NCBI GenBank assembly: GCA_963701085.1
Contig: OY969561.1
Span: forward strand, 544,001 to 608,000
DNA from: an uncultured bacterium
Lineage (GTDB): Bacteria > Babelota > Babeliae > Babelales > Vermiphilaceae
Direction of reading: 5' to 3'
Length of the DNA: 64,000 bases
Shown here: positions 1-64,000 of the stretch, piece by piece
How positions within the stretch are numbered: the first letter of the stretch is position 1
Layout of the letters: every line of letters starts with the position of its first letter
Position numbers and translations under genes: made by a program
Notes under the pieces: model-generated
What the model was told of the DNA's origin: nothing
Database searches by the model: none
The model's input: only the letters and a program-made list of their open reading frames with translations

Positions 1-32
1 TGCGGAACATCTTTTTTTAATTATAAGTACAT

Positions 33-243
33 GGAGAGTTCTCGGCGGGTTTCTAGCGCTTCTCAGCGATATGGGGCCCGTCGCCATCAGCTCTTCTAAT
101 CTTTGCTGATGGTGACCTGAGCCTAGAACTCGATAAGGAATCCAAGGGAACCATTGGTGCACGAGTGCAGAGGGGTTGCAAAACCCCTTTGCGAAAGAAT
201 TCACTGCTGCAAAGCAGTGGGGTCCCCGGCGCCAAGCTGGGGA
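33..243 (+). ncRNA. Putative structured non-coding RNA, family unassigned
   Basis: GC-rich island in AT-rich DNA. Hairpins: gtcgccatcagc/gctgatggtgac, aggggtt-gcaa-aacccct, cactgct-gcaa-agcagtg, ccccggc/gctgggg. A TATAAG -10-like box lies at 22-27. Confidence 0.4.
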
Positions 244-409
244 TTAATTCTTAAATTAACAGCATTGGGTCTTTTTTTACCAAGCAAAACATTCACCCAT
301 AAGCCTTTTCCCTATCAAAGTTAATTCAATTCTTGATTTATTAATCCTCTTTGTAATAAATTGAAGGAGTAAATATATTATTTCCTCAAAACCAAAAGAA
401 GGAGCCTTT

Positions 410-616
410 ATGAAAAATCATAAAGAAAATCAACAACACCATGATGTCATCAAATCGAACGACCAACCAAAAAGCAGATATTTTGACACGAAAGCATGCC
501 ACTGTGGCTGCGACACCTGCAATGAATGCACCAACAGTTGTGATACAAAAAAATGTTCATGCGGCTGTGAAAACTGTCATTGCAACGGAAACCCTGAAGG
601 CCATTGTTGCGCCTAA
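410..616 (+). CDS. Small cysteine-rich, metallothionein-like protein
   Basis: 68 aa with an AAGGAG RBS; 13 Cys in the last 39 residues (CxC, CxxC, CC). Confidence 0.6.
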   Translation: MKNHKENQQHHDVIKSNDQPKSRYFDTKACHCGCDTCNECTNSCDTKKCSCGCENCHCNGNPEGHCCA

Positions 617-644
617 ACCAATACTATAAAAAAAGGAAGTTCTC

Positions 645-1328
645 ATGAATAAAAGAATAAATGCAATAATACTCAGCATACTTGCAAGTATGCTCTTAAT
701 AACACAAGACACATTCCCACGCGGTGGTGGCGGCGGTGGCCGTGGTGGTGGCGGTGGCGGTCGTGGTGGCGGCGGCGGACGTGGCATGGGCGGTGGTGGT
801 CGTAGCATGGGTGGCGGTAGAGGATTCGGTGGCGGTCGTGGTGGTGCTGGCGCAAGACCTGGAGCGGGACGACCTAGTACAAGACCTGGAGCTGGCGCTG
901 CTGGTAGACCTGGTGTTGGTAGACCTGGTGCTGGTAGACCTGGTGCTGGTAGACCTGGTGCTGGCAATAGACCTGGTTCTGGCAATAGACCTGGTTCTGG
1001 CAATAGAGGCAACCGAGGAAATCGCGGCAATCGTACTACTGTTAATAATTTTTATGGTCATGGAGGTAACAACTGGGGTGGATGGGGAGCTTGGGGAGGC
1101 TACGGATTGTTCTTAGGAACCCTTGGTCTTACTTATGCACTAACAGCAAGTGCTGCATACCCTTATCAGTCCGACTATGATGGTTATTATTACGCATCCC
1201 AAGCAGAAGCGGATAGAGCAGAACAAGCTGCGGAAGATGCAATTGCAGCAGCTGATAGAGCTGAAGGATCTGCACAAAGTGCTGAGTATTCAGCAGGATA
1301 TGCAGCAGGAGCTGCTGTTCGAAAATAA
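645..1328 (+). CDS. Exported Gly/Arg-rich low-complexity protein
   Basis: N-terminal hydrophobic signal, RGG tracts, RPGAG/NRPGSG repeats, then a hydrophobic segment and an Ala-rich tail. Confidence 0.75.
   Translation: MNKRINAIILSILASMLLITQDTFPRGGGGGGRGGGGGGRGGGGGRGMGGGGRSMGGGRGFGGGRGGAGARPGAGRPSTRPGAGAAGRPGVGRPGAGRPGAGRPGAGNRPGSGNRPGSGNRGNRGNRGNRTTVNNFYGHGGNNWGGWGAWGGYGLFLGTLGLTYALTASAAYPYQSDYDGYYYASQAEADRAEQAAEDAIAAADRAEGSAQSAEYSAGYAAGAAVRK
901..1007 (+). repeat. Coding tandem repeats (4x 15 nt, then about 2.5x 18 nt)
   Basis: ytggtagacctggtg x4; ctggcaatagacctggtt x2 plus a partial copy. Confidence 0.85.
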
Positions 1329-1351
1329 CCAGTAAAAATCTGTAAACTATT

Positions 1352-1384
1352 AAATGGCGTACCTTCATTGGTACGCCATTTTTT
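1352..1384 (+). terminator. Rho-independent terminator
   Basis: aaatggcgtacc-ttcatt-ggtacgccattt followed by a T run. Confidence 0.75.
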
Positions 1385-1468
1385 ATGGCCATTTGCCCAA
1401 TACCCCAATTTTAGCTATGCTCAATATGAGATAACAACCTTTATTTCCAAAACCAAGGAGTCCTGCAC

Positions 1469-2578
1469 ATGGAGCCCCTAAGACCAGATACAGAATTAAA
1501 AAAAGAGAAAACTGATCATATATTTTCAGGCAATATTCTCATTTTATGGGCTTATGATGTTGGTGAAGACATTAACTTACAAAAAATTGAAGAATCACGC
1601 GATATTATTAAAATTCCACTCCACCTACCAAAACATTTTAAACAATATAACGTTCCGCTTGCTATTGAACTTCCGCGCCCACATTCAAGCTCCTTTTTTA
1701 TCAGCAGTAAAATACATAGCTTTGGCGCAATATCTTTAACGTACAAAATTCCATTCACTGATACCCTGGAAAATCTTCGCGTAAACTGCAATGAACTAGC
1801 AAATAAATATCAGCAACAAAGCGTTAAAGATGCCGAATCTATCTATAAAAAAATAGAACCTTTTACTATCCAGCCAAAATTCTTCCAAACAAGTGCATCA
1901 TACGTTATTATTCAGGTTGATCCGCAGCCGACCGCACTTGATTTAACACAACTGCAAAAAGCGTATGGTAGCACCATTGCATCTACCCTGAGATTTGAAA
2001 CAGAAATATTATCAGAGTTCCAAAAAAATGAAATTTTAGACTCTGCAATTGGCTACTTCCGCGGCAGTTTAATTGTTATAGATATTGACGCTGCATTTGT
2101 ATATGAAGAAGAGTATGACGATATTATCGATTTGTTCGAATTTGCTAATATCCAACAGCTTGAATTACGTTTCTTTGACCGTCTCCTTGATCAACAGATC
2201 AACACTATTTATGAACGTAAAGAAACAACATTATCTTGGGGTGCTTATTTGCCATTCTTTGGCACATTTTTCAGTGATCCGGTTGGCCAGCTGCGTAAAT
2301 TAAAAGCTGATATTTCCGTTATTACTGAACGGTTAGAAAGCAACATAAAAATTGCAGGAGAACCGTATTATTCAGAAATTCATAATCTTCTTGCTGATAA
2401 ACTTGATCTTAAAAATTGGCATGATGGCATTGATAGAAAATTGCGTATCGTTGAAGATGTGCAGACGGTATTTCAACAAAAAATTGATGCTAATCGGGAA
2501 GATCTCTTTTCCGTACTCATTATTATCTTAATTTTTATTGAACTTATGTTTGGTGTTTTGAGTTATTTAAAGGGCTAA
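1469..2578 (+). CDS. RMD1/YagE (DUF155)-like protein
   Basis: AYDVGEDI N-terminus; C-terminal coiled region then a LIIILIFIEL TM helix. Confidence 0.6.
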   Translation: MEPLRPDTELKKEKTDHIFSGNILILWAYDVGEDINLQKIEESRDIIKIPLHLPKHFKQYNVPLAIELPRPHSSSFFISSKIHSFGAISLTYKIPFTDTLENLRVNCNELANKYQQQSVKDAESIYKKIEPFTIQPKFFQTSASYVIIQVDPQPTALDLTQLQKAYGSTIASTLRFETEILSEFQKNEILDSAIGYFRGSLIVIDIDAAFVYEEEYDDIIDLFEFANIQQLELRFFDRLLDQQINTIYERKETTLSWGAYLPFFGTFFSDPVGQLRKLKADISVITERLESNIKIAGEPYYSEIHNLLADKLDLKNWHDGIDRKLRIVEDVQTVFQQKIDANREDLFSVLIIILIFIELMFGVLSYLKG

Positions 2579-3715
2579 ACTTGATGGATACTGCTCTTTA
2601 ACGCAACATTCCACCGCATCATCATAAGCTTTTTTAATCTCGCCAATAGCATCTAATAATTCAGCGTATTCTGCAAATGCAATTTTTTCAGCATTCAACA
2701 AATTTATATCAAATGTATCAGGAAAATTAATGTGTAACGGCTCAATCGTTTTATAGATATGATACAGCCGAACAGACGGCGTTACTTTATCTCCGCATGC
2801 TGTATTATAGTGTTCAATACATGAACACAAAAGAGCAATCTTACCCTTGTAACTATCATAAGCAAGTTTCATCTTGATATTCTCTAAAAGTATTGGCTCA
2901 TATGTATTCAGAGCATAATACCCTAAATCCTTTTCGTTCTGTATCAAACCTTTATTTTTCGCCCCATTGATCATAATAATAATAGTGCGCAATGTACTAT
3001 AAGGCTCTGGCGAGCACAACATTGCAAAAGCATCATGTACAAACTTTTTTTTCCAATCTTCATCAAAGGACACACCTTTATTACCTAACTGATCAAATTT
3101 TTGATTTGAGTGTATAAAAGAAACAAGCTCATGATAATGTGGGATTTTATTTAATAACAATGCATTAGTATCTTCAATCAATACCTCAATGACCTTACAA
3201 CTACCCACAAGATTAAGCCTTTTAGCCACAGGAGACCATGTTGTAGGCAGTATCTCTCCTGACGTTGCTGCTTTCTGATTATAATTCTTAAGAAAATAAA
3301 AAAAGAGAGAAGTTTTTTGATTAACAGTATCACGACAAAACGCAAACTTTCCCATGTGATCTTCATTAATACTATATTCCAGCTTTACATCATTACACGC
3401 ATTAATACATTGTATAAGATCTTGATAACGTGGAGATTTACAAGCAAGAAACAAACTGACTTTTTTATACAAATCATGCATATAATCACGGTGAGTTGGC
3501 ACAAGAGAGTTACACAATGATTCTTGTTGGTCTTGTTTTCTTTGCTCATTCAATGCATTTAATTCGATTGGTGCTTGAGAAGGAACTGGATTAATTAAAC
3601 TTCTAAAATTCAAGATGCTGTAACTATAAGGGACTATAAATGGTGTGCTATTCATGCACAATAAAGAAGAAATGTTACAAAGGGCTATGATACAGGCTGC
3701 ATAAAGCATAAACAT
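2567..3715 (-). CDS. Exported hypothetical protein
   Basis: 382 aa ORF, AGGAGG RBS, signal peptide ending SLLC|MNS. Confidence 0.75.
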   Translation of the reverse strand: MFMLYAACIIALCNISSLLCMNSTPFIVPYSYSILNFRSLINPVPSQAPIELNALNEQRKQDQQESLCNSLVPTHRDYMHDLYKKVSLFLACKSPRYQDLIQCINACNDVKLEYSINEDHMGKFAFCRDTVNQKTSLFFYFLKNYNQKAATSGEILPTTWSPVAKRLNLVGSCKVIEVLIEDTNALLLNKIPHYHELVSFIHSNQKFDQLGNKGVSFDEDWKKKFVHDAFAMLCSPEPYSTLRTIIIMINGAKNKGLIQNEKDLGYYALNTYEPILLENIKMKLAYDSYKGKIALLCSCIEHYNTACGDKVTPSVRLYHIYKTIEPLHINFPDTFDINLLNAEKIAFAEYAELLDAIGEIKKAYDDAVECCVKEQYPSSLAL

Positions 3716-3797
3716 AATAACCTCCTTATTTTTAGATTATCACTCATGCTCTTTACACTAACAAAAATGTTATCAATTAAAAAAGTATATAAAAACA

Positions 3798-3835
3798 AAT
3801 AAAGCTGCAAGGCCTGTAAGTCTTGCAGCTTTATT
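3798..3835 (-). terminator. Terminator downstream of grpE
   Basis: aataaagctgcaag...cttgcagctttatt inverted repeat. Confidence 0.65.
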
Positions 3836-3855
3836 AATGATTATTATGTATGTAT

Positions 3856-4407
3856 TTATTTGGCTACACTCACGGTAGCAGGGCGGATAACCTTATCATG
3901 CATGGTGTATCCTTTTTGAAGAACCTGCACAACTTGACCTGATTTATGTTTGTCGGATTCAACTTGAACCAATGCTTCATGATATTTAGGATTAAAGACA
4001 GAAAAATCACTCATTTCTTGAATCCCAAATTTAGCTAAAACTTTTTCAAGCGATTGATAAATCATCTCAAAACCAGCAAGCCATGCAACACCTGCAGCAT
4101 TTTCACGTTTTTTCTCTTGTTCAAGAGCACGTTCAAAATTATCAATAATCGCAAGAAGTTCTACAAAAACTTGCTTTTGAGCATCATGTGCCCAATCAAT
4201 TCTTTCTTGAGTAACTCGTTTTTTATAATTTTGAAAATCTGCCGTTAGGGATAAATATTTCTCAGCCCACTCTGTAACAGCTGCATTCGCCTTATCAAGT
4301 TGTTCTTTTTCACTCAAAACAGGCTCATTAGTGCCATCTAGTGATGCATTTGCATCATCATTACCGCCAAACCCGAAAAATTTCTTAAATTTATCATTGT
4401 CATTCAT
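3856..4407 (-). CDS. grpE: Nucleotide exchange factor GrpE
   Basis: ADFQNYKKR, FNPKYHEAL, QKGYTMHDKVIRPATVSV motifs. Confidence 0.95.
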   Translation of the reverse strand: MNDNDKFKKFFGFGGNDDANASLDGTNEPVLSEKEQLDKANAAVTEWAEKYLSLTADFQNYKKRVTQERIDWAHDAQKQVFVELLAIIDNFERALEQEKKRENAAGVAWLAGFEMIYQSLEKVLAKFGIQEMSDFSVFNPKYHEALVQVESDKHKSGQVVQVLQKGYTMHDKVIRPATVSVAK

Positions 4408-4530
4408 AAGAAAAATCCCCCTTACCTACAATATTCTAAAAAAACAATCTATGACTTAAGTATACCACTTTTCCTTTTTTTGATAAATTCCTTATACTTA
4501 AAAAAAACAGATTTTTAAAGAAAAAACCCT

Positions 4531-5793
4531 ATGAAAAATAAAAAAATTTATCTCATTATCCTGATTACTGCCGCCCATGCGGCATTTGCTATTGATAATC
4601 CTCATTTTTATCGTGCTACCAATATGTTTCTTGAGCCACGGCTTGAACATGACTACCTCACCACTTTTATCGCAACATTGGGAGGAGGAACTACTACCGA
4701 GGGACGCTCAAAAAACAATACCATAGTGCCACTACTCGATATATATGGCACCCACAACATCCAAGAATTGAACATTAACACCGCATTCACAAACCCCAAT
4801 AAACCTTACGACTTACTGCTCAATAACCTTGCACAACTGCCAAACAGACCTAATTTTGCAACAATTTCAATTGATGGAAAGTTTAATATCATAGAATCAA
4901 ACCTTTCATTTGCGCAAAACCTTGCTCACGGACTGTTCCTTTTCTTTTATTTACCGGTCAGAAGACTTAAAATAACTGATATTGGCATTACCGATCTTTC
5001 CCCGGACGACCAAACATTCCCTAACAAGCATACCCCTGAATGGCAAACCGTATGGCAGACACTCAATCCCCTTTTAACCAATTATGGCATCAATAGCTGT
5101 TCAACAATAAGCACGGGGGTTGGCGATCTTACCTCATGGTTAGGATGGACACATAACTATCAAGACACAACCACTATCGATTTTGTTGATGTTACCGTTA
5201 TGGCTGGATTCCTTGCTCCTACCGGTAAAGAACGCAACGAAAATAAACTCTTTTCACTCCCAACAGGCTACAATGGTCATTGGGGATTGCCGTTATGCGC
5301 AATGCTCTCGGTTGGCTGGTATGAATGGGTAACTGTTGGCGGATATCTCAACACGCTTTTTTTTACAAACAAAAATCACACCATGCGCCTCAAGACAGAT
5401 ATAGCGCAAAATGGCATCATAAAGCTCGCGTGCGGCGATGTTTCTGTACACAAAGGGCCACTCATCAACACAGGAGTTTATTTTAAAGCAGACCATTTTG
5501 GCCATGGATTTTCATTCACCACTGCTTATTCATTTGCTTCTCAACAAAAAGACCATCTTACACCAAAAAATCCAGCACTCTTTGATCGCTCCATTATTAA
5601 CAGCGACCAAACACTTGCTGGCTGGAATATGCATACCTTTAATTTTTCGCTTGAATATGATTTTTCCCGTGAAGGTAAAAACGTTGGCAACCGCATCGGC
5701 CTATTCTATAACCTTCAAATAGCGGGCGCAAGAACGTTTAACACCAACGTCACCGGCGGCACATATGGCATTGATATTGGCTGGTATATTTAA
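4531..5793 (+). CDS. Exported hypothetical protein, possible outer-membrane beta-barrel
   Basis: Signal peptide AAFA|; alternating aromatic beta-strand pattern; C-terminus GIDIGWYI. Confidence 0.6.
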   Translation: MKNKKIYLIILITAAHAAFAIDNPHFYRATNMFLEPRLEHDYLTTFIATLGGGTTTEGRSKNNTIVPLLDIYGTHNIQELNINTAFTNPNKPYDLLLNNLAQLPNRPNFATISIDGKFNIIESNLSFAQNLAHGLFLFFYLPVRRLKITDIGITDLSPDDQTFPNKHTPEWQTVWQTLNPLLTNYGINSCSTISTGVGDLTSWLGWTHNYQDTTTIDFVDVTVMAGFLAPTGKERNENKLFSLPTGYNGHWGLPLCAMLSVGWYEWVTVGGYLNTLFFTNKNHTMRLKTDIAQNGIIKLACGDVSVHKGPLINTGVYFKADHFGHGFSFTTAYSFASQQKDHLTPKNPALFDRSIINSDQTLAGWNMHTFNFSLEYDFSREGKNVGNRIGLFYNLQIAGARTFNTNVTGGTYGIDIGWYI

Positions 5794-5795
5794 AC

Positions 5796-6263
5796 CTAAT
5801 CCCGCTCATCCTGAGTGTTTTTGCCCTGCAAAAATGTATCGAAGGATTTTTCCATTGCGCAAATCATATCCTCAGCACAAAGAACAAAATCATAAGTTTT
5901 AGGCGTAATGACAACCAAAGAGAGTAACTGCTTAACTTTATTCAATACGGCAGCAAAATAGGCTGTATCATCTGCAATCCGTGGTGTCCCTTCTTGATGC
6001 ATACGATTGATACAAAATTGCGTAAAAGCTAACCGACCTAACAATAAATCAAACGATAACATCGCTCCATCACTCTTTTTTTCAAAAACATTAATCAATG
6101 CCTGCCACACATGCATCGATGACTCTAATCCTTTTTGATACCACGTCACGGGAAACAAAGAATCAAATGATAGGTTGACCTGATACGTTTGGGTCTTTGA
6201 TGATATACAACAGAAAACAACTGCCATTATCATCATCCAACTTTTTAAACTTTTTTCCATCAT
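5796..6263 (-). CDS. Exported hypothetical protein; C-terminus encoded by a palindromic repeat
   Basis: 155 aa ORF with N-terminal hydrophobic segment; SFDTFLQGKNTQDERD comes from repeat 5802-5847. Confidence 0.7.
   Translation of the reverse strand: MMEKSLKSWMMIMAVVFCCISSKTQTYQVNLSFDSLFPVTWYQKGLESSMHVWQALINVFEKKSDGAMLSFDLLLGRLAFTQFCINRMHQEGTPRIADDTAYFAAVLNKVKQLLSLVVITPKTYDFVLCAEDMICAMEKSFDTFLQGKNTQDERD
5802..5847. repeat. Palindromic element, family A (long variant)
   Basis: ccgctcatcctgagtgtttttg...caaaaatgtatcgaaggat; inverted near-copy at 6349-6393. Confidence 0.8.
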
Positions 6264-6348
6264 TCCCCCCTCTTACTAACAGCGTTTTCTCTACCTCCAT
6301 TGTTACAAATACCTCAGAGCAATGTCAATAAATATTCAATTAGAATAT

Positions 6349-6475
6349 ATCCTTCGATACATTTTTGCACGCAAAAACACTCAGGATGAACGGAGGAGTA
6401 ATCCTTATCCGCTCGCCCTGAGTGCGTTTTTTATGCCCGATCGTCCTGAGTGCCCCGTAGGGGTGTATCGAAGGA
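6349..6475. repeat. Cluster of family A palindromic elements
   Basis: Copies at 6349-6393 (inverted), 6409-6432 (partial) and 6440-6475. Confidence 0.8.
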
Positions 6476-6476
6476 A

Positions 6477-7031
6477 CTAGAAGGGCAAGTTATCTTCAAA
6501 TGGAGGTTCATCCTGAAAATCAATCTCGCCGGTTGAAGGAGCTTCTTCTTTTTTAACTGCTTTGGTCGCTTTAACACGTGTTTGCGCTTTTTCTAATTGC
6601 GCGAGCAAATCACGCTCAACAGCGTTGTTTGGATTAAGCTGAACACCAGCATCAGATTCATCTGCTAATGATGCACCAAATGCAGTTTCGGCCGAAGCGC
6701 CATTAGAAAGAAAGACAACACGCTCTGCAACAATAGAATGCTTGCTACGTTTTTGGCCTGTTTGATCATCCCATGAGTCTAATTTAAGACGACCTTCAAT
6801 CAGTACTGGACGACCTTTTTGCAAATACTGACGACAGCTTTCCGCTTGTGCGCCCCAAACATCAACATCAATGTAGCACACTTCTTGTACCAAATTGCCT
6901 GTTTGCTTATTTTTGAATTGACGATTGGTTGCTAATCCAAGACGGCATACCGCTTGCCCAGATGCAAGATTACGGTATTCAGGATCTCTTGTTAAATTAC
7001 CAATCATAATAATGCGATTAAACGCTGCCAT
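6477..7031 (-). CDS. ssb: Single-stranded DNA-binding protein
   Basis: NRIIMIGNLTRDPE, KGRPVLIEGRL, acidic tail ending DNLPF. Confidence 0.95.
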   Translation of the reverse strand: MAAFNRIIMIGNLTRDPEYRNLASGQAVCRLGLATNRQFKNKQTGNLVQEVCYIDVDVWGAQAESCRQYLQKGRPVLIEGRLKLDSWDDQTGQKRSKHSIVAERVVFLSNGASAETAFGASLADESDAGVQLNPNNAVERDLLAQLEKAQTRVKATKAVKKEEAPSTGEIDFQDEPPFEDNLPF

Positions 7032-7125
7032 ATCTCGGACCTTCACTCACGCTAAGATGTATACATTATTAATACCACTTGTTTTTGATAATAGCAGAAA
7101 AATATCTTTTGCTAAGCGCTATTTT

Positions 7126-8724
7126 TTAATGAGCTACTCCCAAAAATGAATATTTCCTAAACATATCCTCAACTATCCGTCGTTTAGCTGCAACATCATA
7201 TTCTTGCAATTCAATCATCTCAAGATCACCTATAAAATCGGCTCTCACATTTAATGGGACTTCTTTTTCTGCACGTTGTTTTAAATTGTGGACTAAATAG
7301 ATCATCTTGCCATAACGTTCATCATCAAGCGGCCTTGTTTGATCAACAAAAAGAGAATTAATGTCAACCAATGCTCGACGTATTTGACTGTACTCTTTTA
7401 TAGTAAACTTTTTATAACTACTATACCCAAGCCAACTAACAAATGCTGCTGGTGTCAGCAACACAAGATCTCTCACGCCCTTAAACTGCTTCTGTTCTGC
7501 TTCAATCGCATCTAAAATAAGCTTCAGAACATCTTCACCTATACTCACTCCAAACAAGAGAAAAAAGTCTATTAATCCATGCGCATAATCACTCTGACTA
7601 GCTAACCATTCTATAACACTTTGTATTGATGCCGTCGGTTGCAAAACAGACATTTTTGATGGATCCAACTTTTCCTTTTTTGCTATGTTTCCCAAAAATT
7701 TTAGAAATTCTTTATAATCACCCTTATCCATACCATCATTAATTATTCTTGGCTCACCTAGTCCATATTTTTTACTCATATCAATCACAAATTGTTTAGC
7801 CTCGTCTAATGAGACATTTTTAGTATTAGCTAATGATGGAAGCATTACGCTCACTTTCTGCTTAGTTGTATTTTCCGGAAAAAGAACATTTATACTTCTC
7901 TTGACGGGCATCATAATCGGATCATAAACATTAACTTTTAAAGATTCAAATGCCGCTTGCAATTGATCAAAACTAATATTTTTATATCCATAGCCCAAGC
8001 CAAACATCAACGCCCCATACTTCAACCAGTTACGCTCAAAATGGACAGGAATCTGAGTGTCAGACATTTCTGATAAAATATCATTTTTAAAACGCCGGAC
8101 TTTTCCAAGCTTTAATCGTAACAACATCACTCGTGTAATAAATGGCGAGCTTTCATCACTATCCTGAGTATCTACTTTTATACGCGGCAATAAATCCAAT
8201 AATTCATCTATCCACGCATAGCCTTTTTCATAATCTTGCACAAAGACCGTTTTTCGTTGATGATCATAAACATTACCCAACTGCGCAAGCTGTCCCAATA
8301 AGACATACAACTCACCCTGATGACTTTGCAGTTGCTCAAGATTATTTTCTATCTCTTCTTTCTGTGACTTGCCCGTAACCCATTTAAGTGGACTTTTAGT
8401 TAAAAAATACCGCCACTGATGATTTCTTTGATCCTGCCAATATTTAATACGAGCATCAATTTCTTGTAATGCTGCTAATATTTGCGCATACGCATTGTCA
8501 TATAAAACTTTTGCGCATTTAACGAGCGCACCACTTTGCACTTTTTTATACACGTGCTCAGCTGCAACATCCTCTGAAAAATTACTCGTCACCCTTCGCA
8601 AATAAGACAAGGCGTCTGCTATTGTAGAAATAGTCACTTGCGGTGCAGGATGTGCTGCCTGGCAAACGCCACCGATGGTAAAAAAAGAAACTATTACCGC
8701 AACTCTTTTAATCAATATATTCAC
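7126..8724 (-). CDS. NCA2/DGS1-like exported/membrane protein, paralog 1
   Basis: Probable GTG start at 8724 after a GGGGG RBS; signal peptide; YWQDQ..YFLTKSP, PVHFERNWLKY, LLTPAAF, YGKMIYLVHNL, KRRIVEDMFRKYSFL. Confidence 0.6.
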   Translation of the reverse strand: MNILIKRVAVIVSFFTIGGVCQAAHPAPQVTISTIADALSYLRRVTSNFSEDVAAEHVYKKVQSGALVKCAKVLYDNAYAQILAALQEIDARIKYWQDQRNHQWRYFLTKSPLKWVTGKSQKEEIENNLEQLQSHQGELYVLLGQLAQLGNVYDHQRKTVFVQDYEKGYAWIDELLDLLPRIKVDTQDSDESSPFITRVMLLRLKLGKVRRFKNDILSEMSDTQIPVHFERNWLKYGALMFGLGYGYKNISFDQLQAAFESLKVNVYDPIMMPVKRSINVLFPENTTKQKVSVMLPSLANTKNVSLDEAKQFVIDMSKKYGLGEPRIINDGMDKGDYKEFLKFLGNIAKKEKLDPSKMSVLQPTASIQSVIEWLASQSDYAHGLIDFFLLFGVSIGEDVLKLILDAIEAEQKQFKGVRDLVLLTPAAFVSWLGYSSYKKFTIKEYSQIRRALVDINSLFVDQTRPLDDERYGKMIYLVHNLKQRAEKEVPLNVRADFIGDLEMIELQEYDVAAKRRIVEDMFRKYSFLGVAH

Positions 8725-8881
8725 AACTACCCCCTTTACATAAAAAAAAATAATCTCTGTCCTCAAGCATATCTCATACGGCTTGCGGCAATCTAGACTA
8801 TTATTCAAAAAAAAGTGTGACCCTCCTGCGCCGCGACTAGGCGGACAGGCAATCACACTTTTAATAATCATTCAAAAATTT

Positions 8882-10654
8882 TTATGCTGCGATACGTCCC
8901 AAAAATGCGTATTTATTAAACATATTTTCAACAATACCACGCTTTATTTGTGGATCATATTGCTTTGATTCAAGCTTTGCCACATCAGTTAAAAATTCAT
9001 GCGATAATGGATCTTTAAGAGAATGTGCTTTATGGCGTAATTTATAAATTAAATACACCAACTTGCCATAATCATAATCATCAAGTTGTGCAAATGATTC
9101 TATTAAAAGAGAGTTAACATCAGCAAGTGCTATGCGTATTGGTGAATAATTTTTCTTGACGGCCCATTGATATGTCTTTGCACTACCTATACAAGCAGCA
9201 GCTAGCGGAGTAAATGCAGCAAGTTTTGCCGTCCAAAAATTGTTTTTAACAAAATCACCTACAACATTACCACCATCAACAATCAACAACCCTATTTCTT
9301 TGATTAATGGAACAATTTTTTTATCGATAAGCTCTGGATAATCTTGTAATAATGTCAATAACTCATCAACCACTAAAAGAATTCGCACTTCTTCTTGATC
9401 AAGACGATCATCATAATAATAAAAGGAAGTCTTTTCAGTTAACTCATTCAGCTTTTTCAAATTATTATTCGCCACATCCTGCATAATCTCTTCTTTATTA
9501 GCAACTTTCATTTTTGTTAGCGTTGTTTCCAATATCTTTTGGGCATATTGTCGCAATGACTCTGCACTCTTTTTAGTTAAAATCGCCACATTTGATTCTA
9601 TATCATTTGCTAATTTTTCTATCTCATCAACCCTTTTTTCAATATTATCAATTGAACTTTTTGAATCAATACCAAAGAAAACTTGATACAAATCCGTCAT
9701 TGGATCAATGACAACACTTTCAACAACTCCTTGAGCAAAGGAAACTGTTTTTTTAAATGCAGCTGGTAAAACCTTAGGGTTATTTGAATGATAATGCACC
9801 GCATACCCTGCTGCCGCCAAGATTGTTGTATATGCAATCCAATTACGTACAAAATGATTTGGCTGCCTGGCTGAAGCCATTGATACAAGAGAGTCACTCT
9901 TTAATGAACCAACATATTTAATTTTTAACCCTAGTTCAGCGGCAATAGCATCAAATTTGGTCCCATCAAAACTGTAGTTAGATGACACTTTTAGACAAGA
10001 CAAAATAGCAAACAACTGTTCTATCCAGACATAACAGTCATCATACATAACACCCGTTTCAGTAAATGCATGAGCATGTTCAGTAAGCAATCCTAATAGA
10101 GTGTATAACTCACGCTGTTTACGCTCTAATTTAATCAAATTATTGGTGATCTCTTTTGCCTGAGGCTTACCCATAATCCATTTTATAGGAGACTTATGAA
10201 AAAAATAATCCAACTGATGATGATGCTGATCACGCCAATAGCAAATAACATTATCAATTTCCTCTAATGCACTCAAAAGCTCGTTACGCGCATCGTTCAA
10301 AAAAACATGCGCGCAGGTTAATAACAGCGCGCTTGATATTTGTTCATATCGTTTATACACATCACTCTCAGCGGTTTCTACTTTTACCATCTCTTGATGA
10401 GCGGAACGAATGCGTGCAAGCAATGCAGTATGAGAAAAATCACCATAATTTTTAAACAGATAACGTAACTCTTTTTTATATGACACATTATCATCAACAT
10501 ATCGCTGAGGACCCTGCATGCAATGAGCATCGGTATATTTTATATAGCGAGTTACCGCTTGCTTAAATTCAATGGAAGATTTATGCCCTGATCCAGTACA
10601 CAAAGAAAAACTCAAAAAAGATACAATTAACAACTTATTTATTGGTATATTCAC
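8882..10654 (-). CDS. NCA2/DGS1-like exported/membrane protein, paralog 2
   Basis: Signal peptide; YWRDQ..YFFHKSP, QPNHFVRNWIAYT, VIDPM, LAAFTPL, YGKLVYLIYKL, KRGIVENMFNKYAFL. Confidence 0.6.
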   Translation of the reverse strand: MNIPINKLLIVSFLSFSLCTGSGHKSSIEFKQAVTRYIKYTDAHCMQGPQRYVDDNVSYKKELRYLFKNYGDFSHTALLARIRSAHQEMVKVETAESDVYKRYEQISSALLLTCAHVFLNDARNELLSALEEIDNVICYWRDQHHHQLDYFFHKSPIKWIMGKPQAKEITNNLIKLERKQRELYTLLGLLTEHAHAFTETGVMYDDCYVWIEQLFAILSCLKVSSNYSFDGTKFDAIAAELGLKIKYVGSLKSDSLVSMASARQPNHFVRNWIAYTTILAAAGYAVHYHSNNPKVLPAAFKKTVSFAQGVVESVVIDPMTDLYQVFFGIDSKSSIDNIEKRVDEIEKLANDIESNVAILTKKSAESLRQYAQKILETTLTKMKVANKEEIMQDVANNNLKKLNELTEKTSFYYYDDRLDQEEVRILLVVDELLTLLQDYPELIDKKIVPLIKEIGLLIVDGGNVVGDFVKNNFWTAKLAAFTPLAAACIGSAKTYQWAVKKNYSPIRIALADVNSLLIESFAQLDDYDYGKLVYLIYKLRHKAHSLKDPLSHEFLTDVAKLESKQYDPQIKRGIVENMFNKYAFLGRIAA

Positions 10655-10745
10655 CAGTGTTCCTTATTGCAAAAAATGCGTATACAACGCGCATAATATC
10701 TATTTATATTATACCAGAAAAAATGAATTAGGAAAGCTACTTATT

Positions 10746-11162
10746 TTATTCAGACTGAATTTTTGAAACTTCTGCACGTAAAAACTCAAGACGCTGCTGC
10801 AACTTTTGTATCTCATCATTGCAACGCTCCAATTGGCACATTACCTTAGTTCGTTTTTGATGATAATCTGTCCGGCAGCTTTTACTCGCTTGCTTTAAAA
10901 AAGAATCTTTCTCTCCATCAGCATAGCCACTCAATAGATCAAGAGCCTCTTGTTGGACAACGTCAGTAGTTGATCGTAAGGCATTAACTGACCTATTAAG
11001 ATTATTTACTATAACAACAATATCGCTCTCAATTTCTATACATTGCTGCTCAGAGACATATTTCTTTTTATTTTTTGGCAGCGTAATAGACTCTTGTTCA
11101 ACAGAACAAGCACTACACATACCAATTACCATTACCAAAAGATTGATATACCGTTTTTTCAT
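10746..11162 (-). CDS. Putative lipoprotein, coiled-coil
   Basis: MKKR, hydrophobic stretch, CSAC lipobox-like. Confidence 0.65.
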   Translation of the reverse strand: MKKRYINLLVMVIGMCSACSVEQESITLPKNKKKYVSEQQCIEIESDIVVIVNNLNRSVNALRSTTDVVQQEALDLLSGYADGEKDSFLKQASKSCRTDYHQKRTKVMCQLERCNDEIQKLQQRLEFLRAEVSKIQSE

Positions 11163-11168
11163 ATCTTT

Positions 11169-11786
11169 TTATTTCCCACTATTAATCATGCGCAAGCCTA
11201 TCCGCGCATATTGCCCAAATGACGCACTAATAAAGAGTATCATAACGCCAAGCATTGTATAATAGGTCTTAATGGGCATCCAGCAAAAAAAATAACAGGC
11301 AAAAAGCCACATAATAAATATCATCTGGATACAGGTAGTTGTTTTTCCAAGAATTGTCGGCTGTACGTTCAAATGACCACGCAAGCGATAAATAACAAAG
11401 GCCCCCACAATTTGTATCACCTCTTTACCCACCACAAAAAGCACAAACCAGCGTGGAATAGAAAACAGTGGCGTAGTTACAAAAGCTAACGTGAAAAAGC
11501 AGGATATCAGCAGTAATTTATCTGCTATTGGATCAAGACAAGCACCAAGAAATGTTTTTTCATTCAACAAACGGGCCAAAAGGCCATCAATAACATCGGT
11601 AAAACAGGCAAAAACAAAGAAAAAAAATGCGCACCCCCACCAACCAATAATCATGGCGCCAATTATTATTGGAACTAAAATTATTCGCAAAAGCGTAAAA
11701 AGCGTTGGAATGGTAATACGCTTTTCTGCATCTGGTAAGCGTTTGAAAATGCGTAACGTAAATCGAGATAGGTTAATTTTTTTCAT
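11169..11786 (-). CDS. pgsA: CDP-alcohol phosphatidyltransferase (PgsA/cardiolipin synthase-like)
   Basis: TIPTLFTLLR; DVIDGLLAR...GACLDPIADK signature. Confidence 0.8.
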   Translation of the reverse strand: MKKINLSRFTLRIFKRLPDAEKRITIPTLFTLLRIILVPIIIGAMIIGWWGCAFFFFVFACFTDVIDGLLARLLNEKTFLGACLDPIADKLLLISCFFTLAFVTTPLFSIPRWFVLFVVGKEVIQIVGAFVIYRLRGHLNVQPTILGKTTTCIQMIFIMWLFACYFFCWMPIKTYYTMLGVMILFISASFGQYARIGLRMINSGK

Positions 11787-11794
11787 TGATACAC

Positions 11795-12862
11795 CTAAGA
11801 ACTTATCACCGCACTACCAACGCATACATCACCATCATAAAACACTGCATACTGCCCCGGCGCAATACCTTGATCACGAGCGGAAAGGATTACGGTGCCC
11901 GCGTGCCCATCTGTATCATATTCTATGGTGCATTCATACTTTTGCGCTCCATGACGCAATTTAACCGCAAAACTGTTTTTATCAGGCTTTATACCGGATA
12001 ACCAATGAAACTTTTCAACAACAAATGAGTTGCGTTGTTTTTCATCATCGTAATAATTGCGAGAAATAAAAACTATATTTTTCTCAATATCTTTTGCAAC
12101 AACATACCACGGACCACCGCCTAGACCAAGTCCTTGCCGTTGACCGATAGTATAAAACCAAAAACCATCCTGATTTCCCATAACTGTTCCGGTTTCACTC
12201 TCAATCATCTTCCCGGTTTGCATACCCAAATGGTGCCTAATAAAATCACTAAACTTAAATTTACCCAAAAAACAGATACCCTGACTATCTTTACGATCTT
12301 TATTTGGCAAATTAAACTCATGCGCTAACGCACGCAGTTCACTTTTTTGCATATGTCCAATGGGGAACATGACTCGTTTTAATTGTTGCTGACTTAGATG
12401 AGACAAAAAATAAGTTTGATCTTTGATAGGATCTGGGGATTGAAGCAGTTCAACAATGCCATCTTTTACACAAACTTGTGCGTAGTGACCAGATGCTATT
12501 TTTTCAAAGCTAGGATCAATTTTATCAAGAAAAAGACCAAATTTAATACGTTGATTACATAAAATATCAGGATTTGGTGTACGGCCTGCTTTAACTTCCG
12601 CAATGGTATAGGCAACCACCTCATCCTTGTACTCTTTTTGCAAGGAGACTACTTCAAGAGGGACATCAAGCTGCTCACATACCTGCTTTACAAAGCTCAG
12701 ATCGTTTTCCCATGGACAGTCACCCAAATAAGAAAGCTCATCTTCTAACCAAATTTTAAGGTAAAAAGCAGTTACATCATATCCCTGGCTTTTAAGCAGT
12801 TGAAGCGCAACAGAACTATCAACGCCACCAGAAACAAGAACCGCAACCTTCATTTTCTTCAT
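11795..12862 (-). CDS. mnmA: tRNA 2-thiouridylase MnmA
   Basis: SGGVDSS, GRTPNPDILCN, KDQTYFL, DSQGICF, TIGQRQGLG, APGQ. Confidence 0.97.
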   Translation of the reverse strand: MKKMKVAVLVSGGVDSSVALQLLKSQGYDVTAFYLKIWLEDELSYLGDCPWENDLSFVKQVCEQLDVPLEVVSLQKEYKDEVVAYTIAEVKAGRTPNPDILCNQRIKFGLFLDKIDPSFEKIASGHYAQVCVKDGIVELLQSPDPIKDQTYFLSHLSQQQLKRVMFPIGHMQKSELRALAHEFNLPNKDRKDSQGICFLGKFKFSDFIRHHLGMQTGKMIESETGTVMGNQDGFWFYTIGQRQGLGLGGGPWYVVAKDIEKNIVFISRNYYDDEKQRNSFVVEKFHWLSGIKPDKNSFAVKLRHGAQKYECTIEYDTDGHAGTVILSARDQGIAPGQYAVFYDGDVCVGSAVISS

Positions 12863-13029
12863 TTTTTCCTTCAGTATTCAACGCATATATCTTTATAAGC
12901 ATATCATTTTCATGGAAAATTTCAATTTGTCCTGCAACAAAACAACATTTTTACAATTCTCTTGATCTTGGATATTTCTTTATTATATAACCATAAAGTA
13001 ATAAAACTTTTTAAAAATGAGGATATGTT

Positions 13030-13230
13030 ATGCAAAAAAGAGAATTAGCTAAATTTCTTTCCGGTGTCGCTGTTGCTAAAGTAGGATGCCATGCAGTGTT
13101 AGCCGCAAGTAATGTATTACCACTTACTTTATTAGGATGCACTATTTCCGTTAATTGTAATTTTTGGATGCTTATAATCTGGACTGCCGCAGCGATATTT
13201 CTAATCCACTATGCCTGGTTCAAAAAATAA
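13030..13230 (+). CDS. Small two-TM membrane protein
   Basis: 66 aa, GAGGA RBS, two hydrophobic segments, coupled to dipZ. Confidence 0.6.
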   Translation: MQKRELAKFLSGVAVAKVGCHAVLAASNVLPLTLLGCTISVNCNFWMLIIWTAAAIFLIHYAWFKK

Positions 13231-13232
13231 AC

Positions 13233-14873
13233 ATGATTATACTGCTCATTTTTGCTTTTTTCGCGGGCTTTATAACGATTTTATCACCATGTATTCTTTC
13301 TATTGCCCCAATTTTACTTGCCGCAAGCGCAGAAGAAAGCCGCTATAAACCACTTGGAATCATTGCCGGTTTGATTATCAGCTTTTCATTTTTTACGTTA
13401 TCACTAACGGCCATTGTACAAGCAACCGGCATATCTCCTGATATTTTTCGCTCTATTGCACTTGGAATGATCATATTTTTTGGCTTAACTATGATCATTC
13501 CATTTTTTGAAAATACATTTGCTCTTTTTACCGCATACATCGCGCGCATAGGAAGCTCCCTACAAGAACATGCAATTCCAATAAAAACAGAACTTATTAG
13601 CGGACTATTGATTGGTATTGCACTTGGTTTACTGTGGACTCCCTGTGCAGGACCTATTTTAGCAACAATCACTACTATTGCTGCAACAGAAGGCGTTACC
13701 TTGACTTCCATATTGATCATCCTTGCATACAGTATCGGCGCAGCAATACCCATGCTATTACTCTGTTTTGGTGGTGCAAAAATTATAAACTCCACAACCG
13801 CTCTTGCACCCTACGCGCACACCATTCGCCAAATCTTTGGGATCATCATTATTACCAGCGCTTTAGCAATTATTTTCCATGCTGATACGTTTATCCAAGA
13901 AAAAATTGCGCACCTGTTCCCCTCTATTGATATTGAAAAAAGTAGTAGACTACAAAAGGAACTCAGCATGCTCAAAAAAACACCTTCTCAAAACACAAAT
14001 AATCAGGCGCCCGAACTAGTCGGCATTGCTGATTGGCTTAACTCACAACCTCTTACCCTCGCACAGCTCAAAGGCAAAGTAGTACTTCTTGATTTTTGGA
14101 CATACACCTGCATTAACTGCATTCGCACATTGCCGCACGTCGTTGAATGGTACAAATCCTACAAAGATAAAGGCCTAGAAATAATTGGCATTCATACACC
14201 AGAATTTGCTTTTGAAAAAAACAAAACACATGTAGAAGATGCCATAAAAAGATTCAACATCACCTACCCGGTAGCTCTTGATAATGATTATAAAACATGG
14301 CAGGCATATGATAACCATTACTGGCCAGCACACTATTTGATTGATCAAAATGGCATGATTGTAAAAACACATTTTGGTGAAGGTAATTATGTAGAGATGG
14401 AAAATGCTATATGCGCATTGCTCAAGTTACCCGCATGCACCAAAAAAGATGAGCTCCCATTCCGCAAGGAACTTACCCCCGAAACATACCTTGGTTTTGA
14501 ACGTGGCGACCATTACCAACCAACACTACCGATACAAAAAAATGCACCTGCTCTCTACCAATCAACAGAACCTCTTGGCGATGATAAGGTTGGCCTTACT
14601 GGCACATGGACCGTTACAGCCGACCACATTCATAGTGAAACCGATAACAGTGAAATTACATTAAATTTTATCGCAAATCATGTGTACATTGTCATGCAGT
14701 CAGACAAGCCTCAACAAGTATCCATACTTCTTGATGGCAAAAAAGAAGGCACCATTTTAGTACATGAACCACGCGCATATGAAGTCATTGATCTAAAAGA
14801 AAATTACGGCAGACACACGTTAACACTGCAATGCAACAAAGATATCAACGCGTATGTATTCACTTTTGGCTAA
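13233..14873 (+). CDS. dipZ: DipZ (CcdA-like TM domain + thioredoxin-like domain)
   Basis: LSPCIL, WTPCAGPIL, DFWTYTCINC, HTPEF, TPETYLG; ATG at 13233 preferred. Confidence 0.9.
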   Translation: MIILLIFAFFAGFITILSPCILSIAPILLAASAEESRYKPLGIIAGLIISFSFFTLSLTAIVQATGISPDIFRSIALGMIIFFGLTMIIPFFENTFALFTAYIARIGSSLQEHAIPIKTELISGLLIGIALGLLWTPCAGPILATITTIAATEGVTLTSILIILAYSIGAAIPMLLLCFGGAKIINSTTALAPYAHTIRQIFGIIIITSALAIIFHADTFIQEKIAHLFPSIDIEKSSRLQKELSMLKKTPSQNTNNQAPELVGIADWLNSQPLTLAQLKGKVVLLDFWTYTCINCIRTLPHVVEWYKSYKDKGLEIIGIHTPEFAFEKNKTHVEDAIKRFNITYPVALDNDYKTWQAYDNHYWPAHYLIDQNGMIVKTHFGEGNYVEMENAICALLKLPACTKKDELPFRKELTPETYLGFERGDHYQPTLPIQKNAPALYQSTEPLGDDKVGLTGTWTVTADHIHSETDNSEITLNFIANHVYIVMQSDKPQQVSILLDGKKEGTILVHEPRAYEVIDLKENYGRHTLTLQCNKDINAYVFTFG

Positions 14874-15384
14874 TTTTTTTTACCATTCTCACCAGTTCTT
14901 TAAGCTCTTTAATTCTGACCGATGCCAAGCCACGATGAGGTGCATGCATTACATATACTTTTGATGCACCAATATCAGGCTGCCATCCATACGTAATCTT
15001 TGATGTACCAATAAAACGATCATAGGTTACTTTACCAACAAAACAAACCACTAATGGTTTATAGCGTTCTATATCCCTGCGTACATGCTCCGCTCCGGCT
15101 ACTGATTCAGCACGCGTTATTACATTCGCCGTCTTAGTGGCTCTATTGGCTACATTCAGCAATCCAAAATTATAAACTTTTTTAAATGCATGCAAATAAA
15201 GATTTTTCAATTGCACATCATCTTTAAGCACTTCGCGCGGTTCAGACAAAAGACCTGCATCATGCAACAGATACCAAAACATTTTATTATTAGAAAAAGG
15301 AATTTCACGCTGAGCAGAACCAGGATGAGGATTAATTCCTACGAACACAATTTTTAATCCATAACCTATTTGATATTTAATCAT
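14860..15384 (-). CDS. mug: Mismatch-specific uracil-DNA glycosylase (Mug/TDG family)
   Basis: VFVGINP, NMFW-like NNKMFW, VCFVGK. Confidence 0.8.
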   Translation of the reverse strand: MIKYQIGYGLKIVFVGINPHPGSAQREIPFSNNKMFWYLLHDAGLLSEPREVLKDDVQLKNLYLHAFKKVYNFGLLNVANRATKTANVITRAESVAGAEHVRRDIERYKPLVVCFVGKVTYDRFIGTSKITYGWQPDIGASKVYVMHAPHRGLASVRIKELKELVRMVKKISQK

Positions 15385-15392
15385 AATTTTAC

Positions 15393-15433
15393 TGCGCTCG
15401 TCCTGAACTCGTTGAAGGATATCTTTGAGCGCA
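15393..15433. repeat. Family A palindromic element
   Basis: tgcgctcgtcctgaactcgttgaaggatatctttgagcgca. Confidence 0.8.
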
Positions 15434-15447
15434 GGAAAAAAATATCG

Positions 15448-15978
15448 TTAATTTTTTGCCGGATACGTTACTGTTGTTCCCTGCACAACTGCCCATGGAG
15501 TTAGTGTATGTAATTTTACTTCTGATTTACTATATATATCATTGACCTGTATGCCATGAGCAAGTAATGCATCACCAATAAGTGATCGATGACATCGCCA
15601 CGGCACCGCTTCAGCACACATGATGACCACTACTTTATGCTCAGCTATAGTAATGAGTTCTTGTAAGCCTTCTTTAAATTCATCGGTTTGCATGTAATCA
15701 GCATAGCCACGGAATGAAAGATTTTTCCAAGCCATATTAATTGAATCTTTGGATGCATGACGTAAACCACCGAGCTTTTTTTCATGACGATAATTAATGT
15801 GATGATTGCGTAAAACATGCGCCAACTCTTCACCATTAAATTGAGGATTGTGGCGTGATTTTGGTATAGTACGAATATCAACAAGTTCATCTATATGATA
15901 ATGCTTTATAATCTCTATAAAATCTTCAATTGATCTCGTTGAATGGCCAATGGTAAATACCGATAAATCTTTTTTCAT
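15448..15978 (-). CDS. DUF488 family protein
   Basis: TIGHSTR, LVDIRTIPKSR, MCAEAVPWRCHRSLI. Confidence 0.9.
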   Translation of the reverse strand: MKKDLSVFTIGHSTRSIEDFIEIIKHYHIDELVDIRTIPKSRHNPQFNGEELAHVLRNHHINYRHEKKLGGLRHASKDSINMAWKNLSFRGYADYMQTDEFKEGLQELITIAEHKVVVIMCAEAVPWRCHRSLIGDALLAHGIQVNDIYSKSEVKLHTLTPWAVVQGTTVTYPAKN

Positions 15979-16016
15979 ATGACTTATAACTCCTCTAATA
16001 GTTTACTCATAAACAA

Positions 16017-17192
16017 CTAGACAATACATATATCACGACGTTGCAAAAGTGCAGGAAGTTTACCAATTACAACATAATCATGCTTCTTTTCTTTAACTGC
16101 CATATGATAGACGCAGTACCCAAGAAGATATAAACCAGTTACCCAAGAAGCCCCCAGAGTTGGCCGCTCTGCACTTCGTGCTATAGACTCAACAATCTTA
16201 AAAAAAATAATTCTTGCAAAAGTGCCCATCATGTTCTTTGCCTTTAACGTAGTTGAACCTGTCAACGCAAACGTAAAACAATCATACATCGGAATACCTG
16301 CTGAAAACCACGATACCATTTTCATGTACACTAAGGGATTGAGGCAATAGATATGCTCATCTCTCATTGGGACACGTGCATTAAAAAAATCTCTACTTCC
16401 TGTTGCTTGATATGCACGCACAGCTTCAGCGTTAAAATCATTCGCTATTGCGTTAATCCTAACATTCCTTTCATTTACGCCACAAATATCGAACCAAGGA
16501 AGCGCGAACGTTATAAAAACTGATAAAAAAAATGGTAAATAACGCAGATCCTCTTTGATGAATTTTTTGAGGGTAAATGATTCATAAAATTCATAGCGGT
16601 AATAGGGTTTACCATTTTCTAAAAAAGAATTCTGGAATATCTCAGCTACCTTAGCAATAGCTTCCAATTCACTTTTATCACGACTGCGGTCAACACAAGG
16701 CTCACCAAAAACAGTAATTTCTTTGGCAAGACCACAAATAATATCAGGTTTAAAATGAGGATTCTGGAAACAACGCTCTCTAAAAAAAGCATTTTTTTCA
16801 TCATTAATAATGTCTAAAAAACCCTCATAACAATATGCCTGTGCAATAGGCATATGCAAAAAAGCTTTGACGTGCTCATCATCCTTATACAAGCAACAAG
16901 CAATAGCTATTCGCAAATCTGGCACAAACTTTGTAGCAATATTAAATAATGCGTTCAGGCGTTCATCTTTATGATTGATAATGTTTTTAGTTACTTTTCT
17001 TTTGTCCCTTTCAGACAATGAAGAAAACCACACAGCTCCCTTACTCAACGATGTCAGCGGAAACCCTTTTAAAGATTTAAATGTTACTATGCGCTGATTT
17101 TTATTATCAGGCTCAAGGGAACGCTTCATGGGATAAGCAACGCCAAAAGAGATGAGCATAAAAAACACATTTATTTTTTTAACAATACACAC
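16017..17192 (-). CDS. Exported/membrane hypothetical protein
   Basis: 391 aa; signal peptide VAYP|MKR; C-terminal hydrophobic segments. Confidence 0.7.
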   Translation of the reverse strand: MCIVKKINVFFMLISFGVAYPMKRSLEPDNKNQRIVTFKSLKGFPLTSLSKGAVWFSSLSERDKRKVTKNIINHKDERLNALFNIATKFVPDLRIAIACCLYKDDEHVKAFLHMPIAQAYCYEGFLDIINDEKNAFFRERCFQNPHFKPDIICGLAKEITVFGEPCVDRSRDKSELEAIAKVAEIFQNSFLENGKPYYRYEFYESFTLKKFIKEDLRYLPFFLSVFITFALPWFDICGVNERNVRINAIANDFNAEAVRAYQATGSRDFFNARVPMRDEHIYCLNPLVYMKMVSWFSAGIPMYDCFTFALTGSTTLKAKNMMGTFARIIFFKIVESIARSAERPTLGASWVTGLYLLGYCVYHMAVKEKKHDYVVIGKLPALLQRRDICIV

Positions 17193-17330
17193 TGATGCAG
17201 CCCTTTATGATTTATTATTTTTGCAAAAAAACTAGTGACACTCAATATGCAACAACATTCTTCATTGATTTCTTAAATGTATATCGTTACAATAGCGATC
17301 ATAATACACCACCCATAACAAAAAAACACT

Positions 17331-18410
17331 ATGTTATCACAAAAAACAAATCTCATACTACTTGTTGCTCTTTTACTCAACCTGAGTGCTAATCTTACGG
17401 GCATGGAAATAACCTATACGCCTGACTCATTAATTGCTAATCCTGTACAATATCTTACGAACATGAACACAGCGCTTGATGCATTCAAACAAGAAGCAGA
17501 TAATCTTGAGACAACAAAAACAACAGATCAACACGACCTTGCAAACCTCACCAAAAAATATAAAGCCGTAATTCAAAAACACGAACAAACCTGTCCTTTA
17601 TTTTTACTAAAAGAATGCACCAAAGAAATAGGAAATATACAACTCAACAACAATTGTTTACTCAGCAGAACATATAAACCGCATTTTAGAGAAATTTTTG
17701 AAAAACACACCAGTCAACTATTAATTGAAAAATTACAAGCATCATCAACAACCCCGATTACTTATACAAGTTTTGGCTGTGGTGAAGCATTCCAGGACCT
17801 CATTATTATCACCAAGGTGCTTATAAAACAACCAAAGGCACTGTTAACTATTCATCTGATAGACGGTAACAACACTCCCTATGTAGCCGCTGTAGATTTT
17901 CTTGCTTGTTCTCGAGAAATAACAATAAAGCATGATTTTAGCTTTGATTCTCGACTGGAAGAATATGAACCATACGCTCGAAATAAAGACAAGGATTATC
18001 CGGAAATTCAGGCTATGTCTCATCAAGCACTAAAGCAACAATTAACGCTATTATGTCTGGAAAAAGAAGCACAATACAAACAATTTTTATCATGGCTCAC
18101 GCAAAAGTTTCCTTTATCACAGATTTCTCTCTACTTGCATGATCAAGTCATTAATTATTGCAACTTTATAAAAAAGAACAATCTCCCCCATGCCGATGTT
18201 ATAACTGCTGCTGACATTGAAGATGACGAAAGTCTCGCAAACGGGAGTATTCAAGACTATAAGATACTTTGCGGAGAAACATTAACTAAAAACCCTACAT
18301 CAGTTAATGCATGGTTAGGCAAGCTTGATGACAATTCCGCAAGAATATTAACAGTCTCTTTGCCAACAAGATTATCTTTTAAACTTAATGAAATTATTCT
18401 TGAGGCTTAG
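17331..18410 (+). CDS. Exported hypothetical protein, possible Rossmann-like motif
   Basis: Signal peptide NLTG|MEI; YTSFGCG...IHLID pattern. Confidence 0.7.
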   Translation: MLSQKTNLILLVALLLNLSANLTGMEITYTPDSLIANPVQYLTNMNTALDAFKQEADNLETTKTTDQHDLANLTKKYKAVIQKHEQTCPLFLLKECTKEIGNIQLNNNCLLSRTYKPHFREIFEKHTSQLLIEKLQASSTTPITYTSFGCGEAFQDLIIITKVLIKQPKALLTIHLIDGNNTPYVAAVDFLACSREITIKHDFSFDSRLEEYEPYARNKDKDYPEIQAMSHQALKQQLTLLCLEKEAQYKQFLSWLTQKFPLSQISLYLHDQVINYCNFIKKNNLPHADVITAADIEDDESLANGSIQDYKILCGETLTKNPTSVNAWLGKLDDNSARILTVSLPTRLSFKLNEIILEA

Positions 18411-18762
18411 TTTCCTCTAAGATCCCCACCGCATCTTCTGCCGGCGCATAAATGGTGAACAATTTAAGACTTTCTGTGCCACTGTTTTTAAAATTGTGCT
18501 TTGTTCCTGCCGGGACAAAAACTAAATGATTGGGATACACCTCAGAAACAACATCATTAATAATTGCTTGCCCACGACCTTGTACAAAAATCAATATTTG
18601 ATCTACCGTATGAGCTTCTGAGCCAATTTCTTCCCCTACCGGAATGCACATAATCACTACTTGACTATGCTCACCCGTAACAATCTCTTTTCTATAAAAA
18701 GCATTTTTTATGGTTATATCAAAAATATTTTCATTAAAAAATTCTTTTGTATTTATATACAT
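18394..18762 (-). CDS. Cupin domain protein
   Basis: EIGSEAH..DQ; VFVPAGTKHNFKN; LKLFTIYAP. Confidence 0.9.
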   Translation of the reverse strand: MYINTKEFFNENIFDITIKNAFYRKEIVTGEHSQVVIMCIPVGEEIGSEAHTVDQILIFVQGRGQAIINDVVSEVYPNHLVFVPAGTKHNFKNSGTESLKLFTIYAPAEDAVGILEETKPQE

Positions 18763-18911
18763 ATCTATTTCCTTTTTTTACCTTACGGTAAAATAATTTC
18801 TTAAAAAATAGCAATACATAAAATGCTAATTTGTTTTTCAAAGAACATAACTTCTGCTAAGCTCAAGTCACTCATAACTAACCACTGTTTTCCCATAAAA
18901 AGGATCTTTAT

Positions 18912-19592
18912 ATGAATATTTTTTCTGGCAACTCCCTCTGGCAACTTGTTTATCAATCAGATACGGTCAGTAAATGTGTACTGCTTATATTATTCGGCAT
19001 GTCTGTTATATGCTGGGCAGTTTTTATTGGCAAACTTGCACTGCTACAGATAAAAGAACGACAATTCAAAGATATAAATAAAAAAGCTCAACAAATAAAA
19101 ACCATTACCGATCTTGTTGATATCACCGCAACCGCTCGCAACACTGCACCAAGTTATTTTATTACCAAAAACCTCGCATTCCTCAAAGAGCTTTGCGTGG
19201 GTAACCAAGGGCAGAAAATTGACGATAATCAATGGGAACTGCTCGAAAGATATATCGATAACTCAATTGAAGCAATGCTCCTACATAATGAAGAATACAT
19301 AGCAATACTCTCATCAAGTGCTGCCGTTGCGCCACTACTTGGTCTCTTTGGAACTGTATGGGGACTTGTACATTCATTCATGCGCATTAGTGAAACGCAA
19401 GTTGCTGATATTGCAACCATTGCACCTGGTATTGCAGAAGCGCTTATTACTACACTTGCAGGATTAGTTGTTGCAATTCCGGCGCTTATTATGTTCAACT
19501 ATTTACACACTAAAACACGCGCATTAGAACATAGTCTTATCACACTCGCGGACCGAATGACATTTATTTTTCAGCAACTTCGTGGAAGGTAA
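18912..19592 (+). CDS. tolQ: TolQ/ExbB proton channel protein
   Basis: APLLGLFGTVWG, APGIAEALITTLAGLVVAIPA. Confidence 0.9.
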   Translation: MNIFSGNSLWQLVYQSDTVSKCVLLILFGMSVICWAVFIGKLALLQIKERQFKDINKKAQQIKTITDLVDITATARNTAPSYFITKNLAFLKELCVGNQGQKIDDNQWELLERYIDNSIEAMLLHNEEYIAILSSSAAVAPLLGLFGTVWGLVHSFMRISETQVADIATIAPGIAEALITTLAGLVVAIPALIMFNYLHTKTRALEHSLITLADRMTFIFQQLRGR

Positions 19593-19596
19593 ATAG

Positions 19597-20043
19597 ATGC
19601 GTACACGCAAAAACAGACGAACCAACCGCCAAAAAAACGGCTTGTATGATCTTTCCATGACACCATTAATTGATACAGCGCTCACGTTGTTAATTATTTT
19701 TATGGTAGCAACCCCCGTATTACAAAATGCAATCAAAGTAACCCTACCACGGGGCAATGCGCAAGAAGATGCATCCAACACGCAACAAGAACTGGTTGTG
19801 TTCATTGATAAACAAGGTGATTTTTATATTAATAAAGACAAAATTGCAAAAAAAGACCTCATTGTTCAGATAAAAAAAACTGTCGGCAATGATCATGAAA
19901 AAACAGTGTATGTAAAAGCTGATACAGCAATATCATACGGAACAGTAATTGAATTAGTTGACGATATTAAATTTGTTGGTGGTATAAAATATGTGGCTCT
20001 GGCAACGCAAAAACATTCACAAACGACACCTTCTTTGGGCTAA
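19597..20043 (+). CDS. tolR: TolR/ExbD
   Basis: MTPLIDTALTLLIIFMV; VYVKADTAISYG. Confidence 0.9.
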   Translation: MRTRKNRRTNRQKNGLYDLSMTPLIDTALTLLIIFMVATPVLQNAIKVTLPRGNAQEDASNTQQELVVFIDKQGDFYINKDKIAKKDLIVQIKKTVGNDHEKTVYVKADTAISYGTVIELVDDIKFVGGIKYVALATQKHSQTTPSLG

Positions 20044-20869
20044 ACTTTTTGGCCTATGCCTGTTGTTCCATCTTATTTTTTTGTTTTGGATATTTTGTGT
20101 GTATCGCGATAACAGCTATATACTCTCAATTTCCATAAATAAAAAATTGGATTATTCTGCGCCCATATACTTTGTACCTCTTGGCACGCCCTACTCCGCT
20201 AAAAGTAGAATTTATCCTGAGCCTGTCGAAGGGAAGGGCAAGCCCCCTCGTACAACGCACAACAAACCTGCTGCAACACAAGTCCCCGTTAAAAAAACAA
20301 CACCCGTGATCCAGGCAAAACCAGTTACTGTTGTAACCCCAAAGAAAACTACCGAGCCAATAAAAAAAGAACTTCCAAAAACAGAAATTAAAAAAATAGA
20401 AGAAGTGAAAAAAGAAATTCCAAAAGTTGAACCAAAAAAAGAAGTTAAACCAACGCAACAAGCTGCTCCTGTTGTTGAACCACCAAAACCAGAACCAATC
20501 AAAACAACTGCTGCACAAAAAACGCAATCACCCATTGCCCAAGCGCTTGATACGCAACAAACAATTGCACCAGTGATCCCTGAAAACGCACAGATATCTC
20601 ACAACTATCGTGAAGTTGAAGCATTACGCCGTAGCGCACAATTACAAAAAGAGTTGGTGCAAAAATGGAAACCACCAATTGGCGTATCACCAGACTGCAT
20701 GTGTGAAATCTCTTTCTTTGTCAATTCAACTGGCGCAATAGAGGATTTAAAAATGGTAAAAAGTTCCGGTGTGGTGATGTATGATATTTCTGCACGCCAA
20801 GCGCTGTTTGCAATGAAGATGCCGCAATGGTCATATGGAAAACCTTTTACCATTAGCTTTAAGCAATAA
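19991..20869 (+). CDS. tolA: TolA/TonB-like protein with in-frame repeat insertion
   Basis: TM helix with conserved His, Lys/Pro-rich linker, C-terminal KSSG..YD domain; lies between tolR and tolB. Confidence 0.75.
   Translation: MWLWQRKNIHKRHLLWAKLFGLCLLFHLIFLFWIFCVYRDNSYILSISINKKLDYSAPIYFVPLGTPYSAKSRIYPEPVEGKGKPPRTTHNKPAATQVPVKKTTPVIQAKPVTVVTPKKTTEPIKKELPKTEIKKIEEVKKEIPKVEPKKEVKPTQQAAPVVEPPKPEPIKTTAAQKTQSPIAQALDTQQTIAPVIPENAQISHNYREVEALRRSAQLQKELVQKWKPPIGVSPDCMCEISFFVNSTGAIEDLKMVKSSGVVMYDISARQALFAMKMPQWSYGKPFTISFKQ
20189..20242. repeat. Composite B/A palindromic element inside tolA
   Basis: 54 nt ccctactccgctaaaag...tcctgagcctgtcgaagggaagggcaag; near-copy at 37324-37378. Confidence 0.8.
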
Positions 20870-20889
20870 ATGATTTAATCAGGAAATAA

Positions 20890-22173
20890 ATGAAAAAATT
20901 ATACGCATTATTATTATGCACAGCATTACATATCTCAGCCGATGAAATTGAAATCGCCGTATCAGGCGCACAACAAGCACAAATGCCCATTGCTCTTATA
21001 GTTCTGGATGAAAAAAACAGTGAACTTAACGATATTGCCACCATCATAAAAAAAGATTTACAATTTACCGATCAATTCAAGCCATCTATTAAAAAATGTG
21101 ATGCTCATTTACCAAAAAAAACATTGCGCAAACATATACAAAAATTGTCTCAGACAGACACACCACTGGCACTCTGCATCAGTAGCGAATCTAAAAACAA
21201 TATTACATGGCGGTTATATGATACTATGCAATGCACCATGATATGTGGAAAAAAATACACAAAACATGGCTCAATTGTGCGCGGATGGGCGCATACCATT
21301 GCTGATGAAACATGGAAAGCGCTGACGAGCAATGATGGTTTTTTTTCTTCACGAATAGCATATTGTAAGGATTCAAAAAACGATAAAGGACACACCATCC
21401 GCAAAGTGTACATAGCCGATTTTGATGGCAGCAATGAAGAACTCCTTGTTGATCTACCCACTATCACCGTTGCACCTCGCTGGCACACCAAAAAACCACG
21501 CCTCACGTATTCGGAATATGCCAATACCAATGTAGAATTGATGTCTGTTGGCATGGATAAGAAGAGAAAACCTCTTTCAACTTTTGATGGCATTAATATG
21601 CTTGCAGGCTTTTCACCAAGCGGAAAATCAGTAGCGTATTGCGCCTCACGCGGAAGTGGTAGTTGCCAAATCTACCTACGTAACAATGGCAATCTAAAAC
21701 GCTGCACCAAAAATACCGGCAACAATACTTCCCCTATTTTTATTGATGACAATCACCTCTGCTTTTGCTCAGATTTTCAGACGGGTAATCCGCAAATTTA
21801 TATCGGCAATATTCAAACCGGCCATCTTCAGCGCATTACCCATGGTGGTTATTGCACATCACCAAGCTACTGTCCAAAAACGCATAAAATTGCTTACCAC
21901 AAAATGATCCATAGCACCATGCAAGTTATGATGTATGACTGCACAACCAAAAGTCATACACAGTTAACTAAAACAAGCGGCAATAAACACGAAGTCAGCT
22001 GGTCTCCCGATGGTACACACCTGCTTTTTGCACACGAAATTCCTGATAAAAATAGCCGCTTATGCTCACTCAACCTCTTAATGAGCACGACAAAATATAT
22101 AACCAGCACAAACGATGAATGTAGCTACCCTCACTGGGGGCCTTGTTATAAGGAATTTCCTGTTGTAACCTAA
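20890..22173 (+). CDS. tolB: TolB
   Basis: Signal peptide, TolB N-domain (AHTIAD, GFFSSRIAY), PD40 repeats (SWSPDG). Confidence 0.9.
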   Translation: MKKLYALLLCTALHISADEIEIAVSGAQQAQMPIALIVLDEKNSELNDIATIIKKDLQFTDQFKPSIKKCDAHLPKKTLRKHIQKLSQTDTPLALCISSESKNNITWRLYDTMQCTMICGKKYTKHGSIVRGWAHTIADETWKALTSNDGFFSSRIAYCKDSKNDKGHTIRKVYIADFDGSNEELLVDLPTITVAPRWHTKKPRLTYSEYANTNVELMSVGMDKKRKPLSTFDGINMLAGFSPSGKSVAYCASRGSGSCQIYLRNNGNLKRCTKNTGNNTSPIFIDDNHLCFCSDFQTGNPQIYIGNIQTGHLQRITHGGYCTSPSYCPKTHKIAYHKMIHSTMQVMMYDCTTKSHTQLTKTSGNKHEVSWSPDGTHLLFAHEIPDKNSRLCSLNLLMSTTKYITSTNDECSYPHWGPCYKEFPVVT

Positions 22174-22280
22174 ATAATTTAAAATCGACAAAATTGATGA
22201 TTATGGTAAAATAAAGGTGTTAAAATAGAGCACCTTTATTATTGTCATGCTTATAAACCTCAAAACATAGATGAATTTGT

Positions 22281-24116
22281 ATGAAAAAACCTAAAAACAA
22301 CAACTCGTGGACCCCGAGCCCAAAAAATCTAAAGAACGCACTTGTCGCGTTTATCATGCTTGCAGGCGTTCTTCTTGTACTCCATAAACTAACGGAGCTG
22401 GGAAGAAATGTTCAAATTATCTCTTATTCAACATTTTTAGAAAAAGTTGATCAGGACCTCGTTAAAAAAGTATATGTTTCAGGCCAGGATGTTGAAGGGA
22501 TGTTTACTGATGGTAACCGCTTTGAAACGGTTATCGGTAGTAACGCAAACGATTGGGACCGCTTGCGCTCTCATGGCGTAGAATTTGCGATCATTTCACC
22601 AACCAATCAATTAGGCATCTGGTATCTTTTCCTTTTCTCCTGTCTTTTTGTCGCAATTTGGGCTATCTGGTATTTTATCCGTGCACGCAACGCTGGTGCT
22701 AATGGTGGCGGTGGAGGCAATATCTTTACCATGGGCAAAAGCGGCGCTCGCATGTTTCTACCCTCAAGCATTAAAGAAAATTTTAACTCTGTAGCCGGCG
22801 CTGATGAAGCAAAAGAAGAGCTTGCAGATGTAATTGATTTCCTCAAAAACCCTAAAAAATATCAACGCCTTGGTGCAAAAATAACCCGTGGCGTTCTCCT
22901 TATTGGTGAACCGGGAAATGGTAAGACATTATTAGCCCGCGCCGTTGCAGGCGAAGCTAACTGTCCATTTTTTAGCATTAGCGGATCTAACTTTATTGAA
23001 GTTTTTGTTGGTGTGGGTGCGGCACGCGTTCGCGATCTTTTTGCGCAAGCACGTAAACATGCGCCAAGCATCATCTTTATTGATGAAATTGATGCTGTTG
23101 GCCGTCACCGTGGCAGTGGCATGGGTGGTGGCAATGATGAACGTGAACAAACACTTAACCAGCTTCTTGCGGAAATGGATGGATTTGAAACTTCTCCAAC
23201 ACCGATTATTGTTATCGCCGCAACAAACAGAGTTGATGTTTTAGACAAAGCATTGTTGCGACCAGGCAGATTTGATCGCCGTGTTACGGTACCTTACCCT
23301 GATTTAAAAAGTCGTGAAGCCATTGTGGCGGTGCACGTCAAAAACGTAAAAATAGAAGAAGACTTAGATATTAAAAAAATTGCTCAAGGCACCCCTGGGT
23401 TTTCTGGCGCGGATCTTGCCAACTTAGTAAACGAAGCAGCCATTATAGCTTCCAAAGAAAATAAAGATCTCGTGACTATGCATGATTTTGATGAAGCACG
23501 TGATAAAGTGATGCTTGGCAAAGAAGTAAAAAGCATCATGCTCACCCCTGAAGATAAAAAGTTGATCGCCTATCATGAATCAGGACACGCGCTTGTGCGC
23601 CTTTTATTGCCAGAAACTTCTGACCCTCTTCACAAAGTAACTATCATCCCTCGTGGATCTGCGCTTGGCGTAACGCACTTCTTGCCAGAACGCGAGAAAT
23701 ATATTACCACCAAAGAGGAAATGGAAGCTTCCGTCATGTCGGCACTTGGTGGCCGAGTTGCAGAAGAAATCATCTTTAACACCCTCACAACCGGTGCATA
23801 TAGTGATTTCCAAGCAGCAAACCGCATAACCCGCAACATGGTCTGCAAATATGGCATGTCCCCAGAGCTTGGCACCATTATTTATAGCCAGCAACACGGT
23901 GAGTTTGAATATTCTCAAAAAACGGCTGAAAAAATTGATGCTGAAGTACAACGATTAACCGCATTATATCACGATCAGACGCGTAAATTGCTTGAAGCTA
24001 ACCGCGACAAGCTCGATCTGCTCGCTAACGCATTGATGGAAAAAGAGACCATGAATGCGGATGAAATTTACGAATTATTGAGCATTACACCGCGACAGGC
24101 TCATAAATTTGTTTAA
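22281..24116 (+). CDS. ftsH: ATP-dependent zinc metalloprotease FtsH
   Basis: Two TMs, [29 protein letters not shown]. Confidence 0.97.
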
Positions 24117-24188
24117 ACTAATCTTGTAAAATTTTCTCTTTTTGTTATGTTAAAAGTAAGTAAATAGGCTTTAAGGAAGGTACGCATC

Positions 24189-24392
24189 ATGTCAAGAATC
24201 TGTTCAGTGTGCTCAAAAAGCCCACAGGTAGCAAATTTAGTAAGTAACGCTAACAATAGAGTAAAGCGTTGGGTATACCCAAACGTGCATACAGTACGCT
24301 ACACCCTTACCGGTGATGCTGACAAACACGTTCATCGCTCAAAAGTCTGCACCAAGTGTATGAAAGCAGGCAAAATCAAAAAAGTTATCTAA
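24189..24392 (+). CDS. rpmB: 50S ribosomal protein L28
   Basis: MSRICSVC, VSNANNRVKRWVYPNV, VCTKCMK. Confidence 0.92.
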   Translation: MSRICSVCSKSPQVANLVSNANNRVKRWVYPNVHTVRYTLTGDADKHVHRSKVCTKCMKAGKIKKVI

Positions 24393-24417
24393 TATTTAAG
24401 ATCAAGGTCAAGGGATT

Positions 24418-24699
24418 ATGGCAAATATCAAATCTGCTAAAAAACGTGTTTTGCAAACAGCAAAACGCCAATTGCGCAACCAAGCAAGAAAATCTTCTAT
24501 TAAAACAGCTATTAAAAAAGTTGTTATAGCAGTTGAATCAGCTGGCTTAGCTAACATTGAAACAACAAAAGCATTGTTCGTCGCTGCAGAAAGCAAAATT
24601 GCTCGTGCAAAAAGCAAAGGCCTTATGCACCGCAACACTGCTGCTCGCAAAATTAGCAAGTTAGCAAAAAAAGTTGCTGCTGCTGCAAGAACAGCGTAA
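24418..24699 (+). CDS. rpsT: 30S ribosomal protein S20
   Basis: MANIKSAKKR...KGLMHRNTAARKISKL. Confidence 0.96.
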   Translation: MANIKSAKKRVLQTAKRQLRNQARKSSIKTAIKKVVIAVESAGLANIETTKALFVAAESKIARAKSKGLMHRNTAARKISKLAKKVAAAARTA

Positions 24700-24722
24700 A
24701 AATTTAGTTTTTTTTAAAATTT

Positions 24723-24754
24723 AAAAGGTACCAATCAAATGGTATCTTTTTTTT
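24723..24754 (+). terminator. Terminator after rpsT
   Basis: aaaaggtacc..ggtatctttt followed by a T run. Confidence 0.6.
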
Positions 24755-24815
24755 GTTGCTCTGCCTTATAATAGATTAACAAAAATTCACCCCTCTTATC
24801 AAAAAAAGAAAATTA

Positions 24816-25511
24816 ATGAAAAAATACATTATTATCTTAGCCATCCTTGCCTTGTTTTTAATTTATTACCTTCAACGCAGTAAAAAAGCGTCACAACCTC
24901 AAACAGGAACTATCATCATACTTAATGGCCCATCTGCTGCAGGAAAGTCATCTATTCAAAAACAATTTCAAAAAATAAGTGATGAATTATATTTAACTGT
25001 TGGCATAGACGGCCTCTTTGATTCTATCCTGCCTGATGTTGATGAAAATGGTAAATCAATCAAGAATAATGAAACAATCCGATGGATTGAATTTGGCAAA
25101 GATAAAAACGAACATCAAACCATAACATTACATATTGGTCCAGCTGGGTATCGAGTTATCAAAGGAATGCACCGCGCAATAGCTGCATATGCCAAACAAA
25201 ATAACAACATAATAATGGACTACATCTTATATGATTCATCATGGCTACCAGATTTAATTAATACGCTCAAGAATTATAAAGTTTATCTTGTTGGCATTCA
25301 CACACCACTAGAGGTAATAGAACAGCGAGAAAGCAAACGAGGAACATCGCCAATTGGTCATGCACGCAGCCACTATCACACAGTACATGAAGGTATGATA
25401 TATGACCTTGAACTCGATACTTCTTTGAATACCCCTGAAGAACTCGCACAGCAAATAAGAAACTTTGTACAAAACAATCCATCTCCTCAAGCTCTCAAAA
25501 AATTAATATAA
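24816..25511 (+). CDS. Chloramphenicol phosphotransferase (CPT)-like P-loop kinase with N-terminal anchor
   Basis: IIILNGPSAAGKSS, RESKRG, YDLELDTS. Confidence 0.85.
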   Translation: MKKYIIILAILALFLIYYLQRSKKASQPQTGTIIILNGPSAAGKSSIQKQFQKISDELYLTVGIDGLFDSILPDVDENGKSIKNNETIRWIEFGKDKNEHQTITLHIGPAGYRVIKGMHRAIAAYAKQNNNIIMDYILYDSSWLPDLINTLKNYKVYLVGIHTPLEVIEQRESKRGTSPIGHARSHYHTVHEGMIYDLELDTSLNTPEELAQQIRNFVQNNPSPQALKKLI

Positions 25512-25538
25512 ACCTCTATCAGTCAGGATCTAAATTAC

Positions 25539-25856
25539 ATGCGCAAAGTCTTTTGGGAAAACCCCTATCAAACAACGTTAAAAACTACCGTACTCGCAGT
25601 TGATGGCAATAGAGTGCTGTTCGCTGATACCATTGCCTACTCTTTTGCCGGGGGACAAGAAAGCGATAAGGCATGGGTTAATGGAATGCTCATATTAGAC
25701 TCACAAATGGATGATTTTCTTATCTATTACACCCTTCCCGACAATCACAACCTCCACGCAGGTGATGCTGTTACCATGACAATTGATTGGCCACGAAGAT
25801 CACGCTTAATGCGATTACATTTTGCCGCAGAATTAATTCTGGAAATAGTCAGGTAA
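25539..25856 (+). pseudogene. Truncated AlaX-type alanyl-tRNA editing protein
   Basis: FWENPY, GGQESD, IDWPRR..LMRLHFAAE then stop at 105 aa; C-terminal CxGxH region not found. Confidence 0.75.
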
Positions 25857-25954
25857 ATCTATAGAAAAAATTGAAATCAGGCTTGTGAATGATTCTACAC
25901 CTGATCAATAGAATCAATAGCCCCAATCCATATAGTAACTTATCCCTGCCCCTA

Positions 25955-25985
25955 ACTTGACTGACGGTCAGTCAAGTGGTAACAT
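25955..25985 (+). promoter_or_regulatory. TetR operator overlapping a sigma70 promoter
   Basis: Perfect 11-bp inverted repeat acttgactgac-g-gtcagtcaagt containing TTGACT (-35), 17-nt spacer, TAACAT (-10). Confidence 0.8.
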
Positions 25986-26029
25986 ATAGTATATAACGTG
26001 ATTTTTAGAAAAACCAAAAGGGTTAAAAT

Positions 26030-26656
26030 ATGGTTAGAATTACCAAAGGACTAAAAAAACGAAGGCAAGAAATAATAACAACTGCTCGTCAGCTCTTTCA
26101 GGCAGAAGATTATGACACAATCACCATGCAAAGGGTTGTCGAGGAGCTAGGGATCGCCAAAGGCACTATTTTTTATTATTTTGATTCTAAAGAAAATTTA
26201 CTCAAAGCTGTTGTTGAAAACATTACTGAGGAAGATAGTACGCGCAAGCAGTTGCTTATAGAAAAAACAAAAGGCAATGCTTTAGATAAGATACGTGCAG
26301 TTATGCAGATGGATAGCATTGCTCTGCAAAATCCAGCCCTCCTTAAACACCTTCATAGGCCAAGTAATGCAGGCATGCATACGCAGCTATTAGCCGTTAT
26401 GATACTTAATGAAGCTTCACTGTATGAAGAATTGATCCGTGAAGGCTGCAATGAAGGTATTTTTCAAACAGATACTCCTTTAGAGTGTGCTGAGTTCATC
26501 ATTGCCGCAATGCAATTTTTAACCGATACAGGAATCTATCCATGGACAGAGTCTGATATCTTGCGCAGAACACAATCTTTCCCTATGCTCGTGGAAAAGA
26601 TTTTAAAAGCACAACCCGGCTCTTTTCAATTCATGTTGGATACAATAAAAAAATAA
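26030..26656 (+). CDS. TetR/AcrR family regulator
   Basis: HTH ELGIAKGTIFYYFDSKENL. Confidence 0.93.
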   Translation: MVRITKGLKKRRQEIITTARQLFQAEDYDTITMQRVVEELGIAKGTIFYYFDSKENLLKAVVENITEEDSTRKQLLIEKTKGNALDKIRAVMQMDSIALQNPALLKHLHRPSNAGMHTQLLAVMILNEASLYEELIREGCNEGIFQTDTPLECAEFIIAAMQFLTDTGIYPWTESDILRRTQSFPMLVEKILKAQPGSFQFMLDTIKK

Positions 26657-26668
26657 TAGGGGATATCT

Positions 26669-27724
26669 ATGAACTCAACGATTACAAACAAACTCTTTAA
26701 CGTTATAGATCACGAAGTGACATTTCTCAATGCCAACGATGGTATTACATTGTCAGGAACACTTTCTATTCCTCAATCTTCTCAATTATATACTAAACCT
26801 CCTGTTGTAATTCTTGTTGCAGGTATGGGGCCTCATGACCGCGACTGCGATCAAATGAATGGTCAGAAATTATTTAAAACCATAGCAGATTATTTTGCCC
26901 ATCATGGCATTGCAGCGTTGCGGTATGATAAGCGTGGTGTTGGTAAGTCTAGTGGAGATTTTAATACTGCCTTTACTTTTGATTTTGCTCGGGATGTTGT
27001 AGCTGCAGTTCAATTTTTAAAAGAAGAGAGAACAGACATAGATGGCAATAATATCGGACTAGTCGGTCATTCTGAAGGAGGACTGATTAGTTTTATTGTT
27101 GCAAGCCAATCAACAGATGTTGCGTTTATGGTTTCTATGGCTGGCGCAGTTATAACAAACATTGATGATGTATTATTACAAACGGCGCTGCAGTTTAAAG
27201 CATCAGGTGCGACTGATTATTTTATAGCATTTGATAGAAAAATTCGTAAACAAATTCTTGAAGCAGTAACCACATTATCAATTAATGATGCACAAAAAAA
27301 GCTATCTGCAATGGTAAAGTCATACATAGAAAGTATGACTGATGAGCAACAAGCAATTGCTGAGAGCTTATTCCCATTTTCATTGACTGAAGATAATTGT
27401 GATATCACAATGTTCAACACAACATGGAGAACCTATTTGGCAAGCAATCCTATGATTTTTATTAGCAGGGTTACCATTCCCGTTTTGGCAATTCATGGTG
27501 AATTAGATTTTATCATGTATTCAAAAACGGCATTGCCAATAATTGAACAAGGACTTAAGGATGCTCGTAATAACGATGTAACTATTATATCAATACCACA
27601 TCAAAATCATTGCTTTCAACAATGTAATACTGGCGCTATCAATGAATACCTTACCATTAAAGAGTCTATTCATGAATCAACATTAAAATTGATGACTAAT
27701 TGGATTCTTTCTAAAATTGCATAA
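26669..27724 (+). CDS. Alpha/beta hydrolase
   Basis: LRYDKRGVGKS, GHSEGG nucleophile elbow, HGELD, QNH. Confidence 0.9.
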   Translation: MNSTITNKLFNVIDHEVTFLNANDGITLSGTLSIPQSSQLYTKPPVVILVAGMGPHDRDCDQMNGQKLFKTIADYFAHHGIAALRYDKRGVGKSSGDFNTAFTFDFARDVVAAVQFLKEERTDIDGNNIGLVGHSEGGLISFIVASQSTDVAFMVSMAGAVITNIDDVLLQTALQFKASGATDYFIAFDRKIRKQILEAVTTLSINDAQKKLSAMVKSYIESMTDEQQAIAESLFPFSLTEDNCDITMFNTTWRTYLASNPMIFISRVTIPVLAIHGELDFIMYSKTALPIIEQGLKDARNNDVTIISIPHQNHCFQQCNTGAINEYLTIKESIHESTLKLMTNWILSKIA

Positions 27725-27734
27725 AAGGATTTTG

Positions 27735-28370
27735 ATGAATATTAAGTACATTATAGTTGGAATTGCTCTCTTTATTCTTATCAGTATCATATGGCGACTG
27801 GCTTCACGTCAAAATTCATTACCCTGCCCCATTTGGTTGAGCTGGTTAGTTGAAATGGATAACCCATTTACCAAAGCAAATCAGGCACAATCTCTTGTTG
27901 AACGCTTACACCTTGAACTGGGGATGAAAGTAATTGACGTAGGGTGTGGCCCGGGACGAGTAACAATTCCTACTGCACAAAAAGTTGGTCCGCAGGGAAT
28001 AGTAACCGCAATGGATATCCAAGCCAGAATGTTAGAGAGGGTACAAAAAAAAGCTGCGACAGCACAATTGCACAACATCCAATTCCTTCAAGCGGGGATA
28101 GGTGAAAAGAAACTTGAACACAATTATTATGACCGCGCATTGCTTGTTACCGTATTGGGTGAAATTCCCAATCAACATGCAGCATTCAAAGAGATATTCA
28201 ACGCTCTCAAGCCCGGCGGATTGCTATTAGTCTCTGAAGTTATTTTTGACCCCCACTTTCAGCGCATGGGAACCGTTCAATCATTAGCCAATACAATAGG
28301 CTTTGAACAAAAAGAGACAATAGGAAACCGCTTTGCATACACCATGCAATTAAAAAAACCATCTCTATAA
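27735..28370 (+). CDS. Class I SAM-dependent methyltransferase
   Basis: VIDVGCGPG, LKPGG; ATG at 27735 after an RBS. Confidence 0.9.
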   Translation: MNIKYIIVGIALFILISIIWRLASRQNSLPCPIWLSWLVEMDNPFTKANQAQSLVERLHLELGMKVIDVGCGPGRVTIPTAQKVGPQGIVTAMDIQARMLERVQKKAATAQLHNIQFLQAGIGEKKLEHNYYDRALLVTVLGEIPNQHAAFKEIFNALKPGGLLLVSEVIFDPHFQRMGTVQSLANTIGFEQKETIGNRFAYTMQLKKPSL

Positions 28371-28506
28371 CCAAAAAACTATAAGGATCTGTTATATGAC
28401 ATTAATCACTAATCCATCGTTACTAGAATCCTGCAAATATTGAATAAAAAAAACAGCAAACAAAGCGGTACCTTTTTTGCTGCCATAAACCAATGGATCA
28501 TAATTA

Positions 28507-29238
28507 TTAAAAACCAAATCCACCAAGAGATCGTGAACATATCGAGCATTTTTTGTCTCTCATACCATCATAACAATTAATACAGATAAAATTACCCAGA
28601 TGTCTATTAACACATGGAATGTTAGATAAATAATATCGATGTGTTTTACACACAAAACATGCTTGCATATTAAACAACTTAATCATCTTCGGCCTCATTG
28701 GATGTTTCATAGGAATTTTAAAATAAATATTTTTATTAACTGCCGCACCATACAACAACAGTTTTTTTATCACATCTTTATTAGACTGTTCTACAGCATA
28801 ACAGAGTGGGCTGTTACCATAACTATCATATATATTAACGCGCGCTCCACCCTTTAAAAGATCTAAATATTTATCACCATCATTCTGTGCAATTACCCTG
28901 CATAACAAAAGTCTCCCTGCGATATCATACACATCAAGATCAAATCCACTATGCACTAATTTCTTAAGAGATGCATACTTGAACAATTCTTTTGTTGAAA
29001 CTGCAATAAACGCATCGGCAAAGCTTCGGTGCACACAAGAAAGCGCTTTATCATCTTCATGCCCAAACAAAACAGAGGGATTATTTTTAATGATATCTAC
29101 CACGTCATCAATATTACCATAGTCAAAGGCTCTTATAAGCGCTGTTCGAGCTATCTGCTTATCAGTAACTGAATTCATCCCTATGATAGTGCCCGCACTC
29201 ATTATGCACCATAAAAACAGATATATTTTAATTTTCAA
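28507..29238 (-). CDS. Exported ankyrin-repeat protein with C-terminal RING-like zinc finger
   Basis: Probable TTG start at 29238; GNSPLCYAV..LLLYGAAVN; C-x2-C-x11-C-x3-H-x5-C-x2-C-x8-C-x2-C. Confidence 0.8.
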   Translation of the reverse strand: MKIKIYLFLWCIMSAGTIIGMNSVTDKQIARTALIRAFDYGNIDDVVDIIKNNPSVLFGHEDDKALSCVHRSFADAFIAVSTKELFKYASLKKLVHSGFDLDVYDIAGRLLLCRVIAQNDGDKYLDLLKGGARVNIYDSYGNSPLCYAVEQSNKDVIKKLLLYGAAVNKNIYFKIPMKHPMRPKMIKLFNMQACFVCKTHRYYLSNIPCVNRHLGNFICINCYDGMRDKKCSICSRSLGGFGF

Positions 29239-29333
29239 ATTGTCCCTCAATTGCTCTGTAATGCGCATCTTACCCATTATCTAAAAATATAATAAAAATT
29301 AGCGTATTTGCCAATCAGAACACAATCGTCACT

Positions 29334-29368
29334 AAAAAAGGTGCTCTCTTAAAAAAGCACCTTTTTTT
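29334..29368. terminator. Terminator-like hairpin
   Basis: aaaaaaggtgct...agcacctttttt. Confidence 0.6.
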
Positions 29369-29391
29369 ACTCTACAAAATTCTTATAGTAT

Positions 29392-29799
29392 CTATACTTG
29401 TAGATATGCAAGCACGGAAGCAACAAATGCAGCTTTAGACATAAGGTCTTTGTTACACTCAATCTGATCACCATCAAGATTACTTTGTACGCTGGCAATA
29501 GTATTATTACAAAGTTCCAATCCAAGAGTACAACTAGCAACCGTTAAAAGTAATTTCAATAATGATGATTCAATAGTAAGATAACGCACTAATCCATTTT
29601 CAACATATCCTATGACCTCACCTGTTACAGCACCAACACAACCACCCACAACAAACGATCCAATAGATGATGCAAGAAATTGTCTTACCGTAGCATTTTG
29701 AATGACATTTCTTTTTGCATTCTTACGTGCAGCAAATGCAGAAAATGGCACGGCTGATAAAAAAAACAGACCAACAAAAACAAACATTCTTTTATTCAT
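29392..29799 (-). CDS. Exported/membrane hypothetical protein
   Basis: Signal peptide, glycine-zipper-like hydrophobic segment, GGAG RBS. Confidence 0.65.
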   Translation of the reverse strand: MNKRMFVFVGLFFLSAVPFSAFAARKNAKRNVIQNATVRQFLASSIGSFVVGGCVGAVTGEVIGYVENGLVRYLTIESSLLKLLLTVASCTLGLELCNNTIASVQSNLDGDQIECNKDLMSKAAFVASVLAYLQV

Positions 29800-29828
29800 G
29801 ATACACTCTCTCCTCATAAAAAACGTTT

Positions 29829-50550: not shown

Positions 50551-52203
50551 TTACATTTTTTCCGGATGACTGATGCCAAGAATATCCAAAACAAGCGCAA
50601 TCGTATTTCTCAATAATCCAATCATAAGCAAACGACCACGGCTTTTTTCTTTATTTGCCGGATCAATAACACGAACATGGCTATAATAACGGTGGAACAG
50701 CTGTGCAAGCTCCAGCACATAATATGTCAGTAAATGTGTTTGATGGTTCACGGAAATATCAATTAATAGCTGCTCAAGGAATACGATTTTTTTGAGTAAA
50801 AATGCTTCCTCTGGCCCCAAATGTTGCGCATCGTTGCCATTGATATCATCCAAATGAGCTTCTTTTGCTGCTTTTTCTAAAATACTGCCGGTCCGAACAT
50901 AGGCATATTGCACATAATAGACAGGATTTTCTTCAGTTTTTTTAAGCGCTAACCCAAGATCAAACTCAAGCTGGGCGTCTGCTTTACGGTTTAAATAAAA
51001 AAAACGGGCAACATCTTTGCCAACCGTATCAATAATATCTTGTAGCCCGACAATTGCACCCGCACGCTTTGACATGCGTACCATTGCCCCATCTTCTGAT
51101 ATTTTAACGAGCTGATACAAAATAACGGAAAGAGGAATATTTGTGTATCCTAACCCATCCTTTACCGCATTAAGACGGGTAACATAACTATGATGATCAT
51201 GCCCAAGAACAAAAATCAAATTATCAAAGCCACGATCTATTTTATTTTTTAAATACGCAATATCCGCGGCAATATAGGTATACTCACCCGTTGATTTTTG
51301 GATAACGCGATCTTTATCATCACCAAATTGCGTTGTCTTAAACCATACAGCACCATCTTGCTCAAACAGCAACCCATTCTTCTGCAAGATTTCCAATGCT
51401 TTTGTTATTGCGCCGCTTTCATGCAATGTTTTTTCTGAAAACCACACATCATATTCAATACCATAATCTTTGAGCGTATTTTTGAGCGCTTCAAGAAGGT
51501 TCTCTTTTGCATAGTTAACAAAAAAAGAATCAGGTTTTTCAAAAAGTTCTTGTCCACATTCAGCGTAGCAATCTTGTGCAAGATCTTTTAAATATTCCCC
51601 ATGATAGCCATCTTCAGGAATTGTTGCGTCCATTCCCGCCGCTTGCAAACAACGTATTTTAAATGATTCACCAAGTTTGCAAATTTGATTACCCGCATCA
51701 TTAATATAAAATTCTTTGCTCACATTGTGCCCCACAAAACGCAGCACATTCCCAAGCACATCACCAATAATACCGCCTCTGCCATGACCAAAATGCAATG
51801 GTCCCGTTGGATTGGCACTGACAAATTCAAGAGAATAATTATATTTTTTTTCTAACGTGTCTGGCTTAAAAAAGACCTCTTTTTGTTCATAGAGCTCTTG
51901 AGCGATTCGCACGAACGCCTCTTGCTTGAGGTACATATTAATAAAACCAGGACCAGCGATTTCTATTTTTTCTACTAAAGGATGGGTAAATGATGTGGCA
52001 ATTTCGGTCGCCACTTCACGTGGGATGCGTTTTAATGCTTTGGCAAGCACGAGCGCTACACTTGTTGATAAGTTACCAAACGCCTGCTTTGCCTCATCCA
52101 CATTGATATGTAGACGTGTTTGATCTGATGGTATATCAACTGACGAGAATAATGTTTTAATATGCGCGGTAAATGCTTTTTGAATACAATCGATACTATT
52201 CAT
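50551..52203 (-). CDS. argS: Arginine--tRNA ligase
   Basis: AGPGFIN, EFVSANPTGPLHFGHGR, YINDAG, MSKRAG, NPVYYVQYAY. Confidence 0.97.
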   Translation of the reverse strand: MNSIDCIQKAFTAHIKTLFSSVDIPSDQTRLHINVDEAKQAFGNLSTSVALVLAKALKRIPREVATEIATSFTHPLVEKIEIAGPGFINMYLKQEAFVRIAQELYEQKEVFFKPDTLEKKYNYSLEFVSANPTGPLHFGHGRGGIIGDVLGNVLRFVGHNVSKEFYINDAGNQICKLGESFKIRCLQAAGMDATIPEDGYHGEYLKDLAQDCYAECGQELFEKPDSFFVNYAKENLLEALKNTLKDYGIEYDVWFSEKTLHESGAITKALEILQKNGLLFEQDGAVWFKTTQFGDDKDRVIQKSTGEYTYIAADIAYLKNKIDRGFDNLIFVLGHDHHSYVTRLNAVKDGLGYTNIPLSVILYQLVKISEDGAMVRMSKRAGAIVGLQDIIDTVGKDVARFFYLNRKADAQLEFDLGLALKKTEENPVYYVQYAYVRTGSILEKAAKEAHLDDINGNDAQHLGPEEAFLLKKIVFLEQLLIDISVNHQTHLLTYYVLELAQLFHRYYSHVRVIDPANKEKSRGRLLMIGLLRNTIALVLDILGISHPEKM

Positions 52204-52371
52204 ACTGTTTTCCTATTAAGTCCTATTATTCCTATATTTTACCACAAATATGAATAGTTCGATAGTCATAACATAAAAAACGTGCTTTGGCCCATCTGAG
52301 CCAAAAACACCCCTTTTATATAATTATTCAAAAAAGAATCAGCTACTATTGATTGATAGCTAAACCTTCAT

Positions 52372-52903
52372 TTACCGTATAAAAATCTTCTTCAACTCTT
52401 TCATGATTCACATACCAAGTCTTTAAAGAAATACACTATTTTTTACACTATTATTTAAAGTCAGCAATTTTCGAATTCAATTGATCTGCAGACGGTACTT
52501 TCTAAAGCAACTGGTTCAGCTACTGCATTGTTACTTCTTGAGACTGACCAATGTATATCAGACCATCGACATTAGCTTATTTGATCTATTACTTCATCAT
52601 TATATTTTGATTAGGCAATGTTGCATCTTTAGCGATAGCTGCAAAAAATATCCCTGCCAATACCACTGGTGATGAAATTTTACCTTTATGCACTGCAAAT
52701 GCGTATAGTGCAACTGCGGTTGTCATTGCTACAGCAGCTATCTGTACTGAACATTTTTTATACCATACAGCTGGCACCATCTCAGTTTGTTGCTCAAAAA
52801 CATCAAAATCTACACCTTCATTTTCCATACTATATGCAGGTATAGTCACTACTACCGCTGCAAAAAATAATAACGAATTCATCTGTCTGTAAAAGCTATT
52901 CAT
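52372..52903 (-). pseudogene. Exported hypothetical protein, frameshifted after about 100 aa
   Basis: Signal peptide PAYS|MEN and a TM segment; coding-like sequence continues in other frames to about 52372. Confidence 0.45.
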
Positions 52904-52990
52904 AAGAAATCCTCACATTGTTAATTATTTATTATTATGACACACGCATAAACTACATATGGAGTATAGCTTTTTTTCAAAAAAATGTGT

Positions 52991-54375
52991 CTATTTTTTC
53001 ATTATTTTTATGACATATTCTTTTAAGATATTTTTATCAGTAACACCTTGATCGATCTGCATTTCATAAGCCGCGCGTAATAACTCCCCCATCTGAGGCC
53101 CTGGCTGCACAATATCAAGCAAATCAGCACCTTTTAGTATCGGCTCAACAGCGCCGGTAGAAACACCCGCTTGTTCAACTTTTTTTCTAAAAATTTCCAC
53201 ATCAGGAAAATCACATGTTAATGGCTCATGCCCAACACCATTTCTGCCACGTTTATCAGCAATACACAAATCAATCAGCATCAGCATGCTTACATTGTGC
53301 GCAAGCTTATTTGCTAACCGCTTATACGCAGGTAACTTTGCTTTATTACTGGTAAATTGCAGCGGCGTCATATGATAAAGCACTAATGATGATACCGCAC
53401 CAATTAAATCAGCATTATGCGTAATGCGTTTCATCATCGTACGCGTAAATTTTTTACTATCTTTTTCATGCCCAATACTTTTAATAACACCATCAACAAC
53501 GGTAGTCTTTGTTACTTTGCCCAAATCATGACAGAGTGCGGCATACAATAAAACAAGCTTATCAAACTCATTTTCATAGTTATGTGCAATCACTGCAGCT
53601 GCATCAATTGCCTGCATAGTATGCTCAAACACGTCCCCTTCTGGATGATAGTGCGGATTTTGTTTTACGCCCACCGTTGCTGCAAGCTCTGGCAATACAT
53701 CATGCAAACGTCCAATGTTGTGTAACCAACGGATGCCATGCGATGGTCGCGCAGAATACAAAAAAAGCTTTTTAAATTCTTCTTCAATACGTTCACGTGA
53801 AATATGCGCAATATCCATCTCTGCACATAATGCGTTCAATTCATCATCAGGCAACATCTCAAACCGTCCGATAAATTGCATGACACGATAAAACCGTAAT
53901 GGATCTTGAATAAAAAAACGTGCATCGGGAGTACGCAATATTTTATTATTGATATCCCTTATTCCATTGCACGGATCAATGAGTTCATCAGTCATCAAAT
54001 CCAGTGCTATTGCATTCATTGTCAAATCTCTGCGCCGTGCCGCAACCTCAACAGGCATAAATGGGTCTATAACAACGGTTGGTTTACGCCCAGGACTATC
54101 TGCACGTGGCAATGACCAATCAACATCAAGACCATGCAGACGTAGCACACCAAATGCTTTACCAACAACACTCACTGGCCCAAATTGTTTGAGCAATTGT
54201 TCCAATTGCTGTTCAGATAACCCATATACTTCAACATCGATATCCTTTCACTTGCGGATAGCCCCATCACCATATCACGCACCGCACCACCAACTAACAA
54301 TGCACGCCCTTTGTTGCTATTAATTACTGCAACAATCGCGTGCACTTTATCATATTGAATACCCATCAATTTCAT
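52991..54375 (-). CDS. cca: CCA-adding / poly(A) polymerase-family nucleotidyltransferase with HD domain, frameshifted near 54250
   Basis: LVGGAVRD, then DIDVEVYG in another frame, RRDLTMNA, DPLR, ERIEEE, HPEGDVFEH, LCHDLGK. Confidence 0.85.
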
Positions 54376-54480
54376 CTCTTATTCCTTAATAACAATGCTC
54401 TTGTTCTTTGAATTAGCGCAACAATTTTTGTATGCTACAAACACATCAAAATACAAATCAATTTTATAAAAGGATAACTA

Positions 54481-55419
54481 ATGAATAAAGCTGTGTATAT
54501 GATACTTTTATTTACCATCACCTCATCACTCATCACAATTGACTGCTCTGCCAAATTACGCCTCAAAAAAATAAAATCTTTTTTTAGCGGATATAAACTT
54601 GAAAAAATTGATCAACGAGAACTTCCCGCATTATCAATTGATACGGTTGCCATTAATAACATTAACGGCCCCATCACCATCAAAACAGGATGGAAAAAAA
54701 ATTCAATATTCCTTAAAACAACAAAGCGTGCAAAAAAACCAGAAGATTTAAACAATATTAAAGTTGTTGTTGATTCAAGTAGAGCAAACCAAATGACCAT
54801 CACCACAAAACATATCAATCCTAAACTTGTTGGATTAGTTGAATATGAACTCATTGTCCCTGCATCGCTTGACATTGCCCTCAACATATTAGGAAACGGT
54901 GATGCACATATAAACGATGTTCATGGCGCCATCAACGTTGTTACAAACGATAACATTGCCATAACAAACACAAAAAAATTAGTATCAGCACGCACGCTCA
55001 AAAAAGGATCAATTACTATTGCAAATGCAGCTGGTTCCGTTGATGCTCAATCACATCAGGGGAATATAATCGGAGAAAATATCACCAATAGCTTTGCTGC
55101 ACACTCAATATCAGGAAAAGTAACGGTTGCATATAAAACAGTACCCTCCACAAGCTCAATCAAACTGCAAACCACGTCAGGTAACATCATGCTGGCTTTG
55201 CCTACTGATACCAATGCAGAAATTCAAGGTCACACCACACATGGCACCATTGTTTCTGACCACTATATCACCTTAAAGCCATATGCAACACAGCTCAACA
55301 GTTCAGCATGGAATAAATTTAGAAAAGAGGTTGATGGCACCCTTGGCACCGGTGAAGCGACAATTGCTCTACATAGCACCAAAGGCAATGTACGAATTAC
55401 AGAAATCAAAACGACGTAA
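54481..55419 (+). CDS. DUF4097 family beta-repeat exported protein
   Basis: Signal peptide; repeated xxSGxI strands (TTSGNI, TTHGTI, STKGNV). Confidence 0.75.
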   Translation: MNKAVYMILLFTITSSLITIDCSAKLRLKKIKSFFSGYKLEKIDQRELPALSIDTVAINNINGPITIKTGWKKNSIFLKTTKRAKKPEDLNNIKVVVDSSRANQMTITTKHINPKLVGLVEYELIVPASLDIALNILGNGDAHINDVHGAINVVTNDNIAITNTKKLVSARTLKKGSITIANAAGSVDAQSHQGNIIGENITNSFAAHSISGKVTVAYKTVPSTSSIKLQTTSGNIMLALPTDTNAEIQGHTTHGTIVSDHYITLKPYATQLNSSAWNKFRKEVDGTLGTGEATIALHSTKGNVRITEIKTT

Positions 55420-55496
55420 CTCCACTTTTAATGAAAATGAAGAGAGAGAACAATCTGTCCTCTCTCTTTATCTATTTCTCATGAAATATTTAATAC

Positions 55497-56456
55497 TTAT
55501 GCTAAGCGCTCTACTGCTATAGCAGCATTCGCATTCAATTGCGTTCCTCCTGCAAGAGTTTGCAATGTAACTGCAGAAGCTGAACTATGATTACGGAGAG
55601 TTATAACATCACCTGCACCTAAAGTTAATGTACCAAAGCCCGTATTTTGTTGAGTACCTGCACCTGAACCGTATATGGTACCAGGAGCACTTGGAGCACC
55701 ATTGATAAAGATTGAAAATTGATTCGGCTCTACACCAGACACAGAATAAGTAATTCTATAAATACCTGCATTTACGACAATAAGCTGTGAAGTTCCTGGC
55801 GTATGCGTAAATCCAGCGAGAATCCCATTGGTATCAAAAAGAACGTCTGCTTCTATAGCAACTGTTGCTTCACCAGTGAGGTTATAAATATATGCAAAAT
55901 CTGATATACCACCCGCTGCTCCTGTTGCGCCTGTAGCTCCTGCTGCTCCCGTTGCTCCCGCAGCACCAGTCGAGCCACTTGCTCCCGCGGCACCAGTCGA
56001 ACCAGTTGCTCCTGTTGCTCCAGGACAACAAGGACCTGTTGCACCAGTTGATCCTATACTACCTGTAGCACCCGCTGAACCAGTTGCCCCAGTAGCTCCT
56101 GTTGGCGCTCCACTTGGACCAGTTGCACCAGTTGCTCCCGTTGATCCGGTTGATCCAGTTGATCCGGTATCACCTTTTCTTCCTCTTTTACCTCTATCTC
56201 CCTTTTTACCTTTCTCACATTTGTGATTGCAACCAACTGGTTTAAAACAAGAATCCACCGTGTCTTTACAGCTATTTTGACAATTTTTTGTTGCATCATT
56301 ATTAACAATAGCTTGCGCCAAATCCATTTTAAAACGATCTATGCGTGCTATCTCTTTTCCACAATTTTCAGAATCTCGTGAATAAGAATAATTGTGTGTT
56401 ACCAACAAACATAACCCTAACAATGCTGCTGATAATTTTCCAATTTTTGACTGCAT
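55497..56456 (-). CDS. Collagen-like surface protein with BclA-type C-terminal domain
   Basis: Signal peptide, G-X-T triplets (GATGAT), [18 protein letters not shown]. Confidence 0.8.
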
Positions 56457-56630
56457 CTGACTCTCCTTTTGGTTAAAAAAAAACTATTACTATAATCTAC
56501 ATATAAACATATTTTTTTTACAAGAATCAAAACAACGTAATTTTACGCAAAAAAAATACTCTTTCTTTATAACGGGCATTGAGCCACTATACAGAAAGAG
56601 TATTAGTATCTAAAACTATAGAAATATTAG

Positions 56631-57071
56631 TTATTTTTGATATGTCATCACAATAAGCTCAGCAAGCTCAGTTTTGGTTAATGGACCACCATCATAGCGG
56701 CCAATTTCTTTACCATCACGTAAAAATATGAGCGTTGGAATACTTGTTATATTGTATTTTTTAGTTAAAAGTTCAAATAGTTCCCACTCAACTTTAACAA
56801 AGGTACATTGTGGCATTTCTGCCGCCAAATCATCAATAAGCAACCCCATCACGCGACAAGGACCGCAATAATAGGCATAAAACTTAAGAACAACATTACC
56901 CTTACCAATGATTGGATTCAAAAATGGCTCCCAAGCCTTTGTTGTTTTTTGTGTAATCTGCTCATGCAAATAGATAGGTTTGTTAACTGTAGTGGTATTA
57001 TGAGCGAACATGAGCAAAGTAAGAATAGACCCCATACCAAGCACTAATAACAGTATATTTTTTGCATTCAT
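56631..57071 (-). CDS. Membrane-anchored thioredoxin
   Basis: N-terminal TM, FYAYYCGPC, SIPTLIF. Confidence 0.85.
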   Translation of the reverse strand: MNAKNILLLVLGMGSILTLLMFAHNTTTVNKPIYLHEQITQKTTKAWEPFLNPIIGKGNVVLKFYAYYCGPCRVMGLLIDDLAAEMPQCTFVKVEWELFELLTKKYNITSIPTLIFLRDGKEIGRYDGGPLTKTELAELIVMTYQK

Positions 57072-57213
57072 AATTATCCTTAATTTGTATAATTTATATC
57101 TTAATTACAATTGTATATATATTTTTAATTTTGGCAATAGCCAAGTTGAATATTTTGTGGTACTATAAAGATAGAAAACAAGCGTATTATACTTTATAAT
57201 CAAAGGACCAATT

Positions 57214-57720
57214 ATGAACAAAACAGCATTATTAGCATCTATTCTCAGCTTAACAACATGTTTTTCATCATTTTCTGTACCTAAAAAGGGAACTAACGCC
57301 CCTGATGTAGAATTTACTGATCAGAAGGGTGAAACCACCAAAATTTCGGACTTTTTAGGACAAAGGCTAGCATTAGTATTCTTGCCAAGCACTTCAGGCT
57401 GGAGTGTTAACTGTAAAGCGCAAGCATGCAGCCTTAAAGTAGGCCTTGATGAACTGGTAGATTATGACATCAATCTTATTTGTACAAGCGCTGATTCTAC
57501 CGAGAAATTAGTTGAATTTATCAAAAAAAATGACCTTACCTTCCCCTTGTTTCATGCTAACAAAAAAGCCATAAAAGCATATGACGTAGACGGTTGGCTT
57601 GGTCTCCAACGTTACACATTCTTAATTGACGAAAATGGCATTATTGTAAAAGTCATTACAAAAGTCGATTTAGATAATCATGCACAACAAATTATTGATG
57701 GTTTTAATGCCGCTCAATAA
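57214..57720 (+). CDS. Exported Bcp/PrxQ-like peroxiredoxin (atypical active-site spacing)
   Basis: Signal peptide; APD..DQKG; PSTSGWSVNCKAQAC; RYTFLIDENG. Confidence 0.8.
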   Translation: MNKTALLASILSLTTCFSSFSVPKKGTNAPDVEFTDQKGETTKISDFLGQRLALVFLPSTSGWSVNCKAQACSLKVGLDELVDYDINLICTSADSTEKLVEFIKKNDLTFPLFHANKKAIKAYDVDGWLGLQRYTFLIDENGIIVKVITKVDLDNHAQQIIDGFNAAQ

Positions 57721-57742
57721 ATAAACTTATACAACACAATAT

Positions 57743-57778
57743 AAAAGGCCTTGGTGTGAAAACATCAAGCCTTTTTTT
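57743..57778 (+). terminator. Terminator
   Basis: aaaaggccttggtg-tgaaaa-catcaagcc followed by T7. Confidence 0.6.
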
Positions 57779-57882
57779 GTTGATCATACTAAAAAAATTT
57801 ATACATTATTAATGTCATAGTACGATTTTTGTAATAAACTGAAATTGTGTCATTAATTCAAACAACAAAAAAAGAGATCTTT

Positions 57883-58191
57883 ATGAATCAGTCATCAGAA
57901 TCAGTAGACAAAAAAACAAAAGAAAAAATAATCGCTATCATTTCTGCATTACTACCACAAGCAAAAATATATTTGTTTGGTTCTCGCGCACGCAAAACAA
58001 ACTCACAATCTTCTGATATTGATATAGCTATTGATGCGGGCAAAGAATTACGCAGAGCAGACGTTGACGAACTTGTGAGTGTTTTTTCTGCAACAAACAT
58101 AATGGAACGTATTGATGTTGTTGACATGCATCAAGTGCCTCAGGAAATGCGTAATTCAATCACAGAGGAAGGAATTTTATGGAAATCATAG
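57883..58191 (+). CDS. MNT minimal nucleotidyltransferase (antitoxin)
   Basis: LFGS-x10-DID motif; overlaps the downstream HEPN gene. Confidence 0.88.
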   Translation: MNQSSESVDKKTKEKIIAIISALLPQAKIYLFGSRARKTNSQSSDIDIAIDAGKELRRADVDELVSVFSATNIMERIDVVDMHQVPQEMRNSITEEGILWKS

Positions 58192-58595
58192 AAAAAAAAT
58201 ACACGTCACTCAAAAAAGCTCTTGAAACACTTCGAAAGTCATTAATTATCCTTAAAGATCCTAAAAACCAAGACCTCTATGATAGCCTACGTGACTCTAC
58301 AATACAACGCTTTGAATACTCTATCGATAGCTTTTGGAAGTTTTTAAAATTTTATATTCAAGAAAAGGAAAATGTCGATTTTGAATCATCATCGCCTCGC
58401 ATCATTTTACGCCGAGCCGAAGAAATAGGTCTCATCAACAAAGAATTACATGAAATACTTATTGACTGTTTAGCTGATAGAAATTTAACATCGCATGTTT
58501 ATAATGAAGAAACTGCTGATTCAATAGTAAAAAACATTCCGAATTATTACGAAACAATGAAATCCATAATAGATACAATAAACCTAAACAAATAG
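58179..58595 (+). CDS. HEPN protein (HI0074-like toxin)
   Basis: IQRFEY, SPR, RNLTSHVY (Rx4HxY). Confidence 0.88.
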   Translation: MEIIEKKYTSLKKALETLRKSLIILKDPKNQDLYDSLRDSTIQRFEYSIDSFWKFLKFYIQEKENVDFESSSPRIILRRAEEIGLINKELHEILIDCLADRNLTSHVYNEETADSIVKNIPNYYETMKSIIDTINLNK

Positions 58596-58604
58596 GAAAA
58601 TACC

Positions 58605-59130
58605 ATGAAAGCGTTATTATTACTCCTCGCCCTCCTTGGTTTTACTGCCCTACAATGCGGATGCGCCAAAGAACTACATATTGGTCGACAAAGCTCCGGA
58701 ATTTGGACTACTCAACCAAAATGGTGAAATGGTACACCTTGCCGATTTTAAAGGAAAAAAAGTAGCCCTCTATTTTTATCCAAAAGATAGCACCCCTGGC
58801 TGCACCCAACAAGCATGTAGCTTACGTGATAGTTTTGATGCGTTGCGTGAAGCTGGCATTACCATCCTTGGCATGAGCGGAGGATCAGTCAAAAGCAAAC
58901 AAAATTTCATCAAAGAACAACATCTTAACTTTCCTTTATTAATTGCTACAAACGAAACATTCAAAGATTATGGCGTAAATAAGTGGATGGCTATGGTATG
59001 GCTATTCCGCCTTCCTAAACGATGGACATTTTTGATTGATGAAAATGGCATTATTGTAGGAATTATTAAAGACGTTGATGCAAAAAATCATGCGATGCAG
59101 ATACTTAATGCGTTTGATGCGATTAAATAG
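58605..59130 (+). CDS. bcp: Exported Bcp peroxiredoxin, frameshifted near 58686
   Basis: MKALLLLLALLG...LHIG in one frame; DKAPEF, YFYPKDSTPGCTQQAC in the next frame. Confidence 0.8.
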
Positions 59131-60062
59131 AATTTTATTAGTACTAACATTCTTCACCATAAGCCTTGGTCAATCAAACCCAAGGCTTATAACATGTACT
59201 ACGATAGACACTGACCATTACACAAAAGAAATAACAGTCACCTTTACCGTTCCAAAAAAAGATTTTATTTATAAAGATTTTATAACTTTCTCAGTGGACG
59301 ACCCAACAATTATATTATCCTCATGGAAGGCCAACAAACAATCTGTTGCCCATTATGATTCATCATTCAAAGAAGCAAAGCAGGTTTTTAATGAAGATTT
59401 TAGCATTACCATGATGGGACGGCAGCAACTCCCAAGCAACCAATCAACCCGCATATCTTTATTGCAGTTATTATCGCCGGTCAGAAAAGAAAATAAATCA
59501 TGCACTTTTTTTATTAGATTTTACAGCACAAAAAAAAACTACCCATAAAACAGATGATACTACCATTGAATATCCTGAAATCAATGAACCAACAATCAGC
59601 AGACCTCGAAAAATTTCACATTTTGAACGCTCTATTTTTTCAGCCCTCTACCTTGCACATCGCATTGGTGCATCACTGCACACTGATCACAGAAAATATT
59701 TTGCGCTGCTTATTTTTCTCATACTTGTGCTCGTCTCATTTTTTTATTTTTTCAGGCAAGAGTTACAAAAACAGATCAAAATAAAAGAGTTACTAGAAAT
59801 CATCATTTCACTCTTAATGGTAATAAGCATGGTATACCTATTAGTATATTTGCATGCGATAAGCACACCACTCACAACCATGATCATGGCCTGCATTTGT
59901 TCATTGTGCACAGGATTTTTTTATATAAAAAAAAGTACACAACTTCAATCAAGAAGACTGCGTACCTTTTGTACTTTTATTGGCATACTCTGTATATGTG
60001 GAGTACTATTTTTATCATTTAAAGCGCTACAATATGCAGATGAACAGTTCAAATTATTGTAA
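59108..60062 (+). CDS. Membrane protein with DsbD-N-like periplasmic domain, multiple frameshifts
   Basis: Signal peptide, VTFTVPKKDFIYKD; C-terminal TM helices spread over three ORFs. Confidence 0.5.
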
Positions 60063-60063
60063 C

Positions 60064-60414
60064 TTACCGATATTTTTTAACTTCATCATGACGGCCGCGC
60101 ATTTTTTCTTCATCATGATTTTTTCGTTTTCTCTCATGTAACTGACGATACATTACGTCAATAACACGATCAAGCGTATCATAAAAACTCATGCCTTCAT
60201 GCTCATATGATGAATTCAAATTATATTCAGCGCTTTTCACGTGCAGCTCAACACGATGATGTTGATGAACTTTACTTGGCTCAAAATATAAATCAATATG
60301 CACAGGACCACGATCGTTTTCGAGAAATTCAACTATTTTTTCAAGCTGCCCATTCGCATATTCTTCCATCACGTCAGAATGATCCATATTGCGAAAAACA
60401 ATACGTTTGTTCAT
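60064..60414 (-). CDS. hpf: Ribosome hibernation factor HPF/RaiA
   Basis: IVFRNMDHS..EEY, FYDTLD..IDVMYRQL. Confidence 0.85.
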   Translation of the reverse strand: MNKRIVFRNMDHSDVMEEYANGQLEKIVEFLENDRGPVHIDLYFEPSKVHQHHRVELHVKSAEYNLNSSYEHEGMSFYDTLDRVIDVMYRQLHERKRKNHDEEKMRGRHDEVKKYR

Positions 60415-60457
60415 TACCAAACTCCTTATTTTAAAAAAATATACAACAAAAATATTA

Positions 60458-61777
60458 TTATCGTGATCTTACAATAAATTTAATTGGCACACCACGTAAA
60501 TCATATTCTTGTCGTAAAGTCTTTTCATAATAGGCAAGTTGCGATTGACCAAACCACATTGGCACATTCACGTGCAATACAATAGTGATCGGTGCAGTGC
60601 CAACCTGATGAGCAGAATGGAACATGAGTAAATTTTTATTATGATAGAGAGGTCGCCTCACGGAAGCTTCTTTGAATAACTGCGTTAATTCATTTTGATT
60701 AAATTTACGCGAATAACGGTCCCATAACTCTTTCACCGCAGGCAAAATTCTTCCAACATTTTTTTCTGTTTTGCAGGAAATATTAAGCGTTACTATTTTT
60801 TTAAGAAGGAAGTCATACTCTGAAAGTGCTTGATCAAAACGAACTTTAGTCGCTTCATCAATAAGGTCAGATTTATTAAATAAAATCATCAACGCTTTGT
60901 ACTGGTTATCAAATGCATAGAATGCAAGCTTTAGCTCTTGATCAACCACACACTCGGCACTTGCATCAATTAACAACAACACAATATCTGAATCTTTTAA
61001 TGCTTGCATTGTACTCTGTACCATCATACCTTCAAGCGGCTCGGTGACGGAACGCATCCTGCGCACACCAGGTGTATCAGAAAGCTGTATATCTTCTTGA
61101 TAAAATTTAACACGCTCAGAAAGCGCTTCTCGCGTTGTTCCTGGTTCAGGAGATACAATTGATCGCTCATGTTGTAACAACAGATTCATGAGTGAAGACT
61201 TACCAACATTAGGCTTACCTAATAACATAACTTTATATGCAGGCTCTTCAACTTCGATAAGCATCGGCTCTGGCAAATGTTCAACAATCAATTCCAACAA
61301 ATCGACAATATTTTTACCGTGTGCGGCAGAAATAAAACAAGTTTTAGGGAAACCAAGTCCCTCAAAACCGTACATATTTTCTGCTGAATCTTTACTATCC
61401 ACTTTATTAACAACTAAAAAAACTGTCTTGCCATGCTTATGAAGCAACTGTGCAATTTCACGATCTTCGGTAATTAATCCACATTTACCATCAACAACAA
61501 ATAAGAGAATATCTGCTGATTCTATCATCGATACTGCAATTGCTCGTGCTTGACTTAATATAGGATCTTGAGTTTTTCTCAAACTAATGCCACCGGTGTC
61601 AACAAGCTCAAAACTTCTACCTTGCCACGCAATAGTATCACGTAAAAAATCACGTGTTACGCCTTCAAGATCAAGCGTTATCGCCTTTACATTTTCGGAC
61701 AAACGATTAAATAAGGTAGATTTGCCAACATTGGTACGACCAACAATAACAACCTGAGGAAGTTTTGTTTTTTTCAT
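60458..61777 (-). CDS. der: Ribosome biogenesis GTPase Der
   Basis: Two G domains (GRTNVGKS, GKPNVGKS), DTGG, NKVD, KH-like tail. Confidence 0.96.
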   Translation of the reverse strand: MKKTKLPQVVIVGRTNVGKSTLFNRLSENVKAITLDLEGVTRDFLRDTIAWQGRSFELVDTGGISLRKTQDPILSQARAIAVSMIESADILLFVVDGKCGLITEDREIAQLLHKHGKTVFLVVNKVDSKDSAENMYGFEGLGFPKTCFISAAHGKNIVDLLELIVEHLPEPMLIEVEEPAYKVMLLGKPNVGKSSLMNLLLQHERSIVSPEPGTTREALSERVKFYQEDIQLSDTPGVRRMRSVTEPLEGMMVQSTMQALKDSDIVLLLIDASAECVVDQELKLAFYAFDNQYKALMILFNKSDLIDEATKVRFDQALSEYDFLLKKIVTLNISCKTEKNVGRILPAVKELWDRYSRKFNQNELTQLFKEASVRRPLYHNKNLLMFHSAHQVGTAPITIVLHVNVPMWFGQSQLAYYEKTLRQEYDLRGVPIKFIVRSR

Positions 61778-63597
61778 TGATTTTCACGTATTTCGGTAAT
61801 AACACCCGGAAAATGGCGCAATAACATTGAAGCCGTTTTCCACGTCGTCTCATCAGAAACATCTACACGCTGTTCGTTTTTATTCATCGGTACAACACTT
61901 GTTTTTTGAGCGCTATAACGACTACCGCCACGAAACTGTTCTTGAGACTTTGATGCAAACTGTTTTTCTTTATATTGCTGTATCACGGGTGATGGTTTTG
62001 CTGCAATAACAACTTCATCACTCTTTTGCTTTTTACTACCTACGTCCTTGTCCTCCGACGTGTCCTCCGTAGCTTTAGCGTAGGAGGAAGCCTTGGCGAA
62101 GGAGGAACTTTTTTGTGTTCCAGTAAATTGTATATCCAGCACCACTTGAGATGAAAAAAACCCTCTCAATAGCGGTTGCCATAAAACTTGACTGCCCTCT
62201 AACCATTCTTTAAAAAGAATAAAATCTTTTGATAATTCAACTGATACGCGGTGAGCCTCAGGCAGATACTCAACAAATCGCGCTTGCTTAAATACCGAAC
62301 AAACTAATGGATCATTGAGCGACGCAACTTTTTCAACGAATCGTAACCATTGTTGATCATAACCAACAACTTCATCCTCAGTATCACTATCATCAGCATC
62401 TTCATCATCAGAATCAGCATCCACGCCCTCACCATCATGAGCAACAATACTCAATGTACATGGAGCAGATCCGTCACCATTATCAGTTTTCTTTTTATCT
62501 TTAGAGCACAGGCTCAACAAAATCATTTCTAAAAATATATGCTGCATTGTTGTTTTAAGAAACAGCTCTTCATGGGTATACAATGCTTCAATAATCCGAT
62601 GAAGATCAGCTAACGTACACCATCGCGCACTACTCTCTAACAATTTTACCGATGCAACAAGTTCATGAGGTTGAACATCATATTTAATCCACAACAAGGC
62701 ACGCATCAATGTTACCATCCGTTGCCATATAAATTCTGCTTTATGCTTATCAATATTCAATACATGCAATAACTGCACAAGCCCTTTGGCATCCCCATGC
62801 ATTGTTAATTTGATTAAATTCATAATCTGTTGATCATCAATATGACCAAGTAAAGAAAGCACCGCTTCTTTATTAACAACAGAACTAGAAAACCTAATTT
62901 GCTCAAGAAGATTCAATGCATCACGCGCGGACCCTTCAGTATGTCGCACAATAAGATCAAGCGCATCATCAGAATATGCAATTTTTTCTTGTTTACAGAT
63001 AAAAATTAAATGATTTTTAAGCGAATCGTGTGGTATCGGGGTAAAAAATAACTGAAAGCAGCGAGACCGTACCGTATCAATAATTTTATGAGGATTGGTC
63101 GTCGCCAAAATAAACAACGCCGTTGCTGGCGGTTCTTCTAAAATTTTTAATGCAGCATTAAACGCTGCTTTGCTCAGCATATGCGCTTCATCAATAAGAT
63201 ACACACGCTTTCGCCCCATCGAAGGGAGCAAAGATGATGACTCAATCACCGCACGAATATTATCAACACCTGTGTGAGATGCTGCGTCAATTTCTATAAA
63301 ATCAGGATGATTTCCATCACGCATCGCAACACATGAATCGCATACCAAACAAGGAGTAGATGATTTTTTTGGATCTTTCTGAAACAACGGTAACGCATGA
63401 CAATTAACAGCCGCTGCAAAAATACGAGCCGTCGACGTCTTACCACAACCACGCTGACCAGCAAATAAATAGACAGGAAAATAATGACCCAAATAAAGAC
63501 TATTTTTAAGAATACGAACGGCAAGATCTTGCCCAACTATCTGGCCAAAATCTTGAGACCGCCATTTTCTACTTAAATTCAACACAACAGAGCTCAT
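61774..63597 (-). CDS. dnaX: DNA polymerase III subunit gamma/tau
   Basis: RKWR..GQ, GQRGCGKTS, EIDAAS, IDEAHMLS, LKILEEPP, SRC. Confidence 0.95.
   Translation of the reverse strand: MSSVVLNLSRKWRSQDFGQIVGQDLAVRILKNSLYLGHYFPVYLFAGQRGCGKTSTARIFAAAVNCHALPLFQKDPKKSSTPCLVCDSCVAMRDGNHPDFIEIDAASHTGVDNIRAVIESSSLLPSMGRKRVYLIDEAHMLSKAAFNAALKILEEPPATALFILATTNPHKIIDTVRSRCFQLFFTPIPHDSLKNHLIFICKQEKIAYSDDALDLIVRHTEGSARDALNLLEQIRFSSSVVNKEAVLSLLGHIDDQQIMNLIKLTMHGDAKGLVQLLHVLNIDKHKAEFIWQRMVTLMRALLWIKYDVQPHELVASVKLLESSARWCTLADLHRIIEALYTHEELFLKTTMQHIFLEMILLSLCSKDKKKTDNGDGSAPCTLSIVAHDGEGVDADSDDEDADDSDTEDEVVGYDQQWLRFVEKVASLNDPLVCSVFKQARFVEYLPEAHRVSVELSKDFILFKEWLEGSQVLWQPLLRGFFSSQVVLDIQFTGTQKSSSFAKASSYAKATEDTSEDKDVGSKKQKSDEVVIAAKPSPVIQQYKEKQFASKSQEQFRGGSRYSAQKTSVVPMNKNEQRVDVSDETTWKTASMLLRHFPGVITEIRENQ
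62047..62106. repeat. Nested B-in-B element (30+30 nt) in frame within dnaX
   Basis: cttgtcctccga[cgtgtcctccgtagctttagcgtaggagga]agccttggcgaaggagga. Confidence 0.9.
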
Positions 63598-63651
63598 TGA
63601 ACAGGTATCCTGTAGCAAAAACACAAATCTTCTTTATCTTGCAATCCCACC

Positions 63652-63726
63652 GCGCTCGTCCTGAGCCTGTCGAAGGATATCTTTGAGCGCTCGAAGAAAC
63701 CCTTCAACAAGTTCAGGGCGAGCGCA
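63652..63726. repeat. Inverted family A pair
   Basis: gcgctcgtcctgagcctgtcgaagg...cccttcaacaagttcagggcgagcgc. Confidence 0.85.
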
Positions 63727-63901
63727 GAAAAAAACCATGCAGCTAATTTCAAAATTTTTATACGAAAATGGGAAAGTAACTACAAGAAACTAATACACCC
63801 TGCTGCTTCTTTTCAGACCTGACAGATTATGCATTCTATCTCTTTATCTACTTTCCCATTATTTTTACCCTAACGGGTTTATTTCTTAATTCAATGGACT
63901 G

Positions 63902-63962
63902 GCCCTACTTCGCCCCTCCTTCGCTAAAGCTTCAGAGGGCTTTCAGCAAGGCTACGAAGGGC
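63902..63962. repeat. Nested family B elements
   Basis: gccctacttcg[cccctccttcgctaaagcttcagagggc]...caaggctacgaagggc. Confidence 0.7.
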
Positions 63963-64000
63963 ATACTTCGCTCTTGCTATCCAACTCTTTTTTTTATTTT

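Follow-up and report, generated by a model that had tools for sequence, protein, structure and literature searches.

Nca2, named for nuclear control of ATPase 2, is known from yeast genetics, in which its phenotype concerns expression of ATP6/ATP8 (subunits 6 and 8). Precedent for a contact-site machinery protein with bacterial relatives comes from Mic60 (mitofilin), a family different from Nca2, whose homologs in Alphaproteobacteria act in the bacterium's own membranes. A different kind of comparison is offered by effectors such as the Legionella mitochondrial-carrier mimic LncP, a eukaryote-like protein acting on host mitochondria; effectors of this type leave by type IV secretion and have no Sec signals. 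The Arabidopsis protein DGS1 (DGD1 SUPPRESSOR1) is described as the plant ortholog of Nca2 (PMC7050145, PMC7865480) and is reported to sit in the mitochondrial outer membrane, where it bridges TOM40/TOM20 and MIC60 and affects lipid composition (PMC10069894, PMC7865480). The family is reported to be retained in most eukaryotic lineages (PMC10214729, PMC7050145). It has been linked to the biogenesis of ATP synthase, to the bridging of MICOS and TOM and to the homeostasis of lipids, and is without a known molecular activity.

Here we describe a bacterial branch of this family, otherwise known from the eukaryotic mitochondrial envelope, in the obligate intracellular Babeliales. The first-pass annotation of the DNA knew of no characterised bacterial member, and we found no paper on one in the literature searched. 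A poorly understood mitochondrial protein thereby gains bacterial relatives in which it is open to study.

A tandem pair of genes and their neighbours

The two genes, A and B, both lie on the minus strand of the window, the whole 64,000-nt stretch of DNA analysed, in which all coordinates are given:

6477..7046, minus strand: downstream neighbour, single-stranded DNA-binding protein (NCBIfam ssb, 142.8 bits)
7126..8724, minus strand: paralog A, 532-residue NCA2/DGS1-family protein with predicted N-terminal signal sequence, GTG start
8730..8736, minus strand: putative ribosome-binding site of A (AAGGGGG) ahead of GTG 8724, from sequence
8882..10654, minus strand: paralog B, 590-residue NCA2/DGS1-family protein with predicted N-terminal signal sequence, GTG start
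10660..10665, minus strand: putative ribosome-binding site of B (AAGGAA), six bases before GTG 10654, from sequence
10671..10694, minus strand: inverted repeat with a T-run behind it, in the spacer that separates the small ORF from B, possibly a terminator or a regulatory hairpin, from sequence
10746..11162, minus strand: neighbouring ORF of 138 residues with lipobox-like N-terminus and coiled-coil tail
11169..11786, minus strand: neighbouring CDP-alcohol phosphatidyltransferase, PgsA-like (Pfam, 101.5 bits, E 7.6e-29)

The first-pass annotation had described A and B as diverged paralogs on one strand sharing an ordered set of motifs, and every one of these was found in both translations of the ORFs at these coordinates: YW..Q/YF..KSP, P.HF.RNW followed by a Gly/Tyr/Ala-rich stretch, V.DP, ..TP.. 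within a hydrophobic stretch, YGK..YL and the C-terminal D..LE..YD...KR.IVE.MF.KY.FL. A and B are tandem paralogs, aligning by BLASTP in two co-linear blocks (36% identity over 228 residues, E 2e-39, and 41% over 111 residues, E 3e-20). The start of A is most likely GTG 8724 rather than the ATG at 8871 that opens a longer ORF (7126..8871), because AAGGGGG lies seven bases ahead of the GTG and homologs start at the equivalent position. The public record of A carries a 581-residue form.

The pair was also said to lie downstream of a CDP-alcohol phosphatidyltransferase and a lipoprotein. The enzyme is indeed there, with an NCBIfam pgsA score of 71 bits, under that model's cut-off of 109, and the lipoprotein corresponds to the 138-residue ORF, which has a lipobox-like N-terminus and matched no Pfam or NCBIfam family. 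B has its own upstream spacer of 91 bp, with a TATAAT just upstream of the inverted repeat; the hairpin stem was also called on the plus strand by a promoter and terminator scan, the counts of which were no higher than in shuffles. The sequencing runs listed as sharing words with the locus are metagenome DNA runs with partial shares, and no RNA run is among them.

Relationship to Nca2 and DGS1

The two proteins match the Pfam NCA2 model (PF08637, gathering cut-off 20.6 bits) over their C-terminal parts:

7150..7464, minus strand: NCA2 match in A, model positions 164-289, covering the second hydrophobic helix and the C-terminal four-helix bundle
8909..9145, minus strand: NCA2 match in B, model positions 198-289

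A scored 27.5 bits (E 2.2e-6); the score of B (20.6 bits, E 2.8e-4) equalled the cut-off and fell to 16.2 bits in a six-frame search; against a profile of the Babeliales family B scored 491 bits, and neither protein matched an NCBIfam family. Relatives are far closer to the model: NCA2 was over its cut-off in 48 of 201 genomes of the phylum (best 77.7 bits, model positions 7-289), and 42 of the 66 distant homologs scanned matched it, at up to 118.1 bits over the whole model. Profile-profile alignment by hhalign of 56 Babeliales sequences with 12 eukaryotic Nca2 sequences, fungal and algal, gave a probability of 99.95% (E 8.1e-38) over 439 columns (70-535 against 122-686), and 21 close orthologs of A alone gave 99.08% (E 1.3e-18) over 426 columns. 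The match takes in the N-terminal YW region, which lies outside the Pfam domain. The proposed likeness to NCA2/DGS1 is thus confirmed.

From these results we conclude that A and B almost certainly belong to the Nca2/DGS1 family by homology. A chance or compositional likeness of two helical, low-complexity proteins to NCA2, without common ancestry, would account for the marginal direct BLASTP match of A to fungal Nca2 (E 0.042) and for structure searches that returned generic helical bundles only, but it is so improbable as to be refuted for practical purposes by the co-linear profile-profile alignments, and it is opposed also by bridging Babeliales sequences at 60-118 bits over the whole Pfam model, by one such sequence that, searched against 5.8 billion proteins, retrieved a fungal Nca2 (E 5e-12), by invariant W, P and G positions common to both kingdoms, and by the lack of any NCA2 match in 14 control genomes (0/14).

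The bacterial proteins share with Saccharomyces cerevisiae Nca2 and its fungal and protist orthologs (PF08637) an N-terminal YW, P...R.W, the positions of two hydrophobic segments, of which the second has a Pro at its centre, and a C-terminal bundle with F..DL..LE...K....M.(K/R)..FL. They differ in being 100-200 residues shorter, in having a weaker first hydrophobic segment and in being encoded by a bacterium, which has no mitochondrial mRNA to regulate. The likeness to DGS1 is that of membership in the same family by published orthology, our comparison having been made with fungal and algal sequences. In A the two segments are as follows:

7978..8028, minus strand: Gly/Tyr-rich helix of the model, residues 233-249, after P.HF.RNW, in the place of the first hydrophobic segment of eukaryotic Nca2
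7402..7473, minus strand: hydrophobic helix with central Pro (LLTPA), residues 418-441, at the position of the second segment of eukaryotic Nca2

For the first segment the KD19 values are 0.40 in A and 0.64 in B, with a family median of 0.67 and a eukaryotic median of 1.2. For the second they are 1.09 in A and 1.16 in B, with medians of 1.58 and 1.68, respectively; 88% of 148 family members have at least 1.2, and the proline (P425 in A) is nearly invariant. Lysine and arginine around this helix are more numerous on the C-terminal side in 80 of 148 rows and on the N-terminal side in 35.

An AlphaFold2 model of A is all-helical (pLDDT 82.9, pTM 0.70), with pLDDT of 90-98 over residues 441-530. 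Foldseek searches with this model found nothing at E <= 1e-3 in the PDB or among viral models, and with VIA-align the 48,161 chains compared yielded only generic four-helix bundles, matched to residues 440-532 at Z <= 9.4, a range regarded as noise for helical models. PDB sequence-profile searches with the eukaryotic and the bacterial profile gave 0 matches, and the ESM Atlas no usable one. The several hundred divergent bacterial sequences make it possible to define which positions of Nca2/DGS1 are truly constrained.

Distribution, synteny and divergence

Of 191 genomes of the order (>= 90% completeness), 80 have an NCA2-like gene, its presence being all-or-none within each family; it was not found in the other 111, including every genome of families f8 (0/26), f10 (0/22) and f7 (0/8). 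Bacterial matches that carry names are all labelled Babeliales, TM6 or Dependentiae, save one labelled 'Pseudomonadota', which fits the guess of Dependentiae made from the DNA itself, and the named homologs outside Babeliales are all annotated as eukaryotic Nca2. This restriction is one of named matches, most of the 209 representative clusters carrying no name, and beyond the phylum it covers the 14 control genomes and a single pattern-limited scan that yielded 6 loci. Viral contigs scanned with the bacterial and eukaryotic alignments gave no confirmed match. In contrast to bacterial Mic60, the Nca2-like family was found here, among named bacterial matches, only in Babeliales and not in the lineage of the mitochondrial ancestor.

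In the window's own family, f1, the genes are accompanied by mnmA, pgsA and ssb, and the position of the 138-residue ORF and the adjacency to ssb are also kept; in families f2, f4, f17 and f18 the NCA2-like gene stands between mutS and rplU. Synteny with pgsA, which the first-pass annotation had proposed to check across Dependentiae, was seen only in f1. Genes of the CDP-OH_P_transf family are found in 181 of 191 genomes of the order, among them all genomes of the families without an NCA2-like gene (f8 26/26, f10 22/22, f7 8/8), and were not found in 8 of 13 f4 genomes, all of which have the NCA2-like gene. NCA2-like and pgsA-type genes thus show no phyletic co-occurrence. The earlier interpretation was sound as to the NCA2/DGS1 likeness, and weak in arguing from the pgsA and lipoprotein neighbourhood to a lipid module, given the f1-only adjacency, the want of a phyletic link to CDP-OH_P_transf and the separate spacer of B with its hairpin, T-run and TATAAT; as a general property, a pgsA-linked lipid module was rejected on synteny and phyletic pattern.

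In the family tree, which is unrooted and contains 10 eukaryotic sequences (9 fungi and 1 brown alga), the orthologs of A form one clade and those of B another (SH-aLRT 100 each), the two being sisters at 90. Eight of nine genomes of the genus have both copies. Within the genus identity is 42-47% for A and 46-63% for B, while Ssb reaches 75-90% and PgsA and MnmA 78-85%, so that A and B evolve much faster than the neighbouring genes. With conserved synteny, separate A and B clades, both copies in most genomes of the genus and a GC content resembling that of the remainder of the window, we regard the NCA2-like gene as resident and not mobile.

Predicted cellular location and possible role

The N-termini of A and B were called as signal sequences from hydropathy and AXA-like ends, in line with the first-pass annotation:

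8656..8724, minus strand: predicted signal sequence of A, residues 1-23, CQA then AHP, KD 1.99 over residues 3-21
10586..10654, minus strand: predicted signal sequence of B, about residues 1-23, KD 1.59 over residues 1-19

Both are laid out like a Sec signal peptide, with a run of basic residues, a hydrophobic run and small residues, and the AXA-like ends recur in their orthologs. A hydrophobic stretch at the N-terminus reaches a KD12 of at least 2.0 in 116 of 148 family members, with most others at 1.8-2.0, whereas in the eukaryotic Nca2 proteins inspected the first 100 residues contain no hydrophobic window (KD19 >= 1.1). A signal-like N-terminus and a hydrophobic helix are therefore predicted for the family from hydropathy. 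We considered B as a lipoprotein and rejected this because its Cys varies among orthologs.

We favour the reading that A and B are Sec-exported, membrane-anchored helical scaffolds in the parasite's own envelope, and give this statement as a whole, the scaffold mechanism included, a probability of roughly 40%. The bacterial branch would have been inherited vertically in Babeliales after an ancient exchange with eukaryotes in either direction. The signal sequence would take the large helical N-terminal domain across the inner membrane, and the conserved Pro-containing helix would most likely hold the protein there, facing the periplasm, which would be the topological counterpart of the mitochondrial intermembrane space. 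DGS1 likewise resides in the envelope of a two-membrane compartment, and differs in sitting in the outer membrane; a bacterial protein that reaches the envelope from the cytoplasm via Sec should have any anchor in the inner membrane instead. By analogy with plant DGS1, on homology to which the suggestion rests, A and B may be non-enzymatic scaffolds for envelope organisation, such as membrane contacts or lipid and protein homeostasis. Several points count against this. The hydrophobic helices of A and B are weak, so that both may be soluble after export, and the gene is dispensable, as shown by the majority of genomes that do without it, which would better fit a host-specific accessory than a core envelope part. 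Divergence much faster than that of the neighbouring genes and the lack of a phyletic link to pgsA-type genes also count against it, the window's genome already encodes an MlaD lipid-transport protein, and the functions of DGS1 and Nca2 are themselves poorly defined. Either way the family is a candidate means by which obligate energy parasites of protists handle membranes, their own or those of host mitochondria, and the bacterial branch offers a prokaryotic setting for mapping topology and partners.

We consider it rather unlikely, though the strongest of the alternatives, that A and B act on the host. After Sec export they would exit the cell through type II secretion or inside outer-membrane vesicles, and then dock on the outer membrane of host mitochondria or become inserted there. 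In place of host Nca2/DGS1 they would seize the bridge between TOM and MICOS, so that an ATP-importing parasite could tether or reshape mitochondria and draw them around itself. As with LncP, a family typical of mitochondria would be found in an intracellular parasite of protists, obligate or facultative; unlike effectors of that type, A and B have predicted Sec signals and the gene is old, vertically inherited and in core synteny. It speaks for such a role that the named homologs outside Babeliales are eukaryotic and that the reviews cited above assign DGS1 and Nca2 to mitochondria. One cultured representative of the phylum is described as replicating while wrapped in the host mitochondrion and as budding vesicles, and 44% of its proteins are said to have signal peptides (PMC6561590). 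Type II secretion is reported to belong to the core gene set of the phylum, with a pair of gspD genes (PMC4776705), and Pfam Secretin matched twice in the window's genome (127.8 and 104.9 bits). The family is also fast-evolving, patchy by lineage and duplicated, and the weakened hydrophobic segments of A and B would ease release from the inner membrane. However, most members keep a second helix about as hydrophobic as the eukaryotic one, which the Sec machinery would be expected to leave in the inner membrane, whereas type II substrates are soluble. The gene moreover lies in housekeeping synteny and not in a variable effector region, and no Mic60-like partner (Pfam Mitofilin) was found in the window's genome, a result that leaves the host's own Mic60 unaffected. 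A still bolder corollary of a host-directed role is that the family may have passed from a Babeliales-like parasite into early eukaryotes and not the reverse. The bacterial branch also brings up gene exchange between eukaryotes and a parasite lineage that is among their oldest, a question that can be dated.

In contrast to the envelope scaffold that we favour, a part for A and B in assembly or expression of the F-type ATP synthase of the bacterium itself, as the yeast genetics behind the name Nca2 might suggest, is highly improbable. The window's genome does encode subunit a of the enzyme, but A and B are predicted to be exported, away from transcription and translation, and the NCA2-like gene is not adjacent to the atp genes. 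We rejected this role on phyletic pattern: of the 191 genomes of the order, 190 have subunit a and 80 have the NCA2-like gene, which argues that the latter is not a needed partner of the ATP synthase.

Two related genes of the NCA2/DGS1 family

The first-pass annotation had placed a tandem pair of bacterial NCA2/DGS1 homologs on one strand of the window, and both genes were confirmed at its coordinates, adjacent and on the minus strand, with every motif that it listed present in both translations. The source genome is a single contig of 1.2 Mb. The relevant reading frames are:

B: 10654-8882, minus strand; 590 aa, GTG start six bases past AAGGAA
A: 8724-7126, minus strand; 532 aa, GTG start at 8724 seven bases past AAGGGGG
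Longest open reading frame of A: ATG 8871 to 7126, minus strand; the 581-aa form used by the public record (P0003)

We take GTG 8724, 49 codons downstream of the annotated ATG 8871, to be the probable start of A because of the AAGGGGG upstream and because the resulting N-terminus aligns with those of homologs. A and B are paralogs that align co-linearly, at 36% identity across 228 residues (E 2e-39) and 41% across the final 111 (E 3e-20).

Against the Pfam NCA2 model (PF08637, cut-off 20.6 bits), A scored 27.5 bits (E 2.2e-6, model positions 164-289) and B exactly 20.6 bits (E 2.8e-4, positions 198-289; 16.2 bits in a six-frame genome search), while none of 14 control genomes had a match. Among 201 genomes of the phylum, 66 matched at E <= 0.01 and 48 exceeded the cut-off, the best score being 77.7 bits (positions 7-289). 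The cut-off was also exceeded by 42 of 66 distant homologs from a representative library, the top two (118.1 and 94.1 bits) covering the whole model. By these scores A and B lie at the low end of the family, the other members being much stronger matches to the model. One distant homolog, P0142, matched a protein annotated as fungal Nca2 (E 5.3e-12, among 5.8 billion proteins), and starting from the latter we gathered 27 more eukaryotic members, from Kickxellomycotina, Mortierellomycota, Glomeromycota, one chytrid and Ectocarpus, together with one JGI protein. A profile-profile comparison of 56 Babeliales with 12 eukaryotic proteins gave a probability of 99.95% and E 8.1e-38 over 439 columns (bacterial 70-535, eukaryotic 122-686). 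A control limited to 21 close orthologs of A, with the strongly NCA2-like bridging sequences excluded, still gave 99.08% and E 1.3e-18 over 426 columns. The alignment takes in the N-terminal YW region outside the Pfam domain, and the homology is therefore nearly full-length. Compared directly with fungal Nca2 by BLASTP, A gave a marginal match (E 0.042), and the link to Nca2 is therefore one at the profile level. The Pfam scores and the profile alignment together assign A and B to PF08637, bearing out the kinship that was originally proposed from the order of motifs.

The N-termini of A and B have a short basic stretch, then 11-15 hydrophobic residues and then small residues (A: ...CQA/AHP); AXA-like ends occur in the orthologs of both, and the Cys of B is not conserved. 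This hydropathy reading agrees with the signal peptides noted in the first-pass annotation, which would be cleaved. A window with a KD hydropathy of at least 2.0 over 12 residues precedes the YW motif in 116 of 148 family members, within the first 45 residues in 104 of these, and the remaining 32 mostly reach 1.8-2.0. The eukaryotic Nca2 proteins inspected had no hydrophobic window in their first 100 residues, and thus the predicted Sec-type signal sets the bacterial branch apart.

An AlphaFold2 model of A, built on a 148-row alignment, was all helical and of good confidence (pLDDT 82.9, pTM 0.70), with three predicted parts:

Residues 53-230: long N-terminal helices
Residues 250-415: variable middle, of lower confidence
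Residues 442-532: C-terminal four-helix bundle, pLDDT > 90

Comparison of the model with solved structures returned nothing beyond generic helical bundles, and no family member was found in the PDB. At the positions of the two hydrophobic segments of eukaryotic Nca2, the bacterial proteins have corresponding segments. For the first, past P.HF.RNW, the median KD hydropathy over 19 residues is 0.67 in bacterial versus 1.2 in eukaryotic proteins (A 0.40, B 0.64); for the second, at a near-invariant Pro, it is 1.58 versus 1.68 (A 1.09, B 1.16). Lys plus Arg is higher on the C-terminal side of the second segment in 80 of 148 rows and on the N-terminal side in 35, which weakly suggests a cytoplasmic C-terminus. 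In P0163, a homolog of 706 aa, the variable middle (residues 456-562) is weakly similar to apolipophorin-III, an amphipathic helix bundle that binds lipid, at 25.5 bits (below the cut-off of 36.3).

Distribution and gene neighbourhood

Homologs of A and B numbered 69 by word search and 209 representative clusters at E <= 1e-3, all named 'hypothetical protein' at source. Those with an organism name belong to Candidatus Babeliales, TM6 or Dependentiae, bar one locus labelled 'uncultured Pseudomonadota'; the restriction to Babeliales is that of this named minority of clusters, the sampling outside the phylum comprising the 14 controls, one pattern-limited scan and metagenome proteins without names. 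No relative of A or B was confirmed in viral contigs. The family profile matched 85 of 201 genomes of the phylum at E <= 1e-5, and 80 of the 191 genomes of the order with at least 90% completeness. Within these 191, presence is nearly all-or-none per family. The gene occurs in f2 (8/8), f4 (13/13), f5 (13/13), f17 (4/4), f18 (2/2) and f12 (7/9), and was not found in f8 (0/26), f10 (0/22), f7 (0/8), f3 (0/4), f13 (0/4) or f9 (0/3), counts of absence that may include missed, very divergent copies; the weakest accepted matches lie near E 1e-6. The window's own family, f1, is divided genus by genus (31/62).

All nine sampled genomes of the window's genus carry the gene, and in eight it forms a tandem pair. 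A tree of 51 rows resolved the five A-type and the five B-type sequences as separate clades (SH-aLRT 100 each), sister to one another (90), which places the duplication at about the origin of the genus. All 10 eukaryotic rows lay to the same side of a branch with SH-aLRT 99; the direction of transfer is not given by this tree, because it is unrooted and its eukaryotes are fungi and one brown alga only. Two f1 genomes of another genus, g14 (G044 and G080), had three or four separate family-profile matches each, a second locus included, which suggest more paralogs beyond the window's genus. Matches that cross one in-frame stop or are split into N- and C-terminal pieces occurred in many genomes of f5 (G009, G014, G026, G029, G034, G073, G092, G109, G193) and f4 (G008, G016, G063, G089, G102) and in two of f1 (G095, G108), and may reflect split genes, gene decay or overrun of the alignment.

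The gene order in the window is mnmA, a PgsA-like CDP-alcohol phosphatidyltransferase, a 138-aa lipobox-like ORF, B, A and ssb. Five other genomes of the genus have the same order, and two other f1 genera have it with a single NCA2-like gene; a third retains only the adjacency to ssb, where the contig ends. In f2, f4, f17 and f18 the gene has mutS and rplU as neighbours, the latter transcribed divergently, with trkA/trkH close by. Given these conserved contexts, we regard it as a long-standing resident of the core chromosome. Synteny with pgsA across Dependentiae, raised in the first-pass annotation, did not hold up: the adjacency is limited to f1, other families placing the gene by mutS/rplU. 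Two further observations count against general functional coupling to pgsA. CDP-OH_P_transf genes occur in 181 of 191 genomes, including all genomes of the families in which the NCA2-like gene was not found, and none turned up in 8 of the 13 genomes of f4, where every genome has the NCA2-like gene; and a 91-bp spacer with a putative hairpin, T-run and TATAAT separates the 138-aa ORF from B.

Identity within the genus is 42-47% for A and 46-63% for B, versus 75-90% for Ssb, 80-85% for MnmA and 78-82% for PgsA; between f1 genera it is 22-25% for the NCA2-like proteins versus 56-58% (Ssb), 63-64% (MnmA) and 48-55% (PgsA). The NCA2-like gene therefore changes much faster than its neighbours.

Candidate roles of A and B

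Passages of two papers treat Nca2 as a eukaryotic mitochondrial factor kept in most lineages (PMC7050145, PMC10214729). Full-text literature searches on NCA2, Nca2 and PF08637, including in combination with Babeliales, TM6, Dependentiae and horizontal gene transfer, returned no paper on bacterial members, in keeping with the initial impression that none had been characterised. Many of these proteins already carry an automatic Pfam NCA2 label in the sequence collection, so databases already record the domain match itself. What is new is the recognition of a large, old NCA2-like branch, confined among named matches to Babeliales, its predicted Sec signal, its near full-length homology to Nca2 and its tandem duplication in one genus.

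The firm part of our interpretation is that A and B are members of the Nca2/DGS1 family, as the profile comparisons show, and are predicted from their N-termini to be exported. As to role, we favor, with a probability of roughly 0.4, a protein retained within the envelope of the parasite itself. The Sec signal would carry the N-terminal domain through the inner membrane, and the Pro-containing helix would halt transfer and anchor the protein, since in most members its hydrophobicity matches that of the eukaryotic membrane segment. The hallmarks of eukaryotic Nca2/DGS1 (residence in the mitochondrial outer membrane, association with TOM/MICOS, phenotypes in ATP6/8 or in lipids) cannot hold literally for a bacterium; in topological terms the periplasm is equivalent to the intermembrane space. 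Plant DGS1 reportedly connects TOM subunits of the outer membrane to MIC60 and influences lipid composition (PMC10069894, PMC7865480), and by homology A and B may be non-enzymatic helical scaffolds for envelope organisation. Counting against such a scaffold are the dispensability of the gene in more than half of the order, its fast evolution and the weak hydrophobic helices of A and B.

The main alternative, less likely in our view, is that A and B are secreted mimics acting at host mitochondria. In its favour, Babeliales import host ATP. One cultured member, with signal peptides on 44% of its proteins, replicates within an invagination of the host mitochondrion (PMC6561590). Type II secretion belongs to the core gene set of the phylum (PMC4776705), and the window's genome itself has two secretins. 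The hydrophobic helix kept by most family members and the housekeeping context of the gene speak against such mimics. The yeast Nca2 phenotype concerns ATP6/8, but the idea that A and B help to assemble the ATP synthase of the bacterium itself is disfavoured, since subunit a is present in 190 of 191 genomes and the NCA2-like gene in 80 of 191. The remaining probability falls to functions outside the readings weighed here.

Other features of the window

Several further genes were noted:

4531-5793, plus strand: 420 aa with a signal-like N-terminus and C-terminal ...GIDIGWYI, in no Pfam/NCBIfam family
13164-14873, plus strand: 569 aa, DsbD-like membrane domain fused to a ResA/TlpA-type thioredoxin domain, plus an additional C-terminal portion
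18912-22173, plus strand: Tol-Pal cluster (TolQ-like MotA_ExbB, TolB), then FtsH, in a stretch of chromosome with many envelope genes
24816-25511, plus strand: chloramphenicol-phosphotransferase-like kinase (Pfam CPT, E 4.6e-42), amid housekeeping genes
28507-29277, minus strand: ankyrin-repeat protein, amid housekeeping genes
55497-56456, minus strand: 319 aa, collagen triple-helix repeats and a BclA-C-like domain (below cut-off)

The 420-aa protein, always encoded close to the A/B locus (67-72% identity in the genus, 38% in another genus), looks like a lineage-specific outer-membrane beta-barrel, and the 569-aa fusion is by its domains a predicted periplasmic thiol-disulfide system adjoining that locus. 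The collagen/BclA-C make-up of the 319-aa protein is like that of exosporium or giant-virus fibre proteins. Of the 32 2-kb bins, 30 have negative GC skew (cumulative -4.5), which places all 64 kb on one replichore arm.
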